Shown here piece by piece: positions 1-64,000 of a stretch of 64,000 nucleotides of DNA. The translations under genes were made by a program, and so were the position numbers. The notes beneath the pieces are model-generated. The model did not search any database and was not told where the DNA came from. It saw only the letters and a list, made by a program, of their open reading frames with translations. This DNA is from a virus, in the IMG/VR virus record IMGVR_UViG_3300020045_011333, positions 96,001 through 160,000 of that record. The stretch is one strand, 5' to 3'. Positions within the stretch are counted from its first letter, which is position 1, and each line of letters starts with the position of its first letter.

Positions 1-1001
1 GCATTCCTCCTGAAGGTGTTTCTTATCTAGGGCCGGGAGTTATTCCTGATGGGCCAAGTATGGGAGCTGTTTCTGTTTACCAATCACCATCTAGTCTTGC
101 TGATCCAGTAACTCTTATAGTTTCTTGGGCCGCTGCTACAGGTGCAACAAGATACGTATCACAGTACTCCTATGATAATATTTCATGGGTTCCAGCTTAT
201 AATGGAATTGATACTAGTTATGTACTAGTTGTCAACTCTGGTGAGGTATATATTAGAACAGCCGCCATTGGCTCAGTATTAGGGCCTTGGTCCTATATTA
301 ATCCTATGCCACAGAATTTTGGAACGCCTTCCTTACTGCCCGGAACGGTTTCTGATCTTAATGTTGAGGCAAGTGTTACAACTGGTACTCTCGAAATTTC
401 TTATAACGTAGCGGCTCGTGCCTCATCATACGAAGTTAGGGTTTATACAGAATCGGTAGTCGGTAGTGGTACATTTGACACATTAGAATTAACTAAGAAT
501 ACAAGCGGTAACTTTGTGTCATTTGTTTCTTCAGAAGTAATTGCCGCTGGTGGCGCGTGGTCACGTATTCAAGTTAATGTATATTCTATAAATGTCAATG
601 GCTATAGTACACCCGCTATACAACAAGTTCTTGATATTTCGTTGGATGCAATCACAGGACTAGCACTAACAAATCCATACGGAGGCGTTGAAGCATCGAT
701 CCAATGGAATATAGTTTCGGGAGCCAATTCTTATAGAGTGAAAATTTATAACAACGTAAGCATTCTGGTTAGAGAAATTTCTGTATCCACCAATTCTTAT
801 TATTATAGTAATGATCAATTAACGAGTGATGGCGGACCTTGGGGAGCATTTAGTGTGAAAGTAAATGCAGAAGCCTCAGCATTAATTGGACCTCAATCAA
901 CACTTAATATTGTTAATCCAGCATATCCTACATTATATACACCAACTAGTACTACATTTGGGTTCCCTTCGGAACCTACAAGAGCAACAATGACTGTTTA
1001 A
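1..1001 (+). CDS. Tail protein / central tail fibre C-terminal part (FN3-like beta repeats), 5'-partial
   Basis: Frame stays open from base 3 up to the ATG at 60, so the gene starts before the window. S/T/V/Y-rich beta-strand repeats; lies just upstream of the lysis genes. Confidence 0.6.
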   Translation, partial: IPPEGVSYLGPGVIPDGPSMGAVSVYQSPSSLADPVTLIVSWAAATGATRYVSQYSYDNISWVPAYNGIDTSYVLVVNSGEVYIRTAAIGSVLGPWSYINPMPQNFGTPSLLPGTVSDLNVEASVTTGTLEISYNVAARASSYEVRVYTESVVGSGTFDTLELTKNTSGNFVSFVSSEVIAAGGAWSRIQVNVYSINVNGYSTPAIQQVLDISLDAITGLALTNPYGGVEASIQWNIVSGANSYRVKIYNNVSILVREISVSTNSYYYSNDQLTSDGGPWGAFSVKVNAEASALIGPQSTLNIVNPAYPTLYTPTSTTFGFPSEPTRATMTV

Positions 1002-1024
1002 TACATTAATATAGCGAGCTAAAA

Positions 1025-2191
1025 ATGGTGAATAAATTTTATCAAGGTAAAGTAAACAAGATTTCTGATAGTGATTTTAGAAGAATTGCTAAACAGTATG
1101 ATATCCCAGAAAGCCGCTTAAGAGCGGTAGTGGAAGTTGAAGCTCGTGGTTCAGGCTACTATGGAGCTACAGACTTGCTAACCGCCTTGTATGAACCACA
1201 TGTGGCTTATGCTCATAGTTCTGGCGAAGCCCGTAAAGCTCTTGTTTCTGCTGGTCTTGCCTATCCTAAGTGGAAGCGCGACTATCCAAAAACCAGTTAT
1301 GACAGAATTGATAAGGCTGCTAAAATAGCTGGTGAAGAAGTTGCTGCTTTAGCAACCTCGTGGGGCATGGGCCAGATCATGGGATTTAATCATGATGCTG
1401 TAGGATTTTCTACTGCACTTGAGATGGTTAAAAATTTTGCTGTTTCTGAAGCTAATCAAGTAGAAGGGATGTTGAAATTTATAACATCCAAGAAACTTCT
1501 TACCAAGTTAAAGAATGGTGATTGGAAAGGTTTTGCCTATGGTTATAATGGCGCTGGTTATGCTGAAAATAGTTACGACATTAAGCTAGCCGCCGCTGAC
1601 AAGAAATGGGCTGTAAAACTTAATAATAAAGATGTTCCTAATCAAACTGAACTACCTACTGTTCCTTCTATTACAAAAGGAGCTAAAGGCGAGGTTGTAA
1701 AATCTCTACAGCAAGGGCTTAAAGATTTAGGTTTTGATGTTACTGTTGATGGCGATTTTGGTGGACACACTGAAGAAATTGTTAAGCAATTTCAAGAACA
1801 AAACGGTTTAACTGTAGATGGTCAAGCCGGACCCGCCACGAGATTAAAGATTTCTGAAGCCTTAACGGCAAAATCTAAGGACGTAGCTAAAGCTAAAAAG
1901 ATCCCCGTTGCTTTCGTAACTAAACCAGAAGCTAAAGTTCTATTAGGAGAAACCGCTCAAGAACCTATTCTTGTTGAGCAAGAAGAGCTTGAGAAACCTG
2001 TGGGACGTACACGTCAATTTTGGTATTGGTTATCAACTCTTCCTCTTACAGGGGCGGCATCTTGGTTCCAAGACTGGCGCGTTCTTCTAGGAATTTTTGT
2101 AGCTATTGTTGTGTTAGCTATCTTTGGTATTTTGGCTCAAAATAAACTTATAACTACTTATAAGAATATTAAGAAAGCTTTAGAGGAATGA
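1025..2191 (+). CDS. Endolysin: DUF3380-type N-acetylmuramidase + PG_binding_1 domain + C-terminal hydrophobic segment
   Basis: AVVEVEARGSG, LYEPHV, SWGMGQIMGFN and FAYGYNG muramidase motifs; VDGDFGGHTEEIVKQFQ..GLTVDGQAGPAT peptidoglycan-binding repeat; hydrophobic C-terminus. Confidence 0.9.
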   Translation: MVNKFYQGKVNKISDSDFRRIAKQYDIPESRLRAVVEVEARGSGYYGATDLLTALYEPHVAYAHSSGEARKALVSAGLAYPKWKRDYPKTSYDRIDKAAKIAGEEVAALATSWGMGQIMGFNHDAVGFSTALEMVKNFAVSEANQVEGMLKFITSKKLLTKLKNGDWKGFAYGYNGAGYAENSYDIKLAAADKKWAVKLNNKDVPNQTELPTVPSITKGAKGEVVKSLQQGLKDLGFDVTVDGDFGGHTEEIVKQFQEQNGLTVDGQAGPATRLKISEALTAKSKDVAKAKKIPVAFVTKPEAKVLLGETAQEPILVEQEELEKPVGRTRQFWYWLSTLPLTGAASWFQDWRVLLGIFVAIVVLAIFGILAQNKLITTYKNIKKALEE

Positions 2192-2192
2192 T

Positions 2193-2534
2193 ATGCTTGA
2201 CAAATTATTAATTTATGCTATGATAGGCATTTTAGTAGCTGGCGGTGCTGTCACTACTGTAATGTATACTAAGATTCAAACACAGAAAACAGCTATTCTC
2301 GAATTAACTATCGAACGTGATAATTTTAAAGCAGCTTATCAAGTTAAAGATTTAGAATTTAATAACTCTAAAGCAAGTCAAAACACTTTAAATGACTTAT
2401 ATATCAAAGAAAAAGAAGCTGCTGGACGAATGGCAGACGAATTAGAGGTAATTAGAAATGTCCCTGAAACCAATAATGGCCCTGTTGCTCCTGTCCTTAG
2501 TAATACCCTTGACAGGCTGCGGGACGATAATTAA
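2193..2534 (+). CDS. Inner-membrane spanin (Rz-like)
   Basis: N-terminal TM helix followed by coiled coil; follows the endolysin and overlaps a lipoprotein gene. Confidence 0.75.
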   Translation: MLDKLLIYAMIGILVAGGAVTTVMYTKIQTQKTAILELTIERDNFKAAYQVKDLEFNNSKASQNTLNDLYIKEKEAAGRMADELEVIRNVPETNNGPVAPVLSNTLDRLRDDN

Positions 2535-2763
2535 ATACGAACCACTTATTTATACAGTCGAAGTTCCTGAAGCATTACGTACTTGTGCTTCTCTACCTCC
2601 TCGACCTAGCGGAACTTATACTCAAAGAGAAGTTTCTTTATTTATAGTAAGACTTGATAATGCTAGAAAAGATTGTAAAATTAAACTTGAAGAGCTAGTG
2701 AAATTAATAGACGTACAAAACCAAAACGCCCTTGAACTTAAAAACGAACGGACAAAGAAATAA
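2458..2763 (+). CDS. Outer-membrane lipoprotein spanin (Rz1-like)
   Basis: Signal peptide with LTGC lipobox, Pro-rich segment, overlaps the 3' end of the i-spanin in another frame. Confidence 0.8.
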   Translation: MSLKPIMALLLLSLVIPLTGCGTIIKYEPLIYTVEVPEALRTCASLPPRPSGTYTQREVSLFIVRLDNARKDCKIKLEELVKLIDVQNQNALELKNERTKK

Positions 2764-3278
2764 TGTATATCTCCCGACAAAAAGATGAAATTACTATTGA
2801 GATTACGGCTGAAGAATTTAATATTATTGGCCCCACTAATGTAATGAATATTTTAAAGTTAAACGATCCTGCACCTAACCTAGCTTCAGGGACTACTAGA
2901 TCACCGTATTCAGCTAGAGATATCTTAGTAGGTGGTGGAAGTTCTATTACAGGTGATTTTTATAATAAAGATGAAGCTTCCCTAAAAGAGGGTGATTCAT
3001 TTATTCTTAATGGAAAAGAGGCTGTGGTGGGGCATGTTGGTCCCGAAGCTATTTTACCTTCTAAGAAGACGGTAAATGTAATTATAGAAAATAAAGAAAA
3101 TTCAGTTGATATTGATTGCCATCAAACAAGAAATTCCGATGGCTCTTTAGACATAAATATAATTTTAGAACAAATTAAAAAGGCTGTTGCTGACGATATT
3201 TCCAAAGGCGGTACTGGTTTAAATAAAGCTTTTAATAATCGTTATGGCTCTAATCCTCCAAGCCCAATAAAAAGATAA
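2763..3278 (+). CDS. Hypothetical protein resembling the C-terminus of siphovirus tape measure proteins
   Basis: GHVGPEAILP..VNVIIEN..IILEQIKKAVADDISKGG..LNKAFNNRYG resembles the GEAGPEAIxP / DIxxGG..RYG tail of TMPs (recognised from memory). Confidence 0.5.
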   Translation: MYISRQKDEITIEITAEEFNIIGPTNVMNILKLNDPAPNLASGTTRSPYSARDILVGGGSSITGDFYNKDEASLKEGDSFILNGKEAVVGHVGPEAILPSKKTVNVIIENKENSVDIDCHQTRNSDGSLDINIILEQIKKAVADDISKGGTGLNKAFNNRYGSNPPSPIKR

Positions 3279-3292
3279 TAGGTTAATTTAAT

Positions 3293-5236
3293 ATGGCAAT
3301 TGTAGTACAAGACACGGGACAAGGTTTAATAAGGACTACTGTAGGCACAACTTTGTCTTGGAGTCACACTGTAAGTTCAGGTAGTGATAGAATTTTATGT
3401 GTTTCTATATTAATTAGTACTTCAGTCCCGAATCAAGTTGTTACAACTGTTTTGACATATGGTGGAGTTTATTTAACTAAAGTGGCAGAAATGATTAACA
3501 CAGGTTCCAGAATGGAATTTTGGCAGTTAATTAATCCCACTGTTGGTACAGCCACCCTTAGTTTATCAACGTCGAATAATTTTCTTAATATCTCTTCTCA
3601 TTCTTTTACATTAGTTAATGTGGCGCAACAAATACCTGAATTTGTGTCAAAAGCTACCAATGCTACCGGAACAACATCCACTCAAGGGATTACGACAACT
3701 ACAAATGCAGCGCTGACCATTGGTACTTTTGGTACTAATATTAATGCGACCCACACTGCAACAGAAGCTGGACAAAGTATTATTGCTACGTCAGCTACAA
3801 GTACATCAAAACAACACTCGGTTTCAACGCATTTTGGACCTACTCCGGGAGGCTTAGTTACAGATGGCTGGTCAAATTCTGTTAACTATACCCAAGCTGG
3901 ACAAATGCTTATTGTGTATCATGATGTTGCAAATGCCGGTGATACTTTATCTGGTGATATTCAAAAAAATATGGTGGGACAACGTACCCCCATCATTACG
4001 GGAACTAGTGGACCTGTAACTTGGAGCGCCTTGTTTACTGGACAAACGCCTGCATCAGTGGAAGCCAGAGTTAAAAATTCTTCTGGCACTACTATTGTAG
4101 ATTGGACGCCCACTACTTTAACTATTACTGGCAATTCACTTAAAATGAAGTTAAATTCTATTCCAGTAGGTAATACTTATACCGTAGATATACGGAGTAA
4201 AACATCTGGAGGAAGTGTTATTGCTACTAAAATAGGTTCTAATACTTTTGGTATTGGTAAAATTATTGCGGTTTATGGATCATCTGTTTCCGATTCTGCT
4301 TTTATTGACACTCCATACGATGCTAGCTCCTTACTTGTAAGCGTTTACCGACAAACAGGAACTTCTTGGACCATTGCTTCTGGTACTGGTATTGTAGCAT
4401 TAGGTAACGCAGAAATATTGAGTGAACCGGGTGTCCCCATTGCCTTTTTGAGGTGCGGTGTTGCTGGCATCGAAGCTGTCAATTTAGCGGCAAAGGTAAC
4501 GGCAACAGGATATCCAAATCTTCTTACCGCTATTGCAGCGGTGGGAGGTCTTAGAGAAGCTGATATAATCTCGATAGGTGCGCAAGATGCTCGGCTGAGT
4601 CACGTACCTTCTGTAGCTTCTCACTTAGCTAATTTACGACTTATTCGTTCTAATTTAGTGACTGATACAACGCAAACTAATGTACCATTATTTGTAATGG
4701 CTATGCAACGTGCGCCAGATGCTAGTGCTTTTGATCAAGGGTTTACATACGCCAGAGGTGCTGAGCTTCAATTCGGGGACGATTCTAATGTGACTATTGG
4801 TGCCACTACGATAGATTTAACTGTTGCGCCAGATAATGCAAACATTCTTATTGCCGATAGTAAAATAGCGTGGAAAAGACTTCAACTTAGAATGGCTAAA
4901 GTTCTACGAGGAGCTGTAATAGATTCTCAAGGGCCTAAACCTATTAGTGCTAACTACGATACTATTACAGGATTTTTAAAAATTACTTTTGATAGGAGAA
5001 ATGGTGATAGCTTAGTAGGCAAAACTTCTCAAACTGGAATTACAGGGTTTAGAGTTAGTAATGATAACTTTGCAACACTTTTAACAATAACCGAAGCTTT
5101 TGTTAGTAGTGTTAATACGGTTTCACTGAATATAGGTCCGGGAATATCTGGAACGATAGTATGGGATTATTTGGAAGGAGCTACACCAAATATAACAAAT
5201 TGTGTTGGAAATAATGCGATAGGCCCTACACCATAA
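3293..5236 (+). CDS. Virion appendage / receptor-binding protein with C-terminal SGNH (sialate O-acetylesterase-like) domain
   Basis: Thr-rich beta N-terminal domain, Ig-like linker, then FGIGKIIAVYGSS resembling VGxVxxxxGQSN; last gene of the + strand unit. Confidence 0.55.
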   Translation: MAIVVQDTGQGLIRTTVGTTLSWSHTVSSGSDRILCVSILISTSVPNQVVTTVLTYGGVYLTKVAEMINTGSRMEFWQLINPTVGTATLSLSTSNNFLNISSHSFTLVNVAQQIPEFVSKATNATGTTSTQGITTTTNAALTIGTFGTNINATHTATEAGQSIIATSATSTSKQHSVSTHFGPTPGGLVTDGWSNSVNYTQAGQMLIVYHDVANAGDTLSGDIQKNMVGQRTPIITGTSGPVTWSALFTGQTPASVEARVKNSSGTTIVDWTPTTLTITGNSLKMKLNSIPVGNTYTVDIRSKTSGGSVIATKIGSNTFGIGKIIAVYGSSVSDSAFIDTPYDASSLLVSVYRQTGTSWTIASGTGIVALGNAEILSEPGVPIAFLRCGVAGIEAVNLAAKVTATGYPNLLTAIAAVGGLREADIISIGAQDARLSHVPSVASHLANLRLIRSNLVTDTTQTNVPLFVMAMQRAPDASAFDQGFTYARGAELQFGDDSNVTIGATTIDLTVAPDNANILIADSKIAWKRLQLRMAKVLRGAVIDSQGPKPISANYDTITGFLKITFDRRNGDSLVGKTSQTGITGFRVSNDNFATLLTITEAFVSSVNTVSLNIGPGISGTIVWDYLEGATPNITNCVGNNAIGPTP

Positions 5237-5266
5237 AGAAAACCCGCCTTTCGGCGGGTTCTTTTT
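5236..5266. terminator. Bidirectional rho-independent terminator
   Basis: AAGAAAACCCGCC-TTTC-GGCGGGTTCTTTTT between convergent genes. Confidence 0.9.
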
Positions 5267-5534
5267 ATTTATTACCTACTAGGTCTGCTACATAGGCCTT
5301 AAAATCGTCATAGCCGCCCACCAGCTTACCATTCTTGAAAATGCGAGGGAAGGTTCGATGCCCCTCCCTCACAAACGCCTGACGTTCCTCATCAGTTACA
5401 ACCTTCTTAATTGAAACTGGAACGCCAAGGATATTGAAAAGCGTGACGGTTTTATCACAATATGAGCAACCATCTTTCCCAATCATGAAGTAGTTATTGC
5501 CGAATTTATCTTCATCGAATAGATCATCTGACAT
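5265..5534 (-). CDS. nrdC: Glutaredoxin (NrdC-like)
   Basis: CSYC active site, TFPRIF and LVGGYDD motifs; start moved to MSDDLF, which has an AAGGA RBS. Confidence 0.9.
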   Translation of the reverse strand: MSDDLFDEDKFGNNYFMIGKDGCSYCDKTVTLFNILGVPVSIKKVVTDEERQAFVREGHRTFPRIFKNGKLVGGYDDFKAYVADLVGNK

Positions 5535-5550
5535 TTCATGTTCCTTTAAG

Positions 5551-7206
5551 TTAAGCTTCACAACTTACGCAAGCTACAAGATTTCGGTTAAGTTCTGCTA
5601 CGGGCGAAGTAGAACGTTGATAATAAAGTGTCTTAAGGCCCATATCATGAGCCGCAAGAGTAAGTGAATTAACATCTTTTACCGGCATGTTAGGATGAAT
5701 CATTAGATTAATTGACTGTGATTGATCTATATATTTTTGACGATCAGCGGCTTGTACAATAATCTCATATTGACTAATCTCTCCGAATGTTTTAAATACA
5801 TTTTTGTCATGCTCTGATAGAAAATCTAGATGTTGAACTGAACCTTCTTTCATTAGAATTGATAACCAAACTTCATCAGTATCTTTATTTAATTGAATTA
5901 AAAGTTTTTTGAGATAAGGATTTTTATAAGTAAAATCACCTTTAGCAAGTGCCTTAACATAATAGTTAGACTGTTCCGGCTCGATTGAAGGAGAAACTTG
6001 CCCGAGAATAAAAGAAGATGAGGTAGTTGGAGCAATGGCTTGTCGAACTGTGTTTCTTTCACCATACCCTTTTAGAACTTCGGGTTCCCCTAAAACAATA
6101 GCCATTTCTTTAGAAGCAATTAAAGTTTGTTCATCAATGAATTTTTGAATTTCAATATTATAAGCTTTAGCTTCAATAGATTCAAAAGCAATATGTCTTG
6201 ATTGAAGAAAAGAATGCCAACCTAAACGACCAATACCAATGGCCCTGTGTCTAACAGCAAAATTATAAGCTGACTTCATATGACGAATGTTTTTTACTTT
6301 TTCAATATATTCTGACATGACAGCATCAAGGAACCATGTCATATCTTGGACAAATATAGGATCGTTTCGCCATTCTAAGAAATGAAGATCATTTAAACTA
6401 AGCAAGCAGCAAACAAAAGATTCATCTTCACTAGAAGGCTCCATAATTTCTGTGCAAAGGTTGCTAGCCCAAATAGTCATGCCTTTATCTTTATAGACTT
6501 TAGGCTTATTATCATTTACGTTATCATGAAAAAAGATATAAGGAATACCAGTTTCGGCTCGATTTTTTAAAATCTTAGCCCAAATTTTACGTTTGTCTTT
6601 GTCTCCTGCCCTCATCTCCGCTAACCATGATGAGGGTACTGTAATTCCATAAAATAGGTCTTGAATAAAACTTCCTTCGCGCCTAAATTCTAACACCTCC
6701 TCAATATCTTTGTGCCAAATAGGCCAATAGAAGGCACCAGAACCTCTACGAACTTTATTTTGAGACACAAGGTTAATAGTGTTTTGAAAAGCTTGTGCAA
6801 AATGAGCCGAACCATCAGTGTTTCCACCACTTTTAATAGGTTCTCCGCGACCTCTAATTTCTCCCATATAGCCAGATACACCAGCGCCATATTTAGTCAT
6901 CATTGCAATTTCAGAAACTTTATCATAAATTTTTGCTGTATCATCTGAAATATACGAGCCATTACAACTAATAGGAAGATTAAAGCCATGACCAAAATTA
7001 GACCAAATAGGAGAGGCTAGAGAGCACCAACCTTTAAGGATGTAATCTTCTATCCTATCCGCTAAACCATCTCGCCCTGTGTACCTCTCAGAAGCTTTAG
7101 CAATAACTCTGATTCGTTCTTCTGCTGTCTGACCCGGAGCTAGATAATCTCTTGATAAAAATGTTCGAGAGTCCTTGTTGAGCCAATATCCTTTAGTTAA
7201 ATTCAT
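5551..7206 (-). CDS. nrdA: Ribonucleotide reductase class I alpha subunit, no ATP cone (class Id-like)
   Basis: PISC, SNLCTEI, IAPTTSSS, KTLYYQR and C-terminal CVSCEA. Confidence 0.95.
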   Translation of the reverse strand: MNLTKGYWLNKDSRTFLSRDYLAPGQTAEERIRVIAKASERYTGRDGLADRIEDYILKGWCSLASPIWSNFGHGFNLPISCNGSYISDDTAKIYDKVSEIAMMTKYGAGVSGYMGEIRGRGEPIKSGGNTDGSAHFAQAFQNTINLVSQNKVRRGSGAFYWPIWHKDIEEVLEFRREGSFIQDLFYGITVPSSWLAEMRAGDKDKRKIWAKILKNRAETGIPYIFFHDNVNDNKPKVYKDKGMTIWASNLCTEIMEPSSEDESFVCCLLSLNDLHFLEWRNDPIFVQDMTWFLDAVMSEYIEKVKNIRHMKSAYNFAVRHRAIGIGRLGWHSFLQSRHIAFESIEAKAYNIEIQKFIDEQTLIASKEMAIVLGEPEVLKGYGERNTVRQAIAPTTSSSFILGQVSPSIEPEQSNYYVKALAKGDFTYKNPYLKKLLIQLNKDTDEVWLSILMKEGSVQHLDFLSEHDKNVFKTFGEISQYEIIVQAADRQKYIDQSQSINLMIHPNMPVKDVNSLTLAAHDMGLKTLYYQRSTSPVAELNRNLVACVSCEA

Positions 7207-8114
7207 AGGGTTTCTTCTTTTTCTATTAATTGATTTATATTATTTCGTCTTGCATCCCAAGACTTTTTTACGGACAGTCTAATTTTTTCTTTAGTTTCTT
7301 CCGAAACTACACGGCCCTTAAGCCTTTTAATTAATTTTTCTTTTCTCTCTTCAGAAAGTTTAGTACCAAGTAAAGGAGAAGGCCTACCCTTTAAACTTTT
7401 TGAGATTCTTTCTTTTCTTTCATCAGGTATTGTTGTACCTTTAAGAGAGGAATGTTTCCCTTTATTTCCTAAAGAAATTTTTTCTTTGTGTTCGTCACTA
7501 AGAGGCCCAGTTTTTACACCTTTATTAACAGGAGAAACACCAATTCTATGTTTACCTAATTTTTCAATATGACTTTTGGATAATTTTCTCCCCGTGTTAG
7601 TTTTACTTATTTTATCTTTAGTCTCTTGTGATCTTTCTCTACCCTTTAGAGCTAAACTAATTTTTTCTTTTTGTTGTTCGGTTATAGGAGGTCTTACAGC
7701 TTCAGACATTCTTTTTATTTGTTCTAAACTTCTCTTTTTACCCCTATTTGAAGCAGCCATTTTTTCATATCTGTCTTTTTTATAATCTAAGCCCCCATGA
7801 TTTTTTATGGAGTTGCTTTTATTTAAAAATAATGGATTGTTTTTTGCATCAAAATATATTAATACTGATCTTTCCCATTCTAAGCATTCTTCTTTTGTTA
7901 GAAATGTTTTATCAATTTTTATTATATCTGGTTCACCAAATTGTTCTCTGAATTTTTTTACTTCTTTGGAGGATGAAAAGTAAATATTCCATAAGTCGTC
8001 AGGATGAGCGCCATTTTTGTACAATCCTTTATTAATAGCAAATCTAGATCCATAATAGATTTTTGAAAATTTTGTCCAGCCAATAAAATAACAATACGGA
8101 GTGTAAATTGTCAA
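7203..8114 (-). mobile_element. Free-standing GIY-YIG (Seg-like) homing endonuclease with NUMOD3 repeats
   Basis: YCYFIG..KIYYGSR N-terminus; repeated SxExKxKIS/GK motifs; inserted between nrdB and nrdA with 4-bp overlaps. Confidence 0.85.
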
Positions 8115-9085
8115 AATAAATCTTCTTCTGAATAACTTTTATCGTTTTTAGAATAATACACAGGTTTATTAACAAAAAAATCTTGCTGATTGTATCCATA
8201 TTGAGCTTCGCGTGTCCAGAACGTTAGATCAATGAGTTCTTTATTAACTTCGAAGGGAGTATCAAAACCAATAGCTTTTAAGGATTCATTAAGTCGTTCT
8301 TTAATGTATTCTTTTAAAATTTCAGGGCTTAAATTATCATGACGATAATCACCAATAATCCAATCAATCAATTTAGATTCGGCTTTAAAAGCTTCCTGAA
8401 TTTCTTGAGTAATTTTTTCTATTAGTTCTTGATCAAACATTTCAGGATACTCTTGACGAAGAGTATTGATAATAGTAATACCAACTTTACTATGACTGTC
8501 TTCTTCTAGTCTTGTATAAGCTATCTGTTGTTTTGTATCAGGAAGAAGTTGTCTAAATTTATTAAACCAAAGAATAATATAAAATTGACTAAATAGAGAA
8601 ACATTCTCAACAAATAAAGTAAACAGAATAATAGAGTAAATATATTGTTTCCTATTATTGGAGTATACTTTTTTATTATGTTTACGAAGGTACTCAACCC
8701 TACCTTTAACTACAGGTTCTTTTAAATTTTCTTCAAATATGTTACCCATTTGTAGTACATCCAAGAGTTTTTCGTAAGCCAAGTTATGAATCACTTCGGA
8801 ATTTGCCATGGTGTAACCAAGATCAGAAATAGATGGATGAGGTAAATTTTCTCCAAGTTTAGCCCAAAAGGTCTTTATATTAATTTCCACTTGGCCAATA
8901 CAAGATAAAGTTCTAGAGACTATTTGACGCTCTTGATCTGTTAGTTCGGATTTAAATTGTCCGTAATCGGCTTTGAAATCAAATTCGTCTGGTGTCCATT
9001 GGGTATGCCAAAATGCCTTAATAAAATCTTTGGCCCACGGGTAGTTATCAGGTTTACGAGAAAGTTGTTCGTCAAATAGGCCCAT
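8111..9085 (-). CDS. nrdB: Ribonucleotide reductase class I beta subunit (class Id-like)
   Basis: WTPDEF, QVEINIKTFW, SEVIHNLAY, VENVSLFSQF and EEDSH metal-ligand motifs. Confidence 0.95.
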   Translation of the reverse strand: MGLFDEQLSRKPDNYPWAKDFIKAFWHTQWTPDEFDFKADYGQFKSELTDQERQIVSRTLSCIGQVEINIKTFWAKLGENLPHPSISDLGYTMANSEVIHNLAYEKLLDVLQMGNIFEENLKEPVVKGRVEYLRKHNKKVYSNNRKQYIYSIILFTLFVENVSLFSQFYIILWFNKFRQLLPDTKQQIAYTRLEEDSHSKVGITIINTLRQEYPEMFDQELIEKITQEIQEAFKAESKLIDWIIGDYRHDNLSPEILKEYIKERLNESLKAIGFDTPFEVNKELIDLTFWTREAQYGYNQQDFFVNKPVYYSKNDKSYSEEDLF

Positions 9086-9192
9086 GTAGTGTAATACTCA
9101 TAAATTTAGAGGATAAAAAATCAACAACAAAGCGGCTCACCGTTTTGAAGGATGCGAAAATAAAGTGTCGGGAACGACAATTGAAAGAGATA

Positions 9193-9221
9193 ATATTAGC
9201 ACAAAATTTTTAAAAAGTCAA
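9193..9221 (-). promoter_or_regulatory. Sigma70-type promoter for the nrdB-HEG-nrdA-nrdC operon
   Basis: TTGACT-N17-TAATAT with extended -10 TG. Confidence 0.7.
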
Positions 9222-9233
9222 GTTTAATTTAAC

Positions 9234-9530
9234 TTATGCCATAAGAAATAATCCCGCTTCCCTTATAAGTCGCTCACAAGATACAGGTACACCATCTAGT
9301 GTATAACCCACCCCTTTACGCTCTTTCATCCGCTTACCTAAAATGACTTGGCAGCGTTCCATGAGAGGAAGTCCGTCATGATTTCGAGGACGCTTTCGTC
9401 CTGTAGGCTTCTCGACTCTAGGATTTTTAGTGTCTTTCTTTTCCATTTCGTACTTTTTAAAAAGATCAACAATGTCTTGAGGCTTCATATAAAATTTTTG
9501 TTCTTCGTTTTCGCTCATCAGTTTCTCCAT
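9234..9530 (-). CDS. Hypothetical protein
   Basis: ORF co-oriented with neighbours. Confidence 0.55.
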   Translation of the reverse strand: MEKLMSENEEQKFYMKPQDIVDLFKKYEMEKKDTKNPRVEKPTGRKRPRNHDGLPLMERCQVILGKRMKERKGVGYTLDGVPVSCERLIREAGLFLMA

Positions 9531-9534
9531 AAGA

Positions 9535-9563
9535 CTAAAATAAGGCGCATGAAGCGCCTTATT
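9535..9563 (-). terminator. Rho-independent terminator
   Basis: AATAAGGCGC-TTCAT-GCGCCTTATT-TTAG on the - strand, downstream of the MazG-like gene. Confidence 0.7.
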
Positions 9564-9589
9564 GTTTTCCTTAAATTTAATATTAGCTT

Positions 9590-10099
9590 TTAGTAATTCT
9601 TTCCACCGTGCTTATAACCACGCTTCCGATTAACATCTAGCTTCTTTTGAATAATTTCCATAAATGGAATCTTATTCCAATTAACATATTGAATGATTTC
9701 ATCTAGGATAATGAAAGAGAAATCATTTAGACGTGTTCCGTACCACTTAGATAGAAGAAGATGAATTTCAGCAGCAAATTCTGAGAAATCTTTGTAATCT
9801 ACATAATAGGCAATTTCAGAATCAATAGCATACTTATTACCATTAGCCCCGTTCCAATCTAGAATACGAATGACTACATCAGCTAGTTCTACGTCTCGAC
9901 CTAGGTATTCTGTAAGCTTATCGTCGTTTAAATCCTTACGATCCGCCTCAAGAGCTTCTGATACTTCGCTATGAACCAGTGCAATATGTTGAGCAAAGCT
10001 GCGATTCTCTACACCCATATCCCAAAAACCATTTGCCTTATTAATTTCAAAAATCTCCGGCTGAAGTTTCATTAGGTCTTCAATTGTTACATTAATCAT
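9590..10099 (-). CDS. MazG-like nucleotide pyrophosphohydrolase
   Basis: HSEVSEALEADRK and ELADVVIRILD motifs; C-terminal KLDVNRKRGYKHGGK. Confidence 0.8.
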   Translation of the reverse strand: MINVTIEDLMKLQPEIFEINKANGFWDMGVENRSFAQHIALVHSEVSEALEADRKDLNDDKLTEYLGRDVELADVVIRILDWNGANGNKYAIDSEIAYYVDYKDFSEFAAEIHLLLSKWYGTRLNDFSFIILDEIIQYVNWNKIPFMEIIQKKLDVNRKRGYKHGGKNY

Positions 10100-10404
10100 T
10101 TTTTATTCTTCTCTTTTTTAATTTTTTCTACCCATTCAGCATCTGCTTTTAATTTATCAAGGGTAGGCTTCTCTTTGTTAATTTTGTAAAAAACTAAAGT
10201 TTCTGTCCCGCGAGGTACAATACTAATAATCTCATACTCTTTTTGATTTACCTCTTTTAGAAAAAGTCCAATATCCATATGACTGTTAAGAGTTTTGTAC
10301 TTGATCATTAGATTCATCTTCCAAGTTATTAAGTTCTTCAATAACTTCGCTGATGTATTCATTAATCTTTCCGGTACGAAATAGATAATGAATCGTGTAG
10401 CCAT
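10096..10404 (-). CDS. Hypothetical protein (true start probably near 10317)
   Basis: ORF overlaps the upstream gene; stop is coupled to the MazG start. Confidence 0.5.
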   Translation of the reverse strand: MATRFIIYFVPERLMNTSAKLLKNLITWKMNLMIKYKTLNSHMDIGLFLKEVNQKEYEIISIVPRGTETLVFYKINKEKPTLDKLKADAEWVEKIKKEKNKK

Positions 10405-10528
10405 ATAGTGTGGCCGAAGTTAGAGGAGATTGTTGATCTTCTTCTGATACATCATAGGTAACTTTGGTGTCTACGCGACCTTCAGCATCGCCCTCAACAT
10501 CAGTAATCGTAATTGTGGAAATTGACAT
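10286..10528 (-). CDS. Hypothetical protein
   Basis: Tightly packed ORF. Confidence 0.6.
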   Translation of the reverse strand: MSISTITITDVEGDAEGRVDTKVTYDVSEEDQQSPLTSATLYGYTIHYLFRTGKINEYISEVIEELNNLEDESNDQVQNS

Positions 10529-10529
10529 A

Positions 10530-10748
10530 TTATTTTGTTTCGCTTTCTAGGAGTTTTAAATGTTTTCTAATATAACGCATAAAGAGCATAGCTTTATCTT
10601 GAGCTAAAAATGTTGCGCTACCTACGTCATTGATAGGAACAGGAAATAAAAATCCTGTTTCCGTTTCATACCAAAGTTCATTAGCTCTGTAGTATTTAAA
10701 TTTAACGGTTTTACCGCTAGATACCATTTCTTTAATGTCAATAGTCAT
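10530..10748 (-). CDS. Conserved phage hypothetical protein
   Basis: FPVPI..DKAMLFMRYIRKH pattern; coupled to the thyX stop. Confidence 0.65.
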   Translation of the reverse strand: MTIDIKEMVSSGKTVKFKYYRANELWYETETGFLFPVPINDVGSATFLAQDKAMLFMRYIRKHLKLLESETK

Positions 10749-11605
10749 ACCTTCGGCCTTTCACAACTCACAGCCTCAAAACCATCATCAGCGATATAAA
10801 TTTCGAAATCGTTGAAGATGATTGGTGCTTTAACTTTCAGGATTCGAAGCATAGAAATAGCCAATGCTCTGATTTCTAAATCAGCACCTTCGCCACCACG
10901 AAGCGCACAAACATGTCTCGCGGTCCTCATATTCATGGTCCAAGTCAAACGAGTTTCAGCGGCGTTAGGAAGAACAGCACGTGCTGCTTCTAAGATACGC
11001 TTCTTTCTCATAGTAGCTAGTTTTAAGCCTAGTTCTGAATCTTGTCCCTCAGTTTCCCATTCCATTTGAGAAATTAAAGATTTGTAATTATTTAAAGATT
11101 CAATACAACTATTTTCGAAAGTTTCAAAGATTGTATTATCAGAATTTTCTACATTTGTCAAGCTCTTAATCAGCGGCGGAATAACAAAATTAACTTCTTT
11201 CGCATCAACATAGCGTTGACTCTCTTGAGATGGTGCTGCCCCTGCCCTGTGCCTGATTAGCTCATGCGTAAGACTTCTGCTAACCCCGGAAATTGCGAAT
11301 GATATGTTAGCATGTTCCAGTACGGAACCATGTTCCATTTCGATGATATTTGAGATATAAGCGTCACGTTTTCGTCCTTTTGTGAATGATCTATAGCAAT
11401 GCCTACCTGCGAATTCAGGAAGTGCATCTAGGGAAATATCTTCTTTACCTTCAACAATATCATGCCATAGAATACCTAAAGGTGTGCCTTCATCACTCAT
11501 GGCTTCAACAAGGCCATGTTCATCAGCCCAAGCCGATAGTCCCTCAGAATTAATAACAGTTTCAGCTACAACATGAACTGTAGGTTCATTTATAAATTTT
11601 GTCAT
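10745..11605 (-). CDS. thyX: Flavin-dependent thymidylate synthase
   Basis: HGSVLEH, SRSLTHELIRHR and SQESQRYVD signature. Confidence 0.95.
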   Translation of the reverse strand: MTKFINEPTVHVVAETVINSEGLSAWADEHGLVEAMSDEGTPLGILWHDIVEGKEDISLDALPEFAGRHCYRSFTKGRKRDAYISNIIEMEHGSVLEHANISFAISGVSRSLTHELIRHRAGAAPSQESQRYVDAKEVNFVIPPLIKSLTNVENSDNTIFETFENSCIESLNNYKSLISQMEWETEGQDSELGLKLATMRKKRILEAARAVLPNAAETRLTWTMNMRTARHVCALRGGEGADLEIRALAISMLRILKVKAPIIFNDFEIYIADDGFEAVSCERPKV

Positions 11606-12189
11606 TTAAGTCTTTTTCCAAATTTTTGTTTTACAATATCAAGTACTTGTTTTTTTGTGTCTTCTATTTCAGCATTAATAATTTCATAATCTGCTTTAAG
11701 ACTTTCCATGTTTTTCTCAGATTCATGTTCGTCTAGATTGACAAAAGAAGGGCGACGAACTCGAATGAGTATTCCACCTTTTACTCTAATAGCTTCAGCC
11801 TCATCAGGGAATCTAACATCGCTAACTGTGATACGATCAAGGTCTTGTATTTTTCTAGTCCAACCATTGATCCAAAATTGTGAACCTATTTTTTCTCTGC
11901 CCCATTCTGTACCTAGAGTTTGCATAGCGTAACGAAATTCTTTGTTGCTGAAATAACGACTTTTGTGGTCTTTATACCAATCATCGGTATACATTTCAGG
12001 ATTAGTTACACCGTTATACTCCAACCAAGCCTTAAGCATCGCCTTCAATCCGCCAGCAAACGGAACATCAACGAACCCGTGTTCTTGTAGCGCACTAGCA
12101 CATACGTTCTTACCAGATCGTTTCCAACCACAAAAGCCCACTATTACTTTATCTTTGTATACTTCCCATTCAGATCGAGCAATTACCAT
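11602..12189 (-). CDS. Deoxynucleoside monophosphate kinase
   Basis: GWKRSGKN P-loop; RYAMQTLGTEWGR; SDVRFPDE; HESE. Confidence 0.9.
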   Translation of the reverse strand: MVIARSEWEVYKDKVIVGFCGWKRSGKNVCASALQEHGFVDVPFAGGLKAMLKAWLEYNGVTNPEMYTDDWYKDHKSRYFSNKEFRYAMQTLGTEWGREKIGSQFWINGWTRKIQDLDRITVSDVRFPDEAEAIRVKGGILIRVRRPSFVNLDEHESEKNMESLKADYEIINAEIEDTKKQVLDIVKQKFGKRLK

Positions 12190-12190
12190 A

Positions 12191-13531
12191 TCAAATTACT
12201 ACCGTTAGTTTTTCTGCGGCACGAGTGACTGCGGTATAAAGCCACCTATATGAATCATCTCTAAATACGTTTGATTCATCGTGCACTATTACGTGATCCC
12301 ATTGACTTCCCTGTGAAATATGTGCGGTCACAACCCACCCCCAATCAACGTGATGATGTTTTTTCTTAGCCTCAAATACGCTTCTTTTGTCCCCCGTAAA
12401 GCCACCAGATTGTCTAAGATAATGTTCTTCAAACAAAGCTTGAATAGTAGTTAAATTTCTTTTAACTCCATCTTCATCTGTTGCACTAAGCGCAAAAGTT
12501 GTTCCACCATTAATTAATTCGTAATCTCTATCGCAAGTTAGGAATGTACCATTAACTAAATCTAGTGCAACTCTTGAATTTTTTCTGCATAGTAAAGGCT
12601 CACCTTCCATAATACCTACAAGATCATAACCGGCTGCTTTTCTAATTTTTTGAGTTAAACTCCATCGTTTTTTATTAGTACCACAAATTATTTGTGGATT
12701 TAAATCCATGTTTAAAGTTTCGTTATCATTTTTTCTTTTTATAATTTTAACTGTATCTCCCCAATTCCCTACTTCTATATCTCCACCTTTTCTGATAAAA
12801 TCAGCTAAAGCAATGATTGGATTATCGGCTGCCTGCCTATGAATTTCAGTAAGTAATGCATCTGGATTGTTACCACAGAAGCCCCAAGACCCTGCAACAG
12901 GTGGTAATTGCCCCGGATCACCAATAGCAATAACTGGAATACCAAATGACATGATATCAGCAGCCATTTCTTCATTTATCATTGAGGATTCATCAGTTAC
13001 AATTAAACTCATTGTTCTAATAGGACTTTCAGAATTTAATTGCCAAGTAGGCCCATCAGTGCTAATATAAGCTTTATCTAGATCGTGATTTAATTGTTTT
13101 AGCATTTTTTGAGCAGCACCAATATCGTAACGATTACCTTCAAAAAATACATCGGGCGCTTTATATTCAGTAGCTGTATGTAAAGATTTACCTAAATCTT
13201 CAACCTTTTTTTGCAGAACCTCAGCCTTAAGACTTTTTGGTCTATAAATAGAAGAGTGGATAGTTTTGGCCGAAGCATCTAGACCCATGGCTCTGAGTTT
13301 AGATGTTAAAACTTTACTAGCTTTTCCGCTAGGAGCCATAAAGGCCACTTCAGAAGCCGATAAACCACATTGATCAATGATATGGGGAACAACTGTCGTT
13401 TTTCCTGTTCCAGCCGCACCAGCGAACCAAAAATATCCTGGCTCTTCTTCTTTAGCCATCAACTTAAACCAAGTACCAGCTTTCTTAACTTCCTTAAATT
13501 GGGAGTCCGTTAATGTTATCGTCACGCTCAT
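12191..13531 (-). CDS. RecD/Dda-like SF1B DNA helicase
   Basis: GAAGTGKTT, APSGKA, DESSM, GDPGQLPPV, HISQGSQW and YTAVTRA. Confidence 0.9.
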   Translation of the reverse strand: MSVTITLTDSQFKEVKKAGTWFKLMAKEEEPGYFWFAGAAGTGKTTVVPHIIDQCGLSASEVAFMAPSGKASKVLTSKLRAMGLDASAKTIHSSIYRPKSLKAEVLQKKVEDLGKSLHTATEYKAPDVFFEGNRYDIGAAQKMLKQLNHDLDKAYISTDGPTWQLNSESPIRTMSLIVTDESSMINEEMAADIMSFGIPVIAIGDPGQLPPVAGSWGFCGNNPDALLTEIHRQAADNPIIALADFIRKGGDIEVGNWGDTVKIIKRKNDNETLNMDLNPQIICGTNKKRWSLTQKIRKAAGYDLVGIMEGEPLLCRKNSRVALDLVNGTFLTCDRDYELINGGTTFALSATDEDGVKRNLTTIQALFEEHYLRQSGGFTGDKRSVFEAKKKHHHVDWGWVVTAHISQGSQWDHVIVHDESNVFRDDSYRWLYTAVTRAAEKLTVVI

Positions 13532-14586
13532 TCTCCCATAGTTTTAATGAAATTATTAATTAAAATAGTATTAGATTCTTCATTTGTTTTTATAGAAATA
13601 GTTTCTCCTATCCCTATATCGTTAATTCCTATAATATTTCTTTTCATTCCCAATGAAATTTTTTGATCATATTTATTTGCTTTTCTAAATAACATGAAAG
13701 GATTAAAGTTAGTCTGTACCGTTAATACATAAGAATTATTACCAGAACTAGTTAATCTTTTGTTTATGCGTTTAACAGCCTTTCCACCTAAAGATTCTAT
13801 GACAAATTTTAAATCATCTACTAAAAATTCACTAATATTTGTGAACGAGGCATGACCATTACTACATGAACCATCAGAATCCATTAAGCCCCTAATCAAA
13901 TCTATTCTATCTTCTTCTGAAGAATATTTGTAAATATTAGGAATTCTTTTATCTTTTCCAGCGACATCCATAGCAATATTTTTTATTTCAGCGTAAAACG
14001 GATTTAATTTCCAATGGTATTCTGTAAAAAATTCTTGCTCATTGATAAATTTAAATCTTTTACAGCCTTTTCCTTGATTTACTGAAAGCCTAATACCTTC
14101 AAATAACCTACATTCTATATTAGATTGAATTTCGTCAGCATCTTTATTTTCAATTGCTAAATTTGCTTCTCTACTATTTAATCCTCCGTCTCCCAATAAC
14201 AGCCCAATTATATAAGGGTCAATTTTTAAAATTTTAGAATTGTAAAAATTAACTGATGAGGATAACGGAATAGAAAAATTGCTTCTAAAGCCTTTACTGC
14301 GACCTTTACTAAGTTTTAGTACATCTTGTTTGATTAAATCTAAAGTGGAGTAAAATTTAGTATATTTATTTTCTCTTTTTCTAGCTTCGAATTTATGATC
14401 GCCAGAAGCTATAATTATAGATTTATCAAGTAAATTTATTTGGTAAATTTTTTCTTTATTTTTGATTAAACAGATGATACTAACCGTTTTACCATTAGAG
14501 TTGTATATTAAATCACCAATTTCAATTTCAATAATAGATCGAGGCCCTGAAGGTGTTTGAATAATAGTTTCAGTGCTTAATGCCAT
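13528..14586 (-). mobile_element. Free-standing intein-derived protein: degenerate Hint domain + LAGLIDADG endonuclease
   Basis: N-terminal ALSTETIIQTPSG..IEIGD (block A), SGDHKF (block B), two LAGLIDADG motifs (IIGLLLGDGG, LIRGLMDSDGS), C-terminal LINNFIKTMGE lacking His-Asn; no exteins. Confidence 0.8.
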
Positions 14587-14609
14587 AATAAATCCTTATA
14601 AACTCAAAG

Positions 14610-14638
14610 GCTATATCACAAGCCTTTGAGTTTGTCAA
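14610..14638 (-). promoter_or_regulatory. Sigma70-type promoter overlapped by a 13-bp inverted repeat (14600-14633)
   Basis: TTGACA-N17-TATAGC; arms AAACTCAAAGGCT / AGCCTTTGAGTTT. Confidence 0.75.
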
Positions 14639-14658
14639 CTAATAAATTTTAAGATTTA

Positions 14659-15459
14659 TTATGCGAAGCGACGGCGACGGCGACCTTCGGTAGGAGCTTC
14701 TTCAGCCACTGCCTCTTCTTGTGCAGTCTTGTTAGACTTTACAGTTTCCTTGACTTCCTTAACCGCAGTTTCGTCTTCATCAGACTCATCATTATCGTAG
14801 TTATCTGGATTTTCAGCACCACCGAATTTTTCAGCTAATTCTTCTTCGCTAATCCAGTCAATAATTTTAAATGATGGAGCATAAGCACGGTCTTTTTTAC
14901 TCTTCGAATTTTTTGGGGTAAATTCCATGTTTTCGAACTTAACAATAGGATGAAGGTCTTCTCCATTATCACCAATATTTTGTCCCTTCATCATAGCTTT
15001 TCCGTAAGCCGCAAGAAGATTACCAAAAGCACGGAGACCACTTTTAGAACTATTTTTAAAAAGAAGTTGTTCACCTTCCTTAAGTTCGACTACTTCAAAG
15101 CTAATTTGCTCCTGCCAACCATCGTCATCGGAAGAATAAGGTCCGTGGTCTTCAAGTTGATTTTTAGGAGTAGGATTTCCGTCTAGTACTCTTACCATAT
15201 CTTCACCAACAACAGTTGAATCAGACCAGCAAATATGGCCACGTTTAGCGGAATTCATATTTACAGTACCTTCCCAACCATCATCTAGTTCTTCCTTACC
15301 AGCGCCATAAGTATACTCACCATTTTTGCCGCTAAAGCTTAAAAATGTTAGTCCTTCATTTCCGCCGCCAAGTGCTGACGCGGCCTGCATAAACGGATTG
15401 CCATTAGAGACAGTAGTTGATACAGAATTGTTATTACGTGTTGCAATTTCATTTGCCAT
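14659..15459 (-). CDS. Probable single-stranded DNA-binding protein
   Basis: Sits in the recombination cluster next to exonucleases; ~200 aa core plus long acidic C-terminal region. Confidence 0.6.
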   Translation of the reverse strand: MANEIATRNNNSVSTTVSNGNPFMQAASALGGGNEGLTFLSFSGKNGEYTYGAGKEELDDGWEGTVNMNSAKRGHICWSDSTVVGEDMVRVLDGNPTPKNQLEDHGPYSSDDDGWQEQISFEVVELKEGEQLLFKNSSKSGLRAFGNLLAAYGKAMMKGQNIGDNGEDLHPIVKFENMEFTPKNSKSKKDRAYAPSFKIIDWISEEELAEKFGGAENPDNYDNDESDEDETAVKEVKETVKSNKTAQEEAVAEEAPTEGRRRRRFA

Positions 15460-15554
15460 TTTATAGTTTACTCTTTCAAAGTTTCTTGTTCGTTTGTTTA
15501 AGTTTTTGTCTCTACAATTTATTATTTATTAAAGCCCTAGAGACGATTAGACTT

Positions 15555-15971
15555 TTAATTCTTTACTCTTTGATCTTTAGCATCAATAGTATATGGCAAA
15601 GATTCAAACCTAGGGTTTTTGTTTGCCAGTTCAAGTTTTTGTAAGGGCGTTAGATTCTTAATTTGTCGCTTGGAAAACCCTAAATCACTCTTAGTATTTT
15701 CAACTATAATGTTAATACCAAAACCAGTAGGTATTACAGAAATAACTTTATCTGTGGCTTCTAAATCATATAAAATGTCTAGGATTTCCTCTGGCTTAGT
15801 AATTTCAAAAATGTGAAATCTCTCTTCTTTATCAGCTAATTCTGATGTTAAAGTTTTAACAGATTCACTATATAGATATGTTAAACCTTCACCAAATTCA
15901 TGAGAATAGTCCTTATCTAAAGTTTCTTTTAATAATTGTAATGTACTCAATATTAATTTTCTATCCATCAC
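15555..15971 (-). CDS. Hypothetical protein
   Basis: ORF coupled to the upstream nuclease. Confidence 0.6.
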   Translation of the reverse strand: MMDRKLILSTLQLLKETLDKDYSHEFGEGLTYLYSESVKTLTSELADKEERFHIFEITKPEEILDILYDLEATDKVISVIPTGFGINIIVENTKSDLGFSKRQIKNLTPLQKLELANKNPRFESLPYTIDAKDQRVKN

Positions 15972-17065
15972 TTCATCTTCTTTGTTGTTACGCGAAGCAC
16001 TTCAAAACCTTCGCCTTGTTTCTCATATTTAGAAAGATCGATACCATCATCTTCCATTGCTTCACGATCCAGTCCAGTTCTACCTTTTTGAGTCGTATAC
16101 GTAACATTCCATTCGCCATTGGTATCTTTAAGATTCTTTGTCCCTAATTTCTTTAGGAATTCTTTCATCTCAAGACGGACACGTTCAACTTCCATTTCAG
16201 CTAGTTTGGCTCGTTCTTTGAAGTCTTGTTCCTGAGTGACTAGTTTAGCCATTAAAGCGCGGTCTTTATCAAGAGCAACTTTATCAAAAGATTCTGTAGG
16301 AACAGCAGCTAAATTAATTCCGTTACAACGCTTTTGATATGGACAAAATTTACATCCACCTGTAATCTTACCTTCAGCGGCTAGGTCTTCTGGCTTAGTT
16401 GCAGCAAATACTTTACGCGATCTAACTTTAGCAGCGGCATAGGTCTTTTCGTCAAATCTGACGACAAACGGTGTGATATTATCCAAAAATGACGCATCAA
16501 TATAAAGAATGACAGCGTATCGTGGCTGAAAATCAGTTTGTTCTCTGATAAGTCCCATCTGAACATTTACCTGTCCACGGTGGATAGCTTTTTCTTCAGT
16601 TAGACTTACGCGAGGATCAATTGACTTTACTTCAACCGTGATGCAATCTGATTCAATATCTTCAATACCATAAAGCTTTAAGGCATCAGAAGGAAGACCG
16701 GCAATGAGACCATCAGGTGTGGCACTAAGCTTATTAACTTCATCTAGGAATGTGGTTTGATCACTTTGACCAGCACCAATAAGATCAACACCTTCAGGAA
16801 GCCCTACATCTAGTGCAGGTACGACATAGAAATCTTCGATTAGATTTCCACGTTCCATCGCTCCCCAAGATTGATCGAAATCAGCATCTTGCTCAAACTT
16901 ATTCTTTTTGAAATAAGCTTTTCTAAGACAATCAAAAACTTCCGACGCACCCATAGAAAGATTACGGTCATACATCCAAGTCTTTTGCTTACCAGCGGAA
17001 GACATATAATTATTAAAGATTTTATCGAAGTCCAGAATTTTGGAATTATCATTTACGCTGACCAT
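15968..17065 (-). CDS. PD-(D/E)XK exonuclease (Cas4/YqaJ-like)
   Basis: GASEVFDCLRK, SATPDG, VEVKS, QVNVQM and CKFCPYQKRC cysteine cluster. Confidence 0.8.
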   Translation of the reverse strand: MVSVNDNSKILDFDKIFNNYMSSAGKQKTWMYDRNLSMGASEVFDCLRKAYFKKNKFEQDADFDQSWGAMERGNLIEDFYVVPALDVGLPEGVDLIGAGQSDQTTFLDEVNKLSATPDGLIAGLPSDALKLYGIEDIESDCITVEVKSIDPRVSLTEEKAIHRGQVNVQMGLIREQTDFQPRYAVILYIDASFLDNITPFVVRFDEKTYAAAKVRSRKVFAATKPEDLAAEGKITGGCKFCPYQKRCNGINLAAVPTESFDKVALDKDRALMAKLVTQEQDFKERAKLAEMEVERVRLEMKEFLKKLGTKNLKDTNGEWNVTYTTQKGRTGLDREAMEDDGIDLSKYEKQGEGFEVLRVTTKKMK

Positions 17066-17652
17066 TTTAATTCCTTTGGTTCGAAATTATCTACTAGACA
17101 TTGATAAACTCTAGCGCATGCTCTAACATCAACCATGGCATCGTGCGCCCCATCAATATTTTCTTTAAAGAAGTATGTCATGCATTCTTGAAGCGAAGGC
17201 CACTTATAACCTTTTCCGTGGTGCTTAGGTTTTGGAATTCTAAGAATACTTGTTGTAGCTTCCTTGGTACAACGAAGTTCTGTACCACTAAAAATATTAC
17301 CATCCATCTTAGCATTGAAAGCTGCATGAGCCATGACAAGAGCATCGAATGACATATTGTGAGCCACAGCCACATCAGCAATATCAAGAAAATCACAAAA
17401 GATTTCTAATGCGTTCTCGTTAGAGACACCAAACTCTTGTGCCATTTCCATTGAAATTCCGTGAGTTTCTTGAGCCTTTGGCTGGATCGGAGCTAAAGGA
17501 ATTACCATAGTCTTTAATGTAGCTATTTCATTATGATTGCTATCGAAGAGAATGGCACCTAATTGAACCAGCTTACAATGTCGGGAATCGTAAGCCGGTG
17601 CGCCCCACTGAACTAAACCAGTGGTTTCTGTATCAAATACTAAATATTTCAT
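17053..17652 (-). CDS. DEDDh 3'-5' exonuclease (DnaQ-like)
   Basis: FDTETTG, AHNMSFD and AHDAMVD. Confidence 0.9.
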   Translation of the reverse strand: MKYLVFDTETTGLVQWGAPAYDSRHCKLVQLGAILFDSNHNEIATLKTMVIPLAPIQPKAQETHGISMEMAQEFGVSNENALEIFCDFLDIADVAVAHNMSFDALVMAHAAFNAKMDGNIFSGTELRCTKEATTSILRIPKPKHHGKGYKWPSLQECMTYFFKENIDGAHDAMVDVRACARVYQCLVDNFEPKELKWSA

Positions 17653-17654
17653 TA

Positions 17655-17927
17655 TTACTTTCCTTCGCCACGCATATTGCGAAGGATGATTTTGGCTTGT
17701 TCTTCAGTGAGAACGCCATCTTCTTCATCTTGAAGTACTTGCTGCATATCCTCATTATCTAAGTCTTCAGCTCTTAGTTTTTCGAGCGTAGCTAAGAATG
17801 TGGGCATGAATTCTGCATAAAATAACCAAAGGCCATTTTTAACACCAAGAGCGGTGGAGACTGCATTAAGGAATACGAACGTACCGCAGCCAAAAAGAAA
17901 GGCCACAAAATATAAAATAATTTCCAT
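17655..17927 (-). CDS. Hypothetical membrane protein
   Basis: Hydrophobic N-terminus, acidic tail. Confidence 0.6.
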   Translation of the reverse strand: MEIILYFVAFLFGCGTFVFLNAVSTALGVKNGLWLFYAEFMPTFLATLEKLRAEDLDNEDMQQVLQDEEDGVLTEEQAKIILRNMRGEGK

Positions 17928-17958
17928 TTACTACTTTTCTTTTCTAATTTATGAGGGA

Positions 17959-17987
17959 ACTATATCATAGGAAGTTTAAAATGTCAA
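17959..17987 (-). promoter_or_regulatory. Sigma70-type promoter
   Basis: TTGACA-N17-TATAGT with extended -10 TG. Confidence 0.75.
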
Positions 17988-18014
17988 GGATTAATTTTAA
18001 GTTTTTGAAAGTTT

Positions 18015-20078
18015 TTAGTGAGTCGAACCCCAATTCAAACCAATCTTATATTCAGCCGCAACAGGTAATTTAAATTTAAAATAATCACCCGCTTCACCTG
18101 CCGCCACGGCTGAAATTTCACCAGCTTCTTTAGCAATTGCCTCTAGAACTGAAACCTGAATCTCATCATGCACAAAGGCCATCATGGCAAAATCACCATC
18201 CCAAGAATGGACGTAACCCTTTGATTCCATTATTTCTTCAAATAACAGAACCCATTTCTTAGCAATCATAGCACCAGCGTTTTGAAGCAAAGTATTAAGT
18301 GCTGCGTGTTGCGCTCTGATATAGAGACGGCGACCATCAATACCTTCAATGAAACCACGACGAGCTTCATTTTTAAGAAGTTTCATTAGTTTTTTAAGAG
18401 CAGGAATGTTTCTTAAGAATTTTTCTGTTAGTTCTTTTCCAATACGAATTTGAGTCGCTTGGTTTGAAAAAGGTGCAACTATAGATCCTATTTTTTCTGG
18501 TCCTGCACCATAAAGTAGAGCGTATATGAATGTCTTCGCTTGGTCACGACTTTCCAAACCAGCAGCGTTCATATTGACGGTATGGATATCACCTTCAAGC
18601 AATTCACGGCCATATTCGCCATCGTCAAACTGAGCCATGTAGTGAGCTAAGCAGCGAAGTTCGATACCAGACAAGTCAGAACCCATCATGACGAATGGCG
18701 ACGTAGTATAGAACAATGAGCGGCACTCATAGCCCCATCCACCTTCACGGCCCATCTTGATATTCTTATTCTTGTCTTTTGAGATAGCAGGAACTTGTCC
18801 AAGATTTGGCTTAGCGTGAGTACAACGACCTGTTACAGCACCACAAGGATTAACATAATGATGGATTTTATTTTCAGGCGTAACTAGTTTTAGCCAACCA
18901 TTATCACCATCTGCTAATTGACCTAATGTCTTGTTGACACTAAAATAATCGGCTAGAGTTGTAGCAATTGGGAATTGTTCTGAAGCATTTTTTAAAATAA
19001 TATCATCGATTTTGATATTACCTTTTTCAGTGAAGTCTTGAGGTTCCCAACCTTGTTCCATAAGTCTTGCCGCGACTTGCTGGCGAGAACCGGGATTAAA
19101 TTCTTTAAAGAAAATAGGCGTGAAGGGACAACCAGCCGTTCTATCACCACGGGCAGGGTCTTTATATTTTAGTGTACGTTTAGGAATAGTCATAGCTTCG
19201 ACTGGTTTATCTTGTGCATGATTAGCCAGAATTTCATAAACCATGTCTTCTAGTTCAGGATTGTTTATCGTGTCCCAATCTATTTCATTATAAGATTCTC
19301 TAAGTTTACCATAAGTTGTTTTACCTACAGCTTCCATTCGTGAAGGAAAATTTTCTTCACATTCTGTGGTAATTTTTTCTTTGCCATCGCGAAGTTCTTT
19401 TTCTAGAACTAGTGCAGCTTCAACATTAAAAGGAAAACCATTGGCTTCCTGCCTAACGCAATAATCAGCAAATTCATGTTCGAAGATAATAGGGAATTCT
19501 GGGTATGCCTGTTCCATAAGCATCTCCCAAAGAACAACGGTTACTTCAACGTCATTAGCGCAATATTCGTCCAGTTCTTCAGTGTAATTTCCCCACACAT
19601 AATCAAGAATTTCATCTTCATCTGTAATGCCTAGAAGTTTAGCTTCTTTTTCTTTTTTATCTGCATAATCTCCCTTGTATTTACCAACACGATAGCCCCA
19701 ACTATCGAGACTATGCTTGCCGATGAATTTAGCAGGGATTACACCACGCTCATGGAGGCGGAAATCCAGTTCTTTTTGGTGAGAAAACATGACACGAGTC
19801 ATGACAAGACTATCGCGAATCTTACCCTTAAGTTCAAATTGAGGATAAAGTTTTGATAATGCAGGAATATCGAATCCTAGCCCGTTGTGAGCCACGACCA
19901 TATCAGCGTCTTCTAAAAGAGCTAATCCTTCTTCGATATTGTGTTGTAGAAATTTAAACTTGCGCCCCGTTTCGAATTCTGTGATATGCATGACGTGAAC
20001 CTTCGTGATTCGGTTCAAAAGTCCGTCAGATTCTATATCGAAAATAGCTGTTTTTAATTTAATTTTTTTCTTTGACAT
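18015..20078 (-). CDS. DNA polymerase family A (T7-like) with 3'-5' exonuclease
   Basis: FDIESDG, HNGLGFD, SDLSGIELR, RDQAKTFIYALLYG and VHDEIQ. Confidence 0.95.
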   Translation of the reverse strand: MSKKKIKLKTAIFDIESDGLLNRITKVHVMHITEFETGRKFKFLQHNIEEGLALLEDADMVVAHNGLGFDIPALSKLYPQFELKGKIRDSLVMTRVMFSHQKELDFRLHERGVIPAKFIGKHSLDSWGYRVGKYKGDYADKKEKEAKLLGITDEDEILDYVWGNYTEELDEYCANDVEVTVVLWEMLMEQAYPEFPIIFEHEFADYCVRQEANGFPFNVEAALVLEKELRDGKEKITTECEENFPSRMEAVGKTTYGKLRESYNEIDWDTINNPELEDMVYEILANHAQDKPVEAMTIPKRTLKYKDPARGDRTAGCPFTPIFFKEFNPGSRQQVAARLMEQGWEPQDFTEKGNIKIDDIILKNASEQFPIATTLADYFSVNKTLGQLADGDNGWLKLVTPENKIHHYVNPCGAVTGRCTHAKPNLGQVPAISKDKNKNIKMGREGGWGYECRSLFYTTSPFVMMGSDLSGIELRCLAHYMAQFDDGEYGRELLEGDIHTVNMNAAGLESRDQAKTFIYALLYGAGPEKIGSIVAPFSNQATQIRIGKELTEKFLRNIPALKKLMKLLKNEARRGFIEGIDGRRLYIRAQHAALNTLLQNAGAMIAKKWVLLFEEIMESKGYVHSWDGDFAMMAFVHDEIQVSVLEAIAKEAGEISAVAAGEAGDYFKFKLPVAAEYKIGLNWGSTH

Positions 20079-20358
20079 TATTTTTAGGGGACCAGTCTTC
20101 TATAGTATGTCTATCTTTACAGCCATTATGACCATTTATAATTTTATTAATTACTTTTTTAGAGAAATCTTCGAAGATACATTCTCGTATGATATGATTA
20201 TCATAATCTTTTACGTTTATCCCCATTTCTTCTAATTCTTCTTCATCAAAGGAATTGAACAGGCCCCAAAACATATCTCTTAAAGAATAATGTTTGACAA
20301 CATCGCTATTAATGATGTAATAGAGTTGCCAAAGATTTATATCAGTTGGCCCTGACAT
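20059..20358 (-). CDS. Hypothetical protein
   Basis: Packed ORF. Confidence 0.55.
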   Translation of the reverse strand: MSGPTDINLWQLYYIINSDVVKHYSLRDMFWGLFNSFDEEELEEMGINVKDYDNHIIRECIFEDFSKKVINKIINGHNGCKDRHTIEDWSPKNNVKEKN

Positions 20359-21008
20359 TAAGATTCTCTAATTTCTAGAAATCCAGTTGTATCATCTAGT
20401 GCGAGCGGGATAATCCATTTAAGATTCGGAACAATATCAGGAAGATTATTTAAATCGAACCATTCAACGATTTCACCATCACCTTCAGTATTTTCAATAG
20501 TTATATCTTGATCTCTATCTAAATAAGTTTTATAACAATAAAGCTCATAATCATTGCCATCATCTGATGTGCCACGTTGAACTGCGAATTTTAGCCATTG
20601 ATGAGCTTTTGTACTAAGACCAGTTTCTTCTTTGAATTCACGAGCCATAGCAAATTCAGGATAAGTGTCGTAAGATTCTATTTTACCTCCTACACCATTC
20701 CACCGACCAATAACGTATGATGGACCTTTAGTTTTTAGAATGAGAGCTACTTTATTCCCTGAAAATGTAAAATTTACACCTTTATCTCGCCAAAACGCTA
20801 GTCCTAGCACATATTTCTTAGCAGCGGTTTGATAATCCCATATCGGATATTTTTGAGGTAAGTTTTGACAGTCTTTTAATGTTAAATTGAAGATTCTCCC
20901 ATCACTCAGCTTATAACTACCACCTTCTCCACCTTTTCCAGTGGCCCAACCTTCCACAACACCAAATTCATTATTAGCTTGAACAAATTCTTTAGATTTC
21001 TTTGTCAC
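20358..21008 (-). CDS. Nudix hydrolase with N-terminal extension
   Basis: GGKIES..AMAREFKEETGL Nudix box. Confidence 0.85.
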   Translation of the reverse strand: MTKKSKEFVQANNEFGVVEGWATGKGGEGGSYKLSDGRIFNLTLKDCQNLPQKYPIWDYQTAAKKYVLGLAFWRDKGVNFTFSGNKVALILKTKGPSYVIGRWNGVGGKIESYDTYPEFAMAREFKEETGLSTKAHQWLKFAVQRGTSDDGNDYELYCYKTYLDRDQDITIENTEGDGEIVEWFDLNNLPDIVPNLKWIIPLALDDTTGFLEIRES

Positions 21009-21178
21009 TTTTTTAACTTTCTAATTCTTTTAGCATCAGCCAATGCAATAGGATGAGCCACACCTGTATTACTTAAATGAAAATATTCAATTTCTAACGC
21101 GGCTGCTTCAATCGCCGCGTTCCAGATTTCTATTTCTTTTCTACGATCATCGTCAGATTGAAAAAAGCTACTCAGCAT
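21005..21178 (-). CDS. Small hypothetical protein (57 aa, not in ORF track)
   Basis: MLSSFFQSDDDRRKEIEIWNAAIEAAA...; its TGA overlaps the Nudix GTG start. Confidence 0.55.
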   Translation of the reverse strand: MLSSFFQSDDDRRKEIEIWNAAIEAAALEIEYFHLSNTGVAHPIALADAKRIRKLKK

Positions 21179-21317
21179 AAGGAATGTATCCTGAAATAAT
21201 AACTAAAGAAGTATCCACGCCCGTTTTCTTTAAATTTTTAGCTATATAAGGCGGAACTATTAATTTAAATTCTAAAGCTTTCAGCCAACCTTCAATATTT
21301 TCTTTTTCACTCGGCAT
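21168..21317 (-). CDS. Small hypothetical protein (49 aa, not in ORF track)
   Basis: MPSEKENIEGWLKALEFK... fills the gap and overlaps both neighbours. Confidence 0.45.
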   Translation of the reverse strand: MPSEKENIEGWLKALEFKLIVPPYIAKNLKKTGVDTSLVIISGYIPYAE

Positions 21318-22896
21318 AAAATTTACCACTCGGTGACATGGTTAGCATGACTCGCTTGCCGTTTAGGTATGTGCCGATACTGGTAGGGGACCAAGCCGAT
21401 AGGCCTTTGTTGTATCCCATATCGAGTTCACCTAGTACGCCTGCGACCCAAATCCCGTCATACACAGCGCAATGATGGGAGTGAGCAATGTTAGCCCTAG
21501 TACCCATTCTAGAGAAAGCTTTACTACTAGCCCTAGCACCATGCGCTCCTAAGTGACCATGCATCCCGCCTTCGATTTCAGTGTTATAAATTTTATAACC
21601 TTTATCTTCAGGAACAAAGACAACACTATCAGCAAGATCAATATTATAACGCTTGATGGACTCCCAAAATACATTATAATGTTTATTCTTTTCACTAATA
21701 GCTTTATATTTACCTAACTGTGTTTCAAGAAAGAAAATAGCATTGACAGGATCAGTTTTGTAATCGCCATATTTAAGCCACTTTAATAGAGCCGTATCAT
21801 GATTAGATTCAACCACAATGCTCTTGCACCAATCTCGTCTAGTTTGATAAAGAAAATTAGCTGCGTCCTTCATTGTATCGGATATAGATTCAGTGCCGTT
21901 CACAAACATTTCAAATCTGAAATGAGGATCATTTATGTTGTGGTGATTTCTATTTTTAAAATCAATTGTGTCATGGAAAAATTGTTCATAAGGGCGTAAG
22001 TGATCTAATAGACTATCATTAGTAATAGTTTTTTTAGTTTCAAGATCAAAGCCAAAAGACGCTAAGGCACTAATTTTATTAAGTTTTTCGTAATGAATAT
22101 CGCCGTGAGTCAGAGCGGCAATTCTATGACCGGTTGTTACACCAGAACTTGTTACGTGACGATCTAGATCGTAAAAATTGCCTGTATCATCTTCACCTAA
22201 AAGGTGGCGGCAAAAGAATTCACCATTGGCACAGATTTCCACTAGTACTGCACCATAGCTATGGTGAAATTCTGCGATTAGACCAGCGCGTTTCGGTACG
22301 TAGTTTGGCTTAGAAATAGTTCCAGTAGTCATGACAACTTTAGCTGGATCACCCTTCATCATAGGTACGCTTTCGATACGGACTTTTGCATGTGGAATAA
22401 TTCCCCACTTAGATTCAGTGTAGGTCTTGAGGCCTAGCAAAGGATCTGAAGCTGTGGGAAGGATGTTCATTTCTCCACAAAAAACTACATTGTTTCCTAA
22501 GATAACTCTATCATTTGTGAGATAAGGCCCAACTTCTAATGGAAATGTAACTTTATGCTTACTGTGATCTTCAAATAAGGATTTGTTATAGGTATAGCCA
22601 GATACCATAAGTTCAGCTTCTAGGTAATCGGCATAGACTTTTAAAGTTTCAAAAAATGGATGAATTTTAGTTGAGTCTTGACAACTAGTTAAGATGTAAC
22701 GTTTGACAACTCCCTTTTTCTTAGGAGCTTTAATAATAACTGGCTTGACTACTTTACGCTCTGTTAGTACAATCGATTTTGCTCTTTTGGCCCAATCAGA
22801 AAAAGTAGACTTAGGAATGTTAAGAGCTTTAGCAGCTTTCCTAGCGGAACCATATTTTTTAATAGATTCTAAAATTTGCTTATCAGTTAATTGCAT
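21307..22896 (-). CDS. N-terminal HTH + calcineurin-like metallophosphoesterase (possibly T5 A1-like nuclease)
   Basis: HGDIH, HDTID, ESNHD, HGH and AHSH metal motifs; N-terminal GSARKAAKALNIPKSTF HTH. Confidence 0.65.
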   Translation of the reverse strand: MQLTDKQILESIKKYGSARKAAKALNIPKSTFSDWAKRAKSIVLTERKVVKPVIIKAPKKKGVVKRYILTSCQDSTKIHPFFETLKVYADYLEAELMVSGYTYNKSLFEDHSKHKVTFPLEVGPYLTNDRVILGNNVVFCGEMNILPTASDPLLGLKTYTESKWGIIPHAKVRIESVPMMKGDPAKVVMTTGTISKPNYVPKRAGLIAEFHHSYGAVLVEICANGEFFCRHLLGEDDTGNFYDLDRHVTSSGVTTGHRIAALTHGDIHYEKLNKISALASFGFDLETKKTITNDSLLDHLRPYEQFFHDTIDFKNRNHHNINDPHFRFEMFVNGTESISDTMKDAANFLYQTRRDWCKSIVVESNHDTALLKWLKYGDYKTDPVNAIFFLETQLGKYKAISEKNKHYNVFWESIKRYNIDLADSVVFVPEDKGYKIYNTEIEGGMHGHLGAHGARASSKAFSRMGTRANIAHSHHCAVYDGIWVAGVLGELDMGYNKGLSAWSPTSIGTYLNGKRVMLTMSPSGKFYAE

Positions 22897-22929
22897 ATTT
22901 GTAATTTTTCTTCTGTTATTGAGTTAGGT

Positions 22930-22958
22930 ACTCTATCACATAATTTTTAAAAAGTCAA
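22930..22958 (-). promoter_or_regulatory. Sigma70-type promoter
   Basis: TTGACT-N17-TAGAGT; spacer nearly identical to the 9193 promoter (ttttaaaaatt.tgtg). Confidence 0.7.
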
Positions 22959-23671
22959 GCAAAAATATCGCCGGTATTTATCTGCTTCATCATCTCTGCA
23001 CCATCTGAAGTCACAATAACTCCTCTTGTCGTAACAGGATCAGGAACCTTAAAAAAGAATGTTCCTAACATGTTCTCTGCGCCAAAGGTTTTCCAAACAT
23101 CAACACCAGCTTCTGAAAGCTTAGTTTTTATCTGTTGAACGGAGACGCCTTGCAGTTCTTTCTGACTCCACATAGATTGTGCCACTTGCTGATAAGCATT
23201 CGAGGCAGCATCAATAAACCTAAATCTTAAACTATCTATAGCCGCTTTAACATCCCCACCATATACCCTAGCATCAAATCCAGTGTAACTAGTGCCTGAA
23301 GTGTACTTAAAAGTCTCCGCAAATGTTAAGCTACAATAACTTGACATTAAGGTAGCTAATTTAACAACTCGACCAGAATGTGGATGTTCTATTAATCCTT
23401 TATTGTTACGATCCATACGAGGGGACCAAATTAGAGTAATTTCATCTGATTGCTGATAAGCTACTGTAGGCCTAAATTTTACCATTAAGCCGATAGTAGT
23501 TTCTACCATTGCTTCTTTCAAATGGGTATCAAAAGGCTTGATGCAGCCTTTTGTAAATTTAGAAAAGCCGTGACCATCTAATCTAGCTATAACGTATTTA
23601 TCAGATGGAATATATGTTTCAACTGAATCTTCCAATTCTTTCAGGTAATCAAACTCTTCCAAATTTTTCAT
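22955..23671 (-). CDS. Thg1-like 3'-5' polymerase (tRNA-His guanylyltransferase family)
   Basis: ARLDGHGFSKFT, YQQSDEITL and FDARV. Confidence 0.9.
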   Translation of the reverse strand: MKNLEEFDYLKELEDSVETYIPSDKYVIARLDGHGFSKFTKGCIKPFDTHLKEAMVETTIGLMVKFRPTVAYQQSDEITLIWSPRMDRNNKGLIEHPHSGRVVKLATLMSSYCSLTFAETFKYTSGTSYTGFDARVYGGDVKAAIDSLRFRFIDAASNAYQQVAQSMWSQKELQGVSVQQIKTKLSEAGVDVWKTFGAENMLGTFFFKVPDPVTTRGVIVTSDGAEMMKQINTGDIFA

Positions 23672-24938
23672 TTATTTCTCCAATTACCTTTTCAATACCA
23701 TCATCGAAGTGCTGTAAGATAATATCTTGTAACACAGCGCCGGGTATAGGCTGATATTCTGATAAAAATCCTTTAGCATTTTCTTTTTCAAAGAAGAATT
23801 TCACCATACGGATAATTTCAGAAGTTTCAAGAGGCATAATTTCAATCACATCATCAAAACGTCCTTTACGAAACAGTGCAGGATCAAGTTTGGTGAGATG
23901 GTTAGTGGTTGCAACAAGAATGAAGTTCTCAGGGCTATTGATACCATCTATGGCATTTAGAAGCTCAGCCAGAGAGCTAATGCTGAATTTAGGTGTCTCA
24001 GCAGGTTTGTGTGGCTCATCATCCTCTAAGGGGTCTTCACGCTTTGCTGTGATAGTATCTATATCAATATCTTCCATGATACCTAGATAAGCAGTACTAT
24101 TGTCAGAAGTTGCATAATTATCTGGATAATCGTTTATATCATTCAAAGCCATAGTTAATCCAGCTAAACGAGATGGACTAACCATTACAACGTCTCTATC
24201 AGTAAATCCTGCAATATATTTTGCTAGAGTAGTTTTACCTGTTCCGGGAACACCATGCAATAGAATTGCGTACTTATAAGGAATACCTCTAGATTCGTAC
24301 CATTGACGATTTTCAAGAAAAAACTTAATACGCTTTTCTATATGACTAAGAATTTCAGGATCGATGAAAACACTTTCACGGTCACGCTTAGGAATATCTT
24401 TTAAATGCTTCATCCATTCTTTACTGAGATTATAGACTTTAGTTTTATTTCTATTTTTATTCTTCTTTTCGGTAAAAAATTCATCAAAAAGCTTAATCAC
24501 TTTGGCTTTCTTTTTGAAAAACATCGTAAGTGTTAAATTTTGTTTAAATTCTCTTGAATCACTTTTTTCTTTTTCACGACTGATCTTAACCAAATGACCA
24601 CGAAAATACGACCAAGACGAGCCTAGACCCACAGACATAGCTTCTTTATCAAGAACATTTCTACGGCTTAAGAAGTTGATCGTATTTCGATTCAGTTCTG
24701 TTACGATATCAACGAAATTTTCATTGTCACTGAATACTTCAACAGAAATCGTGGAACGATTGTAAAGGGCGTTCCAGATTTTACCGGGTATATTCTTAAG
24801 AGCGTATAGCGCACCAGATAGAGCTACTGTACCCATACCAGCGATAAGCATTTGATTGTTAACCTGACTCTGAAGCCAAGTATGGAATTGTGAGTTAGCT
24901 AAATCGGTTACTGTAGCTATGTCCATTTTTTTACTCAC
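23649..24938 (-). CDS. BCS1-like membrane-anchored AAA+ ATPase
   Basis: N-terminal TM segment; WYESRGIPYKYAILLHGVPGTGKT, MEDID, ELLNAIDG, TTNH..LDPALFRKGRFD. Confidence 0.85.
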   Translation of the reverse strand: MSKKMDIATVTDLANSQFHTWLQSQVNNQMLIAGMGTVALSGALYALKNIPGKIWNALYNRSTISVEVFSDNENFVDIVTELNRNTINFLSRRNVLDKEAMSVGLGSSWSYFRGHLVKISREKEKSDSREFKQNLTLTMFFKKKAKVIKLFDEFFTEKKNKNRNKTKVYNLSKEWMKHLKDIPKRDRESVFIDPEILSHIEKRIKFFLENRQWYESRGIPYKYAILLHGVPGTGKTTLAKYIAGFTDRDVVMVSPSRLAGLTMALNDINDYPDNYATSDNSTAYLGIMEDIDIDTITAKREDPLEDDEPHKPAETPKFSISSLAELLNAIDGINSPENFILVATTNHLTKLDPALFRKGRFDDVIEIMPLETSEIIRMVKFFFEKENAKGFLSEYQPIPGAVLQDIILQHFDDGIEKVIGEINEKFGRV

Positions 24939-25465
24939 TCTTCAGTTGCAATTAACTTCCTAAATTCTTTAAGAAATTCTTCTCTGGCATGTCTAGGTTC
25001 CCAAGGATGGAAACGATCATCTACTTGCTTAATAATGGAAACATCAATAATATTTTGCCAATGTTTAATGAACATTGTACCTTCAAAATCGAGAAGGAGT
25101 TTATCAGCTATTTTTAATTGTTCATGAGCTTCTTTAGAAGGAAGTGCGCCTAAAAATTTATTGTAGATTTTGTTTTGCATCCGAGTTTCCATTTTCTGGA
25201 AATCAGGAAGTTCAGCCTTAAAAGGTGTTGGCATATCAGAACCATAGGCTTCACTCGCATCATGAATAAGACCTAACATTTTGTGTTTCTTCATAAAACG
25301 GCTCACATAAACGCTATGCTGAGCCACGGAATAAAATGAACTAGTGTGACCAGCCCAACGACAATTATTAGACAAGGCGTGAGCAATATCAACAATGTCG
25401 AAATCATCTTCACTATATGATTTTACATAAAAATCAATACCTGTAAACGTCGTAATATAACTCAA
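24935..25465 (-). CDS. HD-domain phosphohydrolase (YfbR-like 5'-deoxynucleotidase)
   Basis: DIAHALS..CRWAGH..YSVAQHS and HDASEAY..D. Confidence 0.85.
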   Translation of the reverse strand: MSYITTFTGIDFYVKSYSEDDFDIVDIAHALSNNCRWAGHTSSFYSVAQHSVYVSRFMKKHKMLGLIHDASEAYGSDMPTPFKAELPDFQKMETRMQNKIYNKFLGALPSKEAHEQLKIADKLLLDFEGTMFIKHWQNIIDVSIIKQVDDRFHPWEPRHAREEFLKEFRKLIATEE

Positions 25466-25483
25466 TGTATTAAACTTTCATTA

Positions 25484-25825
25484 TTACATAAAACTGTGAA
25501 AAATATAACCTACAAGTAGAGCAAAAGTGGGTAAGGCATACATAAACATTATACGCTTTTCCAATGTATCTGCTTTAGATTGTAAAGATTCAGTCTCAGA
25601 ATTATCTGTTTTATATACAGCCGTAAGTAAATTCTTTAAAACTATAATGCCCATGCCATGGGCCATACCAATAGGAAGAACTCCTAGTGGAACTAGGAAC
25701 CAAAACCATAAATAACTTAGCACAAAGGCATTATAAAACATAATAATTGGGAATGAAATTAAAGCTAGGATAGCCAAAATGCCAATTTTAGTTTTTAATT
25801 TCTTTTCAACTTCTGTTTCAATCAT
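25484..25825 (-). CDS. Hypothetical membrane protein
   Basis: Three hydrophobic segments. Confidence 0.65.
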   Translation of the reverse strand: MIETEVEKKLKTKIGILAILALISFPIIMFYNAFVLSYLWFWFLVPLGVLPIGMAHGMGIIVLKNLLTAVYKTDNSETESLQSKADTLEKRIMFMYALPTFALLVGYIFHSFM

Positions 25826-25827
25826 TA

Positions 25828-26208
25828 TTATCTAACCTTTTTAGATTTATTAATTATTTTTGTTCTAGCTTTAATTGGTTTTCTACAGAAAGATTCTCTA
25901 TATCTTGATAAATACTTATTTACATCAAGGCCAAGCTCGTATTGTTGATACATGATTTCTGGATGATCATTTAGATATTCTCTATAATCCTTATAACTTT
26001 TATCGTAGGCATCAAATAACATAAAATCTATTGGGCCATTACATGCCGTATATTTAAATCTATTATCTTTTTTGATTAGCCATTTGAATGTCTCGGAATA
26101 CTTGTCAATTAAAAATTCTAGGTGTTCATCTGAAATATCTATGAATATATGGCTAGGAGGAGTTTTTCTTGAAGAAAATTTTTTATAAAACCTTTTAATT
26201 GATTTCAT
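25828..26208 (-). CDS. Hypothetical protein
   Basis: Packed ORF. Confidence 0.55.
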   Translation of the reverse strand: MKSIKRFYKKFSSRKTPPSHIFIDISDEHLEFLIDKYSETFKWLIKKDNRFKYTACNGPIDFMLFDAYDKSYKDYREYLNDHPEIMYQQYELGLDVNKYLSRYRESFCRKPIKARTKIINKSKKVR

Positions 26209-26765
26209 AATTTAAATGCTTCTTTCCAATGTTTACGGCAAACTGATTCATATTCACTATCCCCTATTTCAACTACGTCAGTAGTAATAATAGGTCTACC
26301 GTTTCGCCGCCTTAAGATTTGTGTTGCTTTACTCCCACAATGGCAAACAGTTTTTAGTTCTTTTATTTGATCAGCAAGAGCTAATAGTGTTTCTATTGCG
26401 GGACTAAATAGTTGTCCATTAGAATTATTTTTCAACCCATAACAAAGCACGGGGATATTATAGCTATCAACAATTGAAGCCAATTCAATGATGTGATCTG
26501 GTGTGAAAAATTGAATTTCATCCACAAAGATAACTGAAGGTTTTTCTGAGGTGACATATAGACTGAAACCTTGATCAGTTAGTGCAATAGCTTGTTTCGA
26601 AATCCCCACTCTTGAATTAATGTACCCTATTCCTCCACGAGAGTCAAGCCCCGAAGTAAAATAAAATACTTTCCAACCCTTGCTTTCATAGTTATGAGCG
26701 GCTTGAAGCAGAGCCGTACTTTTACCTGCATTCATCACGCTGTAGAAAAAATGAAGCTTAGCCAT
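26205..26765 (-). CDS. tdk: Thymidine kinase
   Basis: SVMNAGKST, FVDEIQF, CYGL, CHCG and YESVCRKH. Confidence 0.95.
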   Translation of the reverse strand: MAKLHFFYSVMNAGKSTALLQAAHNYESKGWKVFYFTSGLDSRGGIGYINSRVGISKQAIALTDQGFSLYVTSEKPSVIFVDEIQFFTPDHIIELASIVDSYNIPVLCYGLKNNSNGQLFSPAIETLLALADQIKELKTVCHCGSKATQILRRRNGRPIITTDVVEIGDSEYESVCRKHWKEAFKL

Positions 26766-26914
26766 TATATTCCTTCTATTTCAACCACTATGAAAGGGTA
26801 TTTATAAAATCTATAGCTACCGCCCATAAGGATATGTTTTTTATACATAGGCCAACAGCTTTGAAAGAAATGTATTTTTAATTTATAAGTCGGTCTATTA
26901 ATTTTTAAAATCAT
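26765..26914 (-). CDS. Small hypothetical protein (49 aa, not in ORF track)
   Basis: MILKINRPTYKLKIH...; TAATG overlap with tdk. Confidence 0.45.
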   Translation of the reverse strand: MILKINRPTYKLKIHFFQSCWPMYKKHILMGGSYRFYKYPFIVVEIEGI

Positions 26915-27093
26915 TTATATAATCTTTTAAATCAATTTTTCGTCGTCAATAAAAATATACCTAGTGTGTTCTAAGTTAAATTTGGTTGCTTCATTCTCGA
27001 AGAATTTCTGATAATTCTCTAGTCTTACTATTAGGAATTTTAATATTCTTTAATAAACTTTTTAACAGACTGGCTTGTTTTCTCATTTCGTCC

Positions 27094-28116
27094 TCATCCA
27101 TAGTTATCTCTCATGAAAATTGCACTATGTTCATCAATAATTTGATTTAAATGCATTTCATATATAACTTCATCCATCCAAGCCTCATCGACTTTTTCAG
27201 GTAAATCAGATACTAACATCAATTGTTCTAATTTGTCAAGGTTATTTTCTAACATATTAGCAATTTCACGATACGGATGCTCGCCTCGTTTAATGGTTAA
27301 TAGTTCTTGAGCATTATACCTAGGGAAAATAATATCGCCCGTTTGTAATAATTCCATGGCTTGCTCTGATACTCTAATGGCATGATAGAGGGCTTTCCAA
27401 TCCACACCTTCGTTTTTCTCAGCCGCAAGCGCTCTAGAGCCAAATTCATCAAAGGCTCGTTTATAGATGGCGTAAGCTTCTTTTAAAGCAATGTTGTAAC
27501 CTACTTTACGATTAACTACTTCCAAATATTTCACTAATTCAGCGGAACCTTTAGCTACGGGTAGTTCAATAATTTCAGCATGTTCATTGATTAAGCAAAA
27601 ACATTCAAAGTAATGTTCAAAGTCAGGAACATCTTTGATTTTGGCTGTTGCTCCGTAAGCGCTGATCCATGAACCGAAAAGCTCTGTGGCGTTACGAGCC
27701 GCTGCTACTCGTGATCCTCGAATCCCATATTTGTTGGATTGTTGCCGACAGTAACCTACGAAGCCTTTGATATCACGAGCAATTAATTTATTTTTGTTAG
27801 GAAGAATTGTATCTTTCCATTCATTAGACATAAATTCTGCTTGTTCTTCTCTGACATGCAATAGTTCTTGCGCCACCATATCTCCACGGCGGAGCATATC
27901 AAAAAATTTAAGAATAGAGAAACTTTCATCATCCACATCATCTACAGTATTTTTAACTTTATCACTGCCAGTTGATTTGGAGATTACTTTTTGAGTGTTT
28001 TGCATAATAAGGCTTTTGGCGTCAGGTACGTGCACACCTTTATAATCAGTATCACTAGTTGGTGTTGTTGTTCCGTAAAGCGCAGACCCAAACTTCAGAC
28101 GAATTAATGAGTGCAT
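27094..28116 (-). CDS. Pol-beta superfamily nucleotidyltransferase (RlaP-like)
   Basis: FGSALYGTTTPTSDTDYKGV; DWKALYHAIR; LLTIKRG. Confidence 0.8.
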   Translation of the reverse strand: MHSLIRLKFGSALYGTTTPTSDTDYKGVHVPDAKSLIMQNTQKVISKSTGSDKVKNTVDDVDDESFSILKFFDMLRRGDMVAQELLHVREEQAEFMSNEWKDTILPNKNKLIARDIKGFVGYCRQQSNKYGIRGSRVAAARNATELFGSWISAYGATAKIKDVPDFEHYFECFCLINEHAEIIELPVAKGSAELVKYLEVVNRKVGYNIALKEAYAIYKRAFDEFGSRALAAEKNEGVDWKALYHAIRVSEQAMELLQTGDIIFPRYNAQELLTIKRGEHPYREIANMLENNLDKLEQLMLVSDLPEKVDEAWMDEVIYEMHLNQIIDEHSAIFMRDNYG

Positions 28117-28118
28117 AA

Positions 28119-28307
28119 TTATTCCCTAATAATATCCATTCGATTAAATGAATCTGTTTCAACCCAACTTGTCACCTTTTTACCATCCAATTCATGAGTG
28201 ATAGTAATATATAATGAATCTTTTGTGGGCGTTGAAAAATCTATTACATTAACATATGTATAATGATCATAGTCTTTAATTAAAGTGATTTTCATGTTTT
28301 GTTCCAT
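28119..28307 (-). CDS. Hypothetical protein
   Basis: Packed ORF. Confidence 0.55.
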   Translation of the reverse strand: MEQNMKITLIKDYDHYTYVNVIDFSTPTKDSLYITITHELDGKKVTSWVETDSFNRMDIIRE

Positions 28308-28314
28308 TTACAGA

Positions 28315-28343
28315 ATAAAATAAGGGCGAAACATCGCCCTTAT
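28315..28343 (-). terminator. Rho-independent terminator after the TAXI-like gene
   Basis: ATAAGGGCGA-TGTT-TCGCCCTTAT-TTTATT. Confidence 0.8.
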
Positions 28344-28363
28344 AAAGTTGATTAAAGAGGATA

Positions 28364-29290
28364 TTACTGAAGGCCCTTAGCGCTTCGAACTAGCTTCTTG
28401 ACATCAGGAATAGTTAGGCCAACTTCACCAAAATCTTCTGGATGCTGTTCGGCCCAAGCATTAGAAAGAACAATTGCAGCAGTCACAGCGACAGTTGGGA
28501 CTGACTTATATCCATAAACAGCACCAGATGGCATAAGCTTTCCATAAGCATTACTAGGAATTTCTACATCGTCGTTCCAGACTGAAAGAGAATTACCCTT
28601 ATTATCCTTATAAACTACGTCATTGAAATCTTTATCTTCTACTTGCACAACAACTAGGTTGTCGGCAAACTTCTCTGCATTCTTCATAAACTGATTGCCG
28701 GGAGAACCAGTATAAGCCATGCAAGCCCCTTGACCGCCATTAAGCTTAACTAGAGCAGATGCGCCGCCCTCATTATCAAGTGGAACTTCCTTGTAGTCAC
28801 CGCCGCCATTATCGATATCTGCACGAATAAGACCGCGAAGAGTAACATCAGAACCACTGCCACGGCCTCCGGTGTAAACCTTAGTTGATTTAGTTAGACC
28901 TGAAAATTCCTTTACACCGCTATTACGATTGCATAGAAGAACAAACATTTCACTATAGAGATTTGGTTCTAGGGTTTGAATATTTAGACCACTAGCATTC
29001 TCTTTTGAGAATAGATATAGAGCATCACTCTGAGCCAGAGCGCCATCGCACTCACCGGAAGAGACCTTCTGAAGGTTTTCCCAAGAACCCGCAGTGGGAA
29101 CAACTTCTACATTAACCTGTCCCTTAAGCTGCTTCTGAAGCTGGAGGGCAGTAAATTCGTAATTACCTCCCTTCACTCCGGCGCAAAACTTTAGCGTAGG
29201 AACATTAGACTGAGCCATTGCAGGAACCACAGCCCCACCAAAACCAGCAAGTGCTACAACCGTAGCCATTACAAAATTCATCTTCTTCAT
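28364..29290 (-). CDS. TAXI-family TRAP transporter periplasmic solute-binding protein homolog
   Basis: Sec signal (MKKMNF..AMA-Q); GGNYE, TAGSWENL, ALAQSD and GSGS motifs; strong AAGGAG RBS. Confidence 0.75.
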   Translation of the reverse strand: MKKMNFVMATVVALAGFGGAVVPAMAQSNVPTLKFCAGVKGGNYEFTALQLQKQLKGQVNVEVVPTAGSWENLQKVSSGECDGALAQSDALYLFSKENASGLNIQTLEPNLYSEMFVLLCNRNSGVKEFSGLTKSTKVYTGGRGSGSDVTLRGLIRADIDNGGGDYKEVPLDNEGGASALVKLNGGQGACMAYTGSPGNQFMKNAEKFADNLVVVQVEDKDFNDVVYKDNKGNSLSVWNDDVEIPSNAYGKLMPSGAVYGYKSVPTVAVTAAIVLSNAWAEQHPEDFGEVGLTIPDVKKLVRSAKGLQ

Positions 29291-29365
29291 ATTATTTCTC
29301 CTTTAAAGACTCTCCAAAATTGGAGAGTTGATTATTTAATTTGGAACATCACCAACATAGTCAGT

Positions 29366-29692
29366 TTATGAAACCATGTCAACATCTTTTTTGAACAAAG
29401 GAATCATTTCTTGCCTAGAAAGAAACTTGTAATCTCTAACAATATATTTTTCAATAATTACAATAGCCTGTTTACCCAAAACTTCTACAACCAAATCAAA
29501 TTCAGATTTTACAGCATTACTACTTCTGTCATAGCTTTTAACGTCATGAGATAGTAATGTTTTCCCAATTTTTAGTGGAGTAGCATCATATACATATAGA
29601 TAAAGAACTGTTTTAGCTAGGTCGCGAGGAACACCTAATTCAAAAGCTAATTCCCTATAAAGATTTCCGCTATCTTCAACTTTTAATGCCAT
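29366..29692 (-). CDS. Hypothetical protein
   Basis: Packed ORF. Confidence 0.55.
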   Translation of the reverse strand: MALKVEDSGNLYRELAFELGVPRDLAKTVLYLYVYDATPLKIGKTLLSHDVKSYDRSSNAVKSEFDLVVEVLGKQAIVIIEKYIVRDYKFLSRQEMIPLFKKDVDMVS

Positions 29693-29693
29693 A

Positions 29694-29906
29694 TCAGTTA
29701 TACTCCATTAATTCATGTTGATCCAATAAATCTTGAAATTCTTCTATAATTTCCATAGCTCTACGAACTTTAGCTGCATCACTTGGGACCAAGTAATCTT
29801 CAGGCTCAATGTAGCCGCCAAACAGATCGTAGAAAAAATCTTGTGTAGATCCTATAATTGCATCTTCTTTAATTTTCATTTTTATTAATCTCACTGGTTC
29901 ATCCAT
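29694..29906 (-). CDS. Hypothetical protein
   Basis: Packed ORF. Confidence 0.6.
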   Translation of the reverse strand: MDEPVRLIKMKIKEDAIIGSTQDFFYDLFGGYIEPEDYLVPSDAAKVRRAMEIIEEFQDLLDQHELMEYN

Positions 29907-29940
29907 CTTTAACTACCTTTATAACTATTGTATTTTCTAA

Positions 29941-31680
29941 TCATGATGGTTTCCTATCTAGGGCTTCTTTAATCATTTTCAGCTTTTCTAAAACAATTTC
30001 CATCAAACGTTCTTCCAGTGAACCGGAAACAATGAGATAATGAATCAAGGCGTGAGCCTTTTGGCCAATCCTGTGAATTCTATCTTCACCTTGCTCAAGC
30101 AAAGCAGGGACGAAGCACAATTCGCCCATGACAAGATTCCATGCCTCAGTAAGGGTGATTCCGACACCTGCGGCATTTATATTTCCGATGAACAACCTAC
30201 AGTTATCATCATTTTGAAACCGTTCAACAGATTCATTTTTCTCTTTATTAGACATTCCACCAATAAATTTGACAGAAATATCTTCGAACGCGGCTGCTAC
30301 TTTATGAGCCACGGCGCGATGGACGCAAAGAAAAACTACTTTCTCACCGCTGTCAAGTAAATTTCTAACGTATTCAATCATCATTGAAAGTTTGGCTAAA
30401 CCAATTTCTTCCCTAGCTTGAGACATAGCTTCAAAATGAGAAGCTTCGTAATCATCATAATCATCTTCTTCACTGAAATTTTTAGTTCTTTCGTGAATAT
30501 TATCAATGAGTTTTCGTAATTCTTTATCTGTAATTTCTTGATAATCTTCTTCAGTCTTTTCACCGCTCATAATCATGAGGGCTTTAAGATTATCAGCAAA
30601 GATTTGCTTTTCTTTCTTGACTAACTTTGAAAGTCCATCATTCGGTAGTGTAACTATCTGCCTCCGTTTAGGAGGAAGCTCTTTCAAAACATCATCCTTT
30701 AGGCGACGAATCATGAAAGTTGTTCTGAGAAGTTCTTGAAACTCTGTTAGATTATCTGTTCCACTTGTATCCCAACCCCAAGGAGTTTCAAATGCGGCGC
30801 AGAATTTCTTTACGAATTTAATATAGTTACCAAAAACATTCTCGTGACCAAACGAAGAAATCATCACCCACATATCTAGAGGCTTGTTTAAGATAGGTGT
30901 ACCAGTCAAGAAAATTCTTTTAAGTGCCGGGATAGGAGCTAAACGATCACTTTTCTTTTTGCCTTGATAACCCAAGACTTGCTTAGTTTTTCCTGCTTTT
31001 TCATTTTTCAGAACGTGAGCTTCATCACAGACTAGAATATCCCAAGTCTTGGAATGAATTTTATCTCTGAATTTTTCTAGCATATCATAGTTTATGATAA
31101 CTACATTATCATCTTCGGGCCAAATATATTCAGTAGTTGATTTTTTAGTCCCTTCACTATCTATAATAATTTTTGGTTTGGTGTGAGCTATCCCAATAGT
31201 TAGACCAAGTTCTGGCCTGATCCATTTGATTGCTTCTTTTTCCCAATTAAGTTTTAGAGAAGCAGGAACTATAAGCAATACATTTTTAACTTTAGATGCA
31301 TTATTAATTACACCTAGTGCTTGGATAGTTTTGCCAAGACCCGGTTGATCCGCAATCAATGTATCATCACGCTCTAGTGCAAACGCAATACCGGCACGTT
31401 GAAACGGAAGATAGGATAGACCTTCAGGAACTAATAAAACATCATCATAATCTGTCGCATAACTTGCTTCAATTAATTGTTGCTTAATTATCTTAAGATT
31501 ATCCAACCTTTCACGGGCCGAATCAACACAATTCTCATAGAATTTCCGAGCCACATCATCATCTGATGTAACCCATTTACCTTCTATAAATTTAAAGCCT
31601 TGACGCTTTAGAACAAGACGTTCTTCAAAAGTACAACGGGCTACGTATAACCCGTTGATACGATTAATTTTTATTGTCAT
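29941..31680 (-). CDS. SNF2-family (HARP/SMARCAL1-like) helicase
   Basis: DQPGLGKTIQ, CDEAHVLK, LTGTP, RRLKDDV, GVGITLT and QGEDRIHRIGQ. Confidence 0.9.
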   Translation of the reverse strand: MTIKINRINGLYVARCTFEERLVLKRQGFKFIEGKWVTSDDDVARKFYENCVDSARERLDNLKIIKQQLIEASYATDYDDVLLVPEGLSYLPFQRAGIAFALERDDTLIADQPGLGKTIQALGVINNASKVKNVLLIVPASLKLNWEKEAIKWIRPELGLTIGIAHTKPKIIIDSEGTKKSTTEYIWPEDDNVVIINYDMLEKFRDKIHSKTWDILVCDEAHVLKNEKAGKTKQVLGYQGKKKSDRLAPIPALKRIFLTGTPILNKPLDMWVMISSFGHENVFGNYIKFVKKFCAAFETPWGWDTSGTDNLTEFQELLRTTFMIRRLKDDVLKELPPKRRQIVTLPNDGLSKLVKKEKQIFADNLKALMIMSGEKTEEDYQEITDKELRKLIDNIHERTKNFSEEDDYDDYEASHFEAMSQAREEIGLAKLSMMIEYVRNLLDSGEKVVFLCVHRAVAHKVAAAFEDISVKFIGGMSNKEKNESVERFQNDDNCRLFIGNINAAGVGITLTEAWNLVMGELCFVPALLEQGEDRIHRIGQKAHALIHYLIVSGSLEERLMEIVLEKLKMIKEALDRKPS

Positions 31681-31686
31681 GTAATA

Positions 31687-32058
31687 TTATTCATCATCTT
31701 TGCGGGTATAAAGATTTGCAATTAGCTTATCCATTGCTGTAATAGCTTCAATCAAATCTTCCTTGATATAGGTTTGCTTACGCTCTGCGATCTTATATAG
31801 CGTATCTCGGGCAGCATGACATTCAAGGAGGCTTAGGATTCTAGGTGAGCGGCCCACCTCTTTTTCTTTTGTAGGACCGATCAGAGAAAGAATGATGGTA
31901 TCACCCTTCCTCATCATGATCTGCTCTCCGGGGTAAAGCTCAGACATTTGCATAGCAAAAATCTTGGCTGCAAGTTCCGAGTTTTCACTGCCAAGGAATT
32001 TACCCTTTTGAGTCTCGATTACGTACTTCTTTTTGAATAAATAGCTTAACATGGTCAT
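31687..32058 (-). CDS. Hypothetical protein
   Basis: Packed ORF. Confidence 0.55.
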   Translation of the reverse strand: MTMLSYLFKKKYVIETQKGKFLGSENSELAAKIFAMQMSELYPGEQIMMRKGDTIILSLIGPTKEKEVGRSPRILSLLECHAARDTLYKIAERKQTYIKEDLIEAITAMDKLIANLYTRKDDE

Positions 32059-32073
32059 TCTTTGTTATTAGTT

Positions 32074-32415
32074 TCAATTTTGGTCTAAACTGTTCCAAGA
32101 AACATATTTAAATCCGATTAAGATATATTCTTCGTCATAAGCTTCATTATAGAACCATTGTTCCGCATTTTCTTTAGTGACGTGAACCATATCAAGGAAC
32201 ATTGGTTCGCCATACTCACTGTCTTTAACTACAGTAAGCCAACCATCTGTACTATTTACTCGTGTAAAATTTTCTCTAAATGTAGCATTTTCAAAAATTG
32301 CTACACTTAAATCATCAAACCTAACCACAACTTCGTCATGGACAGAGGTGTAAATGACTTCTACTTCTCCATAAAAGTCACTTACATATTTCTCATATTT
32401 ATTAGTTTCTGTCAT
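32074..32415 (-). CDS. Hypothetical protein
   Basis: Packed ORF. Confidence 0.55.
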   Translation of the reverse strand: MTETNKYEKYVSDFYGEVEVIYTSVHDEVVVRFDDLSVAIFENATFRENFTRVNSTDGWLTVVKDSEYGEPMFLDMVHVTKENAEQWFYNEAYDEEYILIGFKYVSWNSLDQN

Positions 32416-33407
32416 AAATTACTTTCAATCTTTTTAATGTACCAATCTCGTGAGGCTTGAGCCACACTTTTAGCTACAACTCTCCACTCCAAACCAGAAG
32501 CTTCCAATTCATTTACGCTTTCTTTTTTAACGTCTGCGCCAACCCATCCCATGAATGGGCCAATATTTTTACTATTTAATTCCCCATTACAAGCTTCAAC
32601 TAATCCCTGCTCACATCTAGCTTCAGTGACGAATTGTGTTGTGAATGTTTCAGTGCCAGCAAGAATAATAGGATCAATTGCTACAAGGGCTTTAAATTTA
32701 CTAACCTTAGAATTAGAATGGCTTTCACCTTTGGCTTTAAAGAGATACTGAGAACGGTATTTCTTATGTTCGCCTTTAGTCAGCCAGCCATCGGCAGGAT
32801 AGAATACAAAACCTTCGCCAATTCCATCAATACCAAACTTTTCTTTAATAAAAGGATCAGATTTATCACAATCATCTACAAGTAAAGAGATATCAGATGT
32901 AAATTTTTCCATAGAACTATGGAGACGAAAATCTACAACGAATTCAGATGTACTCCATGGTAGTACATAGGTGTTAGGCGTATCCATTACATATAGTTTT
33001 ATGTTATCAGGTTCATATACCCAAACATTTGTTTCGGGAAAATATACAGAAAAGGGGAAGAAAGCTTTCTTTTCAATCTGAGATACAGCTACACCTTTTT
33101 GAACTCCGGGACCGGCCCATTCTCCATAGATGATGAAAGTTGTGCCATCCATTGGAGTAATGTACTGCTTAACTGTCTCAAGCCAATTAGCAAAACCTGC
33201 GTTATCATTATCAATAGACACTAAGCCGGTACGCTTGCCGCCTTTAATAATACCATCAGAAGATACAACTATTGCTGCATTTGTCCCATGAAGTTTAACT
33301 TTTCCACGATACGTTACAGTAGGGCGATCTTCAATTTCAAAAGCCCGCTTAACCATAGCATTTACATCGCTGAACTTTTCAATACTTGGAAACTTAATAA
33401 ATGTCAT
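32412..33407 (-). CDS. RNA ligase, Rnl2 family
   Basis: KLHGTN motif I, YGEWAG, GEGFV and FKAKGE. Confidence 0.85.
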   Translation of the reverse strand: MTFIKFPSIEKFSDVNAMVKRAFEIEDRPTVTYRGKVKLHGTNAAIVVSSDGIIKGGKRTGLVSIDNDNAGFANWLETVKQYITPMDGTTFIIYGEWAGPGVQKGVAVSQIEKKAFFPFSVYFPETNVWVYEPDNIKLYVMDTPNTYVLPWSTSEFVVDFRLHSSMEKFTSDISLLVDDCDKSDPFIKEKFGIDGIGEGFVFYPADGWLTKGEHKKYRSQYLFKAKGESHSNSKVSKFKALVAIDPIILAGTETFTTQFVTEARCEQGLVEACNGELNSKNIGPFMGWVGADVKKESVNELEASGLEWRVVAKSVAQASRDWYIKKIESNL

Positions 33408-33759
33408 GATGGCCTCCTTTTAGATGTAAAACAGTATAACTATCTTCTGATTTTTCGATAATTTCCTGTTCCTTATATTCGTCTATAAAACCTTTATCAA
33501 TCCTAAAAGGATCGTCATCTACCCAAATAGAAATGTTTATTCCACGCTCTTCACAGACTTTTCGCTTTGCCCGATAATTACAATAAATAATAGGTATGCC
33601 AAAATCTTTAAAGTCTTGTGCCAATTCAACCGGCGTATCCATTCCTCTGGATGTGACTAGATAAATATTATGATTACTAGCTTGCATGATCGGAATAATC
33701 TGTTTCCACATTTCAACATCAGCACCGTAAGTTCCGTCATAGTCAAGCATTATGTTCAT
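33394..33759 (-). CDS. Small HAD-superfamily hydrolase
   Basis: LDYDGT, LVTSR and WVDD. Confidence 0.75.
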   Translation of the reverse strand: MNIMLDYDGTYGADVEMWKQIIPIMQASNHNIYLVTSRGMDTPVELAQDFKDFGIPIIYCNYRAKRKVCEERGINISIWVDDDPFRIDKGFIDEYKEQEIIEKSEDSYTVLHLKGGHHDIY

Positions 33760-33914
33760 TGTTTAAGTTTTTCTTCTAATTCCATAAATAACATTTGAGC
33801 CGTGGCTTCTGTAATTTTACCTTGCTCTAAGCGAACCGCAATTGTATTACCACTAACTAAAAAATTAAAATATTTACCAAAGTATTTATGACTAATATAC
33901 AGACTATTCTTCAT
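33756..33914 (-). CDS. Small hypothetical protein (52 aa, not in ORF track)
   Basis: MKNSLYISHKYFGK... fills the gap with ATGA coupling to the HAD gene. Confidence 0.5.
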   Translation of the reverse strand: MKNSLYISHKYFGKYFNFLVSGNTIAVRLEQGKITEATAQMLFMELEEKLKQ

Positions 33915-34404
33915 CTTCATCTTCGCTGTCAAATGTAACTATTTGAATGTCACCACCAGACATATTATCTAAATAAATAGCCGCTTTAACCGCTTCTACT
34001 GCTGACGCTCCATGAAACATGGCACCTTGAGCTATAGGACCACCAGAGCCAATAGAAATGAAATCTGCGGTAACTTCAATGCCCCTTAAAGAGCTTCCAT
34101 CATAAAGTGTTATTGTCCCGTCTTCACAAATAGATAATATATTAGATTCATAGGTATTTTTATTTTGCGGTGCGCCAGCGAAGATGCAATCAATATAATC
34201 AAGACAATCCGCAACAGCACCTGCATAACCTACTAAATAAGAAATTTCTTGTGGCTCTTTTCTTTTGATAATTCTATCAATCCAAGACAATTCCTCAACA
34301 GCTTTAATCTTCCTTACCTTAATGACATTTCCGTCATAAATATTATCTCCTGATGATTTTGAATCTGATGCAAGTACGCCGTCTCGGTATGCTACTGTTG
34401 TCAA
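33904..34404 (-). CDS. HslV/proteasome-like Ntn peptidase
   Basis: N-terminal (M)TTVA..LASDS; SIGSGG; SGG near the C-terminus. Confidence 0.75.
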   Translation of the reverse strand: MTTVAYRDGVLASDSKSSGDNIYDGNVIKVRKIKAVEELSWIDRIIKRKEPQEISYLVGYAGAVADCLDYIDCIFAGAPQNKNTYESNILSICEDGTITLYDGSSLRGIEVTADFISIGSGGPIAQGAMFHGASAVEAVKAAIYLDNMSGGDIQIVTFDSEDEDEE

Positions 34405-34926
34405 ATGCTTATTGCTCCTTCATTAAATTTCTTTATTTCGTCAAATGTGGCGGGAGCATAACCAAAATTATCGACACCAACATCTACACGATTCTTTCTA
34501 ATCGGCACTGTATCTGTTCTTCCATGAACATGTCCATGGAACATCCAAGCCTTTCTGAAATATCCATTCCATTCTTCAATAGGGTAGTGACAAAGAGTTA
34601 TTTTTTCTCCATTTAGATCAACTTCTTGATAAGGAAGTGCTACTTCCCAACCATCAGCAACAATGGTTTTCTCATTATCATGATTACCTATAATAAGAAA
34701 TTTTTTTCCGTGAAGCCGTTTTAGAAAGAAATCAGCATCGTTAGAAGATTTATAATTGAAATCTCCTAGGTGGAAAACTACATCTTCAGGGGTTACTTTC
34801 TCATTCCATCTACGAATTAATTCTTCGTCATGTTCTTTAATATCTTTGAAAGGACGACCATTGCCAAGTGTTAAAATTTTATTATGAGAAAAAGTGACTG
34901 TCAGATGTGAAAAATACATTAGCCAT
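34401..34926 (-). pseudogene. Calcineurin-like metallophosphoesterase with a +1 frameshift near its 5' end
   Basis: RBS AAGGAGG then MANVFFTSDSHFFS*; the HLGDF, IGNHD, CHYP and FHGHVH motifs continue in the +1 frame after a T5 run at 34889-34893. Confidence 0.75.
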
Positions 34927-35028
34927 TTGACTCCTCCTTTCTATCCCATCGTTTGCAGTGGGGGTTGCTACGAAAGTATTTTCGCAAGGTATGTTCTCAC
35001 ATTTTTTATAATTTTTTGGTCTGGCCAT

Positions 35029-35541
35029 TTATAAATACTTTTTAATATAATCAATTGCAATACATGAATCGTAGATATAATCGAAGTTTTCAGTCATGCT
35101 AGGAGCTTCATAGTTATCTTGCATATTTTTTAATACGTGTAAAGGAATATACTTCCCTTCCGAACCCACCCGCTTATAAAGTCTCCAAGCCCAATCTTCG
35201 GGGATTTCGAATACAACGGCAATCTTAACATAACTATCAAATTTGTCAAGGATTATCTTTCTCTTTTTGGAAGAAAGATTAGTCTGATCCCATACTACAT
35301 TAAACTCTTTGATTTTAGCCATACGAGCATCAGCTTCAATTAATTTGGAAGCTTCGCCAACGTAATCTTTAAAAACTTCATTATAAGTTTTATTCACATT
35401 CTTAGCAAAATTATCAATATAGTCATCAGAGGAAATAGTGAGAAATTCTAAACAAGTTTCTTGTTTAAGCCTTGTCCTGAACGTTGATTTCCCTGTCCCC
35501 GGAAGGCCTACTAGCATTATCAGTATTGGTTTCTTCATCAA
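35029..35541 (-). CDS. Polynucleotide kinase-like P-loop kinase (AAA_33; PseT N-terminal domain)
   Basis: LVGLPGTGKST, ISSDD, WDQTNL..KKR. Confidence 0.8.
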   Translation of the reverse strand: MMKKPILIMLVGLPGTGKSTFRTRLKQETCLEFLTISSDDYIDNFAKNVNKTYNEVFKDYVGEASKLIEADARMAKIKEFNVVWDQTNLSSKKRKIILDKFDSYVKIAVVFEIPEDWAWRLYKRVGSEGKYIPLHVLKNMQDNYEAPSMTENFDYIYDSCIAIDYIKKYL

Positions 35542-35650
35542 CTATTTCTTCTTTCTCTTCATCTTCAAAATTATAAATGAAAAATCTTCTTTCATCTTTC
35601 GATAAAGGAATTACATCTTTATTCCCTGAAGTAATAAACCAATTAAACAT
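35465..35650 (-). CDS. Hypothetical protein
   Basis: Short acidic ORF. Confidence 0.4.
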   Translation of the reverse strand: MFNWFITSGNKDVIPLSKDERRFFIYNFEDEEKEEIVDEETNTDNASRPSGDREINVQDKA

Positions 35651-36161
35651 TTTTATTCTCTTCTTCTTTCTGCCAAACAGGAGTAGTTCGATATTTAATC
35701 AAACTGTCCCAAAAGACGCGAGTTTCAGAGCCACGAGGTGCTGATAGATTAGTAGTAATCCCAACATCACCAAGAGGTGAAGCAGCAGTGATACGAACAG
35801 TGGAAAGAGGAGTGATGACTCCGACTTTAGTTTGGATCGCATCTGTTCCAAGAGGAACAGTGGCGTAAAGTTCAGGCTCATCTTCTTCATCCTCCATAAT
35901 TTCAACGGGATTTCTTAAAAAATAATCCAAATAAGTCGCTAAAGGACCATTAACATCCAATGTGTCTCTGTAACCATTCATCACAGGTACAACAGCATCA
36001 TAGAGTTCTTCTATTGCTTTTGAAATGTACTTATCTTCATATTTTTCAGGCCTGATATTATCTCTAAGATAATAAAATTGTTCAACCAGAGTTAATTCAG
36101 GATTGTATTCATATTTTGGTGTTGTTTTATCTGTAGACAATGGTATATCCATTTCTGCCAT
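35643..36161 (-). CDS. Hypothetical protein
   Basis: Packed ORF. Confidence 0.6.
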   Translation of the reverse strand: MAEMDIPLSTDKTTPKYEYNPELTLVEQFYYLRDNIRPEKYEDKYISKAIEELYDAVVPVMNGYRDTLDVNGPLATYLDYFLRNPVEIMEDEEDEPELYATVPLGTDAIQTKVGVITPLSTVRITAASPLGDVGITTNLSAPRGSETRVFWDSLIKYRTTPVWQKEEENKNV

Positions 36162-36474
36162 AATAGCCGTTCATGATGTGTTCTTCTATATATTTATACA
36201 TATCTAGATCAACTTCTGTGTCAGAAACTATGTCGTAAACCACACAATCCCTGTAAATATTAGAAACTGTATATTCTTTATCGTTATTACCGTTTCTATA
36301 GCTCCCACGATCTAGTGCGGCGTGTAGGTGATTTTTAAGATGGCCTATATTGTTCCAAATCTTTGGTTTCTTATCCCACCTAGGAGCGGAGCCACCACGG
36401 GAAAATAACCCGTTGGCAGGATTATAAATTACGAAGCCTTTAAGCTCTGGCTTTGGTATGTTGATTTTAACCAT
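36127..36474 (-). CDS. Hypothetical protein
   Basis: Packed ORF. Confidence 0.6.
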   Translation of the reverse strand: MVKINIPKPELKGFVIYNPANGLFSRGGSAPRWDKKPKIWNNIGHLKNHLHAALDRGSYRNGNNDKEYTVSNIYRDCVVYDIVSDTEVDLDMYKYIEEHIMNGYYGRNGYTIVYR

Positions 36475-37091
36475 AGATCGTCCAGTTCTATATTTGTATC
36501 GTATAATGCAAACTCATTGATAACTTTATCAATTTCAAAACCATCTTCAGTCAATAGTTTTTTAATTCTATTAACATTCTTTTCATATTTTTCTAAATTT
36601 TCATAAGTTCTGTAGGTTAGCATTTGTACTAAGTAATTATCTCGTTTAAGTTTATTACGAGAATAATGTAAGCCGAGATTTGCAGACCATAGTTTCAGTC
36701 TTTCACTATTATATGGAAATTTAATAGCAAAGTGAGTTTCAAAATACTGATCATTATTTCTATTTAAAGCTTTGGGGTGCCACGGAACGGTCTCAATTTT
36801 TATTCTGGTAACGATATAACCTTTTGATTTGAATAAGTCAGCCTGATTCAAGGCTGTTGCGTATATCATGTCATCTGATCCGCCTTTGATAGATGAACTT
36901 GTCATGGAATGAGGAGGAATATTATCACCCATATCAATGATTATAGGCTTTAGCCCTAGTTCGTAGCAATCTGTAACAAAATTATCACTATATTCTACCG
37001 TGATGTGGATTTCATAGTAAAGCTCTTTCTGCCCCTCAACAAAGGGGCAGGTTTCGCAGAGTTGGCAATCTATCATGGCTTTGGCGGACAT
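36429..37091 (-). CDS. Conserved hypothetical protein
   Basis: YEIHITV, RIKIETVPWH and YFETHF motifs suggest an internal duplication. Confidence 0.6.
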   Translation of the reverse strand: MSAKAMIDCQLCETCPFVEGQKELYYEIHITVEYSDNFVTDCYELGLKPIIIDMGDNIPPHSMTSSSIKGGSDDMIYATALNQADLFKSKGYIVTRIKIETVPWHPKALNRNNDQYFETHFAIKFPYNSERLKLWSANLGLHYSRNKLKRDNYLVQMLTYRTYENLEKYEKNVNRIKKLLTEDGFEIDKVINEFALYDTNIELDDLWLKSTYQSQSLKAS

Positions 37092-37303
37092 GTTTCATTA
37101 GGGGCTGATATAAAATAATAAGAAGAACCACTAATTAAAGAGTTATCACACAGTTTAGCAACCATGACATTACCATTATAACCAACTATTTGACCCACAA
37201 CCGTCCCATTCTTTTCTGAATGAATATAGGCCATACTTCCTACTTCGGGAGCGCAACTAGATAAAATCACAGTAACTATAGATAGTAAGAATATTTTCTT
37301 CAC
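37073..37303 (-). CDS. Lipoprotein
   Basis: GTG start overlapping the ligase stop; MKKIFLLSIVTVILSSC lipobox. Confidence 0.7.
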   Translation of the reverse strand: MKKIFLLSIVTVILSSCAPEVGSMAYIHSEKNGTVVGQIVGYNGNVMVAKLCDNSLISGSSYYFISAPNETCPPKP

Positions 37304-38478
37304 CAGACACAATCCTTTAACAGAGTAGTACGTAACTTTTCGAACTTTTGATCTACATCGCAAGCATCTTTGAGGCGCTTCATCAGTTCTTCATAAACCG
37401 TTTCCACTGGAAAACCTTTATCCCAAAGGCTAAAGATGATTTGCTTAACCAGAACGTCAGCTTTTGAGTTTAGAGCGAAATCTTTACGTGACATATTTTT
37501 TTCAACAATTTTTGAAATCAAAGCTTTGATAGCAATAGAAAGATAGGTAACATTTCTATTTAGAGTAGATTCATAAGCTTCAGCTTTAGTCAAATCATCA
37601 GCTAGCATAAAAGGCTTGAGGTCGTCTAATTGTCCATCCAGAAGAACAGCAACAAGATTACGCTCTTTTTGAATCTTATCTTTCGTGCGATGAAGATTAA
37701 TATAAGCCGTGGTCTTAATTTTAAGCATATGTCCGTCATGAAAGCGAAGAACTTCACCCTCAGTCAATTCTTCTTTTTTAGAATTGTATATTGAGTCGGA
37801 GTACGAGTGCATGTCCCCGATAGGGGTTTTATCAATGGAAACTACTTCAATATCAAAAATATCTCTGACAGTTTGAATCATATCTTCATATGACCAATAT
37901 TTACCGCTGTAATTTTCTCTCACCGCCGTTAGTACAAGTTTATCAATAGGATGATCTACGACGATTCTATTCTTACGGCTGCACCACTCAAAAATAGGAG
38001 TAAGATTTTCAATACGACATTCTTTTAGAAAATTATTGATGCCTTCATGATTATGTTCTGCCAACCAAGTTTCAGTTTGCATAGAAGTGTCAGTTACACC
38101 CATTTTAGTGGCCCAACGAAATCCTCCACCCAAAAACATAGGATGAACCATAGAGCCGTCAAGTTTCTCTAATCGATCATAACCCTTTGTAATATCTACA
38201 TTTATAGCTAGAGTTTCCTCACGTTCACCGAAATTCATGAACTTATGATAAGGTCTGGAAATTAGTTCGCCAGAAGCATTATCAAACTTAATGCCGCGAA
38301 GTTCGCGGCGAATAGCCGTGTTGACATCCGTTACGGGAGGGAAGGTTTTGTTGCACGGAAGTTTGTAGTTTATGACGGTATAGCCATCTTTTTCTACGAT
38401 ATAAAATAAATCCTCATCGCCCTTGATAGCCTCAAGAACTTGAGAGATATGTACGATCCTAGGAAATTCATAATTCAT
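37300..38478 (-). CDS. RNA ligase, T4 Rnl1 family
   Basis: ELRGIKFD, SRPYHKFMN, EKLDGS, EGEVL and LKIKT..Y. Confidence 0.9.
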   Translation of the reverse strand: MNYEFPRIVHISQVLEAIKGDEDLFYIVEKDGYTVINYKLPCNKTFPPVTDVNTAIRRELRGIKFDNASGELISRPYHKFMNFGEREETLAINVDITKGYDRLEKLDGSMVHPMFLGGGFRWATKMGVTDTSMQTETWLAEHNHEGINNFLKECRIENLTPIFEWCSRKNRIVVDHPIDKLVLTAVRENYSGKYWSYEDMIQTVRDIFDIEVVSIDKTPIGDMHSYSDSIYNSKKEELTEGEVLRFHDGHMLKIKTTAYINLHRTKDKIQKERNLVAVLLDGQLDDLKPFMLADDLTKAEAYESTLNRNVTYLSIAIKALISKIVEKNMSRKDFALNSKADVLVKQIIFSLWDKGFPVETVYEELMKRLKDACDVDQKFEKLRTTLLKDCVW

Positions 38479-38516
38479 AATATTAACCTTTCTTTAAACT
38501 AGGATTGATACAAATA

Positions 38517-38855
38517 TTAAAGCCAATAAACTGCTTTTCGACTGCCTAAAAGGGCCTTAGCCACAGATGAAAGTTCACGGCGCTTAGTATCAAGACGGTA
38601 GTCGCCAATCTCCTTAACATCTCGAATGGATTCACTGATCCGATTATAGATTGTTTTCCAATTCTGAACCCAAACGGTATCGGTATATTCATCCCTTTCA
38701 TCGGGTACAAGTGAAATAAACTCAATCGCTCGTAGACGAAGTTGATCCATAGCAGTTGTGCCATTCTTTTCAGCACGAGGAATTTGCAGACGAACTAGAG
38801 CGGCTACATTTTCAATGTGGGAGTTCTTATTTACGTAATAAATTTCAGGCTTCAT
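38517..38855 (-). CDS. Hypothetical protein
   Basis: Packed ORF. Confidence 0.55.
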   Translation of the reverse strand: MKPEIYYVNKNSHIENVAALVRLQIPRAEKNGTTAMDQLRLRAIEFISLVPDERDEYTDTVWVQNWKTIYNRISESIRDVKEIGDYRLDTKRRELSSVAKALLGSRKAVYWL

Positions 38856-38884
38856 TTCAATTTCCTTTTAATGATTTAACTATT

Positions 38885-39418
38885 CTATCTTCCGTGGAAC
38901 TTACAATGTTCGTTCTTGTTTATATCAAATCGGTAAAAAGAGCAATCATCTTTTCCCGACATTTTCGTGTTTTCAATCCAAGACAATCTACCAATAGCAA
39001 CAATGTCTGTACAAAACTCTCTCACATAACGTGATGACTGATAAGTATTCGCCCAATTTGAGTCAAACAGTAACCAAGTTGGACGAAGATTGCAAAACCT
39101 TTCTATCATTGGATGAAGAATTTTACGCCCCCAAGGCGGATTTGTTATGATCACATCAGCATCCATAACATCATGTTCTGCTAAAGTCAAGGCATTTAAT
39201 TGAACAATCCTGTGATTCTGAGGTTCAATGTCGTATTCCGCGACACAAACTAAACTCATAACATCAATTAATTGATCTGTGAGGATGCCATCCCCGGCAC
39301 AAGATTCTACAAATTTCGTCCCCGGTTCAATGAAAGGTTTTAATGCCTGTACCGCTCTGGGATCGAATGTTCTATAATAGTCTCTTGGTATTCTTTCAAA
39401 ATCGCTACGAAGGCCCAT
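38885..39418 (-). CDS. Small amino (N6-A/N4-C) DNA methyltransferase
   Basis: ESCAGDG SAM-binding motif and ITNPPW catalytic motif. Confidence 0.8.
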   Translation of the reverse strand: MGLRSDFERIPRDYYRTFDPRAVQALKPFIEPGTKFVESCAGDGILTDQLIDVMSLVCVAEYDIEPQNHRIVQLNALTLAEHDVMDADVIITNPPWGRKILHPMIERFCNLRPTWLLFDSNWANTYQSSRYVREFCTDIVAIGRLSWIENTKMSGKDDCSFYRFDINKNEHCKFHGR

Positions 39419-39420
39419 GT

Positions 39421-39624
39421 TTAATTTTCTATTTCTTTAAATTTAATTTGCGCCATAATTGAATTAGGTGCATTTAGGATTTCTATTACTTTATTAAAGT
39501 GCTCATCTGCTTTAATGCTATCCACGATAAACCTAAAGCTAATTAAAGGTCTATGGATTATTTTTAAGGGATTACCGACAAGACCCGAATATTTAGAAAT
39601 AAATTTAGTTAATTCTCTTGCCAT
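39421..39624 (-). CDS. Hypothetical protein
   Basis: Packed ORF. Confidence 0.5.
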   Translation of the reverse strand: MARELTKFISKYSGLVGNPLKIIHRPLISFRFIVDSIKADEHFNKVIEILNAPNSIMAQIKFKEIEN

Positions 39625-39775
39625 TATAGTAGACTACCTTAGGTAAATATCTGTATTTATAAGAAGTGTATTCATTTACGTACCACGTAAATCGATAAAT
39701 ATTTTCATTCTGGAAATGTTCTCGTAACTCTTGTTTGAAACAATAACGATTAAATTCAAATTCTTCCTCATCCAT
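39605..39775 (-). CDS. Small hypothetical protein (56 aa, not in ORF track)
   Basis: GGAG RBS, then MDEEEFEFNRYCFKQ... Confidence 0.55.
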   Translation of the reverse strand: MDEEEFEFNRYCFKQELREHFQNENIYRFTWYVNEYTSYKYRYLPKVVYYNGKRIN

Positions 39776-39786
39776 TACTTTCTCCT

Positions 39787-40221
39787 TTATAATAACTTAT
39801 TGATACTTATTATATCTTCAATAACTTTTTCAGAAAGAATAAAGTCTTCATGATCCGCGTTATAATTGCCAATCCATATTTCCAAAGCCCTTATTAATTT
39901 TTCTTCACTGAATTTAGGTTTCCATAATTTAGCATAAGTCAAAACTTTAGGATTTTCTGTCCTAGGACAGAGGACGGCACAAGTTTTCTTTCCTCCAAGA
40001 GTTGTATTCTCATGGCCTAGATGAACTTTATCTAATGCAGCAATTTTATCAAATTCTTTTTGATTAACACGAACGACGCATTTTTTGAATGAATTAGCGA
40101 ACCATTCTTGATAGTCAGGATCATCTTGAAACTTAACATGAGCGTTTAAAATAGAATGGCAAACTAAAGTCAAACTCATGTAGTCTGGAAATTCATCTAA
40201 AACTGCGATATACATTTTCAT
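39787..40221 (-). CDS. Peptidyl-tRNA hydrolase type 2-like protein
   Basis: MKMYIAV..LVCHS..EWFANSFKKCVVRV..CPR resembles bacterial/phage Pth2-like proteins. Confidence 0.6.
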   Translation of the reverse strand: MKMYIAVLDEFPDYMSLTLVCHSILNAHVKFQDDPDYQEWFANSFKKCVVRVNQKEFDKIAALDKVHLGHENTTLGGKKTCAVLCPRTENPKVLTYAKLWKPKFSEEKLIRALEIWIGNYNADHEDFILSEKVIEDIISINKLL

Positions 40222-40222
40222 T

Positions 40223-41038
40223 TTAATGGCCTTTTAATTTTTTATGAGGAAATTTATTTCCATTAGGAAAAATAAGGAATTCTCCGTCATAAGTAACACC
40301 TTCTTTACTAAAATGTTTAATAATACGATTATACCAAAACGGCATATATTTTCTAATTTCATCCAAATTTAGATTATTTTTAACAGTATTAATTTTATTT
40401 ATTGTTATAACGACATTCCCTTTTATGTAGCCTAAATCAGGTATAATTTTATCAATTGATGGACTATCGGTTCTAACTCCATCACTCTGCCAATCTAAAG
40501 AATTATCAGAATAAAAACATTTATAATTCTGTTTTTCAAATAGATAAATAACATAATTTTTGTCAATTTCAAAATCTACTAATTTTTTGCTACTTCTACT
40601 TTGCATCGTAGTTAATTTTTTATTTAAATAAAAATTTATATTACTTTTATTTCTTTTTCTTATTTTAGTAGCCATACAAACACTACAAAATGATTGCCGA
40701 TACCTCTTATTTTTATCTACGAATGGAAATAAAGAAATGTCCTTAATTCTTTCACAAATAGAACACTTTATTTCTGTGTCGTTTATCAAATTAATTTTAG
40801 TTCTTGTTCCTCCATTATGTTTAAGCCCTAACGCTGATATTCTACCTGCAATCGCTCTTATATTAAAATTTAATTTTTCAGCTATTTCTTTATTATTTAA
40901 GCCCTCTGCATGTAGAGTTATAATTTCCTCTTCAAAATCTTTTGTGGGTTTAATAGGTTTAAAATTATCAAGCTTACTAATTTTAAAAATCTCCCGGCGC
41001 GACTTGAAAACAAGGTACGCCTCTATCACGCCATGCAA
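40223..41038 (-). mobile_element. HNH-type homing endonuclease-like protein with HTH and CxxC motifs
   Basis: HTH (GLNNKEIAEKL), CSIC..CSVC, SPSIDKIIPDLGYIKGNV..IN. Confidence 0.65.
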
Positions 41039-41453
41039 CTACAACCTGATCTCTATCATCAAATGCAAAGCTAGGGTTGTAACCCGCTTCTAAAATTTTA
41101 TCTAAAAGTTCCATCTTAACAATATTATCGGCTCGATAATCACCTTTAGCCCTCATAAACAGAACGTGGTACTTAACGCCATGTTTTACTAGCCATTCTT
41201 CAGTTACTCCGCGTGATTGTTCACCACGTCCAGAGCAGAGAACGATGCGCCATCCAGCGTCATACAAAGCGTTCACCACATCAATTACGTGTTGATGAGG
41301 GAGGTCATGCGGAATACCACGCTCGAATGCTGCGTAATTTTTTGGTTTAGAATTAATATAAACTCTTCGGTGTTGCAGATCAGCAATTGTTCCGTCGATA
41401 TCTACGATAATATCACGCATCCGAAAAACTCCCATACCTAAAGAAATAGTCAA
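40983..41453 (-). CDS. Polynucleotide 3'-phosphatase (HAD; PseT C-terminal domain)
   Basis: VDIDGT, CSGR, FDDRDQVV..WR..G..CFQVAPGDF. Confidence 0.9.
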   Translation of the reverse strand: MTISLGMGVFRMRDIIVDIDGTIADLQHRRVYINSKPKNYAAFERGIPHDLPHQHVIDVVNALYDAGWRIVLCSGRGEQSRGVTEEWLVKHGVKYHVLFMRAKGDYRADNIVKMELLDKILEAGYNPSFAFDDRDQVVVAWRDRGVPCFQVAPGDF

Positions 41454-41661
41454 TTAATTTATCACTAATATTATCTACGTCTTTCTGAGTGCAATCTTCT
41501 CTAGCGAGGAAGCTGTTGGAATAATCGGCAATTTCTTGAGTAGAAATTGGGCCGTGCCAAAGAACTAATGTAGGAAGAGCTTTGCCATAACCATAATCAT
41601 CGGCAGGAGCTATGGCGCTCAACAGATCAAACTTACTAATTGTTACTACTTCTTTAGTCAT
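41413..41661 (-). CDS. Hypothetical protein
   Basis: Packed ORF. Confidence 0.55.
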   Translation of the reverse strand: MTKEVVTISKFDLLSAIAPADDYGYGKALPTLVLWHGPISTQEIADYSNSFLAREDCTQKDVDNISDKLIDYFFRYGSFSDA

Positions 41662-41894
41662 TAAACATCCTCAAATAAAATTCCTACACCTTCACCGAGC
41701 TTTGGTCCCGGTAACTTCATGAATGTTTCCATTCCTTGTATTTTTTTAAGCATTCCATCTACTATCAAAATTCTGCCAATAGGAGATATGTTGCGATCTA
41801 CCAAATCACTGAAAGGGCAAGGCCCTGAATAAATTGTTCCGCGCCTTGCTATTTCAAATTTTTCATGGTAAATAAATATAGGAATGTTTGTCAT
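41661..41894 (-). CDS. Hypothetical protein
   Basis: Packed ORF. Confidence 0.55.
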   Translation of the reverse strand: MTNIPIFIYHEKFEIARRGTIYSGPCPFSDLVDRNISPIGRILIVDGMLKKIQGMETFMKLPGPKLGEGVGILFEDV

Positions 41895-42469
41895 AGTGAA
41901 GCCATCATAGCCCTTACGCCCTCACTAGGCTCAATATAGCGTTCCGTAGTACTTAGGTTCGAATGTCCAGCAATTAACTGAACGTCTCTCAATGAGGCGT
42001 TATGGAGATTTGCAACACGAGCCATTGTCGTAATGGCGGTACGCCTTCCACTATGGCTAGAACAACCAGTTAAACCCACCTTGTCTTTATAGAAGCGCTT
42101 GAACCAAACCGTCATGGCATTTGCTGTCATAGTAGGTTTGTAATCTCCGTATCTAATATACTCATCATTAGGCCGCTCTTTTCGAAGCTTAATCAGCATT
42201 GCTTTAAGTTCAGGATGCATTGGAATTTCTCTGGCACGGCCATTCTTTGAAATATGATCTCCTATATGAATCATATCATCAATTTGGCCATTAGCCTTAA
42301 TAACATCATCCCAACGAAGTCCAGCAATTTCACTAGCACGAAGTCCAGCTTTAATACTAAATAAAACAGCAGTTTTATCACGAGTCTTTTGATTAGACTC
42401 GGATTCTATGGCTTTAAAAATTCTTCGCAGATCATCTGCCTCAATAATTTTAGCTCGTTTTACTGCCAT
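41891..42469 (-). CDS. Tyrosine recombinase, catalytic domain only
   Basis: GLRASEI, SKNG, HSGRRT and AGHSNLSTTERY give the full R-K-H-R-H-Y set in 192 aa. Confidence 0.9.
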   Translation of the reverse strand: MAVKRAKIIEADDLRRIFKAIESESNQKTRDKTAVLFSIKAGLRASEIAGLRWDDVIKANGQIDDMIHIGDHISKNGRAREIPMHPELKAMLIKLRKERPNDEYIRYGDYKPTMTANAMTVWFKRFYKDKVGLTGCSSHSGRRTAITTMARVANLHNASLRDVQLIAGHSNLSTTERYIEPSEGVRAMMASL

Positions 42470-42702
42470 TTCTCACCTACTCCTTTAGTACCAACACTTT
42501 CTCTAATGCTGATAAACTCTGGAAGTTCCTTAGCAGAAGCTAAATATATCACATTTGAAAGTCCGTCAATAGCGTTTAAAGACGAAATAGACGAAACATG
42601 GAAAAATTCATGTACACCATCTTTGTGCCTAAATAAAGTGAGAGCAGCAAATTCTTCTTCACTCAGGCAAATTACAGCAGTTTTTTTAATTAATTGATCC
42701 AT
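42460..42702 (-). CDS. Hypothetical protein
   Basis: Packed ORF. Confidence 0.55.
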   Translation of the reverse strand: MDQLIKKTAVICLSEEEFAALTLFRHKDGVHEFFHVSSISSLNAIDGLSNVIYLASAKELPEFISIRESVGTKGVGEKWQ

Positions 42703-43031
42703 AAGTGTTCATTCTTTCCAGTTGCTTTATCAAATAACTTATTTCCGATATAATCGAGATACAACCAAGTTGTAAAAGCTTCGTCGTGAACTTCCATATC
42801 AAAAAGCGCAGTTATTAAAGCTCTTTGAATTACGGAAAGGTGATATACCGCGTTGCATTCTTTAACATCACCTTTATCATAAACTTCCTGATAAGGCAAG
42901 GTCTGTAGAAAATTTATTTTTCCAGCAACTTCGTCACCATAAAATTCCTTAACAATCTCCCAATTTCCAGAGCAATGGTAAGTCAGGATATGACTCAGAG
43001 CGTCTTGTATTTGTTCTTCTGCCATCATCAT
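42690..43031 (-). CDS. Hypothetical protein
   Basis: Packed ORF. Confidence 0.55.
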   Translation of the reverse strand: MMMAEEQIQDALSHILTYHCSGNWEIVKEFYGDEVAGKINFLQTLPYQEVYDKGDVKECNAVYHLSVIQRALITALFDMEVHDEAFTTWLYLDYIGNKLFDKATGKNEHLWIN

Positions 43032-43049
43032 TTAATAATATAACTTTCT

Positions 43050-43358
43050 TTAGGCTGAAAATACTGTGTAGGTTATTTTATCGACTCGAAATTCTTTAAG
43101 AGTACGAAGATTAATTGACTTCCACTTGCGATCTTCACCACCATCCATTTCAACCACAGTAATGATACTGCCACGCTTGACTCGCTTCTTAGCGTCATTC
43201 TTAGCATTTTCGGGGTTGTTTTTTACCTGAGTAGCAACGTTGCGACGAAACGTCATGTGACGAATTTCACCATCTTCCTTGACAAACGTTGCTGACATGA
43301 TCTTGCCACCAGCAAGAATGAGCTTACGAAGGGCGGTACGATACGAAACTTCAACCAT
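43050..43358 (-). CDS. Small SH3/Sm-like (WYL-like) beta-barrel protein
   Basis: FVKEDGEIR..WKSINL pattern; strong AAGGAG RBS. Confidence 0.55.
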   Translation of the reverse strand: MVEVSYRTALRKLILAGGKIMSATFVKEDGEIRHMTFRRNVATQVKNNPENAKNDAKKRVKRGSIITVVEMDGGEDRKWKSINLRTLKEFRVDKITYTVFSA

Positions 43359-43410
43359 GATTATCTCCTTTAATCAGTTGTATGATCTTCTGATTATGAA
43401 GATAGCTAAT

Positions 43411-43887
43411 TTAAAGATATTCGTCAATAGGGAATTTTGAGTTTTTTAAATTATATACTGGAATATCGTGTTCCATGGCACACACTATCGCGGTTCGACT
43501 TCCGCCTGAAGGTTTTCCATCCGGGGTCCAACATATTAGAAACTTTGAAGGTGTTTTAAGATCCCGTCCTAGAACTTGACAAATGTTTCTGGTATGGAGT
43601 TTCTTTCCTCCGTCTGTCAAGCTTTCCCAATAAGGATGTATGGCTTGAGCCATGTCACGAGCTTTAAACTTATTACCTACAACTATACCATCTCTCTTAT
43701 TAAAACCTTGCCAAGGTAAGTAAATCTCTTTCAGATCGCCAGCACCTTCTTCAAACGCTGTGTCTGCGCCATCTGCACCACCACTTCTAAGAGTGAAACC
43801 ATTCTGAAATAAAATCATAGCAATGACTCTCATCTCGGCCATAACTTCTAACGGCGACTGTCTTGAACCAATGCCGGAATAAAACAT
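43411..43887 (-). CDS. SLOG-superfamily (DprA/Smf-like) protein
   Basis: YSGIGSR, LRSGGADGADTAFE and SGGSRTA. Confidence 0.75.
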   Translation of the reverse strand: MFYSGIGSRQSPLEVMAEMRVIAMILFQNGFTLRSGGADGADTAFEEGAGDLKEIYLPWQGFNKRDGIVVGNKFKARDMAQAIHPYWESLTDGGKKLHTRNICQVLGRDLKTPSKFLICWTPDGKPSGGSRTAIVCAMEHDIPVYNLKNSKFPIDEYL

Positions 43888-44228
43888 CCACCATTCCTCT
43901 TCTCTAATTCAATATATTTTTCTACAAATATTTTTAAAAATTTAGCAAAAGCTTCTTCATCACAGTCAACGGCATAACCTGCGCCACGTTCTGAAGGTTC
44001 GTAAATATTGGCTTCGGTTATTACGTCATTAATATTTTCAATCGTTTCAGCAATCAAGTCTTCGTGATCGGCTTTATATTGCCAGCCACGAAGTGCATCA
44101 GTATAATTTTCCCAACTTTCTACACCACTTTTTTCTAGTGCCTCAAGTTTGGCTATCTTTCTCTTCATATCCGCGTAGGCCCATGGATAAATTTTAATTT
44201 GTTCAGACATTAATAATTCCTCATGCAA
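43848..44228 (-). CDS. Hypothetical protein
   Basis: LEALEKSGVESWENY phage motif. Confidence 0.6.
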   Translation of the reverse strand: MHEELLMSEQIKIYPWAYADMKRKIAKLEALEKSGVESWENYTDALRGWQYKADHEDLIAETIENINDVITEANIYEPSERGAGYAVDCDEEAFAKFLKIFVEKYIELEKRNGGCFIPALVQDSRR

Positions 44229-44499
44229 ACCAAGTAATTAATTTTTTATATTCAAATCCTGCATTGATCATATCGGTGTGAACTTGATCCACCGTCTTTT
44301 CAGGATTCCAATCCGCTCCCCACTCATTTTCCATCTGATTCGTTAAATACTCAGGAAGTCCTTCTACCTCATCAAAACTATCATTTTCATCTTCTTTAGC
44401 CAAAATAAAAACTGTCACAAAGGCATTCTCGCCTTCTGCTTCAGGATCAATGGCTGCATCAAAATAAAGTTCATGTGGCTCATAACGACCATGTTTCAT
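44221..44499 (-). CDS. Hypothetical acidic protein
   Basis: Packed ORF. Confidence 0.6.
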   Translation of the reverse strand: MKHGRYEPHELYFDAAIDPEAEGENAFVTVFILAKEDENDSFDEVEGLPEYLTNQMENEWGADWNPEKTVDQVHTDMINAGFEYKKLITWFA

Positions 44500-44500
44500 A

Positions 44501-45649
44501 TTAATAATCCCTCTTACCTTCGTGGAACGCTTTTACCACACCAAATCTCAATTTCTTGTCTTTGGTGAAACCTTGATATTTAATAGTGACTTCGCCACCA
44601 ATAAATTCTTTTTTACGTTCAAGGATGTTCACGTTTCGTTCATACGTACCAGCAACGCCAGCTTCTGATGTAGTCCCATCAGCTAGCCTAACAATTACAG
44701 CTTTGGCCGCACCGCTCCAATTGCCTTGACCTTCGATGATATCAACAAGCTCAAACTCACCTTCGTCAAAGTTTTTATACTTTAAAAGTCCTTTGGTACG
44801 TTTAAACGCATAAACAGAATCTGGATCACGTAGCATAAGGCCTTCATAACCCTGAATAAAGAAATTATCGTGCGCCGCTGATACTTGCATCATATCAAGA
44901 TTATCAATTAGTACAGTCTTACACAGTTGTACCACATCCCCAACATCGCCCAAATCTTCGACAAAAATTTTACGAAGATACTCTAGACGTTCTTCGTAAG
45001 TCTTATCCAAATCATCCCAAAAGATAATATCATAGATGTGAAATTGAACTTTATCTCTAATTTCTTGTAATTCTTCTCCTGTCAGGGAGGCTAGTTTTTG
45101 CTTTTTAATCAACGAAACAATCTTTTCGAAGTCTTCCTTATAGCCGTGATTATAAAGTTCGCCATCAAATGTAACGTTGTATTTAAGAGATGCTTCTTGA
45201 AGAAGATTCACGATATGTTCTACTGTATAAAATGGCTTACCGGCACGAGATGTACCGCCATTATCGTCAATCACACAGCGAACCCCATCGAACTTGGGCT
45301 GTAGATACCAACGCTTCTTAGTCTTTAACGTCTTTGTCTCATGAAACTTATCAGCTAACATAGGCTGAACAAAGTTACTTTTTGCTGCGGTTTCCGGTGA
45401 ATAACTGTATTTACGATCCAGTTTCTTTTGATAAATCGCTTCTACTTCAGCGTCGGCTTGGCTTTCATCTGTAGTAGCATTTGTTTTACCTACATTTTTA
45501 GCATTAGCTTGTTTCCAGTCAGAAACAACAATTTTGCCTCCTTGAATACCGGAATGAGTTCGATACATCGATCCATCTCGTTCCATAAACCAAGTTCTTA
45601 AGTTATCATTGTTGTCGCGATGATAAAGAGTTTTGTAAATTACTGTCAT
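44501..45649 (-). CDS. ATP-dependent DNA ligase
   Basis: QPKFDGVRC, FDGELY, IYD, EGLMLR, LLKYK and LRFG. Confidence 0.92.
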   Translation of the reverse strand: MTVIYKTLYHRDNNDNLRTWFMERDGSMYRTHSGIQGGKIVVSDWKQANAKNVGKTNATTDESQADAEVEAIYQKKLDRKYSYSPETAAKSNFVQPMLADKFHETKTLKTKKRWYLQPKFDGVRCVIDDNGGTSRAGKPFYTVEHIVNLLQEASLKYNVTFDGELYNHGYKEDFEKIVSLIKKQKLASLTGEELQEIRDKVQFHIYDIIFWDDLDKTYEERLEYLRKIFVEDLGDVGDVVQLCKTVLIDNLDMMQVSAAHDNFFIQGYEGLMLRDPDSVYAFKRTKGLLKYKNFDEGEFELVDIIEGQGNWSGAAKAVIVRLADGTTSEAGVAGTYERNVNILERKKEFIGGEVTIKYQGFTKDKKLRFGVVKAFHEGKRDY

Positions 45650-45809
45650 TTATTATTTCTTTTAATTTTCTTGAGTAATACAGGGCGTTGTGTTCATTTA
45701 TTGGATGGGGAGGGTAAATAGTTGGCCCTCCCCAAGTCCTAGCTTCTTCACGTTCCTTAACGTAATTCTCTAACAGAGTTTGAAGCTCCTCTAAAATTTC
45801 TAATGACAT
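45606..45809 (-). CDS. Hypothetical protein
   Basis: Packed ORF. Confidence 0.5.
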   Translation of the reverse strand: MSLEILEELQTLLENYVKEREEARTWGGPTIYPPHPINEHNALYYSRKLKEIINDSNLQNSLSSRQQ

Positions 45810-46147
45810 TTTGCTTCGATAATATTAGGATACCAAGACAGGAACGGGATTCGCCAACCATAAACCTTAAGTTCACAAGTGGCTCCACGAACCAGAACCT
45901 TATTTACATCAGAACTATTAAACTTTAGAAAGACCCATTCATCGGTATTTTCATAGATCGTATTTGTTCCATATGCAATATATTTACATTGCTGAGCATC
46001 ATTGGCGCTACAGACACGTTCACTATCCCTAACGAACGTATCTGTAACTGTTTTAGTAGTGGCAGCGACATAAACATATCGACCGCCATAAAGTACAGCT
46101 AGTGCTACACCAAGTCCAATAATACCCTTCTTTGTATATTTATTCAC
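45800..46147 (-). CDS. Membrane-anchored/secreted hypothetical protein
   Basis: N-terminal TM segment; YGWRIPFLSWYPNI motif. Confidence 0.65.
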   Translation of the reverse strand: MNKYTKKGIIGLGVALAVLYGGRYVYVAATTKTVTDTFVRDSERVCSANDAQQCKYIAYGTNTIYENTDEWVFLKFNSSDVNKVLVRGATCELKVYGWRIPFLSWYPNIIEAKCH

Positions 46148-47126
46148 CTAAGCTCTCCTTTGCACGTTTGACCCAATCACCGAACGTAGATTTCGCAATG
46201 CCTAGCGAACGTCCCGCACCTCTGATAGAACCTACCTCTCTAACTTTGTCAAGGATTTCTTTTGCGGTGTAAATATCACCGAATAAAAGGTCTTCATTAC
46301 TAGAAGGGGTTTCAGAACTTTCCTCAACCGGAGCGTCCCATCCTTCTTCTGCAACGGAGGTATAATGAGTATCCACAGCCTTATCAAAGCGCTTATCACG
46401 ACTTCCTTTACCGGGGTTATCGATTTCACCCACAACTTCATAGGTCCAAGCTCGGCCCTTGGCGTTGTTATAATCAGAAGGGATTGCAACAACATCGGCG
46501 GGATTAATCTTTACAATGATTACTCTTGAATTTACGGTGTCCCCGAAATGGGTAAGATAACTATGAGCGCAAAAATGAAGCCCGCTGCTGCAAGTGTTAA
46601 ACCGATCAGGATTAACTTCTTCACGCGGCATGGATGGTTTCGTGCCAATGCTGTTGTCCGTTTTACTGTCGTGGATACTGGTATAATCATCTCTAACCTT
46701 CTTGAACGCTAGGAAGTCGCCGTCTTCAGTAAGAGGCATTTGTGCCGCCTCAAGAAAAAGATAAAGTTCATCGATGGCAGTTTGTGAAGGATTCTTCATA
46801 ACCTTATCAAGGAACTTGGCCCAAATAGCAATGTCCCAACCTTCTTTAATAAGTTGAATCATTTTAGCTGTTAGTGTGTTATGAAGAGGTTTGTTCTTGT
46901 AATAGATTTCACCATCTGTTACAGTAATATCACCGAATAGAAGTCCTTCGATAGTCTTAGGCACATCTGTTAGGCCTAAAATCTTCTCAACATCCATCGT
47001 GCCATGACCTTTTTTAAGTTCTGCCACGATTTCTTCAAAATAAATATGTGAGCTATCAATTGATACAGGCTTTGCACCAAAGAAAAGGTTGACGCCACGA
47101 GCGCCTAGAATAAAAGTTAAATTCAT
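46140..47126 (-). CDS. rIIB: rIIB-like protein with C-terminal HTH
   Basis: ELYLFL, DGDFLAFKKV, CSSGLHFC and VVAIPSDYNNAKGR; follows rIIA. Confidence 0.85.
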   Translation of the reverse strand: MNLTFILGARGVNLFFGAKPVSIDSSHIYFEEIVAELKKGHGTMDVEKILGLTDVPKTIEGLLFGDITVTDGEIYYKNKPLHNTLTAKMIQLIKEGWDIAIWAKFLDKVMKNPSQTAIDELYLFLEAAQMPLTEDGDFLAFKKVRDDYTSIHDSKTDNSIGTKPSMPREEVNPDRFNTCSSGLHFCAHSYLTHFGDTVNSRVIIVKINPADVVAIPSDYNNAKGRAWTYEVVGEIDNPGKGSRDKRFDKAVDTHYTSVAEEGWDAPVEESSETPSSNEDLLFGDIYTAKEILDKVREVGSIRGAGRSLGIAKSTFGDWVKRAKESLGE

Positions 47127-49255
47127 TAGTTTTTGCTTTCGTCTACGAGTTTCACGTAATTGATGAGATCATCAGCGTTTTGCTGGCTGAAATTACTCAT
47201 GCGAGTTGAAATGATATATTTCGATAGGGGATAATCTTTTTGAAGCTGCTCTACCCAATAACTTAGTGTTTCTTCGGGGAGAAGGGAATTTTTAAATGGG
47301 TCCATGTGTTGCCGATAAACATGATTTGGAACCATAATTTGCCACAAAATAATATTGTGATCATTATCTTTAAATGTAGTGTCTACACTACCAGAAAATT
47401 CCAAAAAGTCAAGAACTTTTTTGAAACTGGTATCATTTTTATAACAAGCATTCTTAAATAATTCACCTTCTTCACTAATCATATGGTCCATACGTTTATC
47501 AAAATTAGTAGAATCATAATGTTTCTTAAAATCACATAACTTAAATAATTCATTTTTTCGGTCTTCTAGAGCATTTCTCATTCCAGCCTTTTTGAGCTTA
47601 TTAAGATGTTGTTTCTTAACCGCTACAATTTTCGTTAGGTCTGGAAATAGTTCTGTTAGCCTATAATAAGGAACATGGTCCTCCTTATTTTCATCCATTA
47701 GGTAATAATCTTTATATGAAATAATGTACTTCATATCAGGATCTAGATTTTCTAAATCAATTACATCTTTAACTGTACCAGCATCATTAGCCGCAACGAA
47801 AGAAAGAACGTGACACTCATTTTTAGAAATTCTAACAACATCTGTAAGATCAGGCTTAACTCGCTCAGGAAGTGCTAAAGACTTTAATTCAACAATCTTA
47901 GGAGGAAATCCAAGTAGTTTACGAAGGCTTCTTAATTTTGCAGGGGTTGAATCAATATCTCTGATCCAGACAATATTATCATGCTTCTTTAAATTATTTT
48001 TAATTCTTGCACTGGAATGTACAACCCTTTCTCCCTCTTTATCAATAATAAAGATAGTTTTAGAATTAATGTACCAAGTCGTGTTGTAAGAATTACTGTT
48101 TGAAGTAAACTTCAAAGTTTTACGTTCTGACCTAGTATCATAACTAGGGAAATATTTAATTGCCACGCCATAGTTTTGCCGTAACTTATCGCGAGCCATA
48201 GACTGATGATTGTAAACTTTTTTCCCATTAAATTCCAGTTTGTCTAAGAAATTAGATATAGAAGCCACGCCATTCTTGGACTCAGATTCTTTGAAACATT
48301 TGGCTTCGTACATAGTTCTGACAGATTTATAGGCTTGCTTAATTTCGGCAACTAGCTCGGCGTCAATTTTATCCGCCATGACAAGGATGTTTTTAATTGT
48401 CTCATCATCATAACTTAAAGTTTCACGACTAGGAGTAATATCTAATTGACCGATTGGAAAATCAATTAAAATATTAGAAGTGAGAACTTGTCTTTGCTCA
48501 TCAGTGAGCGTGGGTAAGGCATTAATATCAATGGGGTAAATTACACAACCTTGCTTAGCCCTAGCTTTTGAGCCTCCGTAATGGTAATCAAAGATTTTAA
48601 AATTGGAACCCTCATGAATAACTTTACGAGTGTTTTCTGCGACACTAGCACCTTTTACATTGGGCTTAACATCAAAGCCTTCGTAAACCCTTTCCATTTC
48701 AGTTCTAAAACGCTCACAGTCTTTAACATTAACTGGAAACGTTACCATTAAACCGTCAAGCTCAGACGTATCTTCAGACGCCATGAGGGAAATCATAGGA
48801 ATACCAGTAATATCTACATAAGCACCGTAGACACGCTTTGTGCCTCTTAAAAAGGCTGTTACAGTAAAACTATCAGTATAGGCGAACGGAGTTTTAGAGC
48901 CTAGCCCAAATTTACCAATAGCTAGGTTAGTATTTTCTTTTGTACTCTTGAAAATTGTGGTATAAAGACCCATAATATCTTCGTGAGCCAGAGATGTACC
49001 ATAATCTCGGACCATAAATGTAGGGTCTAAATAATTAGGAAGTTGAATATCGAAAGGAATATGGCCGCGATCAGCAGCAATTTGAGCATCAAAAGCATTT
49101 GACGATAACTCTCTAATAATGGCTTGAATTTTGTTTGAGTAAAGGCCATCAATTAGAATTTTAAAAGCTTTTCCATTGGCCTCAATATTGAAATTTCCAG
49201 ATTGTTGTGCGCCCGAAACAATCACTTCGGTATTTTCTGCTAAATTAGATTTCAT
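47126..49255 (-). CDS. rIIA: rIIA-like protein (GHKL ATPase domain)
   Basis: LYSNKIQAIIRELSSNAFDA, VRDYGT, IGKFGLGSKTPFAY and PSRETLSY. Confidence 0.9.
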   Translation of the reverse strand: MKSNLAENTEVIVSGAQQSGNFNIEANGKAFKILIDGLYSNKIQAIIRELSSNAFDAQIAADRGHIPFDIQLPNYLDPTFMVRDYGTSLAHEDIMGLYTTIFKSTKENTNLAIGKFGLGSKTPFAYTDSFTVTAFLRGTKRVYGAYVDITGIPMISLMASEDTSELDGLMVTFPVNVKDCERFRTEMERVYEGFDVKPNVKGASVAENTRKVIHEGSNFKIFDYHYGGSKARAKQGCVIYPIDINALPTLTDEQRQVLTSNILIDFPIGQLDITPSRETLSYDDETIKNILVMADKIDAELVAEIKQAYKSVRTMYEAKCFKESESKNGVASISNFLDKLEFNGKKVYNHQSMARDKLRQNYGVAIKYFPSYDTRSERKTLKFTSNSNSYNTTWYINSKTIFIIDKEGERVVHSSARIKNNLKKHDNIVWIRDIDSTPAKLRSLRKLLGFPPKIVELKSLALPERVKPDLTDVVRISKNECHVLSFVAANDAGTVKDVIDLENLDPDMKYIISYKDYYLMDENKEDHVPYYRLTELFPDLTKIVAVKKQHLNKLKKAGMRNALEDRKNELFKLCDFKKHYDSTNFDKRMDHMISEEGELFKNACYKNDTSFKKVLDFLEFSGSVDTTFKDNDHNIILWQIMVPNHVYRQHMDPFKNSLLPEETLSYWVEQLQKDYPLSKYIISTRMSNFSQQNADDLINYVKLVDESKN

Positions 49256-49274
49256 GCAATATTATTTCCGAGTT

Positions 49275-49499
49275 TCAAATTAATCTAGTTTCTAGTTCAG
49301 CGGTGATATAATCATGACAGATCACATTTGTCAAGTCTTTTTCTTGTTCGTAATCCCAAATTTCGTTTATTTCTATATCATGAATTATAGGATTTCCGTT
49401 TACTGGATCAGGTTCTGTCATAAGCGTACCTGAAACTAAATAGTTGCCCACATATTCAGTGAAATAGTGCCACTCAAAATTATTCCAAATAATTATCAT
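49275..49499 (-). CDS. Hypothetical protein
   Basis: Start moved to MIIIW, which lies downstream of the promoter at 49526-49554. Confidence 0.5.
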   Translation of the reverse strand: MIIIWNNFEWHYFTEYVGNYLVSGTLMTEPDPVNGNPIIHDIEINEIWDYEQEKDLTNVICHDYITAELETRLI

Positions 49500-49525
49500 T
49501 TTAATCTTTACAAAGTTAAAAAAAT

Positions 49526-49554
49526 GTGATAACATAATTAAATCGTAAAGTCAA
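49526..49554 (-). promoter_or_regulatory. Sigma70-type promoter for the rII region
   Basis: TTGACT-N17-TATCAC with extended -10 TG. Confidence 0.55.
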
Positions 49555-49627
49555 TGGAAAAGAATAATGACGGAAAAAATTTGTACCTGCGATCCTGTTC
49601 AAGGAAATATTAAACCTAGTGAAGCAG

Positions 49628-49655
49628 TTGACTTTATAAAGCCAGATGGTAGAAT
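49628..49655 (+). promoter_or_regulatory. Sigma70-type promoter for the + strand island
   Basis: TTGACT-N16-TAGAAT with TGn extension. Confidence 0.55.
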
Positions 49656-49739
49656 TTATGCTCGCTATCATCGTGATTGCGAGGTCCATGGATTTAAAAG
49701 ACTGAATCAAGATGTTGTAAATAAGGAGAGTTCCGGTTA

Positions 49740-50129
49740 ATGCCAATAATTTATCAAAAATTTATTTATAGGGAAGATTTACAAGCTAATCCTCATGTTC
49801 TTTATCTCTTCGGAGATAATCTAAAACGCCAAGGTCTTGGCGGGCAAGCAAAAGAAATGAGGGGAGAACCTAATGCTGTAGGTATCGCGACTAAAAAACT
49901 TCCGTCTCAATACGAAAATAGTTTTTTCTCAGATGATGATGCCGAACTTTTTCTAGAACATTATCATAAAGATATTTTACGTGTAGAGAACCATTTGAAT
50001 AGAATGAATCTTGTTGTTATTCCTATGGATGGCCTTGGCAGTGGCCTCTCAGAACTTCCCACTCGTGCACCCAAAATTAATTCATTTATTATCAACGATC
50101 TACAGGAACTTAAGAAACTCTATGGATAA
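49740..50129 (+). CDS. Conserved phage protein, possibly macrodomain-like
   Basis: LFGDNLKRQGLGGQA..NAVGIATKK..IPMDGLGSG resembles the macrodomain N-x-GGG loop and GxG loop. Confidence 0.55.
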   Translation: MPIIYQKFIYREDLQANPHVLYLFGDNLKRQGLGGQAKEMRGEPNAVGIATKKLPSQYENSFFSDDDAELFLEHYHKDILRVENHLNRMNLVVIPMDGLGSGLSELPTRAPKINSFIINDLQELKKLYG

Positions 50130-50277
50130 AGAAATTTTAGACCAGTACGAAAGCTCTAGGCAATTTCTAAAACACATGCTAGAAAAGACTGGCGAAAAGA
50201 AATATCAAACTGACATTAATAAATTGGAGAAAGATTTTGAAAATCATACCAAATCAATCAATTATAACGAAGCGTGA
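50122..50277 (+). CDS. Small hypothetical protein
   Basis: MDKEILDQY..., coupled to the upstream gene. Confidence 0.5.
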   Translation: MDKEILDQYESSRQFLKHMLEKTGEKKYQTDINKLEKDFENHTKSINYNEA

Positions 50278-50287
50278 TAACGATATT

Positions 50288-50386
50288 ATGAGTGAGTACG
50301 CAGACTTAGCAGAAGAACTTAATGACGAAAATGATGATGAATATTTAAGATATATTTTCAATGATTTAGAAGTAGATGAAGAATAA
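50288..50386 (+). CDS. Very acidic 32-aa peptide (not in ORF track)
   Basis: MSEYADLAEELNDENDDEYLRYIFNDLEVDEE; ends at the terminator. Confidence 0.45.
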   Translation: MSEYADLAEELNDENDDEYLRYIFNDLEVDEE

Positions 50387-50412
50387 AATAAAGGGCCGTA
50401 AGGCCCTTTATT
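50387..50412. terminator. Bidirectional terminator
   Basis: AATAAAGGGCC-GTAA-GGCCCTTTATT between convergent genes. Confidence 0.85.
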
Positions 50413-50416
50413 AATT

Positions 50417-51844
50417 TTATATCTTAGCATTTTCTCTAACTTGTTTAAAAGTAATATGTGGCCTAATCTGTTCACCTGTATCCCAAACCGGCTCAAGATA
50501 GTTTCTTGTCCCATGACTCGCTCGATCAAGATCATCCTTTCGGATCGAAACAAGCTTCTCTCCGTTATGAACCACGGCTTGCTTTCCAGCTTTACTGGAC
50601 TTAGACATATCTGTCTTGGGACGCTTTTGAACATCAATACGCTTCCCGCCAATAGTGATTTCGTTTGTCTTCATCGCCCATGAGAAATCATCTCTCATAG
50701 GAGCCTGAAGCAGTTGTCCACCACAGCCAAAAACCACATTTTCAACTGAGAAACCAGCAAACATAATGGCACCTAAGATTTCATTAATTGAATTACGATT
50801 AATACCATCACCTTGAATTACGCGAACCTTTGGATTAAGTACTTTAAATCCTTTAGAATTGACAGTACTTCCAAATTTTTCATCTAGTAATTTAAGTACA
50901 CGAGGAACAACTTCTGTTGGCGAACCAGAATCTGGACGAACCACAATGAACCCATCTCTGGCTTCAATCTTAGCTTTGTGGTCTACTCCGATATATTCGG
51001 AAACAAATCGATCCAAATCATAACTATCTGCTACGATAGAAATGATAGGAAAGCCCATATCGGTGAAGGTATCTATTACAGTTCCGACAAAGGCACTTTC
51101 GCCTTCTTCCCCGTTCATAGTAGTAACGCTATGCTCTGTAGCTGGGACACTTATAAGTAGTGGTCCATCAGTATCTAAGTCATGGTTGTAATATACCACT
51201 CCCGCTTCTATGGCTTCAAGGGTATCTGAGCCAAGAAATGACACTAAGTGTCCTAATCCTCCAAGTGCGGCGCTTTCACCGGAAGACACTGATCTGGCTC
51301 CAAAATCATTAAGCGCAGCGGCTAAAGTCATTGGATCATTAATATCTAGATCAGATGTTTTTTTGTAATATTCCGCAATGTTTTTCTTAATGGCCCTTGA
51401 TAGAGTAGCAACACTACTAGGATACCAAATTCCACGTAGCAAACTAGTTTCAATTTCAGCTACAATTTCAGGCATTTGTGTTGAAGAAATTTGAACCACA
51501 GGAACACCATGAGGAACGATAGTTCCTTCTGGAAGTGCCTCAATTTTTACCGGAACGTAGCCATTGAATTCTTCAATAACTCTGATCCATACTTCTTTAT
51601 TAAAAGGAATCAAAGCTGATTTGGCATATTTCTCTGCTTTATATAAATCTTGATACGTTATTTTCTTATCTAAATATTCAAGAATATAAGCTTGAAGCCC
51701 GAAGAAAACAATTTCATCGGTCCAACCACTACGTGCTTCGATATAAGATACAGCTTCTGTAATATCTTTTCGAACCACAAATAGATGTGAAAATTTGTAA
51801 CAATCGTTAGCAAGTATAATTGATCTGTTTAGTAAGTCTGTCAT
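50417..51844 (-). CDS. nadV: Nicotinamide phosphoribosyltransferase (Nampt)
   Basis: DCYKFSH, DFGAR, GSDT, PATEHS, SIVADSYD, VRPDSG, VIQGDGI and FGCGG. Confidence 0.93.
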   Translation of the reverse strand: MTDLLNRSIILANDCYKFSHLFVVRKDITEAVSYIEARSGWTDEIVFFGLQAYILEYLDKKITYQDLYKAEKYAKSALIPFNKEVWIRVIEEFNGYVPVKIEALPEGTIVPHGVPVVQISSTQMPEIVAEIETSLLRGIWYPSSVATLSRAIKKNIAEYYKKTSDLDINDPMTLAAALNDFGARSVSSGESAALGGLGHLVSFLGSDTLEAIEAGVVYYNHDLDTDGPLLISVPATEHSVTTMNGEEGESAFVGTVIDTFTDMGFPIISIVADSYDLDRFVSEYIGVDHKAKIEARDGFIVVRPDSGSPTEVVPRVLKLLDEKFGSTVNSKGFKVLNPKVRVIQGDGINRNSINEILGAIMFAGFSVENVVFGCGGQLLQAPMRDDFSWAMKTNEITIGGKRIDVQKRPKTDMSKSSKAGKQAVVHNGEKLVSIRKDDLDRASHGTRNYLEPVWDTGEQIRPHITFKQVRENAKI

Positions 51845-51882
51845 TGAAAAACCCCTTTTCGTTTGACTGTTGTTAAGTTTGT

Positions 51883-52971
51883 TTAAATATTAATACCTAG
51901 CATTTCACTGATAATAGTTCCATGATCTTCAAACCAAAGATTATTATCGGAAATTTCTGATAATTTAGAAATTGGCACCCATACTGCTTCCATAGCATCA
52001 TCACTACCCTTGACCAAAGGAAGTTTATTAGATTCGTTTTTTAAAACGATTTTAAAAACATGAGTGATGATATGGGCGCGATTAGATCGCCAAGGAGAAT
52101 CAAAAACACGACTCTCTGTTATACGTGCTTCAAGAACTTTATCTGGAACTTTAATTATAGTTTCTTCACGAAGTTCTCTGATACAAGCATTACGTAGGCG
52201 TTCTCTTTTATTCACAAAACCACCCGGCAGTGCAAATTTTCCAGTACCATATTCCCTACCTCTTTTTATGAGAAGGATATGACCCGACTGAATAACTAAC
52301 GAATCAACTGTGGTGTGAGGGCCGTGTCCGTAAATGCTACTATAATTGCTTTCATATAACCAATCAGATTTCAATTTTTCCCAAATTTCAGGATTATTAT
52401 TTATATGATTTTTAATGTAGGCAAGAACCGATATAGGAATCATTTTGTCATAACTAAGATCACCATTAAATAATTTATCGCGAATTCCCGAACTAGATAG
52501 AACTTCATCATTAAAACTATATGGTTGAACCGCAATAGAATGATTCCAACGCACAAAACTATTTAAATAATAACTTGATTCATCCTTTGACATACCTGTC
52601 AGAGCTATTTTATATAAATAATCAGACCAACCAACCCTATGATAGGAGGCTGTTTTAGAGTGTAATTCTATTAGATCATCAACGGATTTTTCAACGTCCG
52701 CGATCCATTTTGAATCATTATCAAAATCTTTTGAAGTTGTAAATAGCACACGATTCCCATATTCTTCTGTTGCTAACTTGAACATTTCAATACGTTCTTT
52801 GGCAATAAAGGGAATTCTAGTGTTTCGCGAAGCGTTGGAGGAACCAACTACTACAATAATGTAATCTGAAACTTTAAGGGTTTCTTTAATTACATCTAAA
52901 TGTCCATTGTGAGGACCGGCGCGAAAACCACCAATAAAAATGGCATAATCATATTTAATATTATTAGTCAT
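51883..52971 (-). CDS. nadM: Bifunctional NMN adenylyltransferase / Nudix ADP-ribose pyrophosphatase (NadM-Nudix, NatV-like)
   Basis: HNGH (HxGH) and SSSGIR; ALPGGFV..RELREET; GSDDA; WFEDH. Start moved to MTNNIK, which has an RBS. Confidence 0.92.
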   Translation of the reverse strand: MTNNIKYDYAIFIGGFRAGPHNGHLDVIKETLKVSDYIIVVVGSSNASRNTRIPFIAKERIEMFKLATEEYGNRVLFTTSKDFDNDSKWIADVEKSVDDLIELHSKTASYHRVGWSDYLYKIALTGMSKDESSYYLNSFVRWNHSIAVQPYSFNDEVLSSSGIRDKLFNGDLSYDKMIPISVLAYIKNHINNNPEIWEKLKSDWLYESNYSSIYGHGPHTTVDSLVIQSGHILLIKRGREYGTGKFALPGGFVNKRERLRNACIRELREETIIKVPDKVLEARITESRVFDSPWRSNRAHIITHVFKIVLKNESNKLPLVKGSDDAMEAVWVPISKLSEISDNNLWFEDHGTIISEMLGINI

Positions 52972-53007
52972 AGATCGAAAACCCCTTCCGATTTGTTTAA
53001 CAAAAGA

Positions 53008-53046
53008 ACTATAGCAAAAGATTCCGCTTTTGTCAAGCGGAATCTT
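53008..53046 (-). promoter_or_regulatory. Sigma70 promoter whose -35 box sits in the loop of a terminator-like hairpin
   Basis: TTGACA-N17-TATAGT; 12-bp arms AAGATTCCGCTT / AAGCGGAATCTT at 53018-53046, followed by TT. Confidence 0.8.
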
Positions 53047-53059
53047 CATTATCATTAAA

Positions 53060-53311
53060 TTAATTTAAAATATCGACGTCTTCACCAAATACTGAGATAA
53101 TATCAGCAATTAATTGGGCTTTAGTACTGTTCCACCCCTCAGTTTCGGCCAAGCTTTCGCCGTCCGCGTTGAGGAAAAAATAAGCTTTTAAACCTTCTTC
53201 TCTATCTTTTTCTATCGTGACATAAAATTCATCAATAGAATAACCTTCTAAAGCCTCCTCCATATCATCGAGGTTTTGAATAATCTTTTCTTGAAACATA
53301 TTATACTGCAT
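53060..53311 (-). CDS. Hypothetical acidic protein
   Basis: Packed ORF. Confidence 0.6.
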   Translation of the reverse strand: MQYNMFQEKIIQNLDDMEEALEGYSIDEFYVTIEKDREEGLKAYFFLNADGESLAETEGWNSTKAQLIADIISVFGEDVDILN

Positions 53312-53315
53312 TATT

Positions 53316-56300
53316 TTACTCTTCTGAAATTTCTATCATGTCTAGTTTGATTTTAAGTTTATTTTCGAAATGTGAGATAATATCTTCTAATGGAGGAAGT
53401 TTCAACCACAACTCGTTACTTTGTCTTTTTCTTTTGACCCATTTAGCAAGTAAAAATTGTTCTGCTAATTTTTGGAAGGTCTTAGGATCAGCTTTATATT
53501 TGGAAGTACTAGTTTTAAGGCTATTATAATAGTATTGTCTTAAATGTTTTGGATCAACCCAATTAGTTTCCCCATATTCCAGATTAATAGGATCTAGATC
53601 GTCATTTGCTTCTGATACTCCCATATTTTCTATTAATGTTATAAAGAATTTTTCCCAAACCGGAGTTGATTGTGTAACCTGTCTACTCAAGGCTTCGGTC
53701 TTTGGTGGCCTACGAAGAATGTTCCAACCTTCTTCAAAGGGAGGTTCGAAATGAAGTAAATCATACATCATTGCCTCTTTTCCGCCAGCTTCCATTTGTT
53801 CGATGATAGCATTGAAATAATTAATGTTATCTTTGTATTTATCAGAAGCTTCCAATACAAAATATCTACGCTCATCAGAAGATGCATTTACGACCCATTC
53901 TTCATTAGAAATAATTGCAATTCTGATGTAATTTTCCATCTGAAACGCATCAATACCTTTAGGTTCCATGAGTAGAGAAGAGCCTGTGATCAATTCCTTT
54001 AAAATTGAATCTTCTCTGCTATTACCAGCAAACAGGCCTTCTTCAGCAATCATAAATAATTTATCTCTGAAATGCCAGTTAAATTGTCCTGTAATGTGAG
54101 AAGCATTTGCCGAACTCATGGCGTAACGTCCCACGATATCTTTAAAGATAGTAAAAACAATTGATTTACCTACGCCCTTCAAACCACGAACAACGATGGC
54201 GGAACCTTTCTTTTCCCAAGGGAATTGAATGATATGGGCTAGCCAAGTCATGATCCACATATAATGCTCTTCATTTCCATGACACATTACTTCGTAGATA
54301 TGATTTTTGAGTTTATCCCAATTTCCTTTTCTTGGAGTAGTTTCAAAGCCTTGGAAGAGATTAAATTTATTAGGATCAGGAGTAGGCCTTGGATCAAAAG
54401 TAACACCTTCGTAAGTGCGACGTTGTTCCCACTCTAGCCAAACCTTGGCAATAGATTCTAATTTAGCATCTACCGAGCCTTCGTTTATCAAAAGTTTTTC
54501 ATTCGCTTTTAACGCTTTCCAATCATCACGAGCCGTAAAGGTCATATCTTTTTTATGTGCGTCCATGATTACGACTTTAGAGCCTGTATCAACCATGGCG
54601 TATCTTTCATTATAAGTATGAAGTCTTCTGTCCATTTCGTCAAGAGATTTATTTTTAGCTTCAGAATCATAGCCAAATTTTTCTGGAAGATATTTATGTA
54701 AGGTCTTTTTTAATAGTCCAGTTCTTCTAGCAATTCTGGCGATATATCCATCAATTTCATCATCGTCTAAGTCTTTTGCCCGAGCAATTGTTCTAACAGC
54801 ATCAATAATATCGTCTTTTTCGCTTTTTTTATTTAAAGATTCAACAATTTTATTAATATCGATAGAATCTTCTACAGTTTCTTTTTCTTCCTCTTTTGAG
54901 GGAGAGGGAGTTTCTTCCCTTAAGACACTAGGGCAGTGTGTCTCATCTTGAAGATCAGTAACGGTAAACCAATCTAGTTCTACCATTTTTTTGATGTAAT
55001 CTAGTTTGTTTCTACCCTGACAAGAATCATGGGTACAGAAAACATGAAATCCGTTATCTGTATCAGTAGCATTAATTGCGTATGTGCCTAAGCCGCCCGC
55101 TTTTGTATGCTCATCTTCAAATGGGCATTCAATATGAAAACCGGGGCCATTTGTGCGGGGTGATTTGATCCCGTCAGGATACTTATCTTCGATAAGATCA
55201 ATAATTTCGCAATCGTGCGTCATTATCCAACGCTTCAGATTATATCCATCTACGAATAAACCCTCACTAGTGCCTCCCAGAGCTTTACCAGCGTCCGAAA
55301 AAGCATTCCCTGCTTGCGGAGTTAATACGTCACGTATCGCGAGCCTGTCATAGCTCTTTAGGTCAACATAATCACCGTCTACGAAGTGCGTTTCAAATGG
55401 TTTTCCTTTGGCGTGACGTGGTAGATAAAAAAGTCGTGAAGGATCGGTGCAAGATTTATCGTAAACAAACCCTAACTCAGTTCCAAAACCATGATAATGT
55501 TCTTTCCACGCCTTAATAGCTTCTTGCTGATTAATTTGACCTTGAAACAGAAACGGCTCGTTCAAGAAAAATGCGATTCGATGCTTAGGCATAGGACTAT
55601 GACGAATAATCGTAGTAGTTCCTTCTTCAGTAACTTTGGCGTCCTCTATTACGTCTAGACGTTCTAGCACACGAGGAATGAAGCCTTTAACCTCAATCAA
55701 ATACTTTTTTAAGAATTTAGTATCAACAGGCTTAGAAGCATCCATACCGCTCCACTTGAAGAACTCAGTCCGCTTAACTTCTGAATTTTCAGTTAAATGG
55801 GAATGAGTGGTGTATCTGACATAGGCGTAGCCAGTATCACTAAGTCTTTGATCAATTTCTTCAGAAGTTTCACCTGTATCCAAGTCAAAAATAACAAAAT
55901 GATTTTTAATCATTGCTTTGATCAAGCGTCGATCACCTGCTAATTCACCTTGGAGATAGCAAAGACCATCCTTCTTACCTTCTTGGTGAATCGTAAGCAT
56001 TTCAATGAAATTTGCCACAGTACCTGTTTGATTTTCCCATCCACCTTTACCTTCTTTGGCTGTCTTTGCCATGGAGAAAGTGACATTTTTAGTCATATCA
56101 ATTTTTGGTAAATCACTTTGGACTTTTTTTACTTCAGGCTCGACAAAATCCCATTCCCCATTGTAAAAATTATGTTCATTGATAATATAATTAATTAAAG
56201 GAATTTCTATAATACCATCAAGATGGGGTAATAGATCAGCGTCAATAGAATTTTCAAAAAACCAAATATTCAGATCAGCGCTTTGTGTTGAACAAGCAGG

Positions 56301-56522
56301 ATAGTATTCAGGAGTTTCTTTCATTGGTAGAGCAAAACCTACCAATTCTCCTGCGTCTGTCTCCAAGCTGATATAAACAGGATTGAAATCAATGGCATCA
56401 TCAATATCTCTGGTAACAAGTTCTTCATTATCTTCGTTTATAAAAATTATTCCACCTTCCGTTAGGCCCTCTCCGAAGAGTCCTACGATAAGGCGCTCAA
56501 ATGCGTCTTCTGGTATATTCAT
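53316..56522 (-). CDS. Primase-helicase (primase-like domain + Zn-binding + SF3/D5-like helicase)
   Basis: FDLD..YTTHSH..KHR, DPSRLFYLP, CPF..H..C.H..C and GLKGVGKS..EE..N motifs. Confidence 0.85.
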   Translation of the reverse strand: MNIPEDAFERLIVGLFGEGLTEGGIIFINEDNEELVTRDIDDAIDFNPVYISLETDAGELVGFALPMKETPEYYPACSTQSADLNIWFFENSIDADLLPHLDGIIEIPLINYIINEHNFYNGEWDFVEPEVKKVQSDLPKIDMTKNVTFSMAKTAKEGKGGWENQTGTVANFIEMLTIHQEGKKDGLCYLQGELAGDRRLIKAMIKNHFVIFDLDTGETSEEIDQRLSDTGYAYVRYTTHSHLTENSEVKRTEFFKWSGMDASKPVDTKFLKKYLIEVKGFIPRVLERLDVIEDAKVTEEGTTTIIRHSPMPKHRIAFFLNEPFLFQGQINQQEAIKAWKEHYHGFGTELGFVYDKSCTDPSRLFYLPRHAKGKPFETHFVDGDYVDLKSYDRLAIRDVLTPQAGNAFSDAGKALGGTSEGLFVDGYNLKRWIMTHDCEIIDLIEDKYPDGIKSPRTNGPGFHIECPFEDEHTKAGGLGTYAINATDTDNGFHVFCTHDSCQGRNKLDYIKKMVELDWFTVTDLQDETHCPSVLREETPSPSKEEEKETVEDSIDINKIVESLNKKSEKDDIIDAVRTIARAKDLDDDEIDGYIARIARRTGLLKKTLHKYLPEKFGYDSEAKNKSLDEMDRRLHTYNERYAMVDTGSKVVIMDAHKKDMTFTARDDWKALKANEKLLINEGSVDAKLESIAKVWLEWEQRRTYEGVTFDPRPTPDPNKFNLFQGFETTPRKGNWDKLKNHIYEVMCHGNEEHYMWIMTWLAHIIQFPWEKKGSAIVVRGLKGVGKSIVFTIFKDIVGRYAMSSANASHITGQFNWHFRDKLFMIAEEGLFAGNSREDSILKELITGSSLLMEPKGIDAFQMENYIRIAIISNEEWVVNASSDERRYFVLEASDKYKDNINYFNAIIEQMEAGGKEAMMYDLLHFEPPFEEGWNILRRPPKTEALSRQVTQSTPVWEKFFITLIENMGVSEANDDLDPINLEYGETNWVDPKHLRQYYYNSLKTSTSKYKADPKTFQKLAEQFLLAKWVKRKRQSNELWLKLPPLEDIISHFENKLKIKLDMIEISEE

Positions 56523-56549
56523 TATATGCCTGTCTTTTTGTGTGTCTGC

Positions 56550-56578
56550 TTTATGGCATAAAAAACTTTAAAAGTCAA
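56550..56578 (-). promoter_or_regulatory. Sigma70-type promoter for the primase-helicase
   Basis: TTGACT-N17-CATAAA with extended -10 TG. Confidence 0.55.
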
Positions 56579-56599
56579 TGGATGAAGATGAAAATTTAT

Positions 56600-56634
56600 A
56601 AAATAAAAAATCCTGCCAATTGCTTGACAGGATT
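56600..56634 (-). terminator. Rho-independent terminator
   Basis: AATCCTGTCAA-GCAA-TTGGCAGGATT-TTTTATTTT. Confidence 0.8.
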
Positions 56635-56660
56635 ATCATTCAAGCATTTCAAAGACTTAA

Positions 56661-56801
56661 TTACTTCCAGAATTGAAGCTTAGCGATGTAATCAGTCATG
56701 AAATCATTAACATTGACTACCTTTGCTTTTCGCTCGTTGTAAACGAGATAAGCGGTATAGCCGAGATAACCAATAATTACTAGGAGTAGAAGAGAAAACA
56801 T
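56661..56801 (-). CDS. Small single-pass membrane protein (46 aa, not in ORF track)
   Basis: AAGGA RBS; MFSLLLLVIIGYLGYTAYLVYNERK... Confidence 0.7.
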   Translation of the reverse strand: MFSLLLLVIIGYLGYTAYLVYNERKAKVVNVNDFMTDYIAKLQFWK

Positions 56802-56824
56802 TTATTTGATCCTTTCGATCTGAG

Positions 56825-56962
56825 TTACTTGCTTTTAATTCGCCGGTGCATTTCATATTCCGCCGCAGCGGAAGAAAGACTACCACTTTCAGCAATCTTC
56901 TTCAACTCTTCAGTTGACTTGCGCTGCATTTTTTCTTTGCGTGTTTCATTAATCTTAGACAT
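56825..56962 (-). CDS. Small basic protein (45 aa, not in ORF track)
   Basis: AAGGA RBS; MSKINETRKEKMQRKSTEELKKIA... Confidence 0.65.
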   Translation of the reverse strand: MSKINETRKEKMQRKSTEELKKIAESGSLSSAAAEYEMHRRIKSK

Positions 56963-56964
56963 TT

Positions 56965-57258
56965 TTAATCCTTCACATTATGGTATGCTGTAACAGTAAC
57001 TTCAACCGGCTCTACTTCGTCACAAGAAACTTCGTCGCCTTCGCTTGAATAAGGGCCTTCGTCTTGATATTCAGTTGCGCCTCTATCATAGAAGCTTCTG
57101 TAGAATTTTCCAGTACTTTCTTCTTTAAAGATCAATTCGTAATTCAAGGACCAACGACTACTATCAATAAGCTCGTTAGAGATTTCTGTCAGGCCGCTAA
57201 TTAATCCACCACAACTTAATTCCGAAAGAGATTCTCTACTAAAATTTTTACTTGGCAT
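56965..57258 (-). CDS. Conserved phage hypothetical protein
   Basis: SRWS..YDRGATEYQDE motif. Confidence 0.65.
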   Translation of the reverse strand: MPSKNFSRESLSELSCGGLISGLTEISNELIDSSRWSLNYELIFKEESTGKFYRSFYDRGATEYQDEGPYSSEGDEVSCDEVEPVEVTVTAYHNVKD

Positions 57259-57604
57259 CTAAAAACTTCTCCGGGATTTCAGTTCCCTCAATAAAATTGA
57301 CTTGATAAAGAGAATAATGAGTTTTTACATACCACAATCCATCTTCTTCGTAGACTCCTTCCACGATGCTGGTGTAAACAATTTGGTTGTAACGAAATCT
57401 TCCCTTAATATCAATTTCAATAGTACCAGAGATATTAACACCATCTCTATTCCTACCAAAAGCAACATTATTAAGTATTCCTGTTATACCTCTTTCAGTT
57501 AAAGATTTCACAAGCTCGTTGTGAGCTAAAATTCTAGCTTCGTGCGCTTCTCTAACTTCTAATGATCTTAGTTCATTAAGTTTTTCTTCGTCTAATTCAG
57601 CCAT
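57248..57604 (-). CDS. Hypothetical protein
   Basis: WYVKTHYSLY motif; packed ORF. Confidence 0.6.
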   Translation of the reverse strand: MAELDEEKLNELRSLEVREAHEARILAHNELVKSLTERGITGILNNVAFGRNRDGVNISGTIEIDIKGRFRYNQIVYTSIVEGVYEEDGLWYVKTHYSLYQVNFIEGTEIPEKFLDAK

Positions 57605-57821
57605 TAAATTTAACTTTCGATAATTCTTGAGGTAAGGTACTATTTAAACTCATCCAAGTAGGATCTACTTCCTTGGATTCATAACTAATTCCTGTCCTAG
57701 GGAGACGATCAATAATTGCCATTGCTAATTCTTTATTTGAGATAGAATGACCTTCAGTAACTAAATACCCATTAATATATAAACCCTCCCAATCATCAGC
57801 ATTAGCTATAAAAATTTCCAT
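57597..57821 (-). CDS. Hypothetical protein
   Basis: DDWEGLYING..EGHSI motif. Confidence 0.6.
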   Translation of the reverse strand: MEIFIANADDWEGLYINGYLVTEGHSISNKELAMAIIDRLPRTGISYESKEVDPTWMSLNSTLPQELSKVKFNG

Positions 57822-58041
57822 CTATTTGTTCCACTTCTACTTCATAATTTAAAAGTTCCAACGCCTTTACGTATCCTTTAACAAAACTATCGGCGTCATG
57901 ATAATCTGTGAAATTTAAATGTTCATCTCCATAATGGCGATCCACCTCTATACCATTCAAGATAACAACAATATTATGCCACCCATACCAACCGCAACAT
58001 TCACAGTCTCCAGAGCCTTCGGTAATAGTAATCTTATACAA
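57802..58041 (-). CDS. Hypothetical protein
   Basis: DCECCG motif. Confidence 0.6.
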   Translation of the reverse strand: MYKITITEGSGDCECCGWYGWHNIVVILNGIEVDRHYGDEHLNFTDYHDADSFVKGYVKALELLNYEVEVEQIDGNFYS

Positions 58042-58231
58042 TTAGAAATGCTCCATATATAATCCAAGAAAGTGGGATCACCCAAAATAAAGACTTAATA
58101 TTTCTAAGTAATATCTTTTCATGATGTTCATTTTTGGTATAAGAGATAATAATGAAACCTCCTATTGAAGATATCCCAAAAAGACTCCAAGCAATTATAA
58201 GATAAAGTATCCAATCAATGAAAACTGACAA
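58034..58231 (-). CDS. Membrane protein
   Basis: TTG start with AAGGA RBS; two hydrophobic segments. Confidence 0.55.
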   Translation of the reverse strand: MSVFIDWILYLIIAWSLFGISSIGGFIIISYTKNEHHEKILLRNIKSLFWVIPLSWIIYGAFLIV

Positions 58232-58340
58232 TTTTATATCCTTTCCATTTGGGCATTGGATCACATTTTATTGTATCCACTACTAAACCGCAACACCCTG
58301 TTAGCGTTAGCATTAAAATCAAAAACAAAACTATTTTCAT
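58215..58340 (-). CDS. Small lipoprotein (41 aa, not in ORF track)
   Basis: MKIVLFLILMLTLTGC-CGLVVDTIKCDP...; LTGC lipobox. Confidence 0.65.
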   Translation of the reverse strand: MKIVLFLILMLTLTGCCGLVVDTIKCDPMPKWKGYKIVSFH

Positions 58341-58546
58341 TTCAGAGAATCAAGGTATTCGCGACAAGAAATTTCTCTTTTAGTCCTAATTATTTCATAA
58401 GCGTTAAGTTGAAGCAGATGTAAACGATCACGCCTTTCGCAAGGCATAACATATGTTATATTTCCAGAACGTTTAACAACCTCTCCAACGCCAATGTGTC
58501 CATTATGAGAAAAAATTACAGTAGCCAAAAGAATTGTACCAAGCAT
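58337..58546 (-). CDS. Hypothetical protein
   Basis: GGAGGT RBS before MLGTILL. Confidence 0.55.
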   Translation of the reverse strand: MLGTILLATVIFSHNGHIGVGEVVKRSGNITYVMPCERRDRLHLLQLNAYEIIRTKREISCREYLDSLK

Positions 58547-58548
58547 GA

Positions 58549-58767
58549 TTACCTCCCTTTCTTTCTGAAGATTTCTGGACCTATTAAAAGTACCAGACAA
58601 ATAAACAATCTCACAAGACAGGCAGCAAATACTCCCCACAAAGGTAAAGTAATTAGCCACCATGACCAATCTATGTATTCAGTAAGTTTAAGCCCAATGA
58701 ACAAAATTGTCAATAGGCCGCAAAAACTAATTCCATGGCTGTGATAACTGTTATTCTTGATAATCAT
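58549..58767 (-). CDS. Small membrane protein
   Basis: GISFCGLLTILFIGLKLT..IDWSWW..PLW. Confidence 0.7.
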   Translation of the reverse strand: MIIKNNSYHSHGISFCGLLTILFIGLKLTEYIDWSWWLITLPLWGVFAACLVRLFICLVLLIGPEIFRKKGR

Positions 58768-58783
58768 GATAACATCTCAAATT

Positions 58784-59023
58784 CTATCTAAAATGTTTCT
58801 CTAAAATTTCTTTGAACCGCGATCCAAGAAATTCTGACTTAGTTTCATCAATTGTTCGTAGCAAATCGGCTGCTACGATATCCAGATCAACCGGTTCGCC
58901 AGTTACTCGATCTTTTAGTCCTGATAGAGTATCGCCAGCAACATTAGTCGCAGTCTTACCGAGTTCAAAAGCTTTACCACTTACTTCAGATGCGGCTCGA
59001 AAGAATGATTCTTTAGTAAACAT
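58784..59023 (-). CDS. Hypothetical protein
   Basis: GGGGA RBS; packed ORF. Confidence 0.6.
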   Translation of the reverse strand: MFTKESFFRAASEVSGKAFELGKTATNVAGDTLSGLKDRVTGEPVDLDIVAADLLRTIDETKSEFLGSRFKEILEKHFR

Positions 59024-59064
59024 TTTATCCCCTTAATCTTCTTCAATATCCAGAAGAAGAATGT

Positions 59065-59541
59065 TTAAGTTAAATTATTAATTGCTTCTTCTAGCTTAAT
59101 TCTCACACCGCCGTAGCGATGTTTAAGATACTCGCAGAATTTTTCATCCAGACCTACATACCTTAATTCATCAGTGTTATCAAGATTATCTGCAAGTTTA
59201 CCAAGCAAAGCCATAAGATTTTTACTTTGGCAGAGTTTATCAATATACTCTACATAACTAATGTCATCATTTTCATGAGTTAAAAGGTTTATGGCATCAA
59301 CTACTTGTTTATTAAACCCAAATAGATATAAATCCTGATCCGTGATATCACTGTCCTCAATAATATCGTGAAGCAGTGCAACCAATACATAATTTTGATC
59401 TTCAATATCATATTGCTTCATTAATTTTTGCATATTAGTTGCTACTCTGACACAATGCTCAAACTTTGAAACACCTGATTTATCATACTGCCCACTAAGT
59501 GCGGCTTTAACTAGAACCATAGTTTTAGAAATTGACGGCAT
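59065..59541 (-). CDS. HD-domain protein of the RelA/SpoT hydrolase type (small alarmone hydrolase/Mesh1-like)
   Basis: EHCVRVA, ALLHDIIED, LLTH and KLADNLDN. Confidence 0.75.
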   Translation of the reverse strand: MPSISKTMVLVKAALSGQYDKSGVSKFEHCVRVATNMQKLMKQYDIEDQNYVLVALLHDIIEDSDITDQDLYLFGFNKQVVDAINLLTHENDDISYVEYIDKLCQSKNLMALLGKLADNLDNTDELRYVGLDEKFCEYLKHRYGGVRIKLEEAINNLT

Positions 59542-59556
59542 GAATTTCTTTCTTAA

Positions 59557-59781
59557 TTAAGGGAGTACAACTCTAATTTCTTTATCAACACGTCTAAAGC
59601 TTTGAAATCCATGTTCAATAAAACGTTTCATATCAGACTCCCGCCAAGGAGACAGGCCTTTACCAAATCTGTTGTGACGTTTATATTCACGCTCATAAAT
59701 AATTCCAGTAGTAGCAAGTGCTACTTGAAGATGATGAGTTTCACCTTCACTTTGATAAACCGCGACCGCCTTAGTCATCAT
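59557..59781 (-). CDS. Hypothetical protein
   Basis: Start moved to MMTKAV. Confidence 0.5.
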   Translation of the reverse strand: MMTKAVAVYQSEGETHHLQVALATTGIIYEREYKRHNRFGKGLSPWRESDMKRFIEHGFQSFRRVDKEIRVVLP

Positions 59782-60070
59782 AAGCCTCAATTTCTTCATC
59801 TTCCTCGGGAAGATAGTTAAGAGGATTATAACCACTAATATCTGTACTACCTACGGCATTGAATAGAATTTCAACAACATCTTCAGGTACGGCGAACATT
59901 ACAATATCTGATAATTCAAGTTCACCATAAATTTCGGAATGCTTACCTAGAATTTCGCCAAAATAAACTTGTTTACCGATGGCTCTGTCAATGTCTTTTT
60001 GCTCTGCAACAAAAATACCCTCAACTTCTCCCATACGACCGCAGTCCCAAAAAAACTTATATAAATTCAT
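59771..60070 (-). CDS. Conserved phage hypothetical protein
   Basis: DCGRMGEVEGIFVA..YFGEILGKHSEIYG..GYNP. Confidence 0.7.
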   Translation of the reverse strand: MNLYKFFWDCGRMGEVEGIFVAEQKDIDRAIGKQVYFGEILGKHSEIYGELELSDIVMFAVPEDVVEILFNAVGSTDISGYNPLNYLPEEDEEIEAYDD

Positions 60071-60255
60071 TATTTTTTACCTTCTTCAAACGCTTTTCTA
60101 GCATGACGTTCAACAATATTTCTAAATTCTGTGTTGTGACCGTATTCTTGAGGATAATAGTTATTCCACCACTCTTCAAAGGATTTGGGTTTGGGATAAA
60201 AAGGCATTGGATCACCATCTTCTTCATAATCTTTAGTCACGGACAAATTCCTCAA
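60070..60255 (-). CDS. Hypothetical protein
   Basis: Packed ORF. Confidence 0.5.
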   Translation of the reverse strand: MRNLSVTKDYEEDGDPMPFYPKPKSFEEWWNNYYPQEYGHNTEFRNIVERHARKAFEEGKK

Positions 60256-61246
60256 TTTCTCTTAAATCTTCGTAATAACCATAAACAGCTTTTAGTATTT
60301 CTTTTCGCTGTTTAAATATATCTGTTTCTTTAACCGCATAATAAGGTAGATTTCTGTCTTCATAAAACTTAATCCAATCTTCCGTATTACTTTCTCTAAC
60401 ATCACCACCGTAACGGAGAGGGTCAGCCTCAAACGGAATTTTATCATTCATAACAATGTAGAAAATACCATTACATGTTTCTTCAAATTTGTCAAGTAAA
60501 ATTTTAGGTTTTTCGAATTTCCCAATATCATAATACATAATCGTGGCGCTAATATCTGTGTCCAAAACCGTAAAAAGAGTTTTAGGTGCAGCCATCATTG
60601 CTGCATATTGTCCCAAAACAATGTTAAACATTTTGGTTTCCGTCAATTCTGTGCCAACAAATTCTAAATATGTTCTGGCGTATTCGTGCACCCATTGACC
60701 TTTAAGTCGTTGAGCCAGCCACTTTGACATTGTGGTTTTACCTGCCGATTCCGTGCCTGTGATACAGATTTTCTTGTGTAAGACTTTTTGAAACTCGGGA
60801 ATAATATATTTGAAATTATGAGCTAAATCGCTACGAACTTCTGTTCCACTAATAGGAACAATATCTCTATCAATATCAACAGGAATAAACTCACAGCCTA
60901 ATGCATCGGCGAACTTTTGTCCATAAGCCTCTGAGGCCAATACATAATCGACTTCTTTAATTCCAAAAGATTTAACTGTGTCGGTCCAATAGTCCCAAAA
61001 TTCTTTGCTGCCATCGTCATTTTGAGGGGCAGTGTCGTCCAAGTGTTCATGGACACAGACATTAGTTTCGCTATACATTTTTCTCAAAATGTTGGCCCTA
61101 TCTAACGTTAACCGGGGTTCAAAACTTCTGGTGCTGACAATGACATGAACAGTGTCACAAAAATATGAAGCAAAATCAATTAAGTACTTATGACCCACAT
61201 GAGGCACAAGAGCGGTGCAACAAATTAATCCAATAGTTTTTACCAT
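60233..61246 (-). CDS. nadR: NadR-like NMN adenylyltransferase / ribosylnicotinamide kinase (no HTH)
   Basis: PHVGH (HxGH), PISGTEVR, TGTESAGKTT, EYAR and LDTD; GGAGGT RBS before MVKT. Confidence 0.9.
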   Translation of the reverse strand: MVKTIGLICCTALVPHVGHKYLIDFASYFCDTVHVIVSTRSFEPRLTLDRANILRKMYSETNVCVHEHLDDTAPQNDDGSKEFWDYWTDTVKSFGIKEVDYVLASEAYGQKFADALGCEFIPVDIDRDIVPISGTEVRSDLAHNFKYIIPEFQKVLHKKICITGTESAGKTTMSKWLAQRLKGQWVHEYARTYLEFVGTELTETKMFNIVLGQYAAMMAAPKTLFTVLDTDISATIMYYDIGKFEKPKILLDKFEETCNGIFYIVMNDKIPFEADPLRYGGDVRESNTEDWIKFYEDRNLPYYAVKETDIFKQRKEILKAVYGYYEDLREIEEFVRD

Positions 61247-61289
61247 GATTATTACCTCCATAGGTATTATTGTACTAACAGCTTTATTA

Positions 61290-61318
61290 TTGACATTAAC
61301 TTTAATTTAATATATAAT
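61290..61318 (+). promoter_or_regulatory. Perfect sigma70 consensus promoter for the homing endonuclease
   Basis: TTGACA-N17-TATAAT. Confidence 0.85.
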
Positions 61319-61348
61319 ACAAAAAATATCATAAATAGAGTCTATAAA

Positions 61349-62533
61349 ATGCTTAATAAATATTACGTGTATATTTACATAAATCCGAAAGATAGTCAAC
61401 CATTTTATGTTGGAAAGGGTTGCGGAAATCGGGCTTGGCGTCATTTGAAAGAAACTAAAATTAATACAGAGAATTATAAAAAATGGTGTATACTAGAAAA
61501 TTTAAGAAAACTAGAATTAGAACCTATAATTTTAATATTAAAAGATAATCTTTCAGAAGAAGATGCTTATAAATTAGAAAAAGAAACAATTATTAAATAT
61601 GGTAGACGAGATTTAGATAAAAACGGGATACTTACAAATGTATGTATAGATCAAAGGCCCCCTTCTGCGAAAGGAAGAAAACAATCTTTAGAACAAAAAG
61701 AGACGGCTAGAATTAGAATGTTAGAGAATTCTTATTGGAAAGGAAAAAAGAAACCTCCCGAAATGCAAAAGTATATTAACTCTTGTTTGCCTAGAGGTGA
61801 AAATCATCATATGCATGGAACTAATCATTATGAGCTATGGCTTATCAAATATGGCGCAGAGATAGCTTTAGAAAAGAAAAGAAAAATGATTGAAAAACAA
61901 ACAAAATCTAATGAAGGAAAAACTCACTCAGAAAAATCAAAAGAATTGATGCGTCAAGTACAAAAAGGATTAGGAAAAGGGAGAAAATGGATTTATAATC
62001 CAGAAACATTCGAACTTAAACAAGAATTTCCTTTAGAAGCTTTAAAACTTATTTCAAGCGGCTGGGAATATGGTAGGCCATCAGAATTACCTAAAAAGAA
62101 AAGAATAAACAAAGAAGGGAAGGAGCAAATTATATTAATTGATGAACCTGTTCCTGAAGGATGGAAATTAGGAGGCACATCAAAAGGGAGAGGTGAAAAT
62201 AGTAAAATATATGGGAGAATTGCCATAACCGATGGAATAAATAATAAAATGATTTCTAAGTCAGATATCATTCCTAATGGATGGGTTGAAGGTAAAACCT
62301 CATCTTTAAAAACTAAAAAAATCTATATAAATAATGGTATAATTTGTAAAAGAGTGGAGGAAGGTTCTGATATTCCTTTAGGATGGTTTTTAGGGTCCTT
62401 ATCTCGTGATAAATCTAATAAGAAAAAATTTACTATAAATAATGGTGTACGAGAAAAAAGAATTTTGCTTTCATCTCCTATACCTATTGGATGGTATAAA
62501 GGGTGTATTAAAAAATTAAATCAAGACGGATAA
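61349..62533 (+). mobile_element. GIY-YIG homing endonuclease with NUMOD3 and C-terminal repeats, antisense insertion
   Basis: YYVYIY..FYVGKG..R; several (T/N)xG..K....P.GW..G repeats. Confidence 0.85.
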
Positions 62534-62985
62534 TCCGTCAGTGGTTTGAATAGGGTATTAGTTCCGCCTTCAATTACAGACTTGAGATACGTTCCAATTT
62601 GCCTAGGGCTAAGACCGTCATGCTCAGTTGGGATGCGGCTATATTCATATGTATACCCATCATTGACTTCTGTTAAACTAAGAAAATCTACATCGTTAAT
62701 ATTGATTTTTAAATGTTGATTTCCACAACTTCCGTCTTGATCCCACAGACCAACAAGTTCTACTAATTCTTCCGGGGCAGCAGCGTTTTCACCTTCTTCT
62801 CCGTAAGTGAAGTCTCCATTACCTTTGAAACGCTTAACATTCAATACATAAGCGCCATGCCCTAAGCAACAACGAGCAGATTGAGTGGAGTCCAAAACAA
62901 ACTTAGCCTTCTTCCTTCCCTTAACCATAAGGAAGTTGACCCACTTTTCACGATTAGCTAAAACTTCGCTACGAGTAATAGTCAT
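62521..62985 (-). CDS. Hypothetical protein
   Basis: RCCLGH motif; packed ORF. Confidence 0.6.
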   Translation of the reverse strand: MTITRSEVLANREKWVNFLMVKGRKKAKFVLDSTQSARCCLGHGAYVLNVKRFKGNGDFTYGEEGENAAAPEELVELVGLWDQDGSCGNQHLKININDVDFLSLTEVNDGYTYEYSRIPTEHDGLSPRQIGTYLKSVIEGGTNTLFKPLTDYPS

Positions 62986-63200
62986 TTTACTTTAACTCCT
63001 TCTACGGCCCATCGTGCCAATACTTCTGCCACGTCTTGTTCCGTGACAAGACCATCATCAACATACCAATTAACTACACCATTAGGTGCGATCCAAATAG
63101 ATACTTCTTTTTCACCTTTGTTAATTTCAAAGACGTATAAAGGGTCAGCCAAAGCTTGGTTAAGCATCATAGCTGTTGTCATGCTCTGGCTGTATCTCAT
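62982..63200 (-). CDS. Hypothetical protein
   Basis: ATGA-coupled ORF. Confidence 0.55.
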   Translation of the reverse strand: MRYSQSMTTAMMLNQALADPLYVFEINKGEKEVSIWIAPNGVVNWYVDDGLVTEQDVAEVLARWAVEGVKVK

Positions 63201-63439
63201 GGTGCAATAGCCTTTTGTTCGACAGTGGGAAACTTAATATTGCAATTAGGGATGGCTCTCATATCACCATCTAAGAGTTGATAGCCAATTAGCATGGGCC
63301 AACCCATGGCGTACATAACGGATCGCATTTTATCTTCATCAGGGCAACGAAGAGCAGTTCTGGTACTCATTGAAATGAACACACCTGTTCCCACCAGAAA
63401 ATACAGAAATAGAAAAATAATACTTACAAGTCGCTTCAT
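63197..63439 (-). CDS. Membrane protein
   Basis: Hydrophobic N-terminus; GWPM motif. Confidence 0.6.
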   Translation of the reverse strand: MKRLVSIIFLFLYFLVGTGVFISMSTRTALRCPDEDKMRSVMYAMGWPMLIGYQLLDGDMRAIPNCNIKFPTVEQKAIAP

Positions 63440-63443
63440 TTAT

Positions 63444-64000
63444 TTAAGCCTCACTTAGAGTTTGAGTTGAATTATTCATGGAATTTTGCCAAAATTTTAA
63501 ACCAATTCCAGCGTTAATTAGAAAATAGGCATACTGTAGAGTAACTAAATATAGACCTTGATTATAGTAAAGATAGATAGAAAATACATTAACAGCGGCC
63601 CATACGTACCACGTAAAAATTTTCCGGCGATCCAACATCCATTGAGCCACACCTGACAATATGGCTACAGTAGCATCGACATACGTTGTTTCGTAACCAA
63701 ATATACTATTTACGATGAGAAGTAAAGAAAAAATTACACCAGCCACAATAAAATAAATAGGAATTTCATTTTTTGTGATCTTCGTAATAACTGATCTAGG
63801 ATTGCTATCTGTTCCCCAATAATACCAGCCATAACAAAGACTGCCAACTAGATAGAGATTAAACCAAGCCACACTAGGAAGATTCCACTGAAAAAACAGT
63901 ACGGTGTAAGCCCCTGTCGTAATAATACCGATTGGGTATTGCCATGAGGAATTGGAGACTGCAAAAAGTGTGCAGATGAAGCTGGTCCAAACTGCAAAAA
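63444..64000 (-). CDS. pnuC: PnuC nicotinamide riboside transporter, 5'-partial
   Basis: Frame stays open to the window end (WTSFICTLF..WQYPIGI); DAT..SGVAQWMLDRRKI..WYVWAAVN..LQYAYFLINA. Confidence 0.9.
   Translation of the reverse strand, partial: FAVWTSFICTLFAVSNSSWQYPIGIITTGAYTVLFFQWNLPSVAWFNLYLVGSLCYGWYYWGTDSNPRSVITKITKNEIPIYFIVAGVIFSLLLIVNSIFGYETTYVDATVAILSGVAQWMLDRRKIFTWYVWAAVNVFSIYLYYNQGLYLVTLQYAYFLINAGIGLKFWQNSMNNSTQTLSEA

Follow-up and report, generated by a model that had tools for sequence, protein, structure and literature searches.

A 185-kb uncultured phage carries a complete intein as a separate gene, located 5' of a helicase gene. The gene encodes the protein P0001 and lies at positions 13528..14586 on the minus strand of the window (the whole 64,000-nucleotide stretch of DNA that was analysed), as do all features described below. 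It is probably a class 3 P-loop intein that has left the reading frame of its host and is now a free-standing homing endonuclease gene. The persistence of inteins is generally put down to splicing alone, which renders their insertion harmless, and to our knowledge the yeast HO/WHO lineage is the one exit from this splicing-dependent life style described so far. The phage intein would have made an exit of the same type, the steps of which are still readable in the ORF: the gene boundaries are the old intein boundaries, the splicing residues are lost and the nuclease is kept, a ribosome-binding site (RBS) is built into the last codons, and empty sites exist. The literature on free-standing or orphan inteins contained no description of a phage or prokaryotic gene of this type, which argues only weakly for novelty because most subscription journals were not covered.

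A complete Hint-LAGLIDADG protein without exteins

P0001 is an intact protein of 352 aa that begins M-A-L-S-T-E-T and ends F-I-K-T-M-G-E, as the first-pass annotation of this DNA had read it. It consists of a Hint N-terminal part, a LAGLIDADG domain with two motifs and a Hint C-terminal part, with no exteins on either side. The Hint N-terminal part (14263..14586, approximately residues 1-108) matches the gp41-1 intein (E 2.6e-7) and includes the former block B (14389-14400), which reads D-H-K-F in P0001 and D-H-L-W in the family. The endonuclease domain (13687..14262, approximately residues 109-300) scores above the cut-off of PF14528; its motif 1 (14185-14211) contains L-L-G-D-G at residues 130-134 with the catalytic Asp133, and its motif 2 (13870-13896) G-L-M-D-S-D-G at residues 233-239 with the catalytic Asp238. 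The block B Asp-His pair and the two LAGLIDADG motifs that had been noticed at the outset are therefore all present. The former blocks F and G make up the Hint C-terminal part (13540..13686), and the protein closes with the tail T-M-G-E and a TGA stop (13528..13542), where the family has T-H-N|T; the stop codon lies three codons past the block G Thr.

That the protein adopts a Hint plus LAGLIDADG fold is predicted with high confidence. The AlphaFold2 model (pLDDT 94, pTM 0.92) matches PI-SceI over its full length (1ef0/1vde/1lws; TMq 0.70-0.72, E 5e-19), with further matches to the TliVMA and PhoVMA inteins, PI-PfuI, the gp41-1 intein and I-DmoI, and structure comparison assigns the endonuclease domain to the I-DmoI-type fold. 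Neither the model nor Pfam indicates a C-terminal zinc finger or other extra domain, the protein ending at block G. Curated Hint and intein profiles match P0001 only below threshold. Because these profiles miss the protein, a label such as 'LAGLIDADG protein' can hide a whole dead intein, a warning to annotators should the nuclease prove active.

Descent from class 3 inteins of P-loop NTPases

A protein search with P0001 retrieved 13,324 homologues at E <= 1e-3, nearly all of them inside proteins of 550-2200 aa, with intein junctions of the form GxGK|A...T-H-N|T/S. Outside its own small family, the nearest homologues are genuine inteins, inserted in P-loops behind the GK. Over its entire length P0001 aligns collinearly, at up to ~39% identity, with the class 3 inteins found within the Walker A GK|T of phage P-loop NTPases; its Met1 aligns with the P-loop Lys(-1) of the embedded relatives, so that Ala2 corresponds to intein residue 1. 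Inteins of this kind are known from the DnaB protein of mycobacteriophage Bethlehem (PMC2807308) and, likewise at Walker A, from terminases, helicases and Cas4 of actinophages (PMC5050341; bioRxiv 10.1101/2025.01.02.630785). P0001 shares with them the Ala as first intein residue, the Hint plus LAGLIDADG layout and the block G Thr, and the insertion point of its relatives, after GK, is theirs too. Unlike them, it lacks exteins, has its own start codon and has replaced the block B Trp, the block F Cys and the terminal His-Asn.

These replacements bear out the suggestion that splicing had been lost. The block B Trp is Phe in P0001, where His64 is kept; the two sister genes described below lack the His as well. 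Block F has Ser331 (13594-13596) in place of the class 3 nucleophile Cys, a Ser that the first-pass annotation had already picked out; the sisters have Ala and Ser at this position, and Cys is found in >90% of 51 embedded relatives. The altered C-terminus, noticed early on too, reads T-M-G-E before the stop, compared with T-C-G-D and V-S-G-D in the sisters and T-H-N in the embedded relatives. Both LAGLIDADG motifs, by contrast, are invariant across the three free-standing genes and the embedded relatives, as are other residues of the nuclease domain among the three free-standing members. Judged by these residues, P0001 is unable to splice and has no need to, while it appears to have retained what a nuclease requires; nuclease activity itself has not been shown.

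Flanking genes and expression signals

Both neighbours of the ORF are intact, as had been claimed. The upstream gene (14659..15459, 266 aa) belongs to PHROG 9528, is labelled nucleotidyltransferase without a Pfam match and terminates with a stop and a hairpin. Directly 3' of the ORF lies a Dda/RecD-like helicase gene (12191..13525), the probable former host and a candidate target, the latter role being undemonstrated. The helicase is complete, with its own N-terminus and an uninterrupted Walker A motif, G-T-G-K-T (13397-13411); the intein insertion point of related helicases maps between 13400 and 13399, ~128 nt from the ORF stop. Its start is probably GTG 13525, giving 444 aa as in all homologues; the ORF listing gives ATG 13531.

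A 72-bp leader (14587..14658) now serves the inserted ORF. It contains a TTGACA (14633-14638), a 13-bp hairpin (14600-14633; dG -22.5, z -5.2) that probably serves as terminator for the upstream gene, and the Shine-Dalgarno sequence AAGGA (14593-14597), 6 nt 5' of the ATG. The initial proposal that the ORF has an RBS and a promoter of its own holds for the RBS only: a consensus promoter scan of the ORF strand found no sigma-70-type site for it. Nor is the leader with its TTGACA and hairpin specific to the ORF, as in relatives without the ORF an equivalent leader with hairpin and Shine-Dalgarno sequence immediately precedes the helicase. An autorepression operator in the leader hairpin was considered and ruled out, because the hairpin of these empty-site relatives is equivalent but different in sequence.

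The final Gly-Glu codons of the ORF spell GGAGA, 7 nt 5' of the helicase GTG 13525, and this spacing identifies the motif as the Shine-Dalgarno sequence of the helicase gene; GGAGA is also found 5-6 nt before the helicase ATG in two other occupied loci. With an RBS built into the last codons of the ORF, the host helicase is still translated. The ORF thus takes over the helicase leader and provides a substitute RBS within its own end.

Occupied and empty loci among relatives

Relatives of the locus were reached by protein search and contig look-ups; a scan of viral contigs gave three loci only, and a metagenome scan with the helicase alignment gave no confirmed relative. Two relatives of P0001, P0010 and P0029, match it from residue 1 to the end at 32-37% identity and are encoded at the equivalent position, with the helicase leader on one side and the helicase start on the other. 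In four further lineages of this phage group (L011, L015, L016 and L017/L018) the site is clean and empty, the upstream gene and the helicase being only ~70 bp apart. The ORF is therefore present in three lineages and absent from four, its boundaries falling at the leader/start junction, and this pattern makes a mobile nuclease probable. The nearest helicase relative (89% identity) is without the ORF, and carriers and non-carriers both occur within each of two helicase allele types.

Compared with its surroundings the ORF is divergent and poor in GC. Flanking genes are 59-89% identical, as against 32-37% for the ORF, which evolves ~3x faster than its neighbours. It forms a low-GC island about 10-16 points under them (GC 27 versus 37-41 in the window, 34 versus 41-50 in the other two occupied loci). 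When the occupied loci L007 and L008 are compared, the upstream gene and leader share 75-85% of their nucleotides, the ORF 40-60%, the helicase 55-65% and the next gene ~80%, so that ORF and helicase behave as one divergent cassette. A recent homing tract is not visible, because the relatives are too diverged and synonymous sites are saturated. Window-by-window identity of the helicase 5' parts showed no excess divergence of carrier/non-carrier pairs over control pairs, and a stretch of 12 codons spanning the helicase P-loop, all of which differ between the window and L011, is not significant (~0.1-0.2 such runs expected by chance).

Two small features of these loci may be mentioned. L008 holds a possible relic of the His-Asn codons, a speculation resting on a 6-mer, and codon 2 of the helicase is Ser/Thr in 5/7 alleles. 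One could imagine that the ORF first inserted in frame directly behind the start codon of the helicase and was later uncoupled from it in translation; such an origin remains speculation because the 6-mer and the Ser/Thr codons are its whole basis.

Ancestry and alternative explanations

The helicase had been named at the outset as a candidate target, with the SNF2-type helicase as the other possibility, and the more careful of two trees favours it both as former host and as candidate target. Under LG+C20 the three free-standing genes form a clade (support 100/99) inside a group of 12 rows (93/80), and 8/9 of the other rows are inteins whose host helicases share 26-46% identity with the Dda-like helicase of the window. 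The SNF2 gene (29941..31680) remains as a second candidate target or origin. It is free of inteins with its G-L-G-K|T intact, and that P-loop could be both the ancestral and the present target, the ORF being an escaped SNF2 intein at an unrelated intergenic site. More distant relatives of the phage group, the Erythrobacter phage L02 and Brevundimonas phage Domovoi, carry class 3 inteins in their SNF2 homologues exactly at this site, one such intein starts Met-Ala-Ser in resemblance to the ORF, and a clade with SNF2 inteins cannot be ruled out by the AU test (p 0.106). Yet the best tree places the family with the Dda-helicase inteins, the ORF lies 15 kb from SNF2 while adjoining the Dda-like helicase in 3/3 carriers, and an intact SNF2 site in a carrier would be cut by the carrier's own nuclease unless resistant; we regard an SNF2 origin as improbable. 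The trivial possibility that a frameshift or misassembly hides the exteins of an ordinary spliced intein can be dismissed with near certainty. No point in its support was found, and it is refuted by the same stand-alone layout in independent ENA, JGI and Logan assemblies, the completeness of the downstream helicase, the stop and hairpin that close the upstream gene, and the missing nucleophile Cys and terminal Asn.

More difficult to judge is what the gene does now. It might be a dead remnant, inactive and on course for deletion, its frame still open only by chance or because function was lost recently: every splicing residue is lost, only ~12-13% of positions in the Hint parts are invariant among the three members compared with ~28% in the nuclease domain, and the curated profiles score under their cut-offs. 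Such a relic is hard to reconcile with three frames of 351-357 codons that stay open in AT-rich DNA despite divergence to ~33% identity, with the invariant motifs and other residues of the nuclease domain or with the confidently predicted fold, and it seems very improbable. The alternative that the protein is maintained because it serves the phage, no longer self-propagating and akin to yeast HO, deserves more attention, unlikely as we consider it. The protein might for instance cut the DNA of rival phages or of the host (marker or competitor exclusion), or serve the helicase operon as DNA-binding partner or regulator. Intactness across three such diverged lineages agrees with domestication, as do the tight packing with the helicase, whose RBS the ORF supplies, and the absence of pseudogene copies. 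The patchy distribution speaks against it, with 4/7 related lineages lacking the ORF, the nearest helicase relative included, and so do the fast evolution and low-GC island, which are typical of selfish endonuclease genes and not of fixed host functions. P0001 is thus most likely a mobile gene derived from a helicase intein, its cleavage and its target being undemonstrated; the notion of an escaped intein put forward in the first-pass annotation is supported to this extent, and nuclease activity, target site and a separate promoter have not been shown.

A putative homing cycle and its parallels

For the free-standing homing endonuclease that we favour, the following course can be inferred. The ancestor would have been an intein in the Walker A motif of the Dda-like helicase whose gene is now directly 3' of the ORF. 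The present protein may be an active monomeric LAGLIDADG nuclease. The Hint domain of PI-SceI helps bind DNA, and the old Hint domain of P0001 could now merely provide a scaffold and a surface for binding DNA, by analogy with PI-SceI and HO. In a mixed infection the nuclease would cut helicase loci without the ORF, either in the P-loop codons ~128 nt downstream or at the leader/start junction, i.e. the insertion point; both are candidates only, in the absence of cleavage data. Repair off the carrier genome would copy the ORF and adjoining helicase sequence into the cut locus, amounting to homing without splicing as in yeast WHO elements and T4 Seg/Mob genes. A P-loop target would require that both P-loops in the phage itself, that of the helicase and that of SNF2, resist cleavage, a property not demonstrated. 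Direct observations of cleavage, of a target site or of transfer are lacking for the ORF, and the decayed or pseudogene copies that a homing cycle predicts were not found among the relatives.

The closest functional parallel is provided by the yeast WHO elements and the HO endonuclease, free-standing intein-like LAGLIDADG genes (PMC7282813; bioRxiv 10.64898/2026.08.13.744650). Like these, P0001 is encoded by a gene of its own that does not require splicing, adjoins a conserved essential-type gene, is highly diverse in sequence and shows a presence/absence pattern, and its proposed homing would swap the adjacent gene end for the carrier's version. It differs in residing in a phage, in lacking a zinc-finger domain, in its derivation from a class 3 P-loop intein and in its position at the 5' end of the neighbour instead of downstream; cleavage of the neighbour has not been shown for P0001. 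PI-SceI (VDE), the VMA1 intein endonuclease (PDB 1vde, 1ef0, 1lws), is the best structural match over the whole chain but belongs to the class 1 inteins and excises itself from VMA1 by splicing, and the identity is only ~14%.

Among phage genes, the Seg and Mob genes of T4-like phages are free-standing homing endonucleases that practise 'intronless homing' (PMC2988022, PMC2790892). P0001 resembles them as an intergenic insert between conserved genes that is patchy among relatives, and its proposed cut would likewise be no more than a few hundred bp away from the insertion and lead to co-conversion of the adjoining DNA. Unlike P0001 with its LAGLIDADG domain and retained Hint, they are of the GIY-YIG or HNH type and have no intein ancestry. 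The fractured genes of Dassa et al. 2009 (PMC2677866), in which split inteins occur alongside a separate endonuclease gene, share with P0001 a phage-like metagenomic origin, a gp41-1-like N-terminus and the uncoupling of the endonuclease from splicing. Their Hint halves are still fused to exteins and splice in trans, whereas in P0001 the nuclease has taken the whole Hint domain along, and the host gene is undivided.

Other free-standing lineages

Should the nuclease be active, the family would be a natural collection of strongly divergent LAGLIDADG enzymes, useful for enzyme engineering, whose targets are probably P-loop or leader sequences, and would show selfish nucleases driving mosaicism at phage replication genes. 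A wider reading can be offered tentatively, in which phages hold a prokaryotic counterpart of WHO: P-loop inteins would repeatedly escape from Walker A to the 5' flank of the same NTPase gene, drop splicing, keep Hint as a DNA-binding scaffold, home by cutting the P-loop DNA of the neighbour and carry a resistant 5' gene end. The sources would be the Dda-like helicase here and AAA_24, RecA-like and SNF2 genes elsewhere. If true, this would add a third route of intein survival besides splicing and splitting, and imply an arms race on the synonymous sites of the P-loop, among the most conserved motifs in biology.

In support of the favoured reading, three further extein-less Hint plus LAGLIDADG lineages lie immediately 5' of a P-loop gene (AAA_24, RecA-like and SNF2); against it, three others do not adjoin a P-loop gene. 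A quick LG+G4 tree placed all free-standing proteins together with weak support; this single grouping was taken for a likely long-branch or composition effect, and the mixture-model tree separated them. Overall, the position 5' of a P-loop gene is found in 4/7 free-standing lineages with readable neighbours.

A free-standing gene of intein ancestry

The ORF at window 13528..14586 on the minus strand, encoding 352 aa, is a real, intact, intein-derived and free-standing endonuclease gene with a presence/absence polymorphism; nuclease activity and target are inferred. Its source record is a complete virus of 184,940 bp with terminal repeats, and the window (bases 96001-160000) has a GC content of 36.5%. 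The replication genes are only distantly like those of large siphophages of Alphaproteobacteria, the family A polymerase being 41-46% identical to its counterparts in Citromicrobium, Erythrobacter, Sphingobium and Caulobacter phages. This polymerase has 687 aa (window 18015-20078) against 906 aa, including a DUF4326 domain, in an L008-type relative (L008:1972-4692). The ORF lies within a minus-strand replication block that runs from a RecE/Cas4-like exonuclease through a 266-aa gene (PHROG 9528), the ORF, a Dda/RecD-like helicase and a dNMP kinase to ThyX. PHROG 9528 labels the 266-aa gene (window 14659-15459) a nucleotidyltransferase, and Pfam gives no match; its product carries an acidic stretch and then a run of Arg at the C-terminal end.

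Pfam detects a LAGLIDADG_3 domain alone in the ORF, and the Hint_2, Intein_splicing and TIGR01445 profiles all stay below their cut-offs. The middle, intein part of PHROG profiles for intein-bearing large terminases covers residues 2-349, and at the N-terminus there is a match to the solved gp41-1 intein (E 2.6e-7). When 1.84 billion representatives were searched without a profile, the protein gave 13,324 matches, nearly all embedded in proteins of 550-2200 aa. Their junctions lie between GxGK and A(Q/L)P at the start and between T-H-N and T/S at the end; this makes the embedded relatives Ala-initiated inteins inserted in the Walker A loop just behind the Lys. The consensus of 51 of them bears the class 3 signature (as defined in PMC2807308), namely block B D-H-L-W, block F Cys and block G T-H-N. 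An AlphaFold2 model built from an alignment of the protein with embedded relatives reached pLDDT 94 and pTM 0.92. Its top full-chain structural match is PI-SceI (TMq 0.70-0.72, E about 5e-19), with further full-chain matches to the Tli and Pho VMA inteins and PI-PfuI and partial ones to I-DmoI and the gp41-1 intein. The first-pass annotation had proposed an escaped intein with a Hint fold; the fold is borne out by the model, and, leaving aside its two free-standing sisters, the closest homologues are true inteins in the Walker A of P-loop proteins.

Loss of splicing residues and retention of nuclease motifs

In the alignment Met1 of the ORF stands at the position of the P-loop Lys (-1), which makes Ala2 residue 1 of the intein. 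Block B reads D-H-K-F, with Phe for Trp; the block F nucleophile Cys has become Ser331; and block G is T-M-G-E followed by a stop, where the family has T-H-N and then a +1 Thr/Ser. Both LAGLIDADG motifs are unchanged, including Asp133 and Asp238. The same residues are lost in two sister free-standing proteins, P0010 and P0029, where the block B His is replaced by Gln, the Cys by Ala or Ser, and H-N by C-G-D or S-G-D. Since the neighbouring genes on either side are complete, there is nothing for the ORF to splice. Three intein-defining features were tested and found absent, so that functionally the ORF does not count as an intein: judged from its residues the product is unable to splice, and it appears able to cut DNA, an activity inferred from the intact motifs. 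The proposal of a splicing-dead intein living on as a stand-alone gene without exteins is supported.

Occupied and empty loci

P0010 (357 aa, one ENA contig) and P0029 (351 aa, six JGI/Logan contigs) are the two other proteins matched from residue 1 to the end, and their genes occupy the same slot, with a 266/267-aa gene on one side and the same helicase on the other. The annotation had called for relatives without the ORF; four were found, in which the upstream gene is followed by about 70 bp and then directly by the helicase (89% identical to the window's in L011, 82% in L015, 64% in L016 and 61% in L017/L018). Alignment of the junctions places the insert, which is the ORF alone, between the Shine-Dalgarno sequence and the start codon of the helicase, and the terminator-like hairpin and Shine-Dalgarno of the leader are taken over by the ORF where it is inserted. 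The hairpin (window 14600-14633) has 13 bp, dG -22.5 and z -5.2. Counterparts that differ in sequence stand at the equivalent point of the leader in relatives without the ORF, which makes the hairpin a conserved feature of the upstream gene and helicase, either a terminator or a leader structure, and not a nuclease-specific operator.

All three ORFs contain GGAGA in their final codons, 5-7 nt ahead of the helicase start, a ribosome-binding site for the helicase that accounts for the Gly-Asp/Glu they share at the old His-Asn position. The window helicase (12191..13525, minus strand) probably starts at GTG 13525 rather than ATG 13531, because GGAG lies 7 nt upstream and the product then has 444 aa, as in all seven homologues; with this start the two genes would not overlap (window 13523-13531).

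The ORF shows signs of a selfish, mobile gene, as far as sequence comparison can tell. Identity among the three ORFs is 32-37% and that of the flanking proteins 59-89%, and each ORF stands out from its surroundings as a low-GC island (27 vs 37-41, 34 vs 41-49 and 34 vs 41-50). The helicase has two allele types, each with carriers and non-carriers, and the upstream-gene types are discordant with them, implying frequent recombination at this junction. Between the ORF-bearing loci L007 and L008, nucleotide identity is 75-85% as far as the ORF start, 40-60% in the ORF, 55-65% in the helicase with a minimum at its 5' end, and about 80% again in the gene after it. The divergent block (L007:1146-3534, L008:8001-10387; 40-65%, flanks 75-85%) ends at the ORF start and the helicase/dNMP-kinase boundary, so ORF and helicase resemble one exchanged cassette in that pair.

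Origin

A quick LG+G4 tree left the origin unresolved. With LG+C20 (47 sequences) the three free genes form one clade (100/99) nested in a 12-row group (93/80), which in turn lies within starred sets of 14 and 20 rows. Apart from the free genes the 12-row group has nine rows, and eight of these are helicase inteins at the position equivalent to window 13400/13399; their exteins share 26-46% identity with the Dda-like helicase of the window. The next group outward comprises SNF2 inteins, and constraining the free genes into it costs 5.2 log-likelihood units, which does not reject an SNF2 origin (AU p 0.106). The more distant Erythrobacter phage L02 and Brevundimonas phage Domovoi do carry class 3 inteins between the K and T of SNF2 G-L-G-K-T (L005:5605-8427 and L006:5623-8601; first residues Gly and Met, not Ala), and the window SNF2 gene (29941-31680) is intein-free. 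The favoured inference is therefore a Dda-helicase intein that was displaced from codon 44/45, by about 130 bp, to a place immediately ahead of codon 1.

Proposed mode of action and target

As inferred, the product would act as a monomeric LAGLIDADG nuclease against loci without the ORF, and during co-infection repair would copy the ORF into the cut locus. The cut could fall in either of two places: the helicase's P-loop codons, which would be the ancestral target, or the leader/start junction interrupted by the insert. No deciding signal was found in the helicase codon runs or 5'-end identity: codons 37-48 (window 13388-13423, over Walker A) all differ between the window, a carrier, and L011, a non-carrier, 11 of the 12 synonymously; no longer run of this kind occurs in the gene, yet it is not significant. 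In the absence of cleavage data we lean towards the P-loop codons, because it is simpler to suppose that the ancestral specificity was retained, and because other extein-less Hint+LAGLIDADG lineages also border a P-loop gene on its 5' side, with Walker A 22-64 codons in: the P0195 family precedes an AAA_24 ATPase gene, P0222 precedes a RecA-like gene, and P0229 lies in divergent orientation to an SNF2 gene. Three further lineages do not: P0212 and P0262 precede unknown genes, P0238 a portal gene. Such extein-less Hint+LAGLIDADG genes, ending without His-Asn, occur on unrelated phage-like contigs (L014:5001-6107, L019:1750-2844, L021:3001-4047 and L022:3001-3975); in three of these the neighbour met at its 5' end is a P-loop gene, of AAA_24, RecA-like or SNF2 type, and the fourth precedes a portal gene.

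A literature search found no paper on an escaped, free-standing intein gene in phages, and what a recent survey of actinophage inteins describes is endonucleases, out-of-frame or antisense, within inteins, not escaped inteins. In its inferred way of working the ORF is like the free-standing T4 Seg/Mob-type homing endonuclease genes. Nearest in ancestry are the yeast WHO/HO elements, intein-like endonucleases that do not need splicing and cut the adjoining gene (PMC7282813; bioRxiv 10.64898/2026.08.13.744650), from which the ORF differs in the absence of a zinc finger, its class 3 P-loop ancestry and its phage setting.

Follow-up and report, generated by a model that had tools for sequence, protein, structure and literature searches.

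We found that an uncultured phage encodes an intact Thg1-like protein (TLP) together with a conserved tRNA-His of very unusual make-up. Our preferred reading, to which we give a probability of roughly 60%, is that the TLP is an active templated enzyme with two uses, the repair of tRNA 5' ends and the addition of a nucleotide at position -1 (N-1) of the phage's own tRNA-His. The source record comprises 184,940 bp at 36.5% GC, with 121-bp terminal repeats and an estimated completeness of 100%. The window, the whole 64,000-nucleotide stretch that was analyzed, corresponds to bases 96001-160000 of this record; coordinates refer to the window unless they are marked as genome coordinates.

A Thg1-like protein gene with an intact active site

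The TLP gene (22955..23671, minus strand) starts with ATG and encodes 238 aa. A Shine-Dalgarno sequence, GGAG, lies 5-9 nt upstream of the ATG, and the start of the gene shares 23 nt with the end of the upstream AAA gene. Profile searches assigned the product to the Pfam Thg1 family PF04446 (E=1e-23; score 84.1 bits, curated cut-off 29.2 bits; coverage of profile positions 2-126 of 130) and to PHROG 4717 (phrog_4717), annotated as 'tRNA-His guanylyltransferase' (1e-39), while the Pfam search reported no match to the Thg1 C-terminal profile PF14413. Among solved structures, the top match was the TLP of Bacillus thuringiensis (BtTLP; PDB 4KGK, 6.5e-15), followed by weaker structure-sequence matches to Candida Thg1 (9.6e-06) and human THG1 (3.4e-03). 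An AlphaFold2 model computed from 11 clade sequences (pLDDT 85) superposed on BtTLP 4KGM over the full length with a TM-score of 0.79-0.82 (236 columns; Foldseek E=4e-15), and the top 32 Foldseek matches of this model were exclusively Thg1/TLP structures. As modeled, the fold of a polymerase-like palm followed by a C-terminal domain spans the full length of the protein. The TLP identity lies far beyond chance, and these analyses confirm that the gene exists, is intact and was identified correctly. Promoter and terminator scans returned results at chance level only, and a GTTC-N7-GTTC site within the gene (genome 119061) was set aside as probably due to chance.

We mapped the catalytic residues through the structure-sequence alignment to BtTLP, with residue roles taken from PMC3701042. 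Residues E14, R30, D32, K45, S75-D76-E77 and R135 of the phage protein correspond to E12, R28, D30, K43, S74-D75-E76 and R131 of BtTLP, and K104 and N158 are the equivalents of Thg1 K96 and N161. The phage protein accordingly has the metal-binding carboxylates D32, D76 and E77 (D29, D76 and E77 in hTHG1; D30, D75 and E76 in BtTLP), the NTP-binding arginines R30 and R135 with E14 as the salt-bridge partner, the activation-step residues K45, S75 and N158 (ScThg1 K44, S75 and N161), and the transfer-step residues R30, K104 and R135 (ScThg1 R27, K96 and R133). The sequence-only reading had proposed a Thg1-like gene at 22955-23671 with intact catalytic motifs, and profiles, fold and residue mapping all bear this out. 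With the exception of K45, which is either K or R, the catalytic residues are invariant across the 11 clade members, and the mean column identity of 71% among these relatives indicates clear purifying selection on the TLP. This conservation argues against a non-functional passenger gene, which forms part of an alternative, taken up again below, that we regard as very improbable.

The HINNLYN motif is specific to eukaryotes, and its His stacks on anticodon G36 and underlies tRNA-His specificity (PMC6471195). The human sequence 'CHINNLYN' aligns with 'A-ASNAYQ' in the phage protein (within DA-ASNAYQ), where the His column is a gap, and BtTLP reads 'DASKNSIS' at this position. Because the His is missing, the protein is classed as a TLP and not as a eukaryotic-type Thg1; judged by its sequence, it is a template-dependent enzyme of the bacterial/archaeal type, not a true tRNA-His guanylyltransferase. 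Without the motif by which the eukaryotic enzymes read the anticodon, it should act on a broad range of tRNAs. For BtTLP, a preference for templated addition and the repair of 5'-truncated tRNAs have been described (PMC3061083), and family membership suggests that the phage enzyme likewise adds nucleotides by Watson-Crick templating and prefers 5'-truncated tRNAs (PMC3061083, PMC4820378). The phage protein resembles BtTLP (4KGK/4KGM; PMC3061083, PMC3701042) in its carboxylates, its activation and transfer residues, the TLP-type motif in place of HINNLYN and its length class (238 aa versus 245 aa). However, the structural alignment gives only about 22-24% identity between the two, and the phage copy is virus-encoded.

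TLPs are not new to phages as a kind, and the gene identification itself is ordinary. A tblastn search of GenBank gave homologues in 146 phage records, none of which reaches 40% identity (maximum 38%); Bacillus, Caulobacter, Brevundimonas, Mycobacterium and jumbo phages are among them, and a large share of the homologues is annotated already. These annotated 'tRNA-His guanylyltransferases' (PHROG 4717) are of the same family and size and are likewise phage-borne; one of them, gp143 of Bacillus phage Bc431v3, was discussed in 2013 (PMC3601020). In a published Thg1 phylogeny, viral sequences fall in the archaeal-type group (PMC3245924). The present TLP belongs to a tight clade of 11 sequences (52-62% identity) from uncultured phages, on contigs of up to 183 kb, outside which the next relatives are at most 37% identical. 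An alignment-based scan of viral contigs found relatives where a single-sequence scan found no match; two scans of metagenome contigs yielded no clade member, and a search for a close relative without a TLP found none. Our literature search found no paper characterizing any phage TLP, and the words 'phage' and 'viral' are both absent from a 2019 review on reverse polymerization.

A conserved tRNA-His of neither known bacterial type

A search of the full genome for tRNA-His had been put forward as a check, and it revealed one. ARAGORN was run on tRNA clusters for the His calls, as the tRNA-His covariance model R1 proved not to be His-specific. In the present genome, ARAGORN identified 15 tRNAs, all located outside the window. 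A single one is a tRNA-His(GUG) (genome 75013-75088); its gene has T at -1, the pair C1:G72 and U73, and it encodes the CCA. The phage genome contains neither a HisRS gene nor a gene for a CCA-adding enzyme. Canonical bacterial tRNA-His has G-1, G1:C72 and C73, as opposed to the alphaproteobacterial RRCH type, which has G1.U72 and A73 without G-1 (PMC3064791, PMC3937112); recognition of the RRCH type depends strongly on U72, and G-1 brings it no benefit (PMC3064791, PMC3937112). The phage tRNA-His is neither canonical nor of the G-1-less alphaproteobacterial type.

This tRNA is maintained in the clade. A syntenic Gln-His-Val-Leu tRNA cluster is kept in the relatives, C1-G72, C2-G71, G3-C70, U4-A69 and U73 are invariant in the clade tRNA-His, and compensatory changes occur in the lower acceptor, anticodon and T stems. 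In contrast, the base at -1 varies among the four distinct clade versions (T, T, G and A), so the genes cannot be relied on to supply a -1 nucleotide. Among 185,579 species genomes (GTDB), none contained the clade-specific D-arm/anticodon pattern in exact form. Among 79 cellular tRNA-His genes that share the D-arm, 77 have G at -1 and 74 are fully canonical, while C1:G72 occurs in none. Among annotated tRNA-His species, U73 has been described from Trypanosoma brucei only, whose system is G-1-independent (PMC4338351).

Several other features of the phage tRNAs were observed. The tRNA-Val gene directly abuts tRNA-Leu with a 0-nt spacer (genome 67500-76500) and carries only C74 of the CCA; tRNA-Gln and tRNA-Asn have no encoded CCA, though the phage is without a CCA-adding enzyme. 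Four tRNAs (Ile, Glu, Trp and Val) have G1.U72.

We infer the catalysis, the in vivo substrates and the nucleotide added as follows. The enzyme would perform a two-metal, ATP/GTP-activated, 3'-5' addition of nucleotides at the tRNA 5' end, templated through Watson-Crick pairing by the 3' strand of the acceptor stem. In one use, it would rebuild truncated or mis-cleaved tRNA 5' ends alongside the Rnl1, split Pnk, second ligase and RlaP encoded by the phage. In the other, RNase P would cut the phage tRNA-His at C1 and the TLP would then add the missing -1 nucleotide. Given U73 and C1:G72, the templated product would be A-1, opposite U73, the alternative being a G.U wobble. The added residue would supply the extra 5'-phosphorylated nucleotide required by a canonical HisRS.

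Published work bears on both uses. Canonical HisRS chiefly needs the extra 5'-phosphorylated nucleotide and less the guanine itself (PMC4338351, PMC9976931), and Thg1 has been proposed as a backup for RNase P mis-cleavage (PMC3245924). In vitro, BtTLP is able to place A-1 opposite U73 (PMC3061083, Table 1). However, U73, the likely -1 template in the phage, supports the weakest templated reaction of BtTLP, about 60-fold slower than G-1:C73 (94 versus 5500 M-1 s-1; PMC3061083), and with U73 in place, histidine identity is weaker for E. coli HisRS (G-1.U73 suppressor; PMC9976931). Moreover, a host HisRS that works without G-1 would make any addition to the tRNA-His unnecessary. A stronger version of the second use, which we regard as less likely than not, is that the clade has a private tRNA-His identity, chargeable only after its own TLP adds A-1, or a wobble G-1, opposite U73.

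The improbable alternative mentioned above is that the TLP serves another substrate, such as unusual phage tRNA-like RNAs or mismatched tRNAs in need of 5'-editing, where it is not a passenger. Dictyostelium TLP4-type enzymes act on non-tRNA substrates, and the TLP-bearing Caulobacter phage CcrColossus (JX100810.1, near 62.4 kb) carries a tRNA-His gene with A73, CCA and a mismatch at the first pair (U1xU72), and its product may by analogy undergo 5'-end editing like that known from amoebal mitochondria. Against this, none of the 15 tRNAs of the present phage has a 1:72 mismatch, G.U wobbles being the only deviations, and we therefore rejected 5'-editing of mismatched tRNAs for this phage. No specific link to odd tRNA-derived RNAs emerged.

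Repair genes and clues to the host

The TLP gene belongs to a long series of minus-strand genes that form a block for replication and nucleotide metabolism, in which the order of transcription is thymidine kinase-like, small ORFs, HD dNMP phosphatase, BCS1-like AAA, TLP, T5 A1-like, NUDIX and PolA. The BCS1-like AAA ATPase (23649..24938, minus strand) matches PF00004 (2.4e-17), BCS1_N (3e-08) and phrog_7485 (1e-64), whose function is not assigned. The gene for the T5 A1-like 'DNA transfer protein' (21307..22896, minus strand; phrog_1745, 4e-169) lies immediately downstream of the TLP and marks a conserved slot. The AAA-TLP-A1 order is kept in 5/5 close IMG/VR relatives (tblastn synteny), and a distant TLP locus (L034) has a 32%-identical BCS1-like AAA copy within 6 kb.

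A tRNA-repair kit, identified by Pfam searches, lies on the same strand 3-18 kb upstream of the TLP, which is not adjacent to any of the repair genes. It consists of an RlaP-like nucleotidyltransferase of the RNA-repair-pathway Pol-beta family (27094..28116; PF10127, 3e-09), a PF09414-type, Rnl2-like RNA ligase (32412..33407; PF09414, 1e-09), a stand-alone P-loop kinase resembling the polynucleotide-kinase domain (35029..35541; AAA_33, 2.6e-17), a T4 Rnl1-type tRNA ligase with the tRNA-specific C-terminal domain (37300..38478; PF09511, 1.1e-25; T4_Rnl1_C, PF20819, 6.3e-07) and a stand-alone Pnkp-type HAD 3'-phosphatase (40983..41453; PF25109 HAD_PNKP, 3.4e-38), all on the minus strand. The RlaP-like gene is found 3.4-4 kb upstream of the TLP in the four relatives whose contigs extend that far. 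The P-loop kinase is 36% identical to the annotated PNK of Rhizobium phage RHph_I1_18. Elsewhere on the minus strand (50417-53055), we observed a NAMPT gene (PF04095 and NAMPT_N) adjoining an NMNAT-like cytidylyltransferase-NUDIX fusion, a pair whose sequences suggest phage NAD+ salvage of the kind used against NAD-depleting defenses.

In phage T4, Pnk and Rnl1 repair the tRNA anticodon loop and thereby counter the anticodon nuclease PrrC. The present phage encodes a T4-type break-repair set, comprising an Rnl1 with the tRNA-specific C-domain, a 5'-kinase and a 3'-phosphatase, and the logic of mending tRNAs hit by defense would be the same. In T4, by contrast, kinase and phosphatase are not split into separate ORFs as they are here, and the TLP would mend 5' termini instead of loop breaks; to our knowledge, T4 has no TLP. 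In Rhizobium phage RHph_I1_18 (MN988519.1, 164930-169984), genes for a CCA-adding enzyme, DUF1127, TLP, Rnl1 ('RNA ligase A') and PNK are contiguous and have the appearance of a full operon for the repair of both tRNA ends and tRNA breaks; G-1 is not used by the host of this phage. The TLP of the present phage differs from this cassette copy in its position between the BCS1-like AAA and T5 A1-like genes. Of 37 TLP loci in distant phages, just 4 have repair genes at a distance of 10 kb or less (tblastn).

The sequence-only reading had favored repair of tRNA 5' ends damaged by host defense nucleases, on the premise of a rhizobial host in which His-identity addition would be unnecessary. Repair is plausible in view of the nearby kit and the RHph_I1_18 cassette, but the premise behind it is not supported: nothing points to a rhizobial host, and a GC content of 36.5% is far from that of rhizobia. 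Nor can it be assumed that His-identity addition is needless, as the phage tRNA-His is without the G1.U72/A73 set of the RRCH type (PMC3064791). Maturation of phage tRNAs, which that reading had placed second, is at least as likely as repair of defense-inflicted damage. We know of no defense nuclease that trims tRNA 5' ends.

Repair as the sole function, with an RRCH-like, anticodon-driven host HisRS and a TLP that restores the 5' ends of host and phage tRNAs, appears unlikely to us. A host HisRS with no need of N-1 would allow the phage tRNA-His to work as transcribed, and the repair kit is at hand. Some clues point to such a host. The A1-like protein has its best GenBank matches in phages of Sphingobium, Erythrobacter, Microcystis and Caulobacter, so that Caulobacter phages are among the relatives by this protein. 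Three LexA boxes of the alphaproteobacterial type (GAAC/GTTC-N7 direct repeats) lie within 63 bp (genome 45179-45241). The phage tRNA-His has a 9-nt D-loop with U20a, which is favored by Caulobacter HisRS (PMC3064791). In addition, TLPs are retained in phages of Caulobacter, Brevundimonas and Rhizobium, hosts that do not use G-1 (PMC3064791).

Other evidence speaks against repair alone. The G72 and U73 of the phage tRNA-His conflict with the RRCH need for U72 and A73; in Caulobacter, U72C costs 91-fold (PMC3064791). The 9-nt D-loop is widespread beyond the alphaproteobacteria, and since the broader D-arm pattern is phylum-unspecific, it says nothing about the host. A12 in the phage tRNA-Cys and the absence of U15.G48 from its tRNA-Glu are both features of the non-RRCH grade (PMC3937112), and 36.5% GC is unlike Caulobacter as well as rhizobia. 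Furthermore, IMG/VR phages with RRCH-type tRNA-His copy G1.U72/A73 exactly. This was observed in the AT-rich viral contigs L041-L046, L051-L052, L054-L055 and L057-L060, whose tRNA-His have exact G1.U72, A73 and the 9-nt D-loop, which shows that phages of G-1-less alphaproteobacterial hosts copy the host identity set exactly. The TAXI/NMT1_3 gene, considered as a host indicator, led only to phage relatives. As a separate observation, GAAC-N4-GTTC palindromes occur nine times against about two expected, two of them 45 bp apart (genome 128152/128197; window 32152/32197).

TLPs and tRNA-His types across phages

Archaeal TLPs and Dictyostelium TLP2 add G-1 post-transcriptionally (PMC3245924; bioRxiv 10.1101/2025.10.12.681950) and are a precedent for a TLP that supplies an N-1 absent from the tRNA-His gene, although their G-1 is templated on C73. 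By this model, the phage TLP would be present solely for the -1 nucleotide of the phage tRNA-His, with any repair incidental, an alternative that we consider quite unlikely. It is favored by the clade tRNA-His itself, in which G-1 is not encoded and base -1 is not conserved, by the lack of a phage HisRS, and by the co-occurrence of the TLP and the clade-type tRNA-His on both of the contigs long enough to hold the two (G000 and G005). It is disfavored by the missing anticodon-reading motif of tRNA-His-specific Thg1 (PMC6471195), by the 44 kb that separate the TLP gene from the tRNA cluster, and by the poor performance of U73 as a template in BtTLP (PMC3061083).

The comparison with other TLP-bearing phages cuts both ways. 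A G is absent at -1 in three TLP-bearing lineages, namely the present clade, G024 (T-1/U73) and G037 (L066; T-1/C73). The TLP-bearing Brevundimonas phage Kikimora has T-1 and, as in this clade, C1:G72, together with C73. Kikimora and G037, with their G-1-less C73 tRNA-His, resemble the archaeal and Dictyostelium case and, on sequence grounds, offer the clearest cases in which a phage TLP may add a templated G-1; they count in favor of dedicated maturation. However, the tRNA-His encoded by eight TLP-bearing lineages (G006, G011, G012, G022, G035, G042, G072 and G074) is of the canonical G-1:C73 type, and a tRNA-His is missing from at least six complete TLP-bearing genomes, including G010, G028, Goe8, 2L372D and BcepSaruman as well as TimeGriffin, which has a TLP and no tRNA genes whatever. 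Because of these lineages and genomes, the family-wide role of the TLP cannot be the maturation of phage tRNA-His, and since most TLP phages either encode G-1:C73 or are without a tRNA-His, N-1 addition to phage tRNA-His is lineage-specific at best. The complete genomes that have a TLP and no tRNA-His speak for repair. In phages of RRCH hosts, the tRNA-His is of the host type G1.U72/A73 in RHph_I1_18 and G1.U72/G73 in C1 and CcrSC.

G-1-less tRNA-His genes are nonetheless conspicuously frequent alongside TLPs. Among TLP-negative records found by pattern, 1 of 37 is without G-1 (G054, 83% complete), a count that serves only as a weak control because host tRNA-His genes at provirus ends contaminate this set. 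The pattern matches in L216 and L259 and an 86-nt 'His' of G013 were rejected as not credible tRNA-His genes.

The interest of this system may lie less in the TLP gene than in the odd, conserved tRNA-His that may depend on it. With an intact TLP and a conserved tRNA-His in which the nearly universal encoded G-1 is absent and the rare U73 is present, the clade offers a clean test of in vivo N-1 addition by a TLP of the bacterial world, and cultured analogues exist in Brevundimonas phage Kikimora (T-1/C73) and Rhizobium phage RHph_I1_18 (TLP in a repair cassette). The repair role, if true, would mean that some bacterial defense or stress damages tRNA 5' ends. A private identity, if true, would provide the first demonstration that a -1 nucleotide is added post-transcriptionally in a bacterial virus, and a natural tRNA-His with A-1:U73 might likewise be without precedent; this tRNA-His would then be functional solely when the phage enzyme is present.
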